A stretch of DNA of 53,405 nucleotides from Minisyncoccia bacterium (GTDB lineage: Bacteria > Patescibacteriota > Minisyncoccia > Phycocordibacterales > Zambryskibacteraceae), in the NCBI GenBank assembly GCA_049304335.1, contig JBAQOA010000014.1:1-53405 (forward strand). Direction: 5' to 3'. Below the pieces are notes generated by a model. The model worked only from the letters and a program-made list of their open reading frames with translations. It did not search any database and was not told where the DNA came from. Position numbers and translations under genes: made by a program. Shown one piece after another: positions 1 through 53,405 of this stretch. Every line of letters starts with the position of its first letter. Within the stretch, counting starts at the first letter, position 1.

Positions 1-46
1 CAATTGCTATGTATGAAGTATGGAAACACCTTTACGATTTAAAGAA

Positions 47-739
47 TTAATTCGCTAACAGGGATTGTATTTGGATTTTTAGAGAAACGAGTGGTACGGC
101 TCCCTTTACTGGAATTTTTTGTCCATTTGGTCCAATTATTATTGAATAAGGTGTACCATCAGCTCCCGCAGCAACTCCATCTTGATAGTCTGATTCAACC
201 TTTGCTGCAGTTTTTCCACTAGTTAGACAAGTTGTGAATTCGGTTTTTGAAAGTCCGACACTTTGTGCAAGATCTGGAAGTATTGATGTATCAAGTGTGT
301 CATTAGAAGTGGCAATACTATAAAGTTTGTCAGTTAATCTCCAAAAAGCATCATTACCGCCAACCACTGAAGCGCACTCAAGTGCTTGTGCCTCGTATCT
401 TGCTCTGCTGTGCAAACTGTCTATAGGGAAGTGTCTGTACACCCAAGCGATTTTTCCATTGAAGGCTTTATCTGCCATTAGTGAAAGCATTGTTGTGTGA
501 AATATTTTGCAAAATGGACATTCAGGATCAGAGTATTCAATGACGATTACTTTTGCATCTCTGGGTCCGACAATGTGGTCGTCAGGTTGAAGTGTTTTTA
601 CTACTGCCTGTTTTTCTTGCACTTGTTCAGGAGCTTTTACGATATTTCCTTTTGTAGGAAGTTTTGATAAATAAACTCCGGCACCAATAAATATTCCTGC
701 AATTATAATTGAGCCCGCTAATACTAATGTGTTTTTCAT
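47..739 (-). CDS. membrane-anchored DsbA-like thiol:disulfide oxidoreductase
   Basis: Track ORF 47..784 trimmed to ATG 737-739 (MKNTLVLAGSIII.., a TM helix). Thioredoxin CxxC motif CPFC lies in SDPECPFCKIF. The first 15 track codons are read-through of the repeat element. Confidence 0.8.
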   Translation of the reverse strand: MKNTLVLAGSIIIAGIFIGAGVYLSKLPTKGNIVKAPEQVQEKQAVVKTLQPDDHIVGPRDAKVIVIEYSDPECPFCKIFHTTMLSLMADKAFNGKIAWVYRHFPIDSLHSRARYEAQALECASVVGGNDAFWRLTDKLYSIATSNDTLDTSILPDLAQSVGLSKTEFTTCLTSGKTAAKVESDYQDGVAAGADGTPYSIIIGPNGQKIPVKGAVPLVSLKIQIQSLLAN

Positions 740-874
740 CCTGATAGTGAAAAATGGCATTGCTCTATTCGAGCAGATTGCCAAGATTAATTATTATTTT
801 TAATAACCTTCGACTTCCCATTTTATTTAATTCTCACGCAGTTGCTCGATGCCATTTTCTACTACGGGATTCAT
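740..874 (-). repeat. copy A of a ~130-nt hairpin-ended element abutting a start codon (ATGAA...ATGAA)
   Basis: The reverse complement reads ATGAATCCCGTAGTAGAAAATGGCATCGAGCAAC..GTCGAA..GCTCGAATAGAGCAATGCCATTTTTCACTATCAGG and then runs into ATG 739-737. The ends are near-identical to the copies at 16756 and 44248. Confidence 0.85.
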
Positions 875-881
875 GTAGCGG

Positions 882-890
882 ATTATAACA
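882..890 (-). promoter_or_regulatory. extended -10 box TGTTATAAT, 7 nt upstream of the left ATG of repeat copy A
   Basis: The reverse complement of attataaca is TGTTATAAT. The -10/N6-8/start geometry matches many other genes in the window. Confidence 0.55.
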
Positions 891-898
891 AAAAAGAG

Positions 899-926
899 AG
901 CGCGCCGACTAATCAGTCGGCGCGCT
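899..926 (-). terminator. GC-rich hairpin terminator
   Basis: AGCGCGCCGACT aatc AGTCGGCGCGCT forms a 12-bp perfect stem. On the minus strand it is followed by CTCTCTTTTTT. Confidence 0.7.
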
Positions 927-1134
927 GCTGCTTTTACTCACCTTATTGCCATGAAGCGTGGAGGCTCAAGGGAGCTCCACAAGACTTGGGTGAGACCACC
1001 CAAGATGGCATAGAAGGTGATGAGTAGGATGACAAGTGAAGCTCTCACAGCATGCTGTTTGATGCTCAGACTGCCCCCTTTTGTTCGTCTTTGGCAATAA
1101 TAACATGTCGTTTATTTCTTGCTATATGTGCAAA

Positions 1135-1710
1135 TTACCAAGGCATTGCGTGGGTTAATTTTGCCTCCACCATATCCTCCCACTCAGAAACATCCAAATT
1201 AAGTTGATAGGTGCTTGATCCATCTGGTATCAAAACTTTTTTATTTTCTTTCATATAGTTATACAAATCGCGAGTGATTGAGACGTCTTTCAAACAGTAT
1301 TCAACAATTTTATCTATCTCGCCGTTTTTCCACCAAGTTATAGCATCTAATCCGTGACCGCCTTTTGATACTCCCAATGTGGCAGAAGCTACATCTTGTA
1401 ATTTAATGCGCCTACCCAGAGTCTTTTGAATAGTTTTCATTAAATCAATCGATTTAATTTTTGTTAAATCTCCCGGATAGTATTTGTTTAATAGGGGAAT
1501 GTCGAAGTGGTCAGAGTTATAACCAATTAGTGAGTCAGCATTTTCAATATATGGCCATAAATCTTTCAACTCATGCTCTTGAAAAGATTTTAAAGTATTT
1601 GTCGCAAAGTCGTATATTCCAACAATGGATATATCTAATTTGGCAGGATCATTTTCTCCAACATCAAAAAAAGTATTTTTTGTTTCTATGTCAAAAACTA
1701 GAGGTGCCAT
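1135..1710 (-). CDS. DEDD-type 3'-5' exonuclease (RNase H-like fold)
   Basis: Motifs FDIET (Exo I), YNSDHFD (Exo II) and YCLKDV (Exo III). A TGCTATAAT -10 box (1727-1719) ends 8 nt upstream of the ATG. Confidence 0.65.
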   Translation of the reverse strand: MAPLVFDIETKNTFFDVGENDPAKLDISIVGIYDFATNTLKSFQEHELKDLWPYIENADSLIGYNSDHFDIPLLNKYYPGDLTKIKSIDLMKTIQKTLGRRIKLQDVASATLGVSKGGHGLDAITWWKNGEIDKIVEYCLKDVSITRDLYNYMKENKKVLIPDGSSTYQLNLDVSEWEDMVEAKLTHAMPW

Positions 1711-1739
1711 GGAGAATTATTATAGCAAAACAGGCGCGC

Positions 1740-1768
1740 GATAGAATCGCGCGCCTGTCAGTTTCAAC
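1740..1768 (-). terminator. GC-rich hairpin terminator of the GC-rich Nudix-like island
   Basis: ACAGGCGCGCGAT aga ATCGCGCGCCTGT forms a 13-bp stem. On the minus strand it is followed by TTTTG. Confidence 0.7.
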
Positions 1769-1774
1769 CTTCGG

Positions 1775-2407
1775 CTACACCATGTGCGCCGAAATGTACT
1801 CCGACACCAGCTTGACATCCTCTTCAGAAACCTGCGCCTCCACGTACTGTGACATGGAAGCGGCGTAGTGCATGGCCATGCCCCTGTCTCCACAGAGACG
1901 AGCGACAGAGGCCAGCACCGCAGTTTCGTGGGCCCGAACTCGGCCGATACTGTTCATCAGCCGGAGGAGCTTCGAGAGCTCGTTGTACACGGGAAGCCCG
2001 TGCACTTCGAGACCGCGAGGTCCCTGTTCGCTGTAGATCACCGTCCGAAGCTCCCCCGTGAAATTTACGAGGAAGAACGTCTTCAGGTGCAGGTCTTCGG
2101 GATTGTTGCTCTTTTCATCGCGCCCAAGCACGTAGTACACGGGCGAGATGCTTCCCGAATTCTGCTCCACGAATGAGAACGTGAACGAGGTGTCTTCAGC
2201 AATGATTTCCTCGCTGAAGGCCCTTCCGGCGGTTGCGGTGATGCTTTCACCGTTTTCGCCAGTCTCCATCGGTACACGCCACGAAGCCCACGGCCGTTGG
2301 CCGTTGGCTTCGATGGTGTACGGAAAAGAGAGGATCTCACGATCCAGTCCCTCGCCATCCTGAATGGCGAGGATACCTACGGAATGTCCAGTGATACGGC
2401 GGGCCAT
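1775..2407 (-). CDS. GC-rich Nudix-fold protein with a degenerate Nudix box and a helical C-terminal half
   Basis: WRVPMETGENGESITATAGRAFSEEI aligns to W..PGG..E.GES...AA.RE..EE, but RE is replaced by RA and the trailing G is lost. AGGAGG lies 4 nt before the ATG. The composition is GC-rich. Confidence 0.55.
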   Translation of the reverse strand: MARRITGHSVGILAIQDGEGLDREILSFPYTIEANGQRPWASWRVPMETGENGESITATAGRAFSEEIIAEDTSFTFSFVEQNSGSISPVYYVLGRDEKSNNPEDLHLKTFFLVNFTGELRTVIYSEQGPRGLEVHGLPVYNELSKLLRLMNSIGRVRAHETAVLASVARLCGDRGMAMHYAASMSQYVEAQVSEEDVKLVSEYISAHMV

Positions 2408-2552
2408 AAGCCCTCCTGTATGGTTGATTGTTACAGAGCTGGAGTGTCCGCAGGTTGCGGGTCGCTCTGTGATTATATTAGCACACTAAAGGTGAAAAGT
2501 CAAATGTTTAAAATATGGCTAAATGCTTGGCCTTTTGGTGTAAAATTAATTT

Positions 2553-2774
2553 GTGGTAAAAAGCATACCAAGTCTACCAACGGAATTAATTTCCAGTGGT
2601 TTGCATAGTTTGTTTTGGCTTTTTGTAATTATCTACTTTACAGTCAGCGCTGTTCTTATATATCACTGGCAAAAATACGGCGGAAAGGTGAGAAGAATAT
2701 TTATCGCGGAAACTGTTTTCATTGTAGGCTCTGTGATACTTCTATTAACTGCATTTTTATTTATACCAAGATAA
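2553..2774 (+). CDS. small two-TM membrane protein
   Basis: The GTG start lies 6 nt after TAAAAT (2541-2546). There are two hydrophobic helices. The stop overlaps the next start (TAATG). Confidence 0.5.
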   Translation: MVKSIPSLPTELISSGLHSLFWLFVIIYFTVSAVLIYHWQKYGGKVRRIFIAETVFIVGSVILLLTAFLFIPR

Positions 2775-3367
2775 TGTTAAATCTAGATACAAATGAACAT
2801 GTGCTACTCGAAGTGCGGAAGCATTGGTTTGTTCTAACACCTGTCATGACGATACTTTTTGTTTTAGCTTTTGCGCCCCTTATATTTTCCTCTGCATTTA
2901 TTTATTTTGTGCCAGTTAGTATTAGCAAGATAAGTGGAGTGTCAGCTGGTACTTTTTTCTATGCATTGTGGCTTTTATGTTTGTGGATATATTTTTTTAT
3001 AAATTGGACTAATTATTATTTGGATGTTTGGTTTATCACAGAAAAAAGAATTATTTCGATAGACCAAGTAAGTATTTTCCATAGAAAGATATCAAATTTG
3101 GGTTTGGATAAAATTCAAGATGTTTCTATAGAACAAAAAGGTATTATGCAATCCACAATGAAGTTTGGTGACATTTTAGTAAAAACTGCAGCCGAAGGTG
3201 ACACCGGATTTTATTTGAAAGATGCAGACAATCCAGACCGAGTGAGAGAAATTATTTTTTCTCATCATGTTTATGAGCACGAAAAAGCAAAGCCTGTAGT
3301 TGTGGTAGATAAGCCATCTGAATATCCAAAAAACGTAGGCTCTGATTTTGATTCCGGCATTTTGTGA
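2774..3367 (+). CDS. membrane protein with a bacterial PH (bPH, YdbS/YdbT-like) domain
   Basis: Track ORF trimmed to ATG 2774 (MLNLDTNEHVLLEVRKHWF..). Two TM helices are followed by ITEKRIISIDQ...FGDILVKTA, a typical bPH pattern. Confidence 0.6.
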   Translation: MLNLDTNEHVLLEVRKHWFVLTPVMTILFVLAFAPLIFSSAFIYFVPVSISKISGVSAGTFFYALWLLCLWIYFFINWTNYYLDVWFITEKRIISIDQVSIFHRKISNLGLDKIQDVSIEQKGIMQSTMKFGDILVKTAAEGDTGFYLKDADNPDRVREIIFSHHVYEHEKAKPVVVVDKPSEYPKNVGSDFDSGIL

Positions 3368-3981
3368 TTTTACTTATAGATAAGCCGACAGGCATTACGT
3401 CATATGACGTAATTAGAAAGTTAAAACTGGTGTATCCAAAACAAAAAATTGGACATGCAGGAACATTAGACCCAAATGCGTCAGGTCTTTTGATTGTCGG
3501 AGTAGGGGATGACACCAAGAAATTGGCTCAATTTTTGAAATTAGACAAAGAATATGATGCCGTGGTAGAGCTTGGTATTAAAACTGACACTGGTGATATA
3601 GATGGAAAAATTATTCAAGAAATGGCTGTGCCAGAGATAAACGAAGGTCAAATAAGCAAAGTACTCGAACACTTATTGGGCGAGAATGAGTATGACCTGC
3701 CTGTGTATTCAGCCATAAAAAGTGGAGGGGAGCCTTTATACAAAAAAGTTAGGAGAGGCGAAAAGGTGGTTGCTCCTAAAAGGAAAATGATAGTTTATTC
3801 TGCAAAACTTATTAAATACAAAAAGCCGTACATAAAAATAAAATTCTTTGTTGGAAGCGGGACATATATAAGGTCTTTAGCAGAAGTTATAGGGCAAAAA
3901 TTAAATACTGTGGCTACTCTAAAAAATTTGCGAAGAACTAAAATCGGGGACTATGTTGTTGAGAAAGCTAGTGTAATTTAA
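3364..3981 (+). CDS. truB: tRNA pseudouridine(55) synthase
   Basis: LIDKPTGITSYDV and HAGTLDPNASGLL (catalytic Asp motif). The GTG start overlaps the upstream stop. Confidence 0.85.
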   Translation: MILLIDKPTGITSYDVIRKLKLVYPKQKIGHAGTLDPNASGLLIVGVGDDTKKLAQFLKLDKEYDAVVELGIKTDTGDIDGKIIQEMAVPEINEGQISKVLEHLLGENEYDLPVYSAIKSGGEPLYKKVRRGEKVVAPKRKMIVYSAKLIKYKKPYIKIKFFVGSGTYIRSLAEVIGQKLNTVATLKNLRRTKIGDYVVEKASVI

Positions 3982-4847
3982 TTCTGGTCGAAAAAATTAA
4001 CGAGGTAGTTGTTTATTACCCTTTGGTCTAAGTCGTAAAAATTCTTTTTGTTGTCGTGAAGGTAAGTAGCCAATTTAATTCCCACAAACCGCCAGTGCCA
4101 TGGCTCAAATTGGTAATAAGCATTATTGGCAGGGTATGAAATTATGAATCCGTACTTATAAGCATTTTCAATCAGCCACTTGTATGCAGATGTTTTACTA
4201 AATGAGGACAAGGTTGCGCCCACTGTTGGGGTGGTCAAATCTGTTGCAGTGCCGAGCTGGTGTTCTGAATAGCCTTGGTCAGCAGAAAACTGATTGGCTG
4301 TGCCTGCGCCATATGTGACTTTGTAAATAGATTTCAAACTTGTCTGCGACTCAAATGATCTGTAAGCAGAAAGCACCACAATATCGATTTTAGAGTTTTT
4401 AGCGTCATTAATCATGTTTTCTAGAAAAGGCAAAACTTTTTTATGAAAATATTCTTCTTTTTTATTGTATGTATATTTTGGGTCAATTAAGGTGATTTCT
4501 TTCGGGATATAATTTTCGTTCAAGAAAAAAACTTTTGAATATTTTTGCAAAAGTTGAGTGTCCGTATTGTTGATTTTCGCGTAATCAATAACAGTGCTTG
4601 TAATACTTGCGATTTGGCCAGCAAACGAGTCACTTATGTTTTGAAACTGACTTAGCTCTAGTATTAGGCTTTCGTTTTGGGCTTTTGTTGATGCAATGCT
4701 ATCGTTAAGCTTCTCAATTTGTTGGGATGAATTTTCTAGATTCTTCGACAGTAAGTAGTACTTATAGGCCCCAAAACCTATTATTAAAAGGGAGACTATA
4801 GCAACTGATGATATCAGGGGAGTATTTTTAAGTAATTTTTCCAACAA
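3978..4847 (-). CDS. membrane-anchored M15 (VanY-like) D-alanyl-D-alanine carboxypeptidase
   Basis: SAYRSFESQ, SEHQLGTATDL and EPWHWRF zinc-peptidase motifs. The N-terminus has a TM helix plus a coiled coil. Confidence 0.7.
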   Translation of the reverse strand: MLEKLLKNTPLISSVAIVSLLIIGFGAYKYYLLSKNLENSSQQIEKLNDSIASTKAQNESLILELSQFQNISDSFAGQIASITSTVIDYAKINNTDTQLLQKYSKVFFLNENYIPKEITLIDPKYTYNKKEEYFHKKVLPFLENMINDAKNSKIDIVVLSAYRSFESQTSLKSIYKVTYGAGTANQFSADQGYSEHQLGTATDLTTPTVGATLSSFSKTSAYKWLIENAYKYGFIISYPANNAYYQFEPWHWRFVGIKLATYLHDNKKNFYDLDQRVINNYLVNFFDQN

Positions 4848-4908
4848 TTTATCTTAGCATATTAAAAAATTGCTCCATATAAAGTAAGTGTTTGACTTAT
4901 TTAAGTAT

Positions 4909-4936
4909 TTGACAAAAACAATGCACTTGTTATCAT
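4909..4936 (+). promoter_or_regulatory. promoter TTGACA-16-TGtTATCAT ending 6 nt before ATG 4943
   Basis: TTGACA at 4909-4914 and TATCAT at 4931-4936, with TG at 4928-4929. Confidence 0.6.
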
Positions 4937-4942
4937 TCAAAT

Positions 4943-5215
4943 ATGCATTTGAACGATATAGCGAAGTTGATGCGAACAGCAGGGGATGAAAGCAGGCTAA
5001 AAATACTGTGTGTTATTTTCGGAAAACAAAATGCATGCGTATCAGATATTGCTGGAGAATTAGGTATGAGCGTGGCAATTGTGTCACACCACTTAAAAGT
5101 TATGTCTAAGGAAGGATTAGTAGTGCCAATTCGAGACGGCAAACGTATCTGCTACGACCTTACAAAGGGTAAGATTGTTAAAGACTTAAAAAAATTTATT
5201 TGTAAGTATAAATAA
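4943..5215 (+). CDS. ArsR/SmtB-family transcriptional regulator
   Basis: Winged HTH VSDIAGELGMSVAIVSHHLKVMSKEGLV. The 90-aa protein carries four Cys. Confidence 0.75.
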   Translation: MHLNDIAKLMRTAGDESRLKILCVIFGKQNACVSDIAGELGMSVAIVSHHLKVMSKEGLVVPIRDGKRICYDLTKGKIVKDLKKFICKYK

Positions 5216-5248
5216 AATTTTAATCATTAATTTACTAAAGCAACAAAT

Positions 5249-5494
5249 ATGAACACCAAGAACCATAAAGTTATTGTTTACTCGACGCCAACGTGTCCAT
5301 ACTGCGCCTATGCAAAAGATTTCTTTAAACAGCACAGTATCGCATTTGAGGACGTAGACGTTACAAAGGATATGTCAAAGGCACAGGAGATGATAGAAAA
5401 AAGTGGCCAAATGGGCGTACCAGTAATCGACATAGACGGAAACATCTTAGTCGGTTTTCAGCCTGAAGAGTTTGAGAGATTATTACAAATATAA
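5249..5494 (+). CDS. glutaredoxin/NrdH-like small redoxin
   Basis: 81 aa with CPYC in VYSTPTCPYCAYAK and GVPVIDIDG. Confidence 0.75.
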   Translation: MNTKNHKVIVYSTPTCPYCAYAKDFFKQHSIAFEDVDVTKDMSKAQEMIEKSGQMGVPVIDIDGNILVGFQPEEFERLLQI

Positions 5495-5511
5495 GCATAT
5501 ATAGTTAAAAA

Positions 5512-5901
5512 ATGACAAAGTATTTATATATAGGAATAGGGTTAGTTGCGATAATAACAGTATCTTTTATTTTCTATAAACCAAGCGTAGGAGGGCTTTT
5601 AAGCTCAGCTGATTTTATACAAAAGTATAAAGCTACACCAAATGCAGTACTGATAGATGTGCGCACGCCAGCAGAATTTAATTCCGGGCACATTTCCACT
5701 GCCATTAACATTGATTACGATAATCAAAGCTTGTTTAAAGAAGAAATCAAGAAGCTAGATCCCGCAAAAACATATTTTGTTTATTGCAGGTCTGGGAATA
5801 GATCATCTGGTGCAGTTGCACAAATGAAGAACGCTTCTATCCGCAATATATACGAACTCCAAAACGGTCTGGCTTCAGCTCCAGAATTATTGAATTATTA
5901 G
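5512..5901 (+). CDS. membrane-anchored single-domain rhodanese sulfurtransferase
   Basis: N-terminal TM helix. LIDVRTPAEF..GHI and the active-site loop CRSGNRS. Confidence 0.75.
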   Translation: MTKYLYIGIGLVAIITVSFIFYKPSVGGLLSSADFIQKYKATPNAVLIDVRTPAEFNSGHISTAINIDYDNQSLFKEEIKKLDPAKTYFVYCRSGNRSSGAVAQMKNASIRNIYELQNGLASAPELLNY

Positions 5902-5923
5902 TAGGCCATAATCTTTAGGTTTT

Positions 5924-6295
5924 TTATAGCAACCAGAAAAGGTAAACGCCAACTAATATAGCTAATACTCCATAAATATTGAAGAAACGTTTATTGTTTT
6001 GAATAGTCATTTCACTTAGTATTTTTGGAGCAAAGATATAAACCAGCCCCTTCAACAATGTTATCCAGACGAAGGCTGTAACGATTGTTTTCCAGGTACC
6101 ATCCCAAATGTTGTACTGAATAAGATACATTGAGGATAGAAACAACAGGATGACTCCTGTTAAGTAGCACACCGCTGGGTGGTCAAAGAAATCCTTTAAT
6201 AAGTATGGAATAGTTTTACCTTTAAAAATTAAAAATACTCCAGCTACCAATAAATAAACGCCAAATATCTTTGAAACTAAAAGTGTTACATCCAT
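5924..6295 (-). CDS. hypothetical four-TM membrane protein
   Basis: 123-aa ORF that is almost entirely hydrophobic helices. No motif recognised. Confidence 0.5.
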   Translation of the reverse strand: MDVTLLVSKIFGVYLLVAGVFLIFKGKTIPYLLKDFFDHPAVCYLTGVILLFLSSMYLIQYNIWDGTWKTIVTAFVWITLLKGLVYIFAPKILSEMTIQNNKRFFNIYGVLAILVGVYLFWLL

Positions 6296-6361
6296 ATGTT
6301 TAATTTAAATTAACTATACGTATATTGTACTCCCATTGTGTCCTATGGTTTGACAAAAGAA

Positions 6362-6395
6362 GACCGCCCATAAGGGAAGTCTCCCTTGGGCGGTC
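6362..6395 (-). terminator. GC-rich hairpin terminator of the Nudix island
   Basis: GACCGCCCA..GGGAagtcTCCC..TGGGCGGTC overlaps the stop codon. On the minus strand it is followed by TTCTTTTG. Confidence 0.6.
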
Positions 6396-6831
6396 AAACC
6401 AAATGTCGTTCCATGACGATAGCTGCTTTCCTGACTTCGTAGGTGAGATCGAAATGAAAGAGTTCGTTGTAGCTCACCCAGGCGTAATCAGAGTGTTCTT
6501 CGCTCATACTGAGCTGACCACCAGCAACCTTAGTGATACCGAAGATTGCTACGTATGGGAGGCCGGTATATGGACCCTCTCCGATGACGTAGCTTTCTAC
6601 GAAAGCCATACGCTCTACCTGATCTACCAACAGACCAGTTTCTTCCAACACTTCACGTTCCTGGGCGTGTGTTAGGTCTTGCCCAGAATCAAGTTTTCCG
6701 CCAGGCACCTCCCACTTGTTTGGCGCGTACCTGTCATGCGGTGAACGCTTGATTATGAGGAGCTTGTTGTCGTCTCTCTTTACAAAGCTCCTATTCACAA
6801 GGACAACTCGCGGACGTGTTTCTGTCGACAT
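6394..6831 (-). CDS. GC-rich Nudix hydrolase
   Basis: Nudix box GGKLDSGQDLTHAQEREVLEETGL (REUxEExGU intact). A G-run SD-like element lies 5 nt upstream of the ATG. Confidence 0.8.
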   Translation of the reverse strand: MSTETRPRVVLVNRSFVKRDDNKLLIIKRSPHDRYAPNKWEVPGGKLDSGQDLTHAQEREVLEETGLLVDQVERMAFVESYVIGEGPYTGLPYVAIFGITKVAGGQLSMSEEHSDYAWVSYNELFHFDLTYEVRKAAIVMERHLV

Positions 6832-6936
6832 GGTGACCCCCCCAGCGATTTCTTGGTTTTGTTCAAATCTATAATAATTAAATCACACATAGTGATATAG
6901 TCAAATCAACCCAGAGAATGTTACTGCAGCACGAAC

Positions 6937-7161
6937 TTAAAGCCCCCTGCTTTTTTTATAGTCAGATAAATTTTGCCCATTAGGTAGTATCACCTGATTT
7001 TCTGGTAATGAGCTTTCGGGGGTTTTGTCTAACTTTTCCATCACTTCAGGACTTAGTCCTTCGCTATATCTGGGCGTCTTTAATTGCCTATATACGCCAT
7101 AAAATACGACCCCGCAAATAATTATTACTATTATTAATATATTTTTTTTACTAAAAATCAT
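6937..7161 (-). CDS. small N-terminally anchored hypothetical protein
   Basis: 74-aa ORF with one TM helix (ILIIVIIICGVVFYGVY). Confidence 0.4.
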   Translation of the reverse strand: MIFSKKNILIIVIIICGVVFYGVYRQLKTPRYSEGLSPEVMEKLDKTPESSLPENQVILPNGQNLSDYKKSRGL

Positions 7162-7171
7162 ATTTATTCTG

Positions 7172-7243
7172 CTCCCCGGGTAGGATTCGAACCTACGACC
7201 AATCGCTTAACAGGCGACTGCGCTACCGCTGCGCCACCGGGGA
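7172..7243 (-). tRNA. tRNA-Asn (anticodon GUU)
   Basis: Hand-folded cloverleaf: acceptor TCCCCGG/CCGGGGA, D arm GCGC-AGCGGTA-GCGC, anticodon stem GTCGC/GCGAT with loop CTGTTAA, T arm GTAGG-TTCGAAT-CCTAC. No encoded CCA. Confidence 0.9.
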
Positions 7244-7246
7244 ATA

Positions 7247-7483
7247 TTAAATTATTTTCTTTATAAACCTTCTTCCAGCCGCACTCTTTAGGTATCTTTC
7301 CCTAGAGCGGGCTAATGAAAGTTCTAAGAATTCTTCCTTATACACCACAACCCACGGCGCGTAGCGTCTTGTATAGGTATTTTTTCCTGAATTGTGCTCA
7401 ATTATCCGTCGTTCGATATCAGTTGTACTTCCGACATAGAATTTTGATAACTTCTTGCTTTTCAGAATATATACATATGCCAT
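7247..7483 (-). CDS. small GIY-YIG nuclease-domain protein
   Basis: VYILKS..FYVGST..ERRIIEHN matches the GIY-YIG core. The stop codon lies 3 nt from the tRNA-Asn 5' end. Confidence 0.8.
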   Translation of the reverse strand: MAYVYILKSKKLSKFYVGSTTDIERRIIEHNSGKNTYTRRYAPWVVVYKEEFLELSLARSRERYLKSAAGRRFIKKII

Positions 7484-7486
7484 AGA

Positions 7487-7540
7487 GCGCCACCCGCCTC
7501 GACTCGCGCCACTCGTCGACGCGAGGCGGGCCGGGGAATA
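7487..7540 (-). repeat. duplicated 5' end of tRNA-Asn split by a 38-nt GC-rich hairpin
   Basis: gcgcca + ccggggaata (7487-7492 and 7531-7540) equals gcgccaccggggaata at 7231-7246. It is interrupted by cccgcctcg..cgaggcggg (7493-7530). Confidence 0.7.
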
Positions 7541-7646
7541 TCATCCTCAATGTTGAGGACCTACGAATGATACTTAATATTACTAAGGCTTTCAATGGCC
7601 AAACGAATGCCTATTTGGTGTCCACACCATGCTGTCTTAATCGGTT

Positions 7647-7655
7647 TGGTAGAAT
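7647..7655 (+). promoter_or_regulatory. extended -10 box TGGTAGAAT, 6 nt before ATG 7662
   Basis: TAGAAT at 7650-7655 with TG at 7647-7648. Confidence 0.55.
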
Positions 7656-7661
7656 AGGTAT

Positions 7662-8057
7662 ATGAAATACACACTTTATTTTAAGGGTATAGAAAAAACA
7701 GAAGCAATTGAAAATTATTTAGACAAGAGAATAAAAAATTTAAATAAGTTAGTGCATGATGACAATGCGTTTGCGACAGTTGAATTAGGTAAAACAACAA
7801 ATCACCACAAGTCGGGGGAAGTATTTCGAGCAGAAATTAATTTCCATTCAGGCGGAAAAGATTATTATGTTGCGTCAGAAAAAGAAGATTTGTATGCAGC
7901 AATTGATGACATGAGAGATGGTATTACGCGAGAAATCACACAATTCAAAACAAAATCAGAAACTATGTTTAGAAGGGGAGCTAGAAAAGTGAAAGATATG
8001 ATTCGTGGCCTTGATCCACGTGGTTTGAAAAATTTTCGTCCTTGGAAAAAACACTAG
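7662..8057 (+). CDS. hpf: ribosome hibernation promoting factor (RaiA/HPF family)
   Basis: N-terminal pattern MKYTLYFKGIEKTEAIENYLDKRIKNL..VELGKTTNHH is typical of S30AE/HPF. Confidence 0.7.
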   Translation: MKYTLYFKGIEKTEAIENYLDKRIKNLNKLVHDDNAFATVELGKTTNHHKSGEVFRAEINFHSGGKDYYVASEKEDLYAAIDDMRDGITREITQFKTKSETMFRRGARKVKDMIRGLDPRGLKNFRPWKKH

Positions 8058-8899
8058 TTTCCTTTTTTAAAGTCTGACCATTCCATTTCTCCTTTTCCTT
8101 CAGGAATTATTCTATCGAGAATCAACGTATCACTTTCAATGTGTGCGTCTTTTATTTTTATTCGGATTTTGCCCTTGCTCGTTTCGTAAAAGAAAAATGC
8201 TGTAGGCCATTCCTCAAACGCGCGAATCTTTTTTAAAAGGTTAGTCGGTTCGTCCGACAAATTAATCAAAGCTTCATCTTTTTGAATTTTTTTAGTAAAT
8301 GTTGCTTCGCTATGATTCTGCTCTTTCAATTCGATATGTCCGCTAAGATAATCACTCAGGCTTTCAATTAAAAGTTTTCCTCCAGCGCTACCAAGTATTG
8401 CCTCAGCATCAGAATATTTTGGTGGCCAGTTTTCGAACTTAATTTCTTGCTGCGCAACGATTGGACCGTGGTCCATTTCCTTATCTAATTTGATAATTGT
8501 GACGCCAGCCGTATTCTCGTAAAGTATTGTTGACTCTATTGGTGACGGGCCACGAAGTTTTGGGAGTAGGGAAGGATGTACGTTTAAAAGACCTTTTGGA
8601 AACAAATTCAATACCGCTTCTGGGATGATTTTTCCGAAAGATGCCACAATACCGTATTCAAATGAGAAATTTGAAACTGTAGATATAAAATCTTCATCCA
8701 GTTTTTTGGGTTGGAGTACAGGGATTTTTCTCTCAATAGCCCAAAGTTTGGTGGCCGGTGGTGTAAGTACGAGCCCACGGCCTTTTGGCTTATCTTCTCC
8801 ACACACAATAAGTACTGGCATAAGCCCAGATTTTTCTAACTCGTTTAATACAGGAATAGCAATAGAATCTGTGCCAAAAAATATAAATTTGTTAGGCAT
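8054..8899 (-). CDS. fmt: methionyl-tRNA formyltransferase
   Basis: FFGTDSIAIPVL and NVHPSLLPKLRGPSPIE. It overlaps def in a def-fmt arrangement. Confidence 0.85.
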   Translation of the reverse strand: MPNKFIFFGTDSIAIPVLNELEKSGLMPVLIVCGEDKPKGRGLVLTPPATKLWAIERKIPVLQPKKLDEDFISTVSNFSFEYGIVASFGKIIPEAVLNLFPKGLLNVHPSLLPKLRGPSPIESTILYENTAGVTIIKLDKEMDHGPIVAQQEIKFENWPPKYSDAEAILGSAGGKLLIESLSDYLSGHIELKEQNHSEATFTKKIQKDEALINLSDEPTNLLKKIRAFEEWPTAFFFYETSKGKIRIKIKDAHIESDTLILDRIIPEGKGEMEWSDFKKGN

Positions 8900-9443
8900 T
8901 TCTTTTTAAATCTTCCCTGATACCTTTTGTTTCTGGAACAAATTCGTGAAGATCTTTTGCTTTGTCTATAAATAGGACTCCTTCCAGATGGTCAACTTCA
9001 TGTTGAAAAATTTGCGACATAAGGCCAGATGCACCCCGGCGAATTTTCTTGCCGTTTTCATCATATCCCTCGACCTCCACTTTTGTTGACCTCTTCACTT
9101 TTCCGTAAAGCCATCGAACAGAAAGACAGCCTTCTTCCATAATATGTTTATCACGCGATGAACGAATGATTACTGGATTTACAAAAACCTCATCAGGATA
9201 ATTTACTTCAGATTCATCTTCACCAGCAATAATAGCTTTTACTTTTCCAGAAATTATTATAATTCTTTCCGCCACTCCAATTTGCGGTGCAGCAATAGCA
9301 ACGCCGTCATCTTGGGAATCAAGCGCTTTTTTCATATCAGAAATTATTTTTTTTACCCTTTTCGATGTAATTTCTTTTATAGGGACACTCTTTGCCTTTA
9401 GGCGAAGAATCTTACCTTCTTTCTCTTGGACTATCTTTACCAT
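8892..9443 (-). CDS. def: peptide deformylase
   Basis: GVAIAAPQIG, EGCLS and QHEVDHLEG motifs. Confidence 0.9.
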   Translation of the reverse strand: MVKIVQEKEGKILRLKAKSVPIKEITSKRVKKIISDMKKALDSQDDGVAIAAPQIGVAERIIIISGKVKAIIAGEDESEVNYPDEVFVNPVIIRSSRDKHIMEEGCLSVRWLYGKVKRSTKVEVEGYDENGKKIRRGASGLMSQIFQHEVDHLEGVLFIDKAKDLHEFVPETKGIREDLKRNA

Positions 9444-9464
9444 GGGATTATCCTAACAAATTCC

Positions 9465-11348
9465 TCACAAAAGCGCGTCTGGGTCAACTATCACAACAAA
9501 TTGAGGCGGTAGTAAAGCCAATTTTTCAACTAGTGCCATATTTGGCCAATTTTGCACATTTTCAATTTTTATTAATCCGTGAAATCTTGTGAGTCGTGCA
9601 CCCCCTCGCACCTTAAAAATTTCTAAATCTATTGATTGTTCAGAAAGGTCTTTAAGAATCTCTTTTAAGAGTTCTTTGTCCTTCTCTGCGCGAGTTGGTG
9701 AGCCTTCCCAAATTATTTTTATAAAAATTGAAAATGGGGGAAATGCAAACCTCTTTCTCTCCATTAATTCTCTTTCAAAGAAGCTAAGCATATTTCCTTG
9801 AGCAGCGTATTCAAAGATTTGATTTTCTGGACTTCTAGTTTGAAATATTACTTTTTCCTTGCCAAGTGCTCTCACTCGAAGCAAAAGTGACATTAACTTT
9901 TCGTTAATTCTAAAATCTGGAATACCAAGCAATGAATCTGCCGAAACGACCGCCGAAACGTCTACTGGATGTCTCAAGTAGTGTAGTGCCATTTCTGTGC
10001 CTACCATAATTGACGCAGGTGTTGCCAAAAACTCTTCTACGATTCTAGATGCTTTGAGCGGTGTGTTGGCAGTATCTTTGTCTAATATAAAAACTTTGGT
10101 ATTTGGGAAAATTTTTTGCACTTCATTTTCTATACCTTCAATACCTATGCCAAGTGTTATCAGTCGCCAGCTTCCACAATGAGCACATTCGTCTTTTGCT
10201 GGCCTTTTCTCACCGCATTTATGACAAAGAAAATATGGTTTTTCCTTACCATAAAGCACAACTGGAGCACCACAGACTTTGCATACAACTGTAGTTTCGC
10301 AATCGGCACAAACTGTAGTTGGGGAGAGGCCTCGCCTTGCGCCAAAAAGAAAGATTTTTTTTCTAGACTCATTTAGACTCTCGATTTCTGATTTAAGTTC
10401 TGGTGAAAATATTTGAAATGGGTCGGAAGTCTCTTCTTTTACCATCGAGATGACTTTCACATCTGCACTACTAGTATCTCGCATTTTCATGTGCCCCCAT
10501 TCATTTAATTCTTCCGACCGTACTTTGTAGATAGTGTCCACGCTTAATATTTCAGAACCAAAGATTAGGCGAGAGCAATATTCACGTGCCAGATATTTAC
10601 TGAAAATGCGATAGTCAATAAATGGTCGGGTCATTGTTTTATATGCCCTTGAGTTTTCTCTATCCATAACCAAAATATCCGTATCTGTTCTAAGTGTAGA
10701 TAAAAATGCCGGGGTGGCTATGGTGAGTGCTGGATGAGAATAATCATCAATTATCTTTAAAACTTTCTCAATTTCTTTTTTCTTTTTTCCGTTGTGAATA
10801 ACGGCAGTAAACTGCTCGATACCACGGGACAATTCCTTTTCGGCAAACTTTGCGTCTTCGGCAGTCGGTACCATCAAAAAAATAGATTTTTTTCTAGCAA
10901 ATGTTTCTCTAATTAAAGCTCGGTATGAGGAAAATCTTTCTTCATTATTTCCTTGGAATGCACTAACATCACCATCTAAGAAACATTTTGGCTCTATGGG
11001 CGATGCGGTTCTTTTTACTTCAAATAAAATTTGGGGGAGAAGTGTACCTAAAACAGTTGAAAGATTTTGAGCTTCATAATCAGAAAATTTTTGCACTGCC
11101 CTAATAAATGCTTCACAAACAAATACTTTTCCAGAATTACCTTTTATTTTTTTCAACGAAAAATTGTTTGTGCGTAGTTCCATTCTGGCTTCACCAACAG
11201 GTTTGCTTTCAATGACCAATGCACGCACATCTCGAGCGCGGAGTGGCACTTTTACTACCATTCCTTTTTCGTAATTTATTGCCGAAAAATAGTCCAGTTT
11301 TTCACTGCCAAATGTTTTTGTGAGGGGGAGTACTGAAACTATAAACAT
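9465..11348 (-). CDS. priA: PriA-like primosomal protein N' with degenerate ATPase motifs
   Basis: Cys-rich zinc insert CADCETTVVCKVCGAPV..CHKCG..CAHCGS, and the priA-def-fmt gene order. Walker A and DEEH positions read FQGNNEERFSSY and MDRENSRAYK. Confidence 0.65.
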   Translation of the reverse strand: MFIVSVLPLTKTFGSEKLDYFSAINYEKGMVVKVPLRARDVRALVIESKPVGEARMELRTNNFSLKKIKGNSGKVFVCEAFIRAVQKFSDYEAQNLSTVLGTLLPQILFEVKRTASPIEPKCFLDGDVSAFQGNNEERFSSYRALIRETFARKKSIFLMVPTAEDAKFAEKELSRGIEQFTAVIHNGKKKKEIEKVLKIIDDYSHPALTIATPAFLSTLRTDTDILVMDRENSRAYKTMTRPFIDYRIFSKYLAREYCSRLIFGSEILSVDTIYKVRSEELNEWGHMKMRDTSSADVKVISMVKEETSDPFQIFSPELKSEIESLNESRKKIFLFGARRGLSPTTVCADCETTVVCKVCGAPVVLYGKEKPYFLCHKCGEKRPAKDECAHCGSWRLITLGIGIEGIENEVQKIFPNTKVFILDKDTANTPLKASRIVEEFLATPASIMVGTEMALHYLRHPVDVSAVVSADSLLGIPDFRINEKLMSLLLRVRALGKEKVIFQTRSPENQIFEYAAQGNMLSFFERELMERKRFAFPPFSIFIKIIWEGSPTRAEKDKELLKEILKDLSEQSIDLEIFKVRGGARLTRFHGLIKIENVQNWPNMALVEKLALLPPQFVVIVDPDALL

Positions 11349-11394
11349 ACGGGTAGTTTATAGCTGACTATAGTTTGTTGCTAGTTTTTTGAAT

Positions 11395-11650
11395 AAAAAA
11401 ACAGCGCGCCCCGCTTCACTCCACACGGATATATAACCCGGGAGAGTATGGCGAAAATAGGCGCGCTGGACTACACACGGTTTCTGCTTGGCTATCGTAC
11501 AGAAAGGCCCCAGGGAGGGTAACCTTTGGCACGAAGCGGGGAGGATTCCGTTGTAGACTTTTTGTGTCGGGTGCGACTACCAGTACCCACCTGTACCCCG
11601 TAGGGCGGGCGACACTTCTTGAAACCATAGTTTCTTGCGTACGTTTTCCT
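11395..11650 (-). ncRNA. GC-rich structured RNA of unassigned family upstream of priA
   Basis: No credible ORF. Many local hairpins (GAAAC-uaug-GUUUC, GUGUCG..CGACAC) and long-range 9-bp pairings CCCCGCUUC/GAAGCGGGG and CAGCGCGCC/GGCGCGCUG, the latter followed by U7. TTGACA on the minus strand at 11683-11678. The 5' end is uncertain. Confidence 0.45.
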
Positions 11651-11714
11651 CATATAGGATACATCTATATTTGTATTTGTCAAGTACTTCCATTATTAGG
11701 TCAAAAAGCATAAA

Positions 11715-12740
11715 GTGTCCAAGCAAATGTCATTTTTTACTAAGAAAATAGGTATAGATTTGGGCACAACGAGCGTCCTTGTTTATGTTCCAGGAAAGGG
11801 CGTTATTTTAAATGAGCCGTCAGTTGTTGCTGTGTCCGAAGAAGACAGAAAAATTTTAGCGATAGGGGTGGAGGCCAAAAAAATGATTGGCAAGACTCCA
11901 GAAAATATTATTGCTTATCGTCCCATGAAGGATGGTGTGATTGCTGATTACAAAGTAACAGAGGCAATGCTTAGATATTTTATAGGCAAAGCTCTTGGCA
12001 GATTTTCATTTATAAAACCAGATGTATTAATTTCAGTGCCTGCAGGTGTTACATCAACTGAGCGCCGTGCGGTTATCGAGGCTGCACTAAAAGCCGGAGC
12101 TAAAAATGCCTACGTTGTGAAAGAGCCAGTGTTGGCAGCAATTGGGGCAGGTATTCCGATTCAAGAGCCATCAGGCCAAATGATTGTTGATATTGGTGGT
12201 GGCACGACAGATGTGGCAGTAATTTCATTAGGTGGAATTGTGGCTTCAACGTCAGTTAAATGTGCTGGAAATAAAATTGATGTGGCAATTACTGACTATA
12301 TGAAGAAGACCTATAACTTGGCAATCGGAGACCATACTGCAGAGATTATAAAAATTGATGTTGGTTCCGCGGTCCCACTTGAGGAAGAATTAAAGATGAC
12401 GGTAAAGGGCAGAGATTATGTTTCTGGACTTCCTCGTTCTGTAGAAATAAAAACAAACGAAATTGTAAAAGCTATTTCAAAGGAATTACGCGATATGGTG
12501 AAAGCAATGAAAGATGTACTACAAGACACTCCGCCTGAACTCGCATCAGATATTATTGATAAAGGTATTGTAATGACTGGGGGTACAAGTCAGCTTAGGT
12601 ATTTACCCGAATTGGTTTTCCGTAGAACAGGTGTAAAAGCCGTGCTCGCAAAGGATGCCTTGTTTTGCGTAGTGAAGGGCACAGGAATTGCACTAGAGCA
12701 TTTGGATGCGTATAAGAAAGTAGCCATTTCCAAGAGGTAG
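11715..12740 (+). CDS. mreB: MreB/actin-like protein, stand-alone paralog
   Basis: IGIDLGTTSVLVYV, VISVPAGVTSTERRAV and DIGGGTTDVAVISLGG. The start is GTG 11715 or ATG 11727. Confidence 0.8.
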   Translation: MSKQMSFFTKKIGIDLGTTSVLVYVPGKGVILNEPSVVAVSEEDRKILAIGVEAKKMIGKTPENIIAYRPMKDGVIADYKVTEAMLRYFIGKALGRFSFIKPDVLISVPAGVTSTERRAVIEAALKAGAKNAYVVKEPVLAAIGAGIPIQEPSGQMIVDIGGGTTDVAVISLGGIVASTSVKCAGNKIDVAITDYMKKTYNLAIGDHTAEIIKIDVGSAVPLEEELKMTVKGRDYVSGLPRSVEIKTNEIVKAISKELRDMVKAMKDVLQDTPPELASDIIDKGIVMTGGTSQLRYLPELVFRRTGVKAVLAKDALFCVVKGTGIALEHLDAYKKVAISKR

Positions 12741-12758
12741 TTCTGATACAATTTTAGT

Positions 12759-13820
12759 GTGAGATACGAATATCCAATACTAAATAGAGTTTTTCACCAT
12801 TTTAACGATAAAGAACACGATGTATCCGGTACATTTTTAGTTTGTTGTCAGCACCTACTTGAACCGCAATTAAAAATGTTTGAGTTTTTTATTAAATTTG
12901 GATTCGATCCTAAAAAAATATTTGTTTTGGGTAAAGCGTACTCAACAAACATTGAAGTTTTCAATGAGCTAAAGTCATTAGGTATAAATGTTTTTCAGCC
13001 GGAGTTTACAGGTAAGGCCTTTGATGTTGAGCATCGGGAGAATTGTGAAGAGATCCTTAAGAAAATACCCGAAAATACCAAAGTGATTATTCTAGATGAT
13101 GGTGCAGAGTTGATTAAAACTTTTTATGACAAGGGGACCCCTATATTATTTTCAGTAGAGCAAACATCATCAGGTTTTAGAAAGCTTGAGGGTGAGAATG
13201 TATCATTTCCAATATTCAACGTTGCCAGATCATCCACAAAATTGAACCATGAGAGTCCATTCATTGCCCGCCAAGGGTTTGAAAGGCTTAAGGATTATTT
13301 TATAAATAAGGGTATAAATGATCCCTTAGTATTAATTGTCGGTCTCGGTCCAATAGGGGAAGCGATTAGTGAAATTTTTTTGCAAAATAACTTTAGAACC
13401 ATGGGTTTTGATATAAAAAAGGGGCATACTGATTTAATTAATTTTATAATTAGCAAAAACCCCGATTTGATTATTGGTTGTACTGGAACAAATATTTTAA
13501 GTAAAGATGATGTTGAAAAGATTTCTATTTCAAAAAAAATGTATTTGGTGAGCGCTTCTTCATCAGATAGAGAGTTTCCGGCCGCTTATTTTAGGGTGGG
13601 CACTAACATTCATGATGATGTGGAGTACAAGAATGTAACCTTTTTAAACAATGGGTTTCCCATCACATTCAAGGGCAATAGAAATGAAAACACTCCTTTT
13701 GAGATGGAAAAAACCATAGCGCTACTTATGGGTTCGGTTCTTAATGGGGCGATAAATCAAGAATTGCCACCCGGTTTTATAGACGTTTCTAGAAACTTAG
13801 AGGAAATAATAAATAGTTGA
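12759..13820 (+). CDS. divergent S-adenosylhomocysteine-hydrolase-like Rossmann protein
   Basis: The order of motifs mirrors AdoHcy hydrolase: ILDDGAEL (DDGGD), VEQTSSGF (EETTTG), NVARSSTKLNHES (NVNDSVTKSKFDN), IVGLGPIGEA (GYGDVGKG), GCTGTN (TTGN). Several catalytic positions are replaced. Confidence 0.5.
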   Translation: MRYEYPILNRVFHHFNDKEHDVSGTFLVCCQHLLEPQLKMFEFFIKFGFDPKKIFVLGKAYSTNIEVFNELKSLGINVFQPEFTGKAFDVEHRENCEEILKKIPENTKVIILDDGAELIKTFYDKGTPILFSVEQTSSGFRKLEGENVSFPIFNVARSSTKLNHESPFIARQGFERLKDYFINKGINDPLVLIVGLGPIGEAISEIFLQNNFRTMGFDIKKGHTDLINFIISKNPDLIIGCTGTNILSKDDVEKISISKKMYLVSASSSDREFPAAYFRVGTNIHDDVEYKNVTFLNNGFPITFKGNRNENTPFEMEKTIALLMGSVLNGAINQELPPGFIDVSRNLEEIINS

Positions 13821-13821
13821 T

Positions 13822-14508
13822 ATGCTAAATGAAATTTTAAAAAACGGATTAAATCACTCAAGAGCTTATTTAATAAGGGGTGAAAAGGAAAATATAATTT
13901 CAACAATTTTTGATGCAATTGAAAAGGAATGGGGGATTGTGGCGCAGGGCAATCCGAACATCTTAACTATCAATGGACATTTAAATGTTGATGATACACG
14001 TAGTCTCATTGAGTTTGCTTCGATGTCGCCATTCGGCGATAGCACAATTAAAGTCATTATTCTGAACACAGAAAGAATTACTCGCGAAGCACAAAACACG
14101 TTGTTAAAACTGACTGAAGAGCCAAACCAATCTTTAAGGATTTTTGTGATTATTCCAAAAGACGTAGAACTTTTACCCACTCTCCTCTCTCGTCTCGAAG
14201 ATATTTCGTATGCAGTTCCTTCGGCAAGTTCAGGACAGGTCAAAACTGACGCAAGTAATTTTCTAGCGATGGGTTTGAAAGAGCGGTTTAAATTGGCAGA
14301 AAAGATAGCAAAAGATGAAGACGATACAACTCTGGATGTTTTCTTAAGAGACCTTGAGAAAAAGGTGTATAAACAAAAGTACAAAGACGAATTTGAAAAA
14401 AAGAAGGCATTTAGTGCGATAGTTTTTGCAAAAGAATCGTCAGGTTTTCAATCGAGACCAAAGAAAATGATTTTGGAGGCACTAGCAATTTCTCTACCAA
14501 CAATTTAA
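13822..14508 (+). CDS. holB: DNA polymerase III delta'-like clamp-loader subunit
   Basis: VIILNTERITREAQNTLLKLTEEPNQSLRIFVI..LLPTLLSRL (sensor/SRC region). No Walker A, as expected for delta'. Confidence 0.6.
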   Translation: MLNEILKNGLNHSRAYLIRGEKENIISTIFDAIEKEWGIVAQGNPNILTINGHLNVDDTRSLIEFASMSPFGDSTIKVIILNTERITREAQNTLLKLTEEPNQSLRIFVIIPKDVELLPTLLSRLEDISYAVPSASSGQVKTDASNFLAMGLKERFKLAEKIAKDEDDTTLDVFLRDLEKKVYKQKYKDEFEKKKAFSAIVFAKESSGFQSRPKKMILEALAISLPTI

Positions 14509-14562
14509 TTAAATATATTTGTACGCTTGATTATTAATTTCGAATGATATAATTTCAGTCTT

Positions 14563-15084
14563 ATGGTTTTATCTGTGCATACACTAGTAGGGGGAGCACT
14601 TGGCGCAGTCTTGCCGGTTTCTCCTGTTGCATCTTTTGCAATTGGTTTTGTATCGCACTTTATTCTAGATGCAATTCCTCACTCGGATTATCCTCTTCAA
14701 TCTCTAACTAAGAATGCTGATGATAGAGACAAAGATGTGATGTCTAAAGATGGGCGATTGGCAAATGATTTGGTTGTAAATGGTGTTGATGGGATTCTTG
14801 GCTTTTTGATTCTAACCACTCTTACATATAATTCCCCAGCTCTTTTTTCGGCAATATTGGGCGGACTCGGAGCTTGTGTTCCAGATGGTTTACAGTTTTT
14901 GCACTTTATGTTTCCTAACAATAAACCTTTGGAAGCGTTCAAAAAATTTCACGGCATTTTTCACACACCATTAAAAGTGGAAGAATTTATGGAAAAACAT
15001 GTTGTGCTAGCAGTGCTTGTGCAGGGGACAATTGCTTGTTTGGCTTTACTCTCAATTATAAAAGTTATACCTATTCCTTTTTAG
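14563..15084 (+). CDS. YdjM/DUF457-like membrane-bound putative metal-dependent hydrolase
   Basis: HTLVGGALG..SHFILDAIPHSDY pattern and hydrophobic helices. Confidence 0.45.
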   Translation: MVLSVHTLVGGALGAVLPVSPVASFAIGFVSHFILDAIPHSDYPLQSLTKNADDRDKDVMSKDGRLANDLVVNGVDGILGFLILTTLTYNSPALFSAILGGLGACVPDGLQFLHFMFPNNKPLEAFKKFHGIFHTPLKVEEFMEKHVVLAVLVQGTIACLALLSIIKVIPIPF

Positions 15085-15119
15085 TTTGAAATAAAGCCGT
15101 TTTCAGCTATTATTTCCGT

Positions 15120-15653
15120 ATGTACGATTTTTCTAACTTCAAAAAACAAGGACTCGAAACCATCGAGTGGTTAAGGCGTGAATTTACAGGTATTCGCACT
15201 GGTAGGGCTACTCCTGCAATTCTGGACAATATTTCTGTCGAAAGTTACGGCACGATGATGAAAATAAAAGAAGTAGCTTCTATTGGTATCGAAGATGCAA
15301 GAACCCTTCGCGTTTCTCCTTGGGACATGTCTCAGTCAAAAAATATTGAGAAAGCCGTGATGCTTGCAGATTTAGGACTTTCAGTCGCAGTAGATGACAA
15401 GGGCCTTAGAATTAGTTTTCCTGAACTTTCAGCAGAAAGAAGAACAGCGCTTTTGAAAGTTGCCAAAGCAAAATTAGAAGAAGCAAGGGTTGCAGTTAGG
15501 ACTGAGAGAGAAAAAATAAAACGAGAAATAATGGAAGATGATGACAAGGACAGTAAATTTAGAAATACTGAAGAGTTGCAAAAATTGGTAGACGGATTTA
15601 ATAGCGATCTAGAGGCAGTCTACGAAAGAAAAGAAAAAGAAATAGCAGAATAA
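15120..15653 (+). CDS. frr: ribosome recycling factor
   Basis: RTGRATPAILDNISVESYG and the C-terminal coiled coil. TATTAT at 15108-15113 ends 6 nt before the ATG. Confidence 0.9.
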   Translation: MYDFSNFKKQGLETIEWLRREFTGIRTGRATPAILDNISVESYGTMMKIKEVASIGIEDARTLRVSPWDMSQSKNIEKAVMLADLGLSVAVDDKGLRISFPELSAERRTALLKVAKAKLEEARVAVRTEREKIKREIMEDDDKDSKFRNTEELQKLVDGFNSDLEAVYERKEKEIAE

Positions 15654-25269: not shown

Positions 25270-25869
25270 TTGTCACTGGTAAATGTCTTCATTTGGGTGT
25301 CGTTTATCTTCTCGTTTGGCGCGTACATTCCGTACATCTACGCCATCCTGAAGACACGCGACACGGCGAATTGTGTTCGTCCGCATCGGGCGACGTGGTT
25401 CGTGTGGTGGATGATTGACGCCAGTATGACGTTTGCACTGGCATCAGCTGGATCCTGGAACGCTGTGCCGATGTTCAGCGCATTCGTACTAGGTTCGAGC
25501 ATTGTCCTCATTCTGTCAGTCAAAAACGGAGTGGGTGGCTTTGCAAAGCTGGACATCATCTGCGTGCTGATTGCGCTAGTCGGGCTTGCGGTGTGGAGAA
25601 TGAATGCCCAGGGCAATCCGGAAGTTGCCGTTCTGGCTAACATGCTAGCCGGCACCACCGGCACCATCCCGAACATCATCAAGGCATACCGCGATCCGGA
25701 GTCAGAAGACTTGACTGCGTGGACGATGTTTCTCATCGGTGGATTCTTCAACTCGTTGACGATTCCAGAGTTCACGCTAATCAGGGCAGGTGGTACGCTG
25801 TTGGTTTTCGGTCTTCAGATCTGCCTGTTCACAGCCCTTGTCTTGGGGAGGAGAGCACACAAGAAGTGA
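25270..25869 (+). CDS. GC-rich polytopic membrane protein (6-7 TM), function unknown
   Basis: TTG start 4 nt after AGGAGG (25260-25265). Hydrophobic helices throughout. A GC-rich hairpin lies downstream. Confidence 0.55.
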   Translation: MSLVNVFIWVSFIFSFGAYIPYIYAILKTRDTANCVRPHRATWFVWWMIDASMTFALASAGSWNAVPMFSAFVLGSSIVLILSVKNGVGGFAKLDIICVLIALVGLAVWRMNAQGNPEVAVLANMLAGTTGTIPNIIKAYRDPESEDLTAWTMFLIGGFFNSLTIPEFTLIRAGGTLLVFGLQICLFTALVLGRRAHKK

Positions 25870-25886
25870 GAAGAGAAGATACATAG

Positions 25887-25917
25887 AGCGCCGGAATCCC
25901 AAGCGGGTTCCGGCGCT
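25887..25917 (+). terminator. GC-rich hairpin terminator
   Basis: AGCGCCGGAA..TTCCGGCGCT followed by TGTTTTTA. Confidence 0.7.
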
Positions 25918-26079
25918 TGTTTTTATATTTAAATTACCTAGCAAAGCGAGCAGAATAGGACCCCCCTATCTTTAAAAAACAGGCGGCGGGAGTATGGATA
26001 CTTCGGCACCATTGACACCAAGTTTTTTTAATTCTCTAAGTGGAAATAAATGTGAAAATGTGGATAAGATTGTCATCGA

Positions 26080-26125
26080 GTGGGATGAAGTGGGACTATA
26101 ATACTATCTAGTGGGATGAAGTGGG
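26080..26125 (+). promoter_or_regulatory. MraZ-operator-like array of four GTGGG boxes upstream of mraZ
   Basis: GTGGG at 26080, 26090, 26111 and 26121 (spacing 10/21/10), as two GTGGGATGAAGTGGGA units flanking TATAAT (26097-26102). Confidence 0.6.
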
Positions 26126-26174
26126 ATACCCGCTAAAAAGTGTCTCGGCTATCCGAGATTTATAAAAAAGCCAA

Positions 26175-26609
26175 ATGTTAATCGGAGAATTTACACATGC
26201 ACTTGATGACAAAAAAAGAATTTCTTTGCCATCCAAATTTCGAAAAGAAATTGGAACAAAAATTGTCGTCACTTATGGCCTAGACAAATGTCTTTGGCTT
26301 TTTCCGGTTAAAGCTTGGCAACAATTATCTTCAAAGCTCGCAAACTTGGGACTTGGACAAGCAGACAATCGTCAATTCACAAGAGCAATGTTTGGAGGGG
26401 CTGGTGAGATAGACGTGGATTCAGCCGGAAGAATTCTTTTGCCAGAATATTTGTGCGATCACGCTGGGCTTAAGGCAAAAGTAGTATTTGTTGGAATTCA
26501 CGACAGGGTGGAATTGTGGAATGAAAAAGAGTGGCAGATACACAAGAAGAAGGCACTTGGGAAAGCAGACCAACTTGCAGAAAAACTTGGAAATCTAGGA
26601 ACGCTCTAA
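26175..26609 (+). CDS. mraZ: transcriptional regulator MraZ
   Basis: GEFTHALDDKKRISLPSKFR and the second half-domain GRILLPEYL. First gene of the dcw cluster. Confidence 0.9.
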   Translation: MLIGEFTHALDDKKRISLPSKFRKEIGTKIVVTYGLDKCLWLFPVKAWQQLSSKLANLGLGQADNRQFTRAMFGGAGEIDVDSAGRILLPEYLCDHAGLKAKVVFVGIHDRVELWNEKEWQIHKKKALGKADQLAEKLGNLGTL

Positions 26610-26610
26610 C

Positions 26611-27510
26611 ATGGCAATTCATAAACCAGTTCTTTTACAGGAAACAATTACAAATCTGAAGTTGTCCGCAGGAATGGTTGTTGTAGACGGAACGCTTGGA
26701 GGGGGTGGACATGCTAGAGAAATTATAAAAAGCATTGCTCCAAACGGAACCCTTGTCGGCGTTGATGTTGATAACAATACGCTGGATAAAACAAAATCAG
26801 AATTGGAAGTATTTGCTAAAGAATTATCAGTACATGCGATTTTTGCAAATGATAGTTTTAGAAATCTAAAAGAAATTACTTCTAACGCAAGTCTTCAAGA
26901 AGTAAATGCAATTCTTTTAGACCTAGGTTTCTCTAGCGATCAAATGGATTTGTCTGGCAGGGGCTTTTCTCACCAAAGAGATGAGCCTTTGCAAATGAAT
27001 CTCGCAACAACCGAAGGAATTACTGCACTCGACATTGTAAACACTTGGGATGAGGCCGGAATAGAAGAAATACTAAGGGACTACGGCGAGGAGCAATTTG
27101 CAACAGAAATAGCAAAAAAGATTTGTGAAGTGCGAGAGCAAGCGCCAATAATGAAAACGACAGACTTGGTACAAGTAATAATGAGCGCAACTCCAAGTTG
27201 GTATCATCACAGAAAAATTCATCCTGCGACAAAAACATTTCAAGCATTGCGGATTGCTGTAAATGATGAGCTAGGGGCGTTGAGGGAGTTTTTGCAACAA
27301 GTACCAAGTGTCATTGCTTCAAAGGGGCGCTTAGCAGTTATTAGTTTCCACAGTTTAGAGGACCGTATTGTAAAGCTTCAGTTTGTGGCTTGGGAAAGAA
27401 GTGGAATTGCAAAAAGGGTTAATAAAAAAGTAATCAAGCCAGAAAGGGAAGAAGTTTTAACGAATCGAAGGTCTAGGTCGGCAAAACTGCGGGTATGTGA
27501 GTTTATTTAA
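26611..27510 (+). CDS. rsmH: 16S rRNA (cytosine1402-N4)-methyltransferase
   Basis: HKPVLLQE, VDGTLGGGGH, DLGFSS and SFHSLEDRIVK. Confidence 0.9.
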   Translation: MAIHKPVLLQETITNLKLSAGMVVVDGTLGGGGHAREIIKSIAPNGTLVGVDVDNNTLDKTKSELEVFAKELSVHAIFANDSFRNLKEITSNASLQEVNAILLDLGFSSDQMDLSGRGFSHQRDEPLQMNLATTEGITALDIVNTWDEAGIEEILRDYGEEQFATEIAKKICEVREQAPIMKTTDLVQVIMSATPSWYHHRKIHPATKTFQALRIAVNDELGALREFLQQVPSVIASKGRLAVISFHSLEDRIVKLQFVAWERSGIAKRVNKKVIKPEREEVLTNRRSRSAKLRVCEFI

Positions 27511-27515
27511 TAAAT

Positions 27516-27827
27516 ATGAAAGCAATAGCAACAATACAAAAGGGTAGATACACAGCACATGTATTAATGGGTGTCGCTTTTGCCTTTGTACTTATTTATA
27601 TTTTAAGCACTTTTTCAATTGTTAAAAATACTGCAATGCGCGCACAGGCACAAAATGAAATAAATAAATTATCTGGTTCTGTTGGTGACCTTGAATTCAC
27701 TTATATAAGCATGAAAAACTCATTAACAAATGAAAGTATAGCTAGTGTTGGGTTAGAGCCAGTTTCTAATATTGCTTATATTTCAAGATCAGCAGGCATA
27801 TCTGCACTTGCAGTTAGAACTCAATAA
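27516..27827 (+). CDS. ftsL: FtsL-like small bitopic division protein
   Basis: Position between rsmH and ftsI. One TM helix followed by a short coiled coil. Confidence 0.5.
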   Translation: MKAIATIQKGRYTAHVLMGVAFAFVLIYILSTFSIVKNTAMRAQAQNEINKLSGSVGDLEFTYISMKNSLTNESIASVGLEPVSNIAYISRSAGISALAVRTQ

Positions 27828-27830
27828 TTT

Positions 27831-29534
27831 ATGGCGTACCAATCTGGAAGAATCAGATGGTTTTCCATTATCATCTTTAGTTTCGGACTGTTGCTCGTAG
27901 GCAGGTTGTATTTTTTGCAAATTGTACAGGGTGAAGACTTTAAATCATTAGCAGATAAACAGTATGTTCGCTCCACATATGATTACTTTGACAGAGGTTC
28001 AATTTTTTTTACAAGTAAAGGCGGCAATTTAGTTCCGGCAGCTTCACTTAAGACTGGGTTTATTTTGTCTGTGCACCCAGATGAGATGACAGATGTAGAA
28101 ACAGCTTATGAAAAAACAAATAATTTAATAAGCATTGATAAGAACGACTTTACAACTAAGGCTTTGAAGAAGGGCGACCCAGAAGAAAGATTGCTAACTA
28201 AATTAGATAAGGGTGTTGCAGATAAGATTGACGCATTAAAAATAAAAGGCATTCATCTCGCACAAGAGAGATGGAGATTCTATCCTGGAAACACTTTAGC
28301 TGCGCATACGTTGGGTTTTATTGGTTATGATGAAAAAAGTAATTTAAACGGTCGCTACGGATTAGAAAGGTTTTATGAGAATACTCTAGGGAGAAATAAT
28401 AGTGACGCTTACACAAATTTTTTTGTAGAAGTTTTTAGCGGAATAAAAAAGGTATTAGTACAAGGCGAGTCACTTGAAGGAGATATCGTCACAACAATAG
28501 AACCATCTGTACAGGCATATTTAGAAAATCAATTACAAGGAGTAATTAATGATTGGCATTCAGAATACGCTGGGGGAATAATTATGGATCCAATCAACGG
28601 TGAAATTTATGCAATGGCCCTTGTTCCAACATTTGATCCGAATAATGTGCAAAAAGAAAAATCAGTTGCAGTATTTCAAAACAAATTGGTTGAAAGTGTC
28701 TACGAAATGGGATCTATTGTAAAACCCTTAACAATGGCTGCTGGCATTGATGGTGGAGTAGTTACGCCCCAGAGTACATATTTTGATGCGGGAAGTGTAA
28801 CTTTGAATGGCAAGACAATATCAAATTACGACCACAGGGGTAGAGGTCTTATACCTATGCAAGAGGTTTTAAACCAATCTTTAAATACAGGAACGGTTTT
28901 CGTGGCTACAAAGCTTGGTAGAGAGCAATTCACAAAGTATATGAAGGCGTACGGGCTAGGGCAGGAGACCGGTATAGACCTCCCAAACGAAACACACGGC
29001 CTAATTAACAACTTAGATAGCAAGGTTGAAGTTGACTATGCAACTGCAGCTTTTGGGCAAGGTATAGCAATAACCCCGATCGAGACTATAAGAGCACTAG
29101 CCTCACTCTCAAATGGTGGCTTTTTAGTAAACCCTCATATTGTTAAGCAAATTAACTACAAACTAGGGGGTGAAAAAGTGATAGTGCCTGACCCAAGTTT
29201 AAGAATATTAAAACAATCAACATCTGAGGCCATAACTTCTATGCTTATAAAGGTTGTTGATACGGCCCTTCTCCATGGGCAAGTTAAACAAGCAAACTAT
29301 AGTATCGCTGCTAAAACTGGCACAGCGCAAGTTGTAAGAGGAAAGGTTTATGCTACAGATGAGTATTTGCATTCATTTTTTGGTTATTTTCCAGCTTACA
29401 AACCGCGTTTTATAGTTTTTCTATTCAATATGTATCCTAAAAATGTTCAATATGCATCAGAAACTCTGACACATCCATTTATTGACATTGCAAAGTTTTT
29501 GATAAATTATTACGAAATTCCACCAGATAGATAA
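27831..29534 (+). CDS. ftsI: penicillin-binding protein (FtsI-type division transpeptidase)
   Basis: N-terminal TM helix, SxxK (GSIVKP), SxN (SLNTG) and KTG (KTGTAQ). Located in the dcw cluster. Confidence 0.8.
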   Translation: MAYQSGRIRWFSIIIFSFGLLLVGRLYFLQIVQGEDFKSLADKQYVRSTYDYFDRGSIFFTSKGGNLVPAASLKTGFILSVHPDEMTDVETAYEKTNNLISIDKNDFTTKALKKGDPEERLLTKLDKGVADKIDALKIKGIHLAQERWRFYPGNTLAAHTLGFIGYDEKSNLNGRYGLERFYENTLGRNNSDAYTNFFVEVFSGIKKVLVQGESLEGDIVTTIEPSVQAYLENQLQGVINDWHSEYAGGIIMDPINGEIYAMALVPTFDPNNVQKEKSVAVFQNKLVESVYEMGSIVKPLTMAAGIDGGVVTPQSTYFDAGSVTLNGKTISNYDHRGRGLIPMQEVLNQSLNTGTVFVATKLGREQFTKYMKAYGLGQETGIDLPNETHGLINNLDSKVEVDYATAAFGQGIAITPIETIRALASLSNGGFLVNPHIVKQINYKLGGEKVIVPDPSLRILKQSTSEAITSMLIKVVDTALLHGQVKQANYSIAAKTGTAQVVRGKVYATDEYLHSFFGYFPAYKPRFIVFLFNMYPKNVQYASETLTHPFIDIAKFLINYYEIPPDR

Positions 29535-29537
29535 TTT

Positions 29538-30848
29538 ATGAAACAAGCAACAAAAGAGCATTTTAAGCAAATAGTAGTCATCGTTTTAACACTTTTGTCA
29601 AAAAAGGTTTTAAAAAAATATAGTCCCAAAATAATCGCTGTTACAGGATCGGTGGGCAAAACTACAACAAAGGATGCAGTTTATTCTGCAATTGCTCCAT
29701 TTAAAAATGTTAGAAAAAGTGAAAAAAGTTTTAATAGTGAAATTGGGATTCCTCTAACGATTTTGGGTTGTAATAACGCATGGTCGAATCCGCTTTTATG
29801 GTTTGAAAATTTTCTTAAAGGAATAATTTTAATTGTTTTTAAAAAACAATATCCAGATTGGTTGGTATTAGAGGTTGGTGCGGATAGGCCAGGTGATATA
29901 AAAAAAATATCTGAGTGGCTTAAACCCGATATTGTTATTTTAACTAAACTACCCGATATACCTGTTCATGTTGAATATTTTTCTAGCACAGAGGATTTGA
30001 TAATGGAAAAAATAAATTTGGTTGCCGCACTAAAAAAGGGTGGATTGTTGATTATAAATGCTGATGATGAAAATCAGCTAAAAGCTGTCAAGAGCTTTGA
30101 TTGCAGGAAGATGACTTATGGAACAAGTGACGCCGATATGCAGGTGAGTACGGTACTCATAAATTATGCAATCAGCAACGACATAGAGCTACCGATTGGA
30201 ATCACATTTGAATTAATCTTTGGTGATAGCAAGACTTCTATAAACATTGATAACATACTAGGAAATCATGTTGCTTTGGCTTGCGCAGCAAGTGCAATGG
30301 TCGCAATTGAGTTAGGTATAGATTTTATGGGAGTTAAAAAAGGTTTATCAATGTTTGATAGACCTAAAGGCAGAATGAATCTCATTGATGGCCTAAAGAA
30401 TACGTCAATAATTGATGATAGTTACAATTCTTCGCCGGTAGCCGTTGAGGAAGCATTAAATACCTTAAAAGAACTAAATTGCACAGGTAAAAAAATAATT
30501 GTGATGGGAGACATGTTGGAATTAGGTAGCTTTACAAATGGAGAGCATTACAGATTGGGTAAATTAATGGCTCAAGTGGGCGACATTTTAATAACAGTTG
30601 GCATAAGAGCAAAATTTTTTGCAGAAGGCGCGCTTGATGCTGGTATGAGCGAAAAAAACATCTTTCAATACGAAAATTCACAAAAAGCAGGGCAAGAGGT
30701 ACAAAACATTATGGATAATGGCGATATTTTGCTAGTTAAGGGTTCACAGGGTGTAAGAATGGACAGATTTGTTGAGGAAGTAATGGCTAATCCAGAACTT
30801 AAAAATGAACTTTTGGTTCGGCAAAGTATTGAGTGGGAAAATAGATAA
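29538..30848 (+). CDS. murF: UDP-N-acetylmuramoyl-tripeptide--D-alanyl-D-alanine ligase
   Basis: Mur ligase P-loop VTGSVGKTTTKD, DSYNSSP and GDMLELG. Confidence 0.8.
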   Translation: MKQATKEHFKQIVVIVLTLLSKKVLKKYSPKIIAVTGSVGKTTTKDAVYSAIAPFKNVRKSEKSFNSEIGIPLTILGCNNAWSNPLLWFENFLKGIILIVFKKQYPDWLVLEVGADRPGDIKKISEWLKPDIVILTKLPDIPVHVEYFSSTEDLIMEKINLVAALKKGGLLIINADDENQLKAVKSFDCRKMTYGTSDADMQVSTVLINYAISNDIELPIGITFELIFGDSKTSINIDNILGNHVALACAASAMVAIELGIDFMGVKKGLSMFDRPKGRMNLIDGLKNTSIIDDSYNSSPVAVEEALNTLKELNCTGKKIIVMGDMLELGSFTNGEHYRLGKLMAQVGDILITVGIRAKFFAEGALDAGMSEKNIFQYENSQKAGQEVQNIMDNGDILLVKGSQGVRMDRFVEEVMANPELKNELLVRQSIEWENR

Positions 30849-31039
30849 CAGTTTTACTGTTTTTAGAATTTTTGTAACCTTGTACACCGCCAAGCTATTG
30901 ATGTGTAGGCCAAAAAAGCGAAGCAAAGTATATGTATGATCCACCTGCAACATCCTATATGTTAATAACCGCTCTAATACTTTTGTCACGTGGCTGGTAA
31001 ATACAATGCGTAACTGGTATTTTATGAAAATATAGTTAG

Positions 31040-32008
31040 ATGAAACATAGATATAAATACATAGTTTTGATTCTGATTATTGCAATTTTTATTATTGTTG
31101 CATTTATTTATACTTCGGATAAATGTGTAAACAAGAATTTTTTTATAAATCCATATCTAAAATGTCAAACAGATGATGTAGTTGCAAAAGGAGAATATAG
31201 AAACTTTAAAGTGAAATTGCAGGAGTATATAGATCAAAAAACTAGAAACGGAGAGCTAGACGACATTGGTATTTGGTTTAGAGATCTAGAGTTTGGTCCA
31301 ACGTTTGGAATTAATGAAAGAAAGGATTTTGTACCGGCTAGCTTACTGAAGTTGCCATTAGCACTGACTTATTATGATCTAGCATCTACAAATCGCGACC
31401 TGCTTGATGAAAGGTTAATTTTTCCATCCAATTTACCACCAGTACCAGTACAAACATTTAAACCTATAGAAAGGCCAGAATTAGGTAAGTCATATACAAT
31501 TTCTGAACTTATTCGTTTTATGCTTGTGTATTCAGATAATGTCTCTGCACAAATGCTCTATGACAACCTATTACAAAACTACCAAGACGCACAACCGTTA
31601 AAGGAAACATATAGAGATATGGGAATTATTGATGTAAGCCATAATTTTGATGAAGTTAGTGTAAATACTAAAGGTTATGGTTCTATTTTTAGATTATTGC
31701 ACAACATATCATTTCTTAATGTAGGCGATTCTAATACAGTATTAGAATTACTCAGTGAATCGGACTTTAAATTGGGATTAGTTGCTGGCGTGCCACCAGA
31801 AATAAAAGTAGCGCACAAATTTGGTGAAAGGGTGCTAGAGGGAAATGCAGGAAAAGAGTTGCACGATTGTGGAATAATCTATTATCCACAAAATGCGTAT
31901 GCACTGTGCGTAATGACTAAGGGTAATGATTTCAAGCAGCTATCTAAAATCATTGCTGATATTTCAAAGATGGTTTATCAAGAATTTGACTCAAGAAAGC
32001 TAAACTAA
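31040..32008 (+). CDS. class A beta-lactamase-fold serine hydrolase (DD-peptidase-like), membrane-anchored
   Basis: SxxK (ASLLK), SDN (YSDNVSA) and a KxG-like HKFGE. N-terminal TM helix. Confidence 0.55.
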   Translation: MKHRYKYIVLILIIAIFIIVAFIYTSDKCVNKNFFINPYLKCQTDDVVAKGEYRNFKVKLQEYIDQKTRNGELDDIGIWFRDLEFGPTFGINERKDFVPASLLKLPLALTYYDLASTNRDLLDERLIFPSNLPPVPVQTFKPIERPELGKSYTISELIRFMLVYSDNVSAQMLYDNLLQNYQDAQPLKETYRDMGIIDVSHNFDEVSVNTKGYGSIFRLLHNISFLNVGDSNTVLELLSESDFKLGLVAGVPPEIKVAHKFGERVLEGNAGKELHDCGIIYYPQNAYALCVMTKGNDFKQLSKIIADISKMVYQEFDSRKLN

Positions 32009-32128
32009 TTGAATAATGCATGGTTAATTGTGGTCACGAATCACTAAATATTTTATTCTTGCAGATAAAATATAAGTGTTCGCGACCCCGGCTCGGTAAT
32101 TTCCCTGCGGGAAATTATACCAGCGCCC

Positions 32129-32179
32129 TCACAAATTGCCCGCAGGCAAAGCAGTTTGCCTGCTTCCTGCAATTTGTGA
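32129..32179 (-). terminator. 51-nt hairpin immediately 3' of tRNA-Glu
   Basis: TCACAAATTGC..GCAGGCAAA ctgc TTTGCCTGC..GCAATTTGTGA. The outer 3 bp include the last 3 nt of the tRNA. Confidence 0.5.
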
Positions 32180-32248
32180 CCCTACAGAGAATCGAACTCT
32201 GGTTTGAGCCTTGAGAAGGCTCCGTCCTAGCCGCTAGACGATAGGGCC
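32177..32248 (-). tRNA. tRNA-Glu (anticodon CUC)
   Basis: Hand-folded cloverleaf: acceptor GGCCCTA/TAGGGTC, D arm GTCT-AGCGGCT-AGGAC, anticodon stem GAGCC/GGCTC with loop TTCTCAA, T arm CAGAG-TTCGATT-CTCTG. No encoded CCA. Confidence 0.9.
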
Positions 32249-32286
32249 TGATGTTTCAGGATACATTGTTTTATAATGTGATTCAA

Positions 32287-32550
32287 ATGAAAAAAGATTT
32301 ATTTAAAGAAAGAGTGCTAAAGGTGGTCCGCGATATTCCAAAAGGAAAAACACTTTCGTATGGAGAAGTTGCAAAATTTTCAGGCAATCCCGGGGCAGCA
32401 CGGGCAGTTGGGACATTGATGAAAAATAATCATGACAAAACGGTTCCTTGTCATAGAGTTATTAAATCAAATGGGGAAGTGGGTGAGTACAATAATGGTG
32501 GACCAAATAGAAAGCGCGCCCTACTCCGTAGAGAGGGCGCGCAAGTCTGA
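32287..32550 (+). CDS. ogt: methylated-DNA--protein-cysteine methyltransferase (MGMT/Ogt C-domain type)
   Basis: PCHRV active site and YGEVAKFSGNPGAARAVG. Trimmed to ATG 32287, which lies 9 nt after TATAAT (32272-32277). Confidence 0.75.
   Translation: MKKDLFKERVLKVVRDIPKGKTLSYGEVAKFSGNPGAARAVGTLMKNNHDKTVPCHRVIKSNGEVGEYNNGGPNRKRALLRREGAQV
32514..32542 (-). terminator. GC-rich hairpin terminator of the lipoprotein island, embedded in the ogt 3' end
   Basis: GCGCGCCCT..AGGGCGCGC. On the minus strand it is followed by TTTCTATTT. Confidence 0.55.
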
Positions 32551-32562
32551 CGAGCAACGACA

Positions 32563-32943
32563 CTAGTGGCAGTTGATGTGAGGGTATGTGCTGTAACCCT
32601 CAACACTGATACTGCTCACCCTGTCGCTCACCAATGTGCACTGCAACAGGAAGTCGTCGTACTTGTTGTGAAAACGCACGTCGCCTGTCCATTGGTGAGC
32701 ATGCGGTCCGGTCATCATCCCTTCGGTGACCTGAGACACTTCCAGTTCAAGCACAACCTGAACTGGTCTGCTGTGGGCCTGCAACTTGAAAGTCGCTGGT
32801 CCGATGTAGAGCGTGCCGGCGTCATCGGTCAGGTTCTGCACCGAGACTGGGAATTTCTTCGGTACCGTTTGCGTTCCGCAAGCGGTAAAAAAGATTGCCA
32901 ATCCGAGGAGGATGCAGTACGGATTACCAAACAACTTTCTCAT
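32563..32943 (-). CDS. GC-rich putative lipoprotein
   Basis: Signal peptide with lipobox FFTAC. GGAGG lies 5 nt before the ATG. The mature part is beta-rich. Confidence 0.6.
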   Translation of the reverse strand: MRKLFGNPYCILLGLAIFFTACGTQTVPKKFPVSVQNLTDDAGTLYIGPATFKLQAHSRPVQVVLELEVSQVTEGMMTGPHAHQWTGDVRFHNKYDDFLLQCTLVSDRVSSISVEGYSTYPHINCH

Positions 32944-33046
32944 ATCTGCCTCCGTGAAGATGTCTGGTACAACTATACACCCAATTTAACATGGTGTCAA
33001 GTAGAAAATTTGAGTTGAATAATACCTCTAAACAAAGCCACAAAAC

Positions 33047-33055
33047 TGTTATAAT
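33047..33055 (+). promoter_or_regulatory. extended -10 box TGTTATAAT, 6 nt before ATG 33062
   Basis: TATAAT at 33050-33055 with TG at 33047-33048. Confidence 0.55.
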
Positions 33056-33061
33056 TTTGAT

Positions 33062-35785
33062 ATGGAAATAGTTCCGGGACAAGAAGGGATGCCAACTCCA
33101 AACGAGGAATTAACATATCTTCACGAGCAATTAAATCAAATAAAAAGAGATACTCCCCATGAAAATGAGGAGGGCATTTCAAAAAATATAATAAAAAATT
33201 ATGCTGCCTCGACTCCAAAAGAATTATTTGGTGCGCGGCACAACATAGATGAGACAGTGATTGCTGGCATTGCGCTGAAGTTAAAACCAGAGACGCACGA
33301 TGACAGAATGGAAGAGCTTTATAGAATTATTGAAAGTAAAGGCGTTTATTCGGCTTTGAAAATTGTTGAGAAGGTCAATGAACCACATTTAGAAGATGAT
33401 TTTCACAGATTTGTTTCCGAGCTCATTCGTGAAGGGCACGGTGTAAGGGGATTGAAAGAAAAGACGGATCTAGGACAGTCAGTTAGAAGGACTTTGTTTC
33501 AAATTGAAATTCCTAAAATAATTGCCGAGCAACACGGAGGAACAAAAGATTTATTTCAAAAAATGGAGGGCGTTTACACGGCCCTTCAAGGGGATGCAAA
33601 GGACAGAGAAACAGTAGTTTTAGAAATTGCTAACTCATCTGGCAATGAAGAGCTTGTATTTTATGCTGCAGTGCCAATTGCATGGGCAAATCGTTTTGAA
33701 AATTTGGTAAAGACGGCATACCCAGAGGCAAAGATTACAGAAGCACTAAATGACTTCAACATTTTCACCCCAAAAAGTTCGGTTTCAATTTCAACTGCAG
33801 AGTTAAGCCAATCAAGCGCACTGCCCATACAAACATATAGCGCTATCGAACACGACCCGATGAACTTGATACTTGGTTCATTTGGCAAATTAAGTAAAGA
33901 AAATGAGGGTGCGCTAGTACAAATAATCTATGGCGCAAATTCAGAATATTTTGCAAAGGAAGTTTTAGACAAGAAAAATGCCATAGAAAAAGGTGAAAAC
34001 CCAAAGGAAGTATTAAAGGATAGGGGAGTTGCGGCAACTGTGTTTAAGACAATTTTTGAGGCATTTAAAAGTTCAAAAGCACCAAAGCCAGAAGATATTG
34101 CAAGAAAAGAGGCGCAAGCGGGCAGTAAGTTTGCAGTCATTATAGATAAGTTAAATAAAAAAATAGCTAGACCAATTCTTCCAGTATGGATAAGGGTTGT
34201 AGCATCTGCGGGTAATGCCGGTAGAGCAGAAACTATTCGTGCCGACATTGAATCCACCTTCAAACAATTTTCAGAGCCACAAGGAAACAGTTTTGTATTT
34301 AAAAAAGTAAAATTACACGATTACAAAAGAGCAGTTAGGGCTATTTCTTTTCGACTTTCGTCATTTGGCACACCAATTTATTTGAATACAGAAGAATTGG
34401 CCACTATTTTTCATTTTGAATCGTCAAAACTTACAAGTTCTGGCTCATTAAAAATCGCAAAAAGCGTTTCAAGAAATGCCCCTGTTGATTTGCCCCAGAC
34501 AGGAATTCTCTTGGGCGTAAACGGAGAGGGTTCTCAACAAAGGAGTGTTTATTTAAGTGACGAAGATAGGTTGAGACATTTATATGTCATAGGACAAACA
34601 GGTACAGGTAAATCTACACTTTTAAAAAACATTGTTATTCAGGATATAGAAAAAGGGTACGGTGTTTGTTTTATGGATCCGCACGGCTCTGACATTGAAG
34701 AAATTTTATCTAGAATACCTGCTGATAGGCAAAAGGACGTCATTTATTTTGATCCAGCAAATCTAGACAGGCCAATGGCTTTAAATATGCTCGAGTACGA
34801 TGAAGCTTTTCCAGAGCAGAAAACATTTGTTGTCAACGAGCTTTTTGCGATTTTCCAAAAACTATATGGTGCTGTCCCTGAATCAATGGGTCCAATGTTC
34901 GAACAATATTTTAGAAATGCAACTCTACTTACGATAGAGGATCCCGAATCTGGCTCTACACTTCTTCATGTGGCCCGTGTTCTCTCCGATAGAGCATATA
35001 GAGAATTAAAGTTGTCGAAGTGTAAAAACCCAGTTGTTGTTTCTTTCTGGCAAAACATTGCGTCAAAAGCTGGTGGAGATGCGAGCTTGGCAAATATCGT
35101 ACCTTACATAACATCAAAGTTTGACGTTTTCCTTGCAAACGATTATATGCGCCCAATCATTGCTCAAGAAAAATCGTCCTTGAGGTTTAGAGAAATTTTG
35201 GATAACAAATCAATCCTTTTAGTAAATCTTTCGAAGGGGAGGCTGGGCGAAATCAACAGCAATCTTCTCGGTTTAATTATTGTTGGAAAAATTTTAATGG
35301 CCGCATTTTCTAGAGTAAATATCTCAGACAGCGAAAGGACAATGTTTAACTTGGTCATTGATGAATTCCAGAATGTTACAACGGACTCTATAGCAACTAT
35401 CTTTTCAGAAGCACGAAAGTACAAGCTGTCACTGACGGTTGCCCACCAATACATAGCTCAGTTATCAGAAAATATAAGCAAAGCAGTTTTTGGAAACGTA
35501 GGAACTCTGGCCACATTCAGAGTCGGTAGTGATGATGCGGAATATTTGGAAAAGCAATTTACTCCAGCATTTACAAAAACGGATTTGTCTAACTTGCCAA
35601 ATGGAGTTGCTGCTTTGAAACTTTTGGCCAACGGTAAACCACTTGATGCTTTCGATATAAAAACCTATGGATTTGAAAGAGGCACAGCCGATACGGACAA
35701 ACTCAAAAATGATTCAAGTGAGCGGTACGGCAGAAACAAAGAAGAGGTTGAAAAAATAATTAACGAGTCATTTTCAAACTTATAA
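33062..35785 (+). CDS. large soluble P-loop ATPase of the HerA/FtsK/VirD4-TraD superfamily with a ~480-aa N-terminal region of unknown function
   Basis: Walker A GQTGTGKST, FMDPHG, Walker B LVIDEFQN and VAHQYIAQL..GNVGTLATFRVG. No TM helix seen. Confidence 0.7.
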   Translation: MEIVPGQEGMPTPNEELTYLHEQLNQIKRDTPHENEEGISKNIIKNYAASTPKELFGARHNIDETVIAGIALKLKPETHDDRMEELYRIIESKGVYSALKIVEKVNEPHLEDDFHRFVSELIREGHGVRGLKEKTDLGQSVRRTLFQIEIPKIIAEQHGGTKDLFQKMEGVYTALQGDAKDRETVVLEIANSSGNEELVFYAAVPIAWANRFENLVKTAYPEAKITEALNDFNIFTPKSSVSISTAELSQSSALPIQTYSAIEHDPMNLILGSFGKLSKENEGALVQIIYGANSEYFAKEVLDKKNAIEKGENPKEVLKDRGVAATVFKTIFEAFKSSKAPKPEDIARKEAQAGSKFAVIIDKLNKKIARPILPVWIRVVASAGNAGRAETIRADIESTFKQFSEPQGNSFVFKKVKLHDYKRAVRAISFRLSSFGTPIYLNTEELATIFHFESSKLTSSGSLKIAKSVSRNAPVDLPQTGILLGVNGEGSQQRSVYLSDEDRLRHLYVIGQTGTGKSTLLKNIVIQDIEKGYGVCFMDPHGSDIEEILSRIPADRQKDVIYFDPANLDRPMALNMLEYDEAFPEQKTFVVNELFAIFQKLYGAVPESMGPMFEQYFRNATLLTIEDPESGSTLLHVARVLSDRAYRELKLSKCKNPVVVSFWQNIASKAGGDASLANIVPYITSKFDVFLANDYMRPIIAQEKSSLRFREILDNKSILLVNLSKGRLGEINSNLLGLIIVGKILMAAFSRVNISDSERTMFNLVIDEFQNVTTDSIATIFSEARKYKLSLTVAHQYIAQLSENISKAVFGNVGTLATFRVGSDDAEYLEKQFTPAFTKTDLSNLPNGVAALKLLANGKPLDAFDIKTYGFERGTADTDKLKNDSSERYGRNKEEVEKIINESFSNL

Positions 35786-35794
35786 TTTAGACAG

Positions 35795-36081
35795 AAAAAG
35801 AGGCGCCCCGCTGGAGCGCCCCTTTGTTTTTCAGTCGGCTTGCTGTCGATGCGACAGCTGATACAGACAAACTCGCGATGCGAGATGCCGCTCTGTGAAG
35901 CCCCGTCCCTCGCCGACCGAGGTGAATCGTCTTACACTGTGCCCCACACTTCCTTGATGAGAAGGGGGATCCAATGAGGTCCGACTCCGGAGCCAGATCT
36001 GAGCCGTTAGCCCGCCCAGTCTCCATAGCTCTTGTACAACCCAACAAGAACTACCGCTATGATCGTTCTTGTCAGTCTTGC
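35795..36081 (-). ncRNA. GC-rich ~285-nt structured RNA of unassigned family with its own promoter and terminator
   Basis: A consensus promoter lies upstream on the minus strand. There is no ORF with a usable start. Serial hairpins include CAAGAAC..GUUCUUG, CCUCG-GUCGG-CGAGG, CUCGC-AUC-GCGAG and GCUGUCG-CAU-CGACAGC. It ends at the hairpin plus U-run. Confidence 0.5.
35801..35829. terminator. bidirectional GC-rich hairpin terminator
   Basis: GGCGCC..GGaGCGCC stem flanked by an A-run (35795-35799) and TTTGTTTTT (35823-35831). Confidence 0.6.
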
Positions 36082-36087
36082 ATATGT

Positions 36088-36116
36088 ATAATAACAAACA
36101 ATATATTGTTTGTCAA
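36088..36116 (-). promoter_or_regulatory. promoter TTGACA-17-TATTAT driving the GC-rich RNA
   Basis: Minus strand: TTGACA (36116-36111), a 17-nt spacer and TATTAT (36093-36088). Confidence 0.65.
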
Positions 36117-36145
36117 GTCAAGGGTGTATATAAATAAAATACGGC

Positions 36146-36598
36146 CTAAAACAAAGACTCTACGATTGTCTTTACAACAGTGCTATCAGCATTGCCATTT
36201 AGCTCTTTTATGACCGCTCCCATAAGTTGTCCAGATTTAGCTTTATCAGTAATACCTAGTTCAGTTTTTTTAGCCTCAGCAACTTTCTTGATTTCTTCGG
36301 CTGATGCTTGAGCGGGGAGATAAGAAGAGATAATCTCTAATTCTTTTTTTTCCACATCTGCTAAATCCGCTCTGCCTCCTTTAGTGAATTGCTCTATTGA
36401 ATCTTTTCTTTGATTTGCTAAACGTTTCAATACAGTGAGAGCAATCTCATCGAGCACTGCTTCATTTGGTTTTTTTCCCTTAGCGACTAACTCATTAGTA
36501 AATCCGGCAATAAGACCACGCAATGTGAGTGTTTTTACAGAATCCTTTGCTTTCATGGCTTCCATTAGTTGGCCTTTTATTGTTTCCTCGATAGACAT
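36146..36598 (-). CDS. GatB/YqeY-domain protein
   Basis: 150 aa. LMEAMKAKDSVKTLTLRGLIA..YLP..S..EI pattern of the YqeY family. Confidence 0.75.
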   Translation of the reverse strand: MSIEETIKGQLMEAMKAKDSVKTLTLRGLIAGFTNELVAKGKKPNEAVLDEIALTVLKRLANQRKDSIEQFTKGGRADLADVEKKELEIISSYLPAQASAEEIKKVAEAKKTELGITDKAKSGQLMGAVIKELNGNADSTVVKTIVESLF

Positions 36599-36617
36599 AG
36601 GGCCATTTTAGCATATT

Positions 36618-36626
36618 TGGTATAAT
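36618..36626 (+). promoter_or_regulatory. extended -10 box TGGTATAAT, 6 nt before GTG 36633
   Basis: TATAAT at 36621-36626 with TG at 36618-36619. Confidence 0.55.
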
Positions 36627-36632
36627 GTTTTT

Positions 36633-37691
36633 GTGAATACATTCCTCATAATAGTTGTGGCTTTGGTGCTAATTATTCAAATTGCTCTTTTTTTACGAGT
36701 ATCTAAAAGTAAGGAAAAGGTACCAAATGATGGACTTCTTTTACTTCAAAACCAACTTTCAAACCTAACACAGTCAATTGATGACAGACTTTCAGATTCT
36801 GCAGATGCGCTGACCAAGACAGTAGAGAGACAAACAGATCAATCGCTAAAAATAATTCGTGATGTTACAGAACGCCTTACAAAAATAGATGAAACAAGTA
36901 AGCAGTTCACTACATTTGCAGGACAGCTTCAGGATCTTCAAGATGTTTTAAAAAACCCAAAACAAAGAGGAATATTGGGCGAATACTATTTAGAAACACT
37001 TTTAAAAAATGTTTTACCGCCAGATGGATATCAAATGCAGTATGAGTTTAAGGATGGCTCAATTGTTGATGCCGTTGTCTTTGTAAAAGAAAGAATTATT
37101 CCTGTAGATTCAAAGTTTTCATTAGATAACTATCGCCGTCTTGCAGAGGAAAAAGATTCTAATAGAAAAATCGAACTAGAAAAAGCATTTGTTAGTGACT
37201 TAAAACTCCGCATTTCTGAAACTGCAAAATATATAAAACCAGAAGAGGGGACTATGGATTTTGCATTTATGTTTATTCCTCACGAGGCTATTTATTATGA
37301 TTTATTAATAAATAAAGTTGGTGAAATTACTGGTGAGACAGAAAACCTCATTGAAAGAGCCGCACGTAAGTACCATGTCATTATTGTTTCTCCCACATCA
37401 TTTCTTGCCTATCTGCAGACAGTTTTGCAGGGCTTGCGTTCACTTCAAGTTGAGGAAAAGGCAAAAGAAATTATTAAAAATGTTGATGATTTGCGCAAAC
37501 ACTTGGGTGCATATGCTGAATATCATTCAAAGCTTGGAAATGCACTTGGTACGGTGGTAAATCACTATGGGAAATCCTCAAATGAGTTCAAAAAGATAGA
37601 TAAAGATGTCCTAAGGCTTACCGAAGAAAGGATAGGAATAGACCTTCCGGAGGTAGATAAGCCCGAACTTGATAGTCAGAGGGTCGCTTAG
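36633..37691 (+). CDS. rmuC: DNA recombination protein RmuC
   Basis: N-terminal TM helix and coiled coil, RGILGEYYLETLL and a C-terminal nuclease-like region VIIVSPTSFLAYL. Confidence 0.8.
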   Translation: MNTFLIIVVALVLIIQIALFLRVSKSKEKVPNDGLLLLQNQLSNLTQSIDDRLSDSADALTKTVERQTDQSLKIIRDVTERLTKIDETSKQFTTFAGQLQDLQDVLKNPKQRGILGEYYLETLLKNVLPPDGYQMQYEFKDGSIVDAVVFVKERIIPVDSKFSLDNYRRLAEEKDSNRKIELEKAFVSDLKLRISETAKYIKPEEGTMDFAFMFIPHEAIYYDLLINKVGEITGETENLIERAARKYHVIIVSPTSFLAYLQTVLQGLRSLQVEEKAKEIIKNVDDLRKHLGAYAEYHSKLGNALGTVVNHYGKSSNEFKKIDKDVLRLTEERIGIDLPEVDKPELDSQRVA

Positions 37692-37784
37692 AGTATGCCT
37701 TGAAAAGAGCACGAAAATTTTCTGCTGAAAATTTTCTCTGTTCGTTGCCGTCGCTCCTGCCAAGGCTTTTTCAAGGCATACTCT
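37690..37784. repeat. 95-nt inverted-repeat structure overlapping the rmuC stop
   Basis: AGAGTATGCCTTGAAAAG (37690-37707) pairs with CTTTTTCAAGGCATACTCT (37766-37784). The interior contains GAAAATTTTC twice. Confidence 0.6.
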
Positions 37785-37821
37785 TCGCTTTGAATGACTT
37801 GGGAAAGTTTCTAAGACCCCC

Positions 37822-37849
37822 TTGCAAGGCCTCAAAAAGCCTGTAGAAT
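37822..37849 (+). promoter_or_regulatory. promoter TTGCAA-16-TAGAAT for rplU
   Basis: TTGCAA at 37822-37827 and TAGAAT at 37844-37849, with ATG 9 nt downstream. Confidence 0.6.
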
Positions 37850-37858
37850 GACCAAACT

Positions 37859-38227
37859 ATGACAGAAGTAAAGGTAGCTAAAAAGAGCGCAAAAAAGAGC
37901 CCAAAGAAAGCCTCCGAGGGCGCTTTTGCAGTAATTGAAACTGGCGGAAAGCAATACATTGTTCGCAAGGGTGATGTATTAAAAATTGAAAAACTTGAGG
38001 GCGAGTCAGGAGAAAAAGTATCTTTTGATAAAGTCCTTCTCCATTCAGAAGGTGATAAGACAACAATTGGGACACCGTATATAGCAGGTAAAAAAGTTGA
38101 GGGTGAATTGATAGCTCAAGGCAGAGCAAAGAAAATTCTAGTTGTTAAATTTAAACAAAAGTCACGCTATATGAAGAGAAATGGCCATCGTCAACCATTT
38201 ACAGAGATAGAAATTAAATCAATCTAG
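37859..38227 (+). CDS. rplU: 50S ribosomal protein L21 with a Lys-rich N-terminal extension
   Basis: FAVIETGGKQYIVRKGDVLKIEKL core, preceded by MTEVKVAKKSAKKSPKKASEG. Confidence 0.9.
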   Translation: MTEVKVAKKSAKKSPKKASEGAFAVIETGGKQYIVRKGDVLKIEKLEGESGEKVSFDKVLLHSEGDKTTIGTPYIAGKKVEGELIAQGRAKKILVVKFKQKSRYMKRNGHRQPFTEIEIKSI

Positions 38228-38231
38228 GCAT

Positions 38232-38267
38232 AATCAAAAGAACTCCCATCAGGGAGTTCTTTTGATT
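38232..38267. terminator. bidirectional 16-bp hairpin terminator
   Basis: AATCAAAAGAACTCCC atca GGGAGTTCTTTTGATT, lying between convergent genes. Confidence 0.75.
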
Positions 38268-38580
38268 ATGCTGCTATTCCGTCTGTTGAATCTAGTTTTT
38301 TTGAAACAAGTAGCTTGGCTTGTGAGCCCATAGGTGAGAATGCATCGATTCTCTGTAAATCATCATTCGTTTCTGCGAGTTCGGCTGCAGAAAGTGCCAG
38401 ACTCTCCCAATCATGTTTTATTTTATCTCGCTCTATGTCATTTTCAGCTAAAATAAATTTTTGCTGGAATACCATCAATGATTCAATCATTTTAGGCACA
38501 TCCAATACATGCATGTCAGTTAGCGTAAATCTGTCTAAGTCGCTATCATCGAAAATGTGTGTTTTGTGTGATTCACTCAT
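38266..38580 (-). CDS. hypothetical acidic 104-aa protein translationally coupled to recR
   Basis: Its ATG overlaps the recR stop (ATGA). No motif recognised. Confidence 0.5.
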   Translation of the reverse strand: MSESHKTHIFDDSDLDRFTLTDMHVLDVPKMIESLMVFQQKFILAENDIERDKIKHDWESLALSAAELAETNDDLQRIDAFSPMGSQAKLLVSKKLDSTDGIAA

Positions 38581-39194
38581 ATTACCTTTCTACTAATTAT
38601 AGCGTTTTTTAGAGTTTCTGGGTCAGCATATTCAAGTTCAGTTCCAGTAGATAACCCGCGACCAAGGGAGGTAATTTTTAGGTTTGGAAAACCTTTCTTC
38701 AGCTCGCCAGTTAGCCATTCAATGGTGTAGTCGCCGTCTGGCGTCAAATCTGAAGCCAGTATAACTTCTTTTAATTCTTCTCCCATTTTTTTAATACGAT
38801 TACAAAGCTCGTTATATCGCAAGTGTTTTTTGGGATCTTCGTCCAATACGGATAATGTATTTCCAATTAAAAAATACATACCTTTATATGCGCCAGAACT
38901 TTCTATGTGTAGAAAGTCGCTATCTCTTGGCACTACTAAAAGGGTTGATTTATCTCTCGAAGTTTCTGCGCAAGTTTTGCAAATTATTTTCTCAGCTCCA
39001 CGGCCAAGAGGGAAAATACGGAAACATTCATGACATGTCGCGATGCCAGCCTTTAGGCTCTGAATATGCTCCGAAAGGCGAGCTAGGTATTGTGGTGATT
39101 GATGAGCAAGAAAATATGCAAAACGCTTGGCCTGCTTTGGGCCAATTCCAGGAAACATTCGAAGCATTTCTTCTAAATCTTCAAAAGGGGACAT
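38577..39194 (-). CDS. recR: recombination protein RecR
   Basis: HhH N-terminus (FPGIGPKQAKRFAYFL), Cys4 zinc finger (CHECFRI..CKTC) and a Toprim region. Confidence 0.85.
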   Translation of the reverse strand: MSPFEDLEEMLRMFPGIGPKQAKRFAYFLAHQSPQYLARLSEHIQSLKAGIATCHECFRIFPLGRGAEKIICKTCAETSRDKSTLLVVPRDSDFLHIESSGAYKGMYFLIGNTLSVLDEDPKKHLRYNELCNRIKKMGEELKEVILASDLTPDGDYTIEWLTGELKKGFPNLKITSLGRGLSTGTELEYADPETLKNAIISRKVI

Positions 39195-39208
39195 GTGTGT
39201 ATTTTAAC

Positions 39209-40591
39209 CTATGCTTTATCAAATTCTTCTTCTGCACCACCATAACTGCTTCTGTCAATTTCGTTGAAGCTAGTTTTTTGGTTATCAAATTGCATTACTA
39301 CAGAGCCCACAGGGCCGTTTCTGTGTTTTGCAATGATAATTTTCTTTTCAGACATTTGTGGTCTATGTCCTGCCTCATCTCTTTTATCGTCGCCGTGAAT
39401 AAACATCACCACGTCGGCATCTTGCTCAATAGAACCAGAGTCACGAAGGTCGGAAAGTCGTGGTTCACCGCCTCTTTTTTCCACATCACGAGATAACTGT
39501 GAAAGTGCAAGAATCGGTATATTCAATTCACGAGCAAGATGTTTTAAGGAGCGTGATATTTCTGTTACTTGTTGCACTAGTGAGTCTGATGCACGTGAGT
39601 TAGAAGGCGACATAAGCTGAAGGTAGTCCACTATCAAAAGTTTTAATCCTTTTTCCATTTTCAATTTTCTGGCAGCCGAGCGCATTCGCATAATTGTGTT
39701 TCCGGGTTGATCATCTATGTATATTGGAGCGCGAGACAAGTCGTCCAAGGCATTTCTTAGTGCAACAAATTGATCACCCTTAATTTTTCCTCTGCGAAGC
39801 ATCCACGAATCAAGTTTTGATTGAGCTGCCATAACGCGGTCAACAAGTTGGTGCGAGCTCATCTCGAGAGAGAAAATTCCAACTGGAGTGCCGTGCTCAA
39901 TTGCAGTACGTCTTGCTATGTCCAATGCAAGAGCAGTTTTACCGACAGATGGTCTAGCAGCCAAAATAATTAAATCAGAGGGTTGGAAGCCAGCCAAAAG
40001 GTTATCTAGTCCTGCAAATCCAGTTGAAACTCCGCGAATTTCGTGTGGTGCATTTGAAAGTGCTTCCAAACGTTCATAGGCTTCATGTAATAGAGGCTTC
40101 AAATCCTTAAAGTTTTGGTTTAAGGAATATTTTTGAGTTACATCGAAAACTCTTTTCTCTGCTTCATCCAGCAATTGTTCAAGTTCTGCTGATTCGTCAA
40201 AACCTAGTCGTGTTACATGGTCGGCCGCTTCAATGAGCATTCTCATCAAATATTTTTTTTGAACAATTTCAGCATAATGTCTTGCATTGGCCGCCGTTGG
40301 CATACCCTGAACAATTTCACCTAAATACTGTCTGCCTCCTATAGATTCCAAATAACCTCTGTCCTCAAGTTTTCCTGAAACAGCAATCAAGTCGATTGGT
40401 TCGCGCTTGTTCATTAAATCAAGCATCACTTCAAAAATGCGAGCGTGTTTATCGGCGTAAAAAGAAACAGGTGTTATCAAATCAAATACTTCATAAATAA
40501 CTTCAGGTCGTAAAAAAATTGAACCAAGTACTGCTTTTTCAGCATCCAGCGATTGAGGTGGAACTCTTACAAAGTTATGGGAATCGGCCAT
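39209..40591 (-). CDS. dnaB: replicative DNA helicase DnaB
   Basis: PPQSLDAEKAVLGS, Walker A ARPSVGKTALAL, LIVDYLQLM and RDSGSIEQDADVV. Confidence 0.9.
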   Translation of the reverse strand: MADSHNFVRVPPQSLDAEKAVLGSIFLRPEVIYEVFDLITPVSFYADKHARIFEVMLDLMNKREPIDLIAVSGKLEDRGYLESIGGRQYLGEIVQGMPTAANARHYAEIVQKKYLMRMLIEAADHVTRLGFDESAELEQLLDEAEKRVFDVTQKYSLNQNFKDLKPLLHEAYERLEALSNAPHEIRGVSTGFAGLDNLLAGFQPSDLIILAARPSVGKTALALDIARRTAIEHGTPVGIFSLEMSSHQLVDRVMAAQSKLDSWMLRRGKIKGDQFVALRNALDDLSRAPIYIDDQPGNTIMRMRSAARKLKMEKGLKLLIVDYLQLMSPSNSRASDSLVQQVTEISRSLKHLARELNIPILALSQLSRDVEKRGGEPRLSDLRDSGSIEQDADVVMFIHGDDKRDEAGHRPQMSEKKIIIAKHRNGPVGSVVMQFDNQKTSFNEIDRSSYGGAEEEFDKA

Positions 40592-40640
40592 ACGCTTACT
40601 ATATGTAGTAGTACAAGCGAATGAAAGGTCAAATCTGTGA

Positions 40641-41984
40641 CTATATTGTGGAGAGGTTCTTTAGAACACGAGTACCGGTAGGGGTGTCAAATAATGCATA
40701 TCCCATAGAGACGATTTCGTCTCTCAAAGTATCACTTTTCTGATATTCCTTTTCATTTCTGGCCACATCACGCTCTTCAATTTTCTGTTTTATGGCAATA
40801 GGTATATCTTTGACTTTTTCTGCAAGTGTACTAATTGGTAATCCCAAAACCTTTTCCACGAATTCAATATCCAAACCATTAGTACTAATTTCCGCAATTG
40901 CTTGTGGGGTATTTAAATCATCCGCCAAAAAACTAATTAGTTTTTGGTTTTCTTTAGTCTCTCCAAAAAGTGCAAAATTATGAATTATTTTTTCAAGTGC
41001 TTGTTCGGCTCCTCGTAGTGCATCCAGCGTAAAATCAATTGGAGTTTTGTAGTGTGCAGTTAAAAATAAATATCGAAGAGCCAATGGGTGATAGCCTTTT
41101 TCTAAAACATCTTTTAACCTCACAATATTTCCTTTTGATTTGGCCATTTTGCCACCTTCAAAATCTACAAATGCGGAATGCATAAAAAAGTTTGCAAACT
41201 TCTTTCCAGTTGCACCTTCAGACTGTGCAATCTCGTTGTTGTGATGAATTGGCGCTAAATCAATGCCTCCGGTATGAATATCCAGTGTTTCTGTTTGTAA
41301 TGTACGCATAGACATCGCAGAACATTCAATGTGCCACCCTGGAAAACCTTTCCCATATGGCGATTCAAAACCATATTCAGAATTTTTCTTCCATAAAGAA
41401 AAATCTCTAGAGTTTTTTTTATTTGGGTGGGGGACTGCCTTTAATTCTTCTGGTCTTGGTAATCCTGGGAGCGCCCCGTAATTGGGAAAATTTTCTGTAT
41501 CAAAATAAATTCCGTCAGCCGTTTCATACGCTAAACCTTTTGCTAAAAGTTTTTGAATTAAATTTAAATCTTCGCTTATATAAACGGAGTCGGAGGCACG
41601 AGGCATATGCTGAGGTTTTAAGATATTTAGGGCCTGCAAATCGCTTTCAAAGGCTTCCATATATTTTGTTCCAAGTGTGTGCATTGCTTCCATCGTGAAT
41701 GGTAGGTTTTCGCGATTAAGGCCTTTTGACATCTTGTCTTCACCTTCATCAACATCCCCAGAAAGGTGGCCAACATCCGTAATATTAATCGTTTGCTCTA
41801 CCTTAAAGCCTACATATTCAAGTGCCCGTCTTAATGTGTCTGCAAATATAAAAGATCTTAAATTACCCACGTGCACATAGTCATAAACGGTTGGACCACA
41901 ATGATAAAGGGTGACTCTTTCAGGATTAAGAGGTTTAAAAACTTCTTTTTTACCAGATAGCGAATTATGAAAATTTAAATCCAT
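40641..41984 (-). CDS. cysS: cysteinyl-tRNA synthetase
   Basis: HIGH-type HVGNLRS and KMSKS-type KMAKSKGN. CGPTVYDYVH. Confidence 0.9.
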   Translation of the reverse strand: MDLNFHNSLSGKKEVFKPLNPERVTLYHCGPTVYDYVHVGNLRSFIFADTLRRALEYVGFKVEQTINITDVGHLSGDVDEGEDKMSKGLNRENLPFTMEAMHTLGTKYMEAFESDLQALNILKPQHMPRASDSVYISEDLNLIQKLLAKGLAYETADGIYFDTENFPNYGALPGLPRPEELKAVPHPNKKNSRDFSLWKKNSEYGFESPYGKGFPGWHIECSAMSMRTLQTETLDIHTGGIDLAPIHHNNEIAQSEGATGKKFANFFMHSAFVDFEGGKMAKSKGNIVRLKDVLEKGYHPLALRYLFLTAHYKTPIDFTLDALRGAEQALEKIIHNFALFGETKENQKLISFLADDLNTPQAIAEISTNGLDIEFVEKVLGLPISTLAEKVKDIPIAIKQKIEERDVARNEKEYQKSDTLRDEIVSMGYALFDTPTGTRVLKNLSTI

Positions 41985-42883
41985 TTGCGGAGTTTAACAA
42001 AAATTAAAAGAACTAGTGAGACGCCAGACATGATTCCAAAAATTATCCAGAAGTCGAGATGCGTCCCAATTATTGGAATGTGCTGTGCTGGAATAGTAAA
42101 GATTGCAGAAATAAGAGTGGCAGGCATTGTTAGGAAAGCCAAGATAGTAAGGGTGTTTATAATTTCGTTTTGCTTTGTATTTAAAAGTTGGGCATTTGTT
42201 TCTTGCAGCTCATGCACAATTTCACTTTCACTCTTTAAAGAACCTTTAACTTTCTCAAATGATCCCAGAATGGACATTTTGTATGTTTCTCCAAAGTGTT
42301 TCTCAGTAAGTTCTCCTAATTGGTGCAAAATTCTTTCATGTGGCTCAAGAATTTTTCTGAAATTGAGCATCATACGAGAAATTCTCGAAAGCTGAAAAAC
42401 CATCTTTTTTTCATGGCCCGCAAAAATATGTTCTTCGGCTTCACGTACCATACTCTCCATAACCTCTAATTCGTCGTACATATTTTCATAGAGTCTGGTA
42501 AGGATTGCCGAGAAAAGCAGAGGGCCGTCAGCAGCAGTTGTATTTTCATGCTCAATAATGGATTCAACTTCAACTAATTTACTAAAATGATCTAACGCAG
42601 AAACCGGCTCATAGTGTGCGGTAATAACAAAATCTCTCCCCACCACGAAATCTATCTCAACAGCATCATTGCTTTCTTTGTGTGATTTTGGAAAGTGAAA
42701 TACAGAATATAAAACACCATCAGCCATCATTGCCATTGGTCTATCAGATGGCGATACGAGCTCATCTACTAAGTGTATCGGTATTTTTTTCTCATCAAGC
42801 AAAGACTTAATTTCGTCACGAGTGGGTGATGATAAATCAATCCAGACGGCAGGGGATACATTACGTTCAATTTTCATATACAA
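41975..42883 (-). CDS. CorA-like divalent cation transporter lacking the GMN motif
   Basis: CorA-like cytoplasmic domain and two C-terminal TM helices. The loop reads AIFTIPAQHIP where YGMNF is expected. Confidence 0.6.
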   Translation of the reverse strand: MYMKIERNVSPAVWIDLSSPTRDEIKSLLDEKKIPIHLVDELVSPSDRPMAMMADGVLYSVFHFPKSHKESNDAVEIDFVVGRDFVITAHYEPVSALDHFSKLVEVESIIEHENTTAADGPLLFSAILTRLYENMYDELEVMESMVREAEEHIFAGHEKKMVFQLSRISRMMLNFRKILEPHERILHQLGELTEKHFGETYKMSILGSFEKVKGSLKSESEIVHELQETNAQLLNTKQNEIINTLTILAFLTMPATLISAIFTIPAQHIPIIGTHLDFWIIFGIMSGVSLVLLIFVKLRKWI

Positions 42884-42970
42884 AATTATAACATCCCAAA
42901 ACTAATTCTATTTACCCAACGCACACAGATTTCCCTTTAAGTTTAAATCTTTTATGAGATAATTTCGTGA

Positions 42971-44242
42971 ATGCGAAACAACGCTCATATTTCAAAAGGC
43001 GCACTTTATATAATTCTTGTGACCGTAGGGTTTTATGCGGGTTTTCATGTAGGTGAAGGGAAATTGCTTTCTGCAGTGCCTGTGGTTTCCGACACTGAAA
43101 ACACAACGGCTGATAAGGCTGATTTTGCACCGTTTTGGAAAGTGTGGAACATCTTGGACCAAAAATTTGTTTCAACTACAGCATCTTCTTCTGAAAAAGT
43201 TACCAATCAGGACAAGGTTTGGGGAGCGATTCAGGGATTGTCCGCCACATTTCATGATCCATACACAGTGTTTTTTCCACCAGTCCAAGCTCAAATGTTT
43301 CAGGATAGTGTAAGAGGAAATTTCGAAGGTGTTGGAATGGAAGTGACAATGAAAGACGGCGTATTGGTTGTAATAGCGCCCATAAAAGATAGCCCAGCCT
43401 ATAAAGCCGGCGTTAAGGCGGGAGATTCAATAATAAAAATTGATGATAAATCCATTTCTGGTTTAAGCACCGAACAAGCGGTGGCTTTGATAAAAGGCAA
43501 GAAGGGGACTGCAGTGAAGTTTACAATAATGCGCAATGGTTCAAAGTTGCCTGTAGAAATTTCAGTTATCCGCGACACAATAAACATTCCGGCAATTAGC
43601 ACAAAAATGTTGGATGGCGGAATTTATGTAATTGAACTCTATAATTTTTCCGCAACATCTCCAGAATTGTTTAGAAATGCTTTGCGGGGGTTTGTAAACT
43701 CACACACAGACAAACTCATTTTAGATTTGCGAGGAAATCCCGGAGGATACTTAGAGGCCGCAATCGATATGGCAAGCTGGTTCCTACCAATGGGTAAACC
43801 TGTTGTGAAAGAAGATTTTGGGAAAAAACAGGACGCCATTGTTTATAAGAGTAAGGGCTACAATATTTTTAATGACAAACTAAAGATGGTCATCTTAATC
43901 GATGGCGGTTCAGCTTCTGCTTCTGAAATCTTGGCTGGAGCACTGAGCGAACATCAAATTGCCGTTTTGGTGGGCCAAAAAAGTTTTGGTAAGGGCTCCG
44001 TACAAGAGTTGATTCCAATCACCGCAGACACCTCTTTGAAGGTTACAGTGGCCCGCTGGCTTACACCTAATGGTTCATCTATTTCACTTCAGGGAGTAAA
44101 GCCTGATTACTCAGTAGTATTAGACCAAGAGAAATACAAAGTGGGAGTAGACACACAGGTCAAAAAGGCAGAGGATATACTTCTTGATCAGTCATTCTGG
44201 AACGCCAGATGGCATGACAGGGATATTACTCAAGCACAATAA
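42971..44242 (+). CDS. ctpA: carboxy-terminal processing protease (S41) with PDZ domain
   Basis: PDZ segment (GVKAGDSIIKIDD), LRGNPGGYL and DGGSASASEIL. Confidence 0.85.
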   Translation: MRNNAHISKGALYIILVTVGFYAGFHVGEGKLLSAVPVVSDTENTTADKADFAPFWKVWNILDQKFVSTTASSSEKVTNQDKVWGAIQGLSATFHDPYTVFFPPVQAQMFQDSVRGNFEGVGMEVTMKDGVLVVIAPIKDSPAYKAGVKAGDSIIKIDDKSISGLSTEQAVALIKGKKGTAVKFTIMRNGSKLPVEISVIRDTINIPAISTKMLDGGIYVIELYNFSATSPELFRNALRGFVNSHTDKLILDLRGNPGGYLEAAIDMASWFLPMGKPVVKEDFGKKQDAIVYKSKGYNIFNDKLKMVILIDGGSASASEILAGALSEHQIAVLVGQKSFGKGSVQELIPITADTSLKVTVARWLTPNGSSISLQGVKPDYSVVLDQEKYKVGVDTQVKKAEDILLDQSFWNARWHDRDITQAQ

Positions 44243-44247
44243 ACACT

Positions 44248-44383
44248 ATGAAATCCCGTAGTAGAAAATGGCATTCGAGCAACTATGAGATAATAAAACA
44301 AATGATCGGTCGAAAGTTTAGAAATAATATAAGCATGTCTCGGAAGTTTGCTCGAAAGAGCAATGCCATTTTTCACTAACCGG
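44248..44383 (+). repeat. copy C of the ~130-nt hairpin-ended element abutting a start codon
   Basis: ATGAAATCCCGTAGTAGAAAATGGCATTCGAGCAAC..GTCGAA..TTGCTCGAAAGAGCAATGCCATTTTTCACTAACCGG is directly followed by ATGAAAG (rplI start, 44384). The left ATG lies 5 nt after the ctpA stop. Confidence 0.85.
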
Positions 44384-44827
44384 ATGAAAGTTATCCTTCT
44401 AAAAGATGTACCGAAAGTCGGTAGAAAGTTTGAGGTAAAAGAAGTATCTGATGGATACGCTACAAATCTTTTGCTTCCAAGAGGCTTAGCAGAAAAAGCT
44501 ACACCGCAGGCACTTACTGAGCTAAAAAAACAAATTGATGAAAGTTCAGCTTCTGAAAAAATTCAGCAAGAACTTTTGCATAAAAATTTTGATTCATTAA
44601 AAAAGGCTGAAATAAAAATACAAAAACCCGCAAACGAAGAAGGACACTTATTCGCGGGAGTGAAAGCCGATGAACTTAAAAACGCTATTGAAGCTCAACT
44701 CGGCATAGTTTTGCCTAAAAATTTTATTGAATTAGAACATCCACTAAAAACAACTGGAGAGCATTTGGTTAAAATTCAATCAGGAGAGCAAAATGCTAGT
44801 ATAAAAATAATTATTGATGCTAATTAA
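44384..44827 (+). CDS. rplI: 50S ribosomal protein L9
   Basis: MKVILLKDVPKVGRKFEVKEVSDGYATNLLLPRGLA. Track ORF trimmed by 12 codons that belong to the repeat. Confidence 0.9.
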   Translation: MKVILLKDVPKVGRKFEVKEVSDGYATNLLLPRGLAEKATPQALTELKKQIDESSASEKIQQELLHKNFDSLKKAEIKIQKPANEEGHLFAGVKADELKNAIEAQLGIVLPKNFIELEHPLKTTGEHLVKIQSGEQNASIKIIIDAN

Positions 44828-44832
44828 ATGAA

Positions 44833-44864
44833 AACAGCACACCCATTGTTCGGGGTGTGCTGTT
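44833..44864. terminator. bidirectional 12-bp hairpin terminator
   Basis: AACAGCACACCC..GGGTGTGCTGTT, lying between convergent genes. Confidence 0.7.
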
Positions 44865-44869
44865 TGGTA

Positions 44870-45103
44870 CTAGGTGTGCTTTGTGACGTGGAAGTCGTAT
44901 AGCTCTCGCTTGATGTGGACGTGGCAGCGGGGGCACTCAATGCAACACGGTACAGTGTGCACTACTTGAGGGTCAGCGTGGCAGGAGCAGTGACATATTT
45001 CATCATCTGAAACATGCATTGCTCCTTGCGTGTGTCCACATGAGTAGCACGTGAGCGATGCTCCCAAGTCGCGACCACAGCTCTGGCAGCGGTTATGCAG
45101 CAT
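44870..45103 (-). CDS. GC-rich Cys/His-rich small protein (putative multi-zinc-binding)
   Basis: Trimmed to ATG 45103, which lies 5 nt after GGAGG. CxxC..CxxC..CxCxC..CCxxCxxC pattern in 77 aa. Confidence 0.5.
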   Translation of the reverse strand: MLHNRCQSCGRDLGASLTCYSCGHTQGAMHVSDDEICHCSCHADPQVVHTVPCCIECPRCHVHIKRELYDFHVTKHT

Positions 45104-45150
45104 AAGCACCTCCACTGGTGCTAGTGATTCTAGACAAATTTTAACACAAA

Positions 45151-45429
45151 CTACTGAGGGATGACATCAAAAACTTTCTTTGATTTTGATTCGCCGTTGA
45201 AGTGTGTTTTTCTCTTTGAACGGATTTCTAATTTGCCTGAAATAATAGAGTAAAGGGTTCTGTCAGAGCCCATACCAACGTTAAGACCTGGGAGAATGTG
45301 TGTGCCTCTTTGACGTACTAAAATTGAGCCAGCTTGAACAATGGCACCTGGGTTTACCTTTATTCCTAAATATTTTGGATTTGAATCTCGGCCGTTTTTT
45401 GTTGTACCCGCGGCCTTCTTATGTGCCAT
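45151..45429 (-). CDS. rpmA: 50S ribosomal protein L27
   Basis: [34 protein letters not shown]. Confidence 0.9.
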
Positions 45430-45451
45430 ATTGTTATAATATTATAGAGAC

Positions 45452-45652
45452 ATGAATATAGCAGAAGAAGGGAAGTGGCGCAAGTCTTTTCATGCTGTCA
45501 GAGAGCGTCTAAACGACCCTATAAATAGTAGAAAGCCATTCATAATAAGTATCTCTATTCTTGTAGTTTTGCTCATTTTTGGGCTATTTTTGCTCGAAAA
45601 ACAGCTCCTAGAAAGACCTCCAGTTCGCATTTATCAGGACAAAAGCATATAG
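45452..45652 (+). CDS. small single-TM hypothetical protein
   Basis: TATTAT at 45440-45445 ends 6 nt before the ATG. One TM helix (FIISISILVVLLIFGLFLL). Confidence 0.45.
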   Translation: MNIAEEGKWRKSFHAVRERLNDPINSRKPFIISISILVVLLIFGLFLLEKQLLERPPVRIYQDKSI

Positions 45653-45922
45653 TCTGAAAACATTGCCAAAAAGCCCAAAATATGGTGTTATATAAATATA
45701 CATTATAGGGCTACATAGAGCCATATAATTGCTAATTTTCGTCCAAAAATGCTTGACAGAGAGGTCAGAATTTGCTAGTATATAAACATCCCAGTTGAGC
45801 TGGGGTTTTATTTTGGAGATGTTTGCTTGCAGAAGTGAAAGATACAAACATCACCATTATCAGCTAATAAAAGGCTTATCTTATCTTTAACAACTCTCGG
45901 TTTACTCGCAGCAAATGTAAGT

Positions 45923-46330
45923 ATGAACGCGGCGGCTATGGTTCCAGCAAACAACCAGAATATCCCGTCAAAACCGGCAATAGTCACACAGAAGGGTCAA
46001 ACCTCAAAAGGGAAGACCGTTCGACAGCAAGTAGAAGAATACTTTGCGGATATTCCAATGCTCATAAGAGTAGCGGAATGTGAATCACGTTTTCGTCAGT
46101 ATGACGCAGACGGCGATGTGTTCCGTGGGGTAGTCCCTGCTGACGTCGGTGTGATGCAGATTAATGAGAGGTATTGGGGGGAAACAGCCGAAAAAATTGG
46201 CATAAACCTCTACTCTACCGAAGGCAATATGCAATATGCACGTTACCTTTATCTCAAAGAAGGGCTTCGTCCTTGGAAATCTTCATCCGCTTGTTGGACT
46301 AAAGGCACTGAACTTGCACTAGCTAAGTAA
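45923..46330 (+). CDS. SLT-type lytic transglycosylase domain protein; N-terminus probably disrupted or mis-called
   Basis: AECESRF (catalytic Glu-Ser) and GVMQINERYW. The in-frame upstream sequence encodes a signal-peptide-like KRLILSLTTLGLLAANVS but has no start codon. Confidence 0.65.
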   Translation: MNAAAMVPANNQNIPSKPAIVTQKGQTSKGKTVRQQVEEYFADIPMLIRVAECESRFRQYDADGDVFRGVVPADVGVMQINERYWGETAEKIGINLYSTEGNMQYARYLYLKEGLRPWKSSSACWTKGTELALAK

Positions 46331-46343
46331 ATCAAATCAAAAG

Positions 46344-46365
46344 GCTCATCTCGAAAGGGGTGAGC
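46344..46365. terminator. hairpin terminator
   Basis: GCTCATC tcgaaagg GGTGAGC, followed by TTTTTG on the plus strand. Confidence 0.55.
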
Positions 46366-46431
46366 TTTTTGATTGTATTATTTTAAAAATTCCATATAGT
46401 CTGCCACAGAAACTTTCATGGAGTTATTGCA

Positions 46432-46707
46432 ATGGCAACGACAGTGCAGGAACTCAGGGGCTTTGTCTTTGTATGGCAAAGTGATTGGGCTCATCACCGC
46501 GCCTCGGTAATTTCGGACGCTGCCCGCAGAAGGAATCGTCGCTACAGAGATGGAATCCGACAGATTTGCGCCAACATGGGTTGGAAGCGTCCCGAACTTG
46601 CTAGAGGCGAGACGAAGCTCGACAAAGCCTCTGAGCGCATTTACTGCCGTCTTGTGGATGATTGGAACAGTATCCACTGGACAGTAATCCGTGCGCCACT
46701 TCGATAA
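46432..46707 (+). CDS. GC-rich hypothetical 91-aa protein (strand assignment tentative)
   Basis: GGAG lies 8 nt before the ATG and a GC-rich hairpin follows the stop. The antisense 112-aa ORF starts at TTG without an SD. Confidence 0.4.
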   Translation: MATTVQELRGFVFVWQSDWAHHRASVISDAARRRNRRYRDGIRQICANMGWKRPELARGETKLDKASERIYCRLVDDWNSIHWTVIRAPLR

Positions 46708-46723
46708 GTAGCACAAAACACAA

Positions 46724-46747
46724 GGCGCCGACTCACTAGTCGGCGCC
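46724..46747. terminator. GC-rich hairpin terminator
   Basis: GGCGCCGACT cact AGTCGGCGCC. It shares the GCGCCGACT/AGTCGGCGC core with the hairpin at 899-926. Confidence 0.65.
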
Positions 46748-46754
46748 TCACTGT

Positions 46755-47198
46755 TTATTCAATAACAACCGGTTTGATCCTTTTTCCAATATAAATTGTT
46801 GAAATAAAAAATAGCGTACTAGAAATTGCAGAGCTAATGCAGTATATACACCATGCATTTAATACCCATCCTTGAATATAGGTTAGGTAAAGTGAAAAAA
46901 GAAATCCAATTCCAGAAATAAGGGTAAGAAGCTTTAAAACCATCAATTGATTTTTCTTTTCAAAAAACAAAAATGAACCAATAAAAAGTGGTAAATAATA
47001 CAAAAGCCCCAAATAGGAGACAGGAATGCCAAAAAATGAAGAGTAGGTGCTAGCAGCCACCACATCACACTTGAAGTTGATTGTGCATGGGGGAATCAGG
47101 CCCTTAAAATGCTCATAGGACAAGAAAAAGGCATCAAGAAATCCAATAGCTGATAAAAATATTAGTACTGTTGAATATCTTGTGTGTTGGTCTCGCAT
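46755..47198 (-). CDS. VKOR-family (vitamin K epoxide reductase-like) membrane oxidoreductase
   Basis: Four TM helices, loop Cys pair PPCTINFKC and CxxC (CIYC) in the last helix. It lies adjacent to a DsbA-like gene. Confidence 0.75.
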   Translation of the reverse strand: MRDQHTRYSTVLIFLSAIGFLDAFFLSYEHFKGLIPPCTINFKCDVVAASTYSSFFGIPVSYLGLLYYLPLFIGSFLFFEKKNQLMVLKLLTLISGIGFLFSLYLTYIQGWVLNAWCIYCISSAISSTLFFISTIYIGKRIKPVVIE

Positions 47199-47199
47199 T

Positions 47200-47841
47200 T
47201 TATTTAAGTGCAGTTTCTATGATTTGTTGAAACTCTGTACCACTTGAAGGAAGTTTAATTAGCTTTCCGTTCACAAATAGGGTAGGGGTACCACTTAAAT
47301 TAAGGTTCTGCGCTTCTAATCTACCTGCTTTCACAACATCTTCCGCAGTTTTTGATTTTGAATCGATTTCAAACTTAACTACATCAAGTCCAATTTGTTT
47401 TGCGTATGCGTTGAATTTTTCTTGTGGATTCACATCAAGTTCCCAATCTCTTTGATTCAGGTACAAGGCATCCAACATTTCAAAAAATTTTCCTTGCGTC
47501 CCAGCAGCCTCCGCCGCCATGGCTGATGCCAAGGCATTGTTGTGAATTTCTAAGAGTGGAAAATGTCTAAAAACAATTGCAACCTGTCCTTTGTAAATTT
47601 CGAAGGCTTGCTTCAATAGGGAAGCGTATGTGGCACAGGCCGGGCATTGAAAATCGCCGTATTCAACAATAATGACCTTCGCATTCATGTTTCCGAGAAT
47701 ATGATCTGTTGCTAATACTGGATATTTTGATAAATCAGTTGTACTAGTTGTAGTACTGCTACTATTTCGTGAAGTTAGTCCGATAACTACGAAGCACAAT
47801 ACTAAAAGTCCAACCAAGCCCCAAATCCATTTATTTTTCAT
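47200..47841 (-). CDS. DsbA-like thiol:disulfide oxidoreductase, membrane-anchored
   Basis: CPAC in YGDFQCPACATY. N-terminal TM helix. Confidence 0.8.
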   Translation of the reverse strand: MKNKWIWGLVGLLVLCFVVIGLTSRNSSSTTTSTTDLSKYPVLATDHILGNMNAKVIIVEYGDFQCPACATYASLLKQAFEIYKGQVAIVFRHFPLLEIHNNALASAMAAEAAGTQGKFFEMLDALYLNQRDWELDVNPQEKFNAYAKQIGLDVVKFEIDSKSKTAEDVVKAGRLEAQNLNLSGTPTLFVNGKLIKLPSSGTEFQQIIETALK

Positions 47842-47961
47842 ATCGATAATTGTATCCTCAATTCATTTAAAAACAATTTGAGTAAAAATATTGCTGGCAT
47901 TGACTACAAGCAATTTTATCAGTATTGTCTTAGCAGATGTAAATCATGAGGATTAGAGCAA

Positions 47962-48330
47962 ATGACAAAAATGGTCTTCATTGCTCACCCGATGTCAGGG
48001 GATATCAGGGGCAACACTCGGAGGGTGGAGGAAATCTGCCGATCTGTGCACACCCTTGATGTCATACCAGTTTTCCCGAGCTTCGTCTGGCGCAGGTATC
48101 TCAAGGAAGTGAAGAAGTGCGGGTACCAGAGTTCTCTCGCTTCTCGCGTCAATGATGAATACTTCAAGCGCAAGTTTATTGACGAGGTTTGGCTTTACGG
48201 CGACAGAATCACGAACGGAATGCTCGCAGAGATTCTGTTGGCGTGGAAGTACCACATCCCTGTAATAGGGAAGACACCGGAAACGATACGCATGCTCAAG
48301 CAGTACGAGCGCGAATACGGTCGCACCTGA
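47962..48330 (+). CDS. GC-rich nucleoside 2-deoxyribosyltransferase-like (DUF4406/DUF1937-type) protein
   Basis: VFIAHPMSGD start and WLYGDRITNGMLAEILLAWKYHIPV end resemble that fold family; this is a memory-based call. GAGGA lies 9 nt before the ATG. Confidence 0.4.
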   Translation: MTKMVFIAHPMSGDIRGNTRRVEEICRSVHTLDVIPVFPSFVWRRYLKEVKKCGYQSSLASRVNDEYFKRKFIDEVWLYGDRITNGMLAEILLAWKYHIPVIGKTPETIRMLKQYEREYGRT

Positions 48331-48340
48331 ACTGCTCCCA

Positions 48341-48368
48341 CCCGCCAAGTCTTTTGACCTCTGGCGGG
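48341..48368 (+). terminator. GC-rich hairpin terminator
   Basis: CCCGCCA..TGGCGGG followed by TTTGTGTTTATTTATTTTT. Confidence 0.65.
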
Positions 48369-48640
48369 TTTGTGTTTATTTATTTTTAATAAAGTAGGAA
48401 TTTATTTGTATGTCAGACAATCAGTGCCAGTGTTTTGCTTTTGATTTAAAGTGTTGAGGCTTTAATAGGGGGGCGCCTTTCCTTGCTAGGAGACTTGCTG
48501 GTATTAGTCGCACAATATATCTTTTGCGACACTAACCTAGGGCAAATGGGTCCCCCACTACTAATAAGAATTTTAGAAGGATGCTTATTAAATGTACTTA
48601 TATTTATTAATTATCTATTTGTGCACTCAACAAACTTTCT

Positions 48641-49891
48641 TTACCTCACCTCCCCCATATATGGTATGCGCAAACTTTTTTGAATATTTATCTTTTCTCC
48701 GTTTTTTTGTAAAGCTTTCAAACTTTGTCCCAAAATCACTGTTTGGCTACCAAAACGTCTATCAAGTAAATCTACTGCCCTAAACACACTTTTCCATTTT
48801 TCCGAAGCCCAAAAATGCCCAAAAAGGTCTCTCTGAGCAACCTCTATAGGTGTGAGCTCGGCCAAAGTAATACCTGTAGCACGATATTTATTCCGTGCAT
48901 CATAAATGCTGTCAAAAGTATTTTTGATCTCATTCATTATCAAAGCTGGCGTGTTTAATGCGTTTGTTAAAGGAATTTCAAATCTTTTATAAGTAAACTC
49001 TTTTGTTTTTAAGAAATAATAAATTCTTTTACTTGCAAGTTTATAATCACGAGCACGTGAACAAGCGCCTTCTACATTTTTTGAAAGTTGAGACAATAAA
49101 AATGCTTTGTTTGATGTGGCCGGCGTGAAGCTTCTGGTCTTTTGAATGCTCTTTTGGGTTTCAGCTTCATTGCTAGTAATAGTGTTTATTTGTGTGCCCC
49201 TAAGCTCATGCCAAATACTTATAAAAGGCTTGCTCAGGTGAATCTCAACCCATCTTTCGTTCTTTTCTACCAAGTCAAAAGCCGTACTTACACCCAAACT
49301 TCGAAGAAGTGTTGCCGTCTCGGGCCCCACTCCCCACACGTTCCCTATTCCCAGAGTTTTTAAAAAACCATTTATTTTCTCTTTATAAATAATTGTTAGG
49401 CCGTCAGGTTTTTGCCATTTGGATGCGATTTTTGCCAAAACTTTTGTAGGAGCAAGGCCTACAGAAAATGTAATACCAAGCTCACGCTTCAAATCGTTTT
49501 TTATGCTTTCCGCTATTTCTTCATATGATTTTTTATAGAGCGTATCCAAGCCTGTAATGTCCGCAAAACATTCATCAATACTGTATTCAGAAACTAAATC
49601 CGTGTATCTGCGCACAATGTTGTACATCCTTTGCGCAAAAGTGCCATATGTTTGAAAGTTTGAAGCCACCACAACCACTTGCGGGTAAAGCTTTTTAATT
49701 TGAAAAACTGGCATCCCTCTATATATACCAAGCGCCTTGGCTTCAGGACTCATAGCAGAAGCAATGCCACGCTCATGACCTGTGACAACGGGTTTACCTT
49801 TTAGCTCTGGGTTTAGGGCAATTTCACACGACGCAAAAAATGAGTCGCCGTCAATATGAATAATTGCAGGGCCTGAAAATTTATTTGCCAT
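48641..49891 (-). CDS. Y-family translesion DNA polymerase (DinB/UmuC-like)
   Basis: IIHIDGDSFFASCE and YSIDECFADITG catalytic motifs. It overlaps the lexA 3' end by 11 nt. Confidence 0.85.
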   Translation of the reverse strand: MANKFSGPAIIHIDGDSFFASCEIALNPELKGKPVVTGHERGIASAMSPEAKALGIYRGMPVFQIKKLYPQVVVVASNFQTYGTFAQRMYNIVRRYTDLVSEYSIDECFADITGLDTLYKKSYEEIAESIKNDLKRELGITFSVGLAPTKVLAKIASKWQKPDGLTIIYKEKINGFLKTLGIGNVWGVGPETATLLRSLGVSTAFDLVEKNERWVEIHLSKPFISIWHELRGTQINTITSNEAETQKSIQKTRSFTPATSNKAFLLSQLSKNVEGACSRARDYKLASKRIYYFLKTKEFTYKRFEIPLTNALNTPALIMNEIKNTFDSIYDARNKYRATGITLAELTPIEVAQRDLFGHFWASEKWKSVFRAVDLLDRRFGSQTVILGQSLKALQKNGEKINIQKSLRIPYMGEVR

Positions 49892-50444
49892 ATTTTCTAA
49901 CTACTCCTTTTACAACTGCAGTGATTTGTAATTCATTTTTTGGATAAATATTTTTGTATTTTTTGTTTGCGGGTTCAAGGAAAATTCGCTTGCCGGCATT
50001 GCGGTAGTATTTCATCGTATATTCGCCGTCAATTTCGGCTATCACTATGTCGCCATCTTTGGCACTTTTGCCTCTTTCTACTATTACCAAATCACCAGAC
50101 ACGATACCGGCATCTTTCATTGAGTCCCCTTTCACTTTCAATAAAAAAGAAGCCTCTGTATTTTCAATTAAATATTCATCCAGACTCATTGTGTCTAGAA
50201 GTTCTTCCGATGCGCTTGTCGGGAATCCTGCTTCCACAAGTCCGAGCACTTTTAGTTCGCCAAGATTCTTGGGAATGAGTTTGCCCGTACTGTCTTTGCT
50301 CAAAACACCCCTTTCAATTAATTTGTTCACGAAATAAGAAACTGCGCTTTTGCTTTTGTATCCTAGAATTTTTTCCATTTCAGAATAACTAGGCATTCTG
50401 TGCTGGGCTCTATAAAAATGGAGAATTTTTTCTTGATTTTTCAC
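49881..50444 (-). CDS. lexA: LexA repressor (wHTH plus S24 peptidase)
   Basis: N-terminal wHTH SYSEMEKILGYKSKSAVSYFVNKL, cleavage-site VEAG, and GDSM plus a downstream Lys. The GTG start lies 6 nt after TATAAT. Confidence 0.85.
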   Translation of the reverse strand: MKNQEKILHFYRAQHRMPSYSEMEKILGYKSKSAVSYFVNKLIERGVLSKDSTGKLIPKNLGELKVLGLVEAGFPTSASEELLDTMSLDEYLIENTEASFLLKVKGDSMKDAGIVSGDLVIVERGKSAKDGDIVIAEIDGEYTMKYYRNAGKRIFLEPANKKYKNIYPKNELQITAVVKGVVRKYGK

Positions 50445-50459
50445 TCCTTTATTATATTA

Positions 50460-50471
50460 GAACAATCGTAC
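50460..50471. promoter_or_regulatory. LexA (Cheo-type) box GAACAATCGTAC abutting the lexA -10 element
   Basis: GAAC-N4-GTAC, which matches 7 of 8 positions of GAAC-N4-GTTC. It sits 3 nt upstream of the TATAAT (50456-50451, minus strand). Confidence 0.55.
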
Positions 50472-50488
50472 TAATGCTAATTGAATAA

Positions 50489-50821
50489 GTGGAAAAACTG
50501 AGTAATATTTCTTATAGAACAGAAGTACCGTGCTACAAAACCATTCAACCAAACGGGCCAATGCCAAACAGACAACAGCGCGTCCGTGTCCGAAATCGGC
50601 GGCATGCGCGAGTGAAGCAGAAGCGGTGTCTCGTGAAGCACGCCAATATCCTCGGGGTTTCGTACGCAGATATCCTTGCTCAGCGACGCGAAGCGCACGA
50701 AGCGCGTGTACGCTTCCATGAGCATCGGCTGACCGAAATTCTCCGCGATCGGGAGAACAATCGAGTGTCCAGGAGGTTCGACTTGTCCATGAGAATGGGC
50801 GCGTACAACCGCGGGTGGTAG
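50489..50821 (+). CDS. GC-rich Arg-rich small ORF with an HTH-like ANILGVSYADIL segment (coding status and strand uncertain)
   Basis: Two plus-strand hairpins follow the stop, as in the other GC islands. No SD is present, Arg content is ~20%, and a same-phase antisense ORF (50477..50866) exists. Confidence 0.3.
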   Translation: MEKLSNISYRTEVPCYKTIQPNGPMPNRQQRVRVRNRRHARVKQKRCLVKHANILGVSYADILAQRREAHEARVRFHEHRLTEILRDRENNRVSRRFDLSMRMGAYNRGW

Positions 50822-50839
50822 GTAGAGTGTCACGCTAAG

Positions 50840-50896
50840 GGGGAGCGATTCGTCGCTCCCCTGCACCCCGTACTAGAGCAAAGCTCAGTACGGGGT
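50840..50896 (+). terminator. tandem GC-rich hairpins
   Basis: GGGGAGCG attcgt CGCTCCCC (50840-50861), then ACCCCGTACTaGAGC aaa GCTCAGTACGGGGT (50865-50896) followed by TTCGTTT. Confidence 0.55.
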
Positions 50897-50924
50897 TTCG
50901 TTTACTTGATTATTTTATTAAAAA

Positions 50925-51083
50925 TTATTTATGAGATTTGCCGTGCTGTTTGCCTGCAATGTCTTGGGGCTTACGCTTCCCTACTGCTGAGCCATGCAAG
51001 GCCATTTTCATCCGCGCATTTTTTGTAGTGAGCACGAATCGTGCCTTTGTCATTGAATTATTTTTGTTTCTATTTAATGCCAT
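50925..51083 (-). CDS. unlisted 52-aa basic ORF with leaderless promoter geometry
   Basis: Hand translation MALNRNKNNSMTKARFVLTTKNARMKMALHGSAVGKRKPQDIAGKQHGKSHK. TGCTAGAAT (51098-51090, minus strand) ends 6 nt before the ATG. Confidence 0.35.
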   Translation of the reverse strand: MALNRNKNNSMTKARFVLTTKNARMKMALHGSAVGKRKPQDIAGKQHGKSHK

Positions 51084-51174
51084 ATAGGTATTCTAGCAAA
51101 TAAATGTGAATAAATAACTAATGAATAATGAATAGCCATGTGTATTCTAACGTTCTATAGAATATTAGAATACA

Positions 51175-51627
51175 TTAATCGCCGAGCTGTTTGATTATTT
51201 TGAAATGTTTTTCGGATACTGGTTGAACAGAAAGGCGACTCCCCTGCTGTGCCAACAAAATACCTTTGAGCTTTGGATTAAATTTTATTTGGCTAAGTGT
51301 TACTGGGTTTTTAAACTTTTTTACAAAACCGAAATCCACCATTTCCCAAATAGGTTTTTCTTTTGTTGATTTCGCATCATAATGGTCGTCTTTTTTATCT
51401 AAGGCAGTTAAATCTGGATGAGTCTCCTTAATCACCTTTGCAATGCCCACGACTGCGGTCGGATTGCTACTTGAGTGATAAAAGAGAGCCAAATCGCCCT
51501 TCTTCATACTCTTCATGAAGTTTCTTGCCTGATAATTCCGTACGCCAGACCAACTAGCCTTTTTATCCTTCTTAAAATTGTCTATTGAGTAACAATCAGG
51601 TTCTGATTTTATAAGCCAGTAGTTCAC
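51175..51627 (-). CDS. EVE (PUA-like) domain protein
   Basis: NYWLIKSEPD..SWSGVRNYQARNFMKSMKKGDLALFYHS is the EVE/ASCH-like signature. The GTG start directly follows the upstream TAA. Confidence 0.8.
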   Translation of the reverse strand: MNYWLIKSEPDCYSIDNFKKDKKASWSGVRNYQARNFMKSMKKGDLALFYHSSSNPTAVVGIAKVIKETHPDLTALDKKDDHYDAKSTKEKPIWEMVDFGFVKKFKNPVTLSQIKFNPKLKGILLAQQGSRLSVQPVSEKHFKIIKQLGD

Positions 51628-52179
51628 TTAATTTAAATTATCAATAATCTGATTGAGTTTTTCCATTAAGTTGATACTGCTCATTCCTTCTGGATTTTTA
51701 TCATTTTTTTGAAATAAGGCTTGACTCGAAAGTTTTTCCACCTTGTTTTTTGTATCGCTCAGTGGGTTGTTCCATTTCGTCGTGAACAGAATCAAAATCA
51801 AAACCGCTATTGTTGATACTAGCAGCACCCAGTTGGCCGTTTTATTGGACTCCTCTTTTATTTTTAATGCCACAATTAAAAAAGAGATCATAAGTATTAA
51901 GCAAATCGTCATCAAAATCATAAACCAAACAGCAACTTTCATATTATCAATTTTTGAAAACACGCTTATATTTACAGAAATAAAAGTGAATAAACCGAAT
52001 AGAATTGCCAATAATTCAGTCAGTTTATTTTGTTGATCGCGTTCACGGGCCTCTGCCTTCTCTAGTCTTTCGTTAATATTATCCAATCTGCTTTGTAACT
52101 GTTCAGCGGTTTGACCTGAAAAATTTTCCTGTTTAGAGCTTTTTGCTGGGGAACCAGTTGTTACTTTTGTTTTAGACAT
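51628..52179 (-). CDS. three-TM membrane protein with an N-terminal coiled coil
   Basis: Coiled coil QLQSRLDNINERLEKAEARERDQQNKL, then three hydrophobic helices. Its ATG overlaps the upstream stop (ATGTCTAA). Confidence 0.55.
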   Translation of the reverse strand: MSKTKVTTGSPAKSSKQENFSGQTAEQLQSRLDNINERLEKAEARERDQQNKLTELLAILFGLFTFISVNISVFSKIDNMKVAVWFMILMTICLILMISFLIVALKIKEESNKTANWVLLVSTIAVLILILFTTKWNNPLSDTKNKVEKLSSQALFQKNDKNPEGMSSINLMEKLNQIIDNLN

Positions 52180-52588
52180 CTTCTTGTGTTCCGTTTACTT
52201 TAGCTGTTCCCACATTCTCAATTTTTGGTCTTGATTCAAAAAAGGTAATAGTAATGTTACGAACAAATGTATCGTTTGATGCTTTCATTGAGTAAACACT
52301 TATACCAAAAGATACCTCCGTCTTTTCTGAAGTAGTCCATATTGGAACCCTCTCAATACTTGCCATACCCAATGAATTCGTAAATTTTTTTAACTCAACA
52401 TCAATAATTTTGGTTGCATTGTCAGGGACAACTTGCACCCCGGCGTCTTCACTTTTGTCGTTAAATTTAAAAATTATCTTCCAATCTTTTATGTAATTAT
52501 CAATAGTAAATCCATCTCCATATACTGTAAAAGACTGACTATCAACTATTTCGCTGCCGTCATTTTCAAGAATCTTAAGCGTAGACAT
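52172..52588 (-). CDS. hypothetical 138-aa beta-rich protein, first gene of the EVE operon
   Basis: Trimmed to ATG 52588, which lies 9 nt after TATAAT (52603-52598). No motif recognised. Confidence 0.5.
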   Translation of the reverse strand: MSTLKILENDGSEIVDSQSFTVYGDGFTIDNYIKDWKIIFKFNDKSEDAGVQVVPDNATKIIDVELKKFTNSLGMASIERVPIWTTSEKTEVSFGISVYSMKASNDTFVRNITITFFESRPKIENVGTAKVNGTQEDV

Positions 52589-52743
52589 ATTTATGCAATT
52601 ATAACTTAATCCAACAACCCTTCCCACCAACTACCTGTGTGATGCAAAAGCAAATAAGCGGGGCCGTAGATTGGGAGAAGCACAAAAAATAAGACCTTTT
52701 TAGACATCGTTTCTGTATTTTATATTAAATTTTTACTTATTAG

Positions 52744-53001
52744 CTACTGGACAGGCACTTTCACAGTTTGTGAGATTTGTCCGAGGGCCTCAAGCATGAA
52801 TGGCTTTAAGTGATCTGTCCACCAAGTCCACATAATTCCAAAGAAGTGCCCCACAGTATAAGGCAGGCCATTTGTGCGAACACTCTCCCAAACGTCAAAA
52901 TTGTATGAATATTTTAGGATTAAATAGAGAATTATTATAAGTAGAAGTAATGGTATAAACCCGCGTTCATTTTTTAGATTAAAATTCTTTTCTGATTTCA
53001 T
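52744..53001 (-). CDS. small membrane protein
   Basis: 85-aa ORF with one clear TM helix (FIPLLLLIIILYLIL). Confidence 0.4.
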   Translation of the reverse strand: MKSEKNFNLKNERGFIPLLLLIIILYLILKYSYNFDVWESVRTNGLPYTVGHFFGIMWTWWTDHLKPFMLEALGQISQTVKVPVQ

Positions 53002-53048
53002 TTTATTTTTTTACGCCTCTCATACTTTTAATTATATCAAACTTATTA

Positions 53049-53405
53049 TTATGGTAAATATGTTAATGGGTCTAAGTACGCATTGATTCCAGCGGCAACC
53101 GTTTTTATACCGGCACAATATGTTGAGCCAAGTGATGATGCGTCAACGATTCTTATGCCAGCTGTTGCAAAAACTCCAAAGTGCAAGTGTGGGCCTGTTG
53201 CATAACCAGTCTGTCCGCTGTAGCCGATTACTTGCCCGTTCACCACAGCACTTCCCGGCTTTACGAGTACCACTGATAAATGCCCATAAATTGTAGAAAG
53301 TCCATTCGGGTGTTTTATAAGCACCCATTTACCATACTGACAGCCCTGTCTCGTCTTCACACTTTCTGTATCTGTTACAGTGCCACTAAGTGAAGCAACT
53401 ATAGG
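53049..53405 (-). CDS. M23 (LytM-type) peptidase, 5' end outside the window
   Basis: GYSGQTGYATGPHLHFGV motif. The frame stays open to the window edge. Confidence 0.75.
   Translation of the reverse strand, partial: PIVASLSGTVTDTESVKTRQGCQYGKWVLIKHPNGLSTIYGHLSVVLVKPGSAVVNGQVIGYSGQTGYATGPHLHFGVFATAGIRIVDASSLGSTYCAGIKTVAAGINAYLDPLTYLP

Follow-up and report, generated by a model that had tools for sequence, protein, structure and literature searches.

A non-autonomous transposable element (a MITE) of ~130 nt has integrated into the ATGAA of a leaderless dsbA-like gene and duplicated it, leaving the old promoter and the old ATG on one side of the element and a regenerated ATGAA with the intact open reading frame (ORF) on the other. 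This insertion, copy A, is one of three copies found by covariance-model search (97 to 111 bits, E-values of 1e-22 to 1e-26) in the window, the whole 53,405-nt stretch of contig JBAQOA010000014.1 that was analysed. The copies belong to a large family in the Paceibacteria/Patescibacteria that is previously undescribed in the literature searched. Insertion of a MITE, with targeting and with continued function of the gene behind it, is the best overall explanation of the data, and we regard it as likely (probability of roughly 0.8).

Copy A interrupts the start of a dsbA-like gene

Four syntenic, orthologous dsbA loci without the element were identified, with protein identities of 63 to 76% (L114, 76%; L115/L116, 69%; L117, 65%; L118/L119, 63%); synteny was defined by an RNase_H_2-like exonuclease gene followed by an optional small ORF and then dsbA. 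The closest of these orthologues are 228 to 232 aa long and share the N-terminus MKNTLVLAGS. Their empty-site junctions read, in order, ...TTTGTTATAATCTAGCTCT/ATGAAAAACACA, GGTATAATCAATTCCT/ATGAAAAATACA, GGTATAATCAGAACCT/ATGAAAAATACA and GATATAATCACGGG/ATGAAAAACACA, and the junction expected for an empty copy A site would be GTTATAATCCGCTACATGAAAAACAC. All four loci carry TATAAT-N6/7-ATGAAAAA, the leaderless allele that an earlier note, made from the sequence alone, had predicted for a locus with positions 740 to 874 deleted. That note had inferred an insertion and proposed a comparison with related genomes; the element-free orthologues bear out the inference, and every position that it gave for the copy A locus was confirmed.

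The pre-insertion allele, TGTTATAAT-N7-ATG, meets the criteria for a leaderless architecture (a -10 box 6 to 8 nt before the ATG and no Shine-Dalgarno (SD) sequence), although the transcription start site (TSS) is unmapped. The claim of the same note that many genes in the window use this geometry also held, with a -10 box 5 to 9 nt before the ATG in ~26 of the 71 long ORFs, compared with 12.8% of random ATGs in related loci. An intrinsic terminator ends the upstream transcription unit right before the -10 box, and the dsbA promoter is therefore self-contained; the same arrangement of terminator and promoter is found at the element-free orthologous loci L114, L115 and L118.

Table 1. Coordinates of copy A and its surroundings at the dsbA locus, and of the two other copies in the window (TSD, target-site duplication; MFE, minimum free energy).
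Feature	Position	Strand	Remarks
Intrinsic terminator hairpin	899..926	-	12 bp, 9 G-C; followed by T-run 898-891; directly upstream of the -10 box
Native dsbA promoter, extended -10 box TGTTATAAT	882..890	-	Leaderless type; same box at N6-7 from the ATG in empty-site orthologues
Spacer between -10 box and first ATG	881-875	-	7 nt, CCGCTAC
Left TSD copy ATGAA	870..874	-	Original start codon; expected transcription start (TSS unmapped)
Decoy ORF MNPVVENGIEQLREN	874-827	-	15 codons from the first ATG; stop at 829-827
MITE copy A body	740..869	-	130 nt; covariance model 108.5 bits, E 3e-25
M1, inner part of 5' arm (GAAAATGGCAT)	849..859	-	Pairs with M3
M2-like motif (ATCTTGGC)	780..787	-	Degenerate direct copy of M1, 19 nt before M3; marks the gene-proximal side
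Small internal hairpin GCTCGAATAGAGC	762..774	-	Adjoins the 3' arm; MFE structure
M3, inner part of 3' arm (ATGCCATTTTTC)	749..760	-	Contains an ATG (760-758) in frame with dsbA
Right TSD copy ATGAA	735..739	-	Working start codon of the DsbA-like ORF
DsbA-family thiol:disulfide oxidoreductase ORF	47..739	-	Intact; 230 aa plus stop (47-49)
Copy B	16756..16898	+	TSD ATGAA/ATGAA; 111.4 bits
Copy C	44248..44388	+	Repeat ATGAAA/ATGAAA; 97.3 bits

The body of copy A consists of TCCCGTAGTA, M1, a variable region, an A/T-rich region, the M2-like motif, the small hairpin, M3 and ACTATCAGG. If the duplication is taken as 4 bp (TGAA), the body extends to position 739 and provides the A of the second ATG. 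The pairs formed by M1 are invariant across 80 aligned copies, with the caveat that the family was ascertained with the M1 motif. The 5' half of the small hairpin has an alternative pairing with CGAGC beside M1, and other subfamilies carry equivalent small hairpins of different sequence. M1 could also compete with M2 for pairing with M3, for which there are no functional data.

The first and second ATGs are 135 nt apart, and the RNA between them folds as a long hairpin of -36.8 kcal/mol (z = -3.6), a value matched by none of 200 shuffled sequences. No GGAGG-type SD sequence precedes the second ATG, and the sole resemblance is an AGGA 1 nt upstream. The codon following the first ATG, in the decoy ORF, is AAT. 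The ORF behind the second ATG has 722 homologues at E≤1e-20 and contains Pfam DSBA/Thioredoxin_4 domains (PF01323, PF13462); the NCBI annotation starts DsbA at the M3 ATG inside the element, giving a 237-aa product (MPFFTIR+MKNT...).

The other two copies in the window also sit at start codons. Copy B lies at the start of a 101-aa ORF (16894-17199) that was originally 2 nt past the stop codon (16751-16753) of an RseP-like M50 protease gene, a context that we infer from sequence alone to be operon-internal and not leaderless. Copy C lies at the start of rplI (ribosomal protein L9, 44384-44827), 5 nt past the stop codon of an S41 (CtpA-like) protease gene; the ORF from its first ATG spans the whole element and stops at a TAA 4 nt before the rplI ATG.

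A family of MITEs with 4-5 bp target duplications

A pattern scan recovered more than 113 copies; they are spread over at least 52 species-level MAGs of Patescibacteria, four of which have at least 5 to 6 copies each. This phylum-wide family, its seat on start codons and its fixed polarity had escaped the earlier note. The element termini are TCCCGTAGTAG...CTAnCGGG(A), bounded by a target duplication of 4-5 bp. The terminal inverted repeats (TIRs) take the form TCCCGTAGTAGAAAATGGCAT...ATGCCATTTTTCACTAnCGGG(A), where TCCCGTAGTAGAAAATGGCAT pairs with ATGCCATTTTTCACTAnCGGGA, and contain 18 consensus pairs over 80 copies. The tips of the family can also be written CCCGTAGTAG...CTACTACGGG; sister families keep the tips CCCGTAGTAG/CTACGGG and have different inner arms.

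A perfect 5-nt flanking repeat is present in 99 of the 112 copies, in 27 different sequences. This repeat varies with the target and yet matches on both sides, and is therefore a genuine target-site duplication (TSD), whose real length of 4-5 bp is set by the assignment of the terminal T...A. ATGAA (37 copies) and ATGGA (20 copies) are joined by ATGTA, ATGCA and ATGAG, and non-ATG repeats occur in a sister subfamily. Tandem arrays of the element exist, and share the repeat. With a body of 130 to 150 nt, no conserved reading frame and stop codons in most copies, the family meets the size and no-transposase criterion for a MITE; the criteria of TIRs, a site-dependent TSD, empty orthologous sites and multiple dispersed copies are also met. 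In most copies M2 lies 9 to 26 nt before M3.

Searches for a wider structural or mobile context were negative within their scope. Only the outer stem could be aligned across subfamilies, so that no consensus structure was obtained for the interior, and the invariance of the stem is uninformative because the search pattern fixed those bases. When Rfam 15 covariance models were run over the window, two tRNAs alone reached the gathering score; at permissive thresholds, nothing in positions 600 to 1100 came within 30 bits of the gathering score, and the best E-value was 0.22. No autonomous parent was recognised, in the form of unpaired or long-spaced TIRs or of long TIR-bounded segments, in 0.9 Mb of loci (whole genomes were not scanned). 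The 20 largest ORFs of the window contain no transposase domain, and no copies of the element were found in viral contigs. In the literature searched, neither MITEs of Patescibacteria nor MITEs on start codons are described.

Insertions occupy start codons in a single polarity

Of 112 usable copies, 92 lie exactly on the start codon of a gene, and these 92 share, without exception, one internal polarity with respect to the gene. In 80 copies the right-hand ATG opens an ORF of 60 aa or more. Twelve copies that were first classed as reversed proved to have a swapped bulge and an interior in the same orientation as the rest. The polarity is also evident in the position of M2, which is gene-proximal in 66/84 copies and in the mirror arrangement in 8/84, in the excess of A over T in the element interior (76/84 copies) and in the covariance-model scores (97-111 bits forward versus 45-53 bits in reverse). 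A proposal that the polarity arises from a terminator forming in the reverse orientation only was rejected, as terminator-likeness is equal both ways.

The genes with the element at their start include rplB, rplI, topA, murG, smc, scpA, greA, proS, typA and an ftsA-like gene. As a separate observation, the same gene has been struck in different lineages in the case of dsbA (twice), scpA and rplI.

ATGAA and ATGGA dominate as targets, though they start just 21% and 5% of window genes, and ATGGC is never a target, though it starts 16% of them. Of the ATGRA sites in the window, 264 lie inside ORFs, 29 at intergenic positions that are not starts and 16 at start codons; from these counts, sequence alone predicts fewer than 40% of tolerated insertions at start codons. 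A sequence preference on its own cannot explain the start-codon bias. In the route that we propose, a DDE-type transposase acting in trans would make a staggered cut of 4-5 bp with a preference for ATG[A/G]A, and orientation may be fixed by the asymmetric ends (M1 versus M2 plus M3), by selection or by both. This route is inferred, and in the absence of any identified transposase we favour it by only a narrow margin.

Insertions shared between diverged species

Several insertions are common to diverged species, with the native -10 box kept upstream, and some members of the family have stayed in place at one gene while species diverged. In the shared insertions L040/L076 and L054/L091, positions 4-5 of the TSD have decayed. 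Between members of orthologous pairs, identity is 0.88-1.0 in the arms and 0.77-0.95 in the 3' interior, compared with 0.5-0.66 at synonymous third positions and ~0.45 in the upstream flanks. The -10 box is found at unchanged spacing from the first ATG in L016/L032, L063/L078 and L034/L049/L053, and in L040/L076 GCCTATAAT is kept while the DNA further upstream is unalignable. More widely, TAnnnT lies 4-10 nt before the first ATG in 51/84 copies. The first ATG itself is kept in 84/92 copies and three of the remaining eight read GTG, while the shared rplB insertion L086 has lost it. Repeated re-insertion or gene conversion remains a possible alternative reason for the high conservation of the element in these pairs.

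Expression of the gene behind the element

The expression of DsbA from this arrangement can only be inferred. The native promoter would still drive transcription, which would begin at the first ATG and read through the element. The first AUG would keep its native initiation context, as a 5'-terminal AUG in copy A and through stop-codon-proximal reinitiation in copies B and C, and ribosomes would load there and translate the short decoy ORF across the 5' arm. This translation would keep the 3' arm unpaired and expose the second AUG in a U-rich, SD-less context, where internal initiation would then yield DsbA; a context of this type is used by operon-internal genes in the same genome. Endonucleolytic processing of the long stem, for instance by RNase III, could add to or replace the unmasking. 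The earlier note proposed an mRNA with a hairpin leader of 135 nt that lacks an SD sequence, which is plausible and in keeping with the native promoters kept at old insertions, but has not been demonstrated. For the exact chain of read-through, decoy translation and unmasking, our confidence is clearly below even odds, in the absence of transcript or ribosome data from these uncultivated organisms.

The accessibility to be gained by masking the 5' arm is predicted by the folding model to be modest. The predicted mean unpaired probability at the second AUG is 0.38 in the full leader, 0.52 with the first 36 nt masked and 0.68 without the element. The distance from ATG to ATG falls into the three classes modulo 3 in 29, 29 and 26 copies, leaving the decoy ORF without a conserved frame or length, and in most cases 80-99 nt separate its stop from the second ATG, a long distance for reinitiation. 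A hairpin of M2 with M3 followed by U5 (dG ≤ -8) is present in 52/84 copies and in 55/84 reversed sequences; it looks like a weak terminator just before the gene and, if it acts as one, would oppose simple read-through.

Three other routes to expression were considered and rejected. A conserved small peptide or in-frame coding insertion is not supported, as the frame is not conserved and the stop positions vary. A general relay of termination and reinitiation would apply to few members, since the decoy ORF ends within 12 nt of the gene ATG in only 8/84 copies, copy C included. The M3 ATG cannot serve as a universal start: it is in frame and open in 38/84 copies (all three window copies among them), forms an AUGA overlap in 20 and is out of frame in 24.

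Across the copies, neither a promoter within the element nor an SD sequence, a reading frame or a sense-strand wobble signature was found to be conserved. The outer-stem mismatches comprise 41 C.A and 21 U.G, and so show no sense-strand wobble bias, with the reservation that these counts are not phylogenetically independent. Given this lack of G.U bias, the hairpin may be conserved as DNA only, as transposase sites.

Alternative explanations

The rival that survives best, and that remains possible, is an outward promoter inside the element. The dsbA mRNA would then start within the element, without the 5' arm or the long hairpin, and the old promoter would be redundant; the candidates are an A-rich hexamer ending in T just before the GG in M2, or TGCCATTTT in the 3' arm. 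Functional promoters have precedents among MITEs, in Correia elements and REP2 cassettes (PMC3184786), and the A/T-rich interior holds many TAnnnT hexamers. M1 and M2 (AAAATGGC) resemble the native window promoter TGCTAAAATGGCCCT-ATG that precedes the ORF ending at 36146, and copy B has TTTACA-16-AATATT ending at M2, which is borderline in a simple scan. In orthologous pairs, conservation of the interior is higher in its gene-proximal half, and a fixed polarity is the expected outcome of selection on a one-way promoter. Against this reading, the 84 copies show no forward-specific, position-specific peak of -10-like sequence, both strands being equally rich, and neither copy A nor copy C yielded a promoter in the simple scan. 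Native -10 boxes are kept in diverged orthologous insertions, which is unexpected if they are redundant. A start at M2 would still leave an SD-less leader of 40-55 nt, so the translation problem would persist.

It is unlikely that a full-length transcript is instead cut in the stem by RNase III or another endonuclease, to give a product with a short or nearly absent U-rich leader. The stem, with ~22 nearly continuous pairs and -37 to -39 kcal/mol, falls in the class of RNase III substrates, and such processing would unmask the second AUG without a conserved ORF, which matches the absent frame conservation. The hairpins of Correia elements are reported to be processed by RNase III. However, there are no processing data, the stem lacks a G.U signature and a cut inside it gives no 5'-terminal AUG. 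The polarity is also left unexplained, as a reversed element forms the same outer stem.

A bolder reading, which we also consider unlikely, is that the element is more than a parasite that its hosts tolerate and serves as a mobile 5'-leader cassette, homing to sites of translation initiation and acting through the duplicated AUG. Ribosomes loaded on the first AUG would hop or shunt over the hairpin to the second, or would switch the pairing between M1:M3 and M2:M3 and thereby set read-through and translation. If this were true, dozens of housekeeping genes of the CPR would be under one transposon-delivered control, and a transposase would recognise start codons in an oriented way.

Bypass or shunting at the stage of initiation is very unlikely on its own terms. 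Here a 70S ribosome on the 5'-terminal AUG, blocked by the hairpin, would have its initiator tRNA re-pair with the second AUG and leave the element undecoded. The take-off and landing codons do flank the hairpin, with ATGAA...ATGAA at the base of the stem; the first ATG is kept in 84/92 copies with GTG in three more, and its native initiation context is conserved. The model also suits leaderless and operon-internal contexts alike and needs no conserved decoy ORF. However, no bypass at initiation has a precedent, and both the stop after take-off and the nascent-peptide signal of T4 gene 60 are absent, with no peptide yet made at initiation. Target duplication produces matching codons by itself, L086 has no first ATG and the polarity is again unexplained.

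We consider it similarly improbable that the insertion silences or cripples dsbA and the other genes, as a parasitic disruption caught before gene decay. In its favour, folding predicts that the element lowers the accessibility of the second AUG (0.38, versus 0.68 without it), and the element supplies no SD sequence or promoter. Against this, the dsbA ORF is intact and full length, the family sits on rplB, topA, murG, proS, smc and others that are essential in studied bacteria, and, among species that share insertions, the ORFs have stayed open although synonymous divergence between them is close to saturation.

The reading of the ~135 nt as an old cis-regulatory leader passed down vertically (a riboswitch, attenuator or thermosensor) with ATGAA as part of its motif, for which the position 5' of genes, the conservation in orthologous pairs and the alternative pairings (M1:M3 versus M2:M3 plus U5, and X:X' versus the small hairpin) could be cited, is all but excluded by the four closer dsbA orthologues that lack the element at precise empty sites, by a flanking repeat that covaries with the second codon of each target gene, by the functionally unrelated genes downstream, by the tandem arrays and by the absence of an Rfam match.

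Comparison with known elements and initiation systems

Correia elements (CREE) are ~100-155 bp long, with long TIRs that form a hairpin, a TSD and many copies near genes, where they are co-transcribed and can alter expression (PMC3184786). The present element resembles these and other bacterial MITEs in its small size, TIR hairpin, TSD, multiple copies and position adjacent to genes. It differs from CREE, which duplicate TA, in its 4-5 bp duplication, usually (A)TGAA or (A)TGGA, and no promoter can be demonstrated in it. Membership of the CREE was rejected, as neither the TA duplication nor the Neisseria-type 26-bp TIR is present and the host phylum is Patescibacteria. To our knowledge, no MITE is known to sit precisely on start codons, in one polarity and at dozens of housekeeping genes, and none was found in the literature searched.

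The REP2 repeats of Neisseria and IR-A/IR-B of Borrelia are repeated cassettes of ~150 bp that lie 5' of unrelated genes, contain internal stem-loops and meet the ORF at an ATG (PMC3184786). The present element is likewise directly 5' of many unrelated genes with an ATG at the junction. Whereas REP2 has no TIR or TSD and supplies a promoter, a ribosome-binding site and the ATG, the present element possesses a TSD as well as TIRs, gives the gene back its own ATG through target duplication and offers no ribosome-binding site or conserved promoter. Rickettsia palindromic elements (RPE) are mobile palindromes tolerated within essential genes of a reduced genome; their insertions keep the reading frame and end up in the translated protein. 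Most copies of the present element, unlike RPE, have stops in every frame, and their frame is not conserved. The nearest approach to RPE behaviour is a sister C-family in pilin genes (L079).

Among insertion sequences, families with 4-5 bp duplications and ends beginning CC, such as IS1380, offer a tentative parallel to the present TSD length and to the present termini, which read (T/C)CCCG inwards. No full-length element, transposase gene or match to the TIRs was found for such a family, and IS1380-type families are not known to insert in an oriented manner into an asymmetric target. PATE derived from IS200/IS605 insert 3' of a fixed tetra- or pentanucleotide without duplication and have separate subterminal hairpins. 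The ends of the present element are instead inverted repeats of each other, and an origin as PATE was rejected, as the matched repeat differs between near-identical copies of one genome (ATGGA in L023/L033, ATGAA in L036).

With respect to translation, 70S ribosomes bind to a 5'-terminal upstream AUG (uAUG) on leadered mRNAs of E. coli, and its translation can affect how the gene further downstream is expressed (Beck, Fleming & Janssen, 2016; PMC4965119). The dsbA transcript would be similar, with an AUG expected at the mRNA start and the real cistron further downstream; in E. coli, however, the downstream gene has an SD sequence, while the dsbA-like gene has none and is separated from the first AUG by a mobile hairpin. 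Bypassing in T4 gene 60 and shunting on CaMV 35S RNA act during elongation or scanning (40S). In the former, as here, identical codons flank a stable hairpin, and in shunting a short ORF precedes the structure. The stop after take-off, the nascent-peptide signal and 40S scanning of those systems are all absent, and in the present element the codons that flank the hairpin are identical because of the target duplication.

Implications

Gene callers misplace starts at loci that carry the element, as illustrated by the NCBI annotation of DsbA. Insertions that are shared between species, together with those that recur, provide markers for CPR phylogeny and for the activity of the element. The location of rplB, topA and murG behind an SD-less hairpin that follows a duplicated AUG makes them natural test cases for how leaderless and SD-less initiation contend with structure. 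The landing of a MITE on start codons with single-nucleotide precision and in one polarity, in at least 50 species, points either to a mode of target selection undescribed for DDE elements or to an unusually sharp filter by selection, as when an insertion survives only if its imprecise deletion would destroy an essential gene.

An insertion at the start codon of the dsbA-like gene

The 135 nt separating the two ATGs of the dsbA-like locus form a long hairpin (-36.8 kcal/mol, z = -3.6), and the 230-codon ORF that follows encodes a DsbA-family protein (722 homologues at E<=1e-20; Pfam DSBA/Thioredoxin_4 domains). A TAnnnT-N5-9-ATG geometry is found at ~26 of the window's 71 long ORFs; clear Shine-Dalgarno (SD) sequences are seldom seen, and the starts of operon-internal genes lie mostly 2-5 nt past the preceding stop. 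The coordinates, ORFs, hairpin and geometry of this locus had been described in an earlier note made from sequence alone, and all of these statements held on re-reading.

Features of the dsbA-like locus, element copies in the window, and sister-family copies in loci (L-numbers) fetched from related genomes
Feature	Position	Strand	Basis or remark
Intrinsic terminator	926-899 + T-run, directly 5' of -10 box	minus	sequence
-10 box TGTTATAAT	890-882	minus	sequence
Spacer CCGCTAC	881-875	minus	sequence
First ATGAA	874-870	minus	opens 15-codon ORF
15-codon ORF MNPVVENGIEQLREN	from 874, stop 829-827	minus	sequence
Second ATGAA	739-735	minus	opens 230-codon ORF ending at 47
Copy A	735-874	minus	covariance-model match
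Copy B	16756-16898	plus	covariance-model match
Copy C	44248-44388	plus	covariance-model match
Sister-family copy	L084:692-813
Sister-family copy	L012:993-1131
Sister-family copy	L036:2447-2525
Sister-family copy	L033:1659-1733
Sister-family copy	L043:924-989

The earlier note had also read copy A as an insertion between a leaderless promoter and the dsbA-like ORF, to be checked against related genomes for an element-free allele. For this check, DsbA protein homologues were searched and DNA around the closest ones was fetched: L114 (76% identity), L115/L116 (69%), L117 (65%) and L118/L119 (63%). These loci are syntenic with the window: as at window 1135-1710, a gene for a 191-aa RNase_H_2-like exonuclease precedes dsbA. 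The element is absent from all of them. Their upstream/start sequences (TTTGTTATAATCTAGCTCT/ATGAAAAACACA, GGTATAATCAATTCCT/ATGAAAAATACA, GGTATAATCAGAACCT/ATGAAAAATACA and GATATAATCACGGG/ATGAAAAACACA) match the allele given by removing 740-874 from the window; the predicted allele was thus found in L114-L119, and the insertion interpretation was right. Since the closest syntenic loci lack the element, the insertion is derived in the window's lineage.

The empty-site DsbA orthologues are 225-232 aa long, and all five with the start region read begin MKNTLV. In three related genomes an ORF of 134-149 aa separates the exonuclease gene from dsbA (L114:2017-2454, L117:2042-2491 and L118:2044-2448); it is absent from L115 and from window 890-1134 (~245 nt, short ORF fragments left), apparently through lineage-specific gene loss beside the insertion site. 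Elsewhere in the window, a textbook TGTTATAAT-N7-ATG leaderless start precedes the gene for a 907-aa protein (33062-35785, plus) that weakly matches coupling proteins of the VirD4/TraG type and HerA-like ATPase domains (T4SS-DNA_transf, TraG-D_C, DUF87), and two full-length MreB paralogues lie 6 kb apart (11727-12740 and 18586-19662, plus) in a region that also has two PBP transpeptidases, MraW and a Mur ligase.

A family with a constant architecture and a variable target-site duplication

A scan with the two-arm pattern GAAAATGGCAT-N75-105-ATGCCATTTTTC, one genome per species, returned at least 113 stretches, all in Patescibacteria MAGs except one chance match. The MAGs are labelled Paceibacterota, Nomura-, Zambryskii- and Wolfebacteria, Parcubacteria, or generically 'Saccharibacteria'; at least 52 assemblies carry the element, with up to 6 copies each. 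A covariance model found no copies in the window beyond A, B and C, no copy was found in the viral contigs searched, and the literature searched held no description of such an element.

In gene orientation the order is constant in every copy: the repeat (ATGNN), TCCCGTAGTA, the inner 5' arm M1 (GAAAATGGCAT), a variable segment richer in G+C in which a small hairpin is common, a stretch rich in A/T that often includes GTCGA, M2 (an A-rich, AAAATGGC-like degenerate direct copy of M1, 9-26 nt upstream of M3), either a short hairpin or sequence complementary to what follows M1, the inner 3' arm M3 (ATGCCATTTTTC), ACTA(N)CNGG, and the repeat (ATGNN) that opens the gene. Interiors differ greatly among subfamilies, with the overall hairpin kept. 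Sister families match the main family only over the terminal ~10 nt (CCCGTAGTAG / CCCGTTAGAA ... CTACGGG); their inner arms are others, such as GATTTTGGCAT/ATGCCAAAATC. This pair replaces GAAAATGGCAT/ATGCCATTTTC, a two-sided change, in one short family of 75-79 nt, whose repeats include GTCAA and TATGG; the L084 and L012 sister types also occupy ATGAA start codons.

The flanking repeat varies among copies, and its left and right occurrences agree in 99 of 112 (ATGAA in 37, ATGGA in 20, ATGTA in 4, ATGCA in 3 and ATGAG in 3). Repeats of the CCCCG-end subfamily include TCAAG, TTTAC and TATAA. A fixed terminal motif in place of a duplication is ruled out, as near-identical copies in a single genome carry different repeats. 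The repeats of L029 (TATG) and copy C (ATGAAA) indicate a true duplication of 4-5 bp, with element ends T-CCCG...CGGG-A; the empty site is identical under either reading. Tandem arrays at L012 (993-1263), L025, L072 (6761-7030), L092 and L103 have one repeat common to neighbours; these and the array at L055 run head to tail with one shared ATGAA, each insertion regenerating two target copies.

Start-codon placement, polarity and target preference

The right-hand ATG opens an ORF of >=60 codons in 80 of 112 usable copies. Twelve more seemed reversed under the asymmetric pattern; in gene orientation their interior is arranged as in the others, the only difference being a one-base bulge moved to the other arm. 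The other 20 are tandem members, truncated loci, CCCCG-subfamily copies or the chance match. Polarity was checked independently of the covariance model in 84 copies: M2 lies <=34 nt from the gene-proximal arm in 66 (mirror arrangement, 8), A exceeds T in the interior of 76, and no clearly reversed copy was seen. A TAnnnT hexamer stands 4-10 nt 5' of the first ATG in 51/84 copies, as against 12.8% of random ATGs; copies without it are operon-internal, like copies B and C.

Target preference extends beyond the ATG, position 5 being nearly always A and position 4 mostly a purine. Only 21% of window gene starts are ATGAA and 5% ATGGA; ATGGC and ATGTC, common among these starts, are never targeted. 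The pentamer preference is insufficient to explain placement, because the window has 264 ATGRA sites inside ORFs and 29 at intergenic non-start positions, against 16 at start codons. We infer that either something beyond the pentamer guides target choice, or selection together with retention works far more strictly than mere avoidance of ORFs. Two copies lie in ATAAA, off the start codon (L042, L098). The start-codon rule is broken most clearly by L042:2614-2752, a main-family copy 9 nt 5' of the rplV start and directly after the rpsS stop, and by L112, a sister-family copy (repeat TATAA) within a -10 box, where the duplication restores TATAAT-N7-ATG beside the gene.

All three window copies have an in-frame ATG within M3, and gene starts at element loci are probably mis-called systematically. 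NCBI's annotation (protein P0001) places the DsbA start at the ATG within the 3' arm (M3, window 749-760, minus), giving 237 aa (MPFFTIR+MKNT...). Two sister-subfamily copies (L079:5112-5257 and L079:6586-6731; ends CCCAG/CCCCG...CGGGG, repeat TTTAC) lie within two genes for type IV pilin-like proteins, each inserted precisely at the prepilin cleavage motif (...KILGG/FTLVELMV and ...GERG/FTLVEALIA). There the 3'-arm ATG is in frame and would yield a new 7-residue leader, MPFFSAG, before FTLVE...; the element may thus provide substitutes for the start codon and the leader peptide.

Age and constraint

Fourteen orthologous gene groups carry insertions in at least two species, among them rplI, rplB, topA, murG, an ftsA-like gene, smc, scpA, greA, proS, typA, an ftsW-like gene, a site-2 protease gene and dsbA. 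The L044 DsbA homologue (42% identity, E 1e-65) has an ATGGA repeat and a different subfamily, while the window gene's nearer relatives lack an insertion; this is an independent hit. The scpA insertions are likewise independent, the L034 subfamily differing from that of L049/L053. Shared and old insertions are those of L040/L076 and L054/L091, where positions 4-5 of one repeat copy have diverged, and those of L016/L032, L043/L090 and L063/L078, which, like L040/L076, have homologous interiors. Identity in shared pairs is 0.88-1.0 in the arms and 0.77-0.95 in the gene-proximal interior half, compared with 0.5-0.66 at synonymous third positions and ~0.45, the random level, in far-upstream DNA; these values may be too high if re-insertion or gene conversion has occurred, and A/T-rich sequence aligns easily. 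In shared insertions the native -10 box keeps its spacing from the first ATG, which is retained in 84 of 92 copies (GTG in three more). Essential genes tolerate the element over long periods, and native promoters are kept.

Expression of the gene behind the element

The most economical model is that transcription would read through the element from the retained promoter, with translation beginning internally at the second AUG; ribosomes still loading at the first AUG would open the 5' arm and aid the second, and stem cleavage could add to initiation there. It rests on the tolerance of the element by essential genes and the keeping of native promoters and the first ATG, and we hold it only tentatively (probability ~0.35). 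Predicted accessibility of the second AUG is 0.38 in the full leader and 0.52 when a ribosome occupies its first 36 nt; for the element-free mRNA it is 0.68. There is experimental precedent in E. coli, where 5'-terminal uAUGs are bound by 70S ribosomes and affect cistrons further downstream (PMC4965119).

No SD precedes the second ATG, and an RNA-level wobble signature and terminator asymmetry are both absent. No frame is conserved as in a coding or relay ORF; the first ORF typically stops 80-99 nt short of the gene and comes within 12 nt of it in only 8/84 copies, including copy C, where a stop-start relay is plausible. The M3 ATG is usable as a start in 58/84 copies and is not universal.

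Among the alternatives, an element-borne promoter driving the gene remains possible, but the element has no strand- or position-specific -10 signal. Processing of the stem as the main expression route is unlikely, and bypass or shunting to the second AUG very unlikely. None of these, nor the read-through chain, explains the polarity, which may provisionally be ascribed to the asymmetric ends (M1 versus M2+M3) during transposition.

Relation to known elements

The element meets each testable MITE criterion, the exception being an autonomous partner, which is unidentified. It differs from the Correia element in both duplication and host; an IS200/IS605 derivative is excluded because the duplication is variable, and a REP2-type cassette because there are terminal inverted repeats and a target-site duplication. 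No Rfam family matches it. Its distinctive behaviour lies in single-nucleotide start-codon placement, ATG regeneration, one polarity and occupancy of essential genes. The phenomenon extends beyond the dsbA locus, and both the expression mechanism and the transposase are experimentally tractable.
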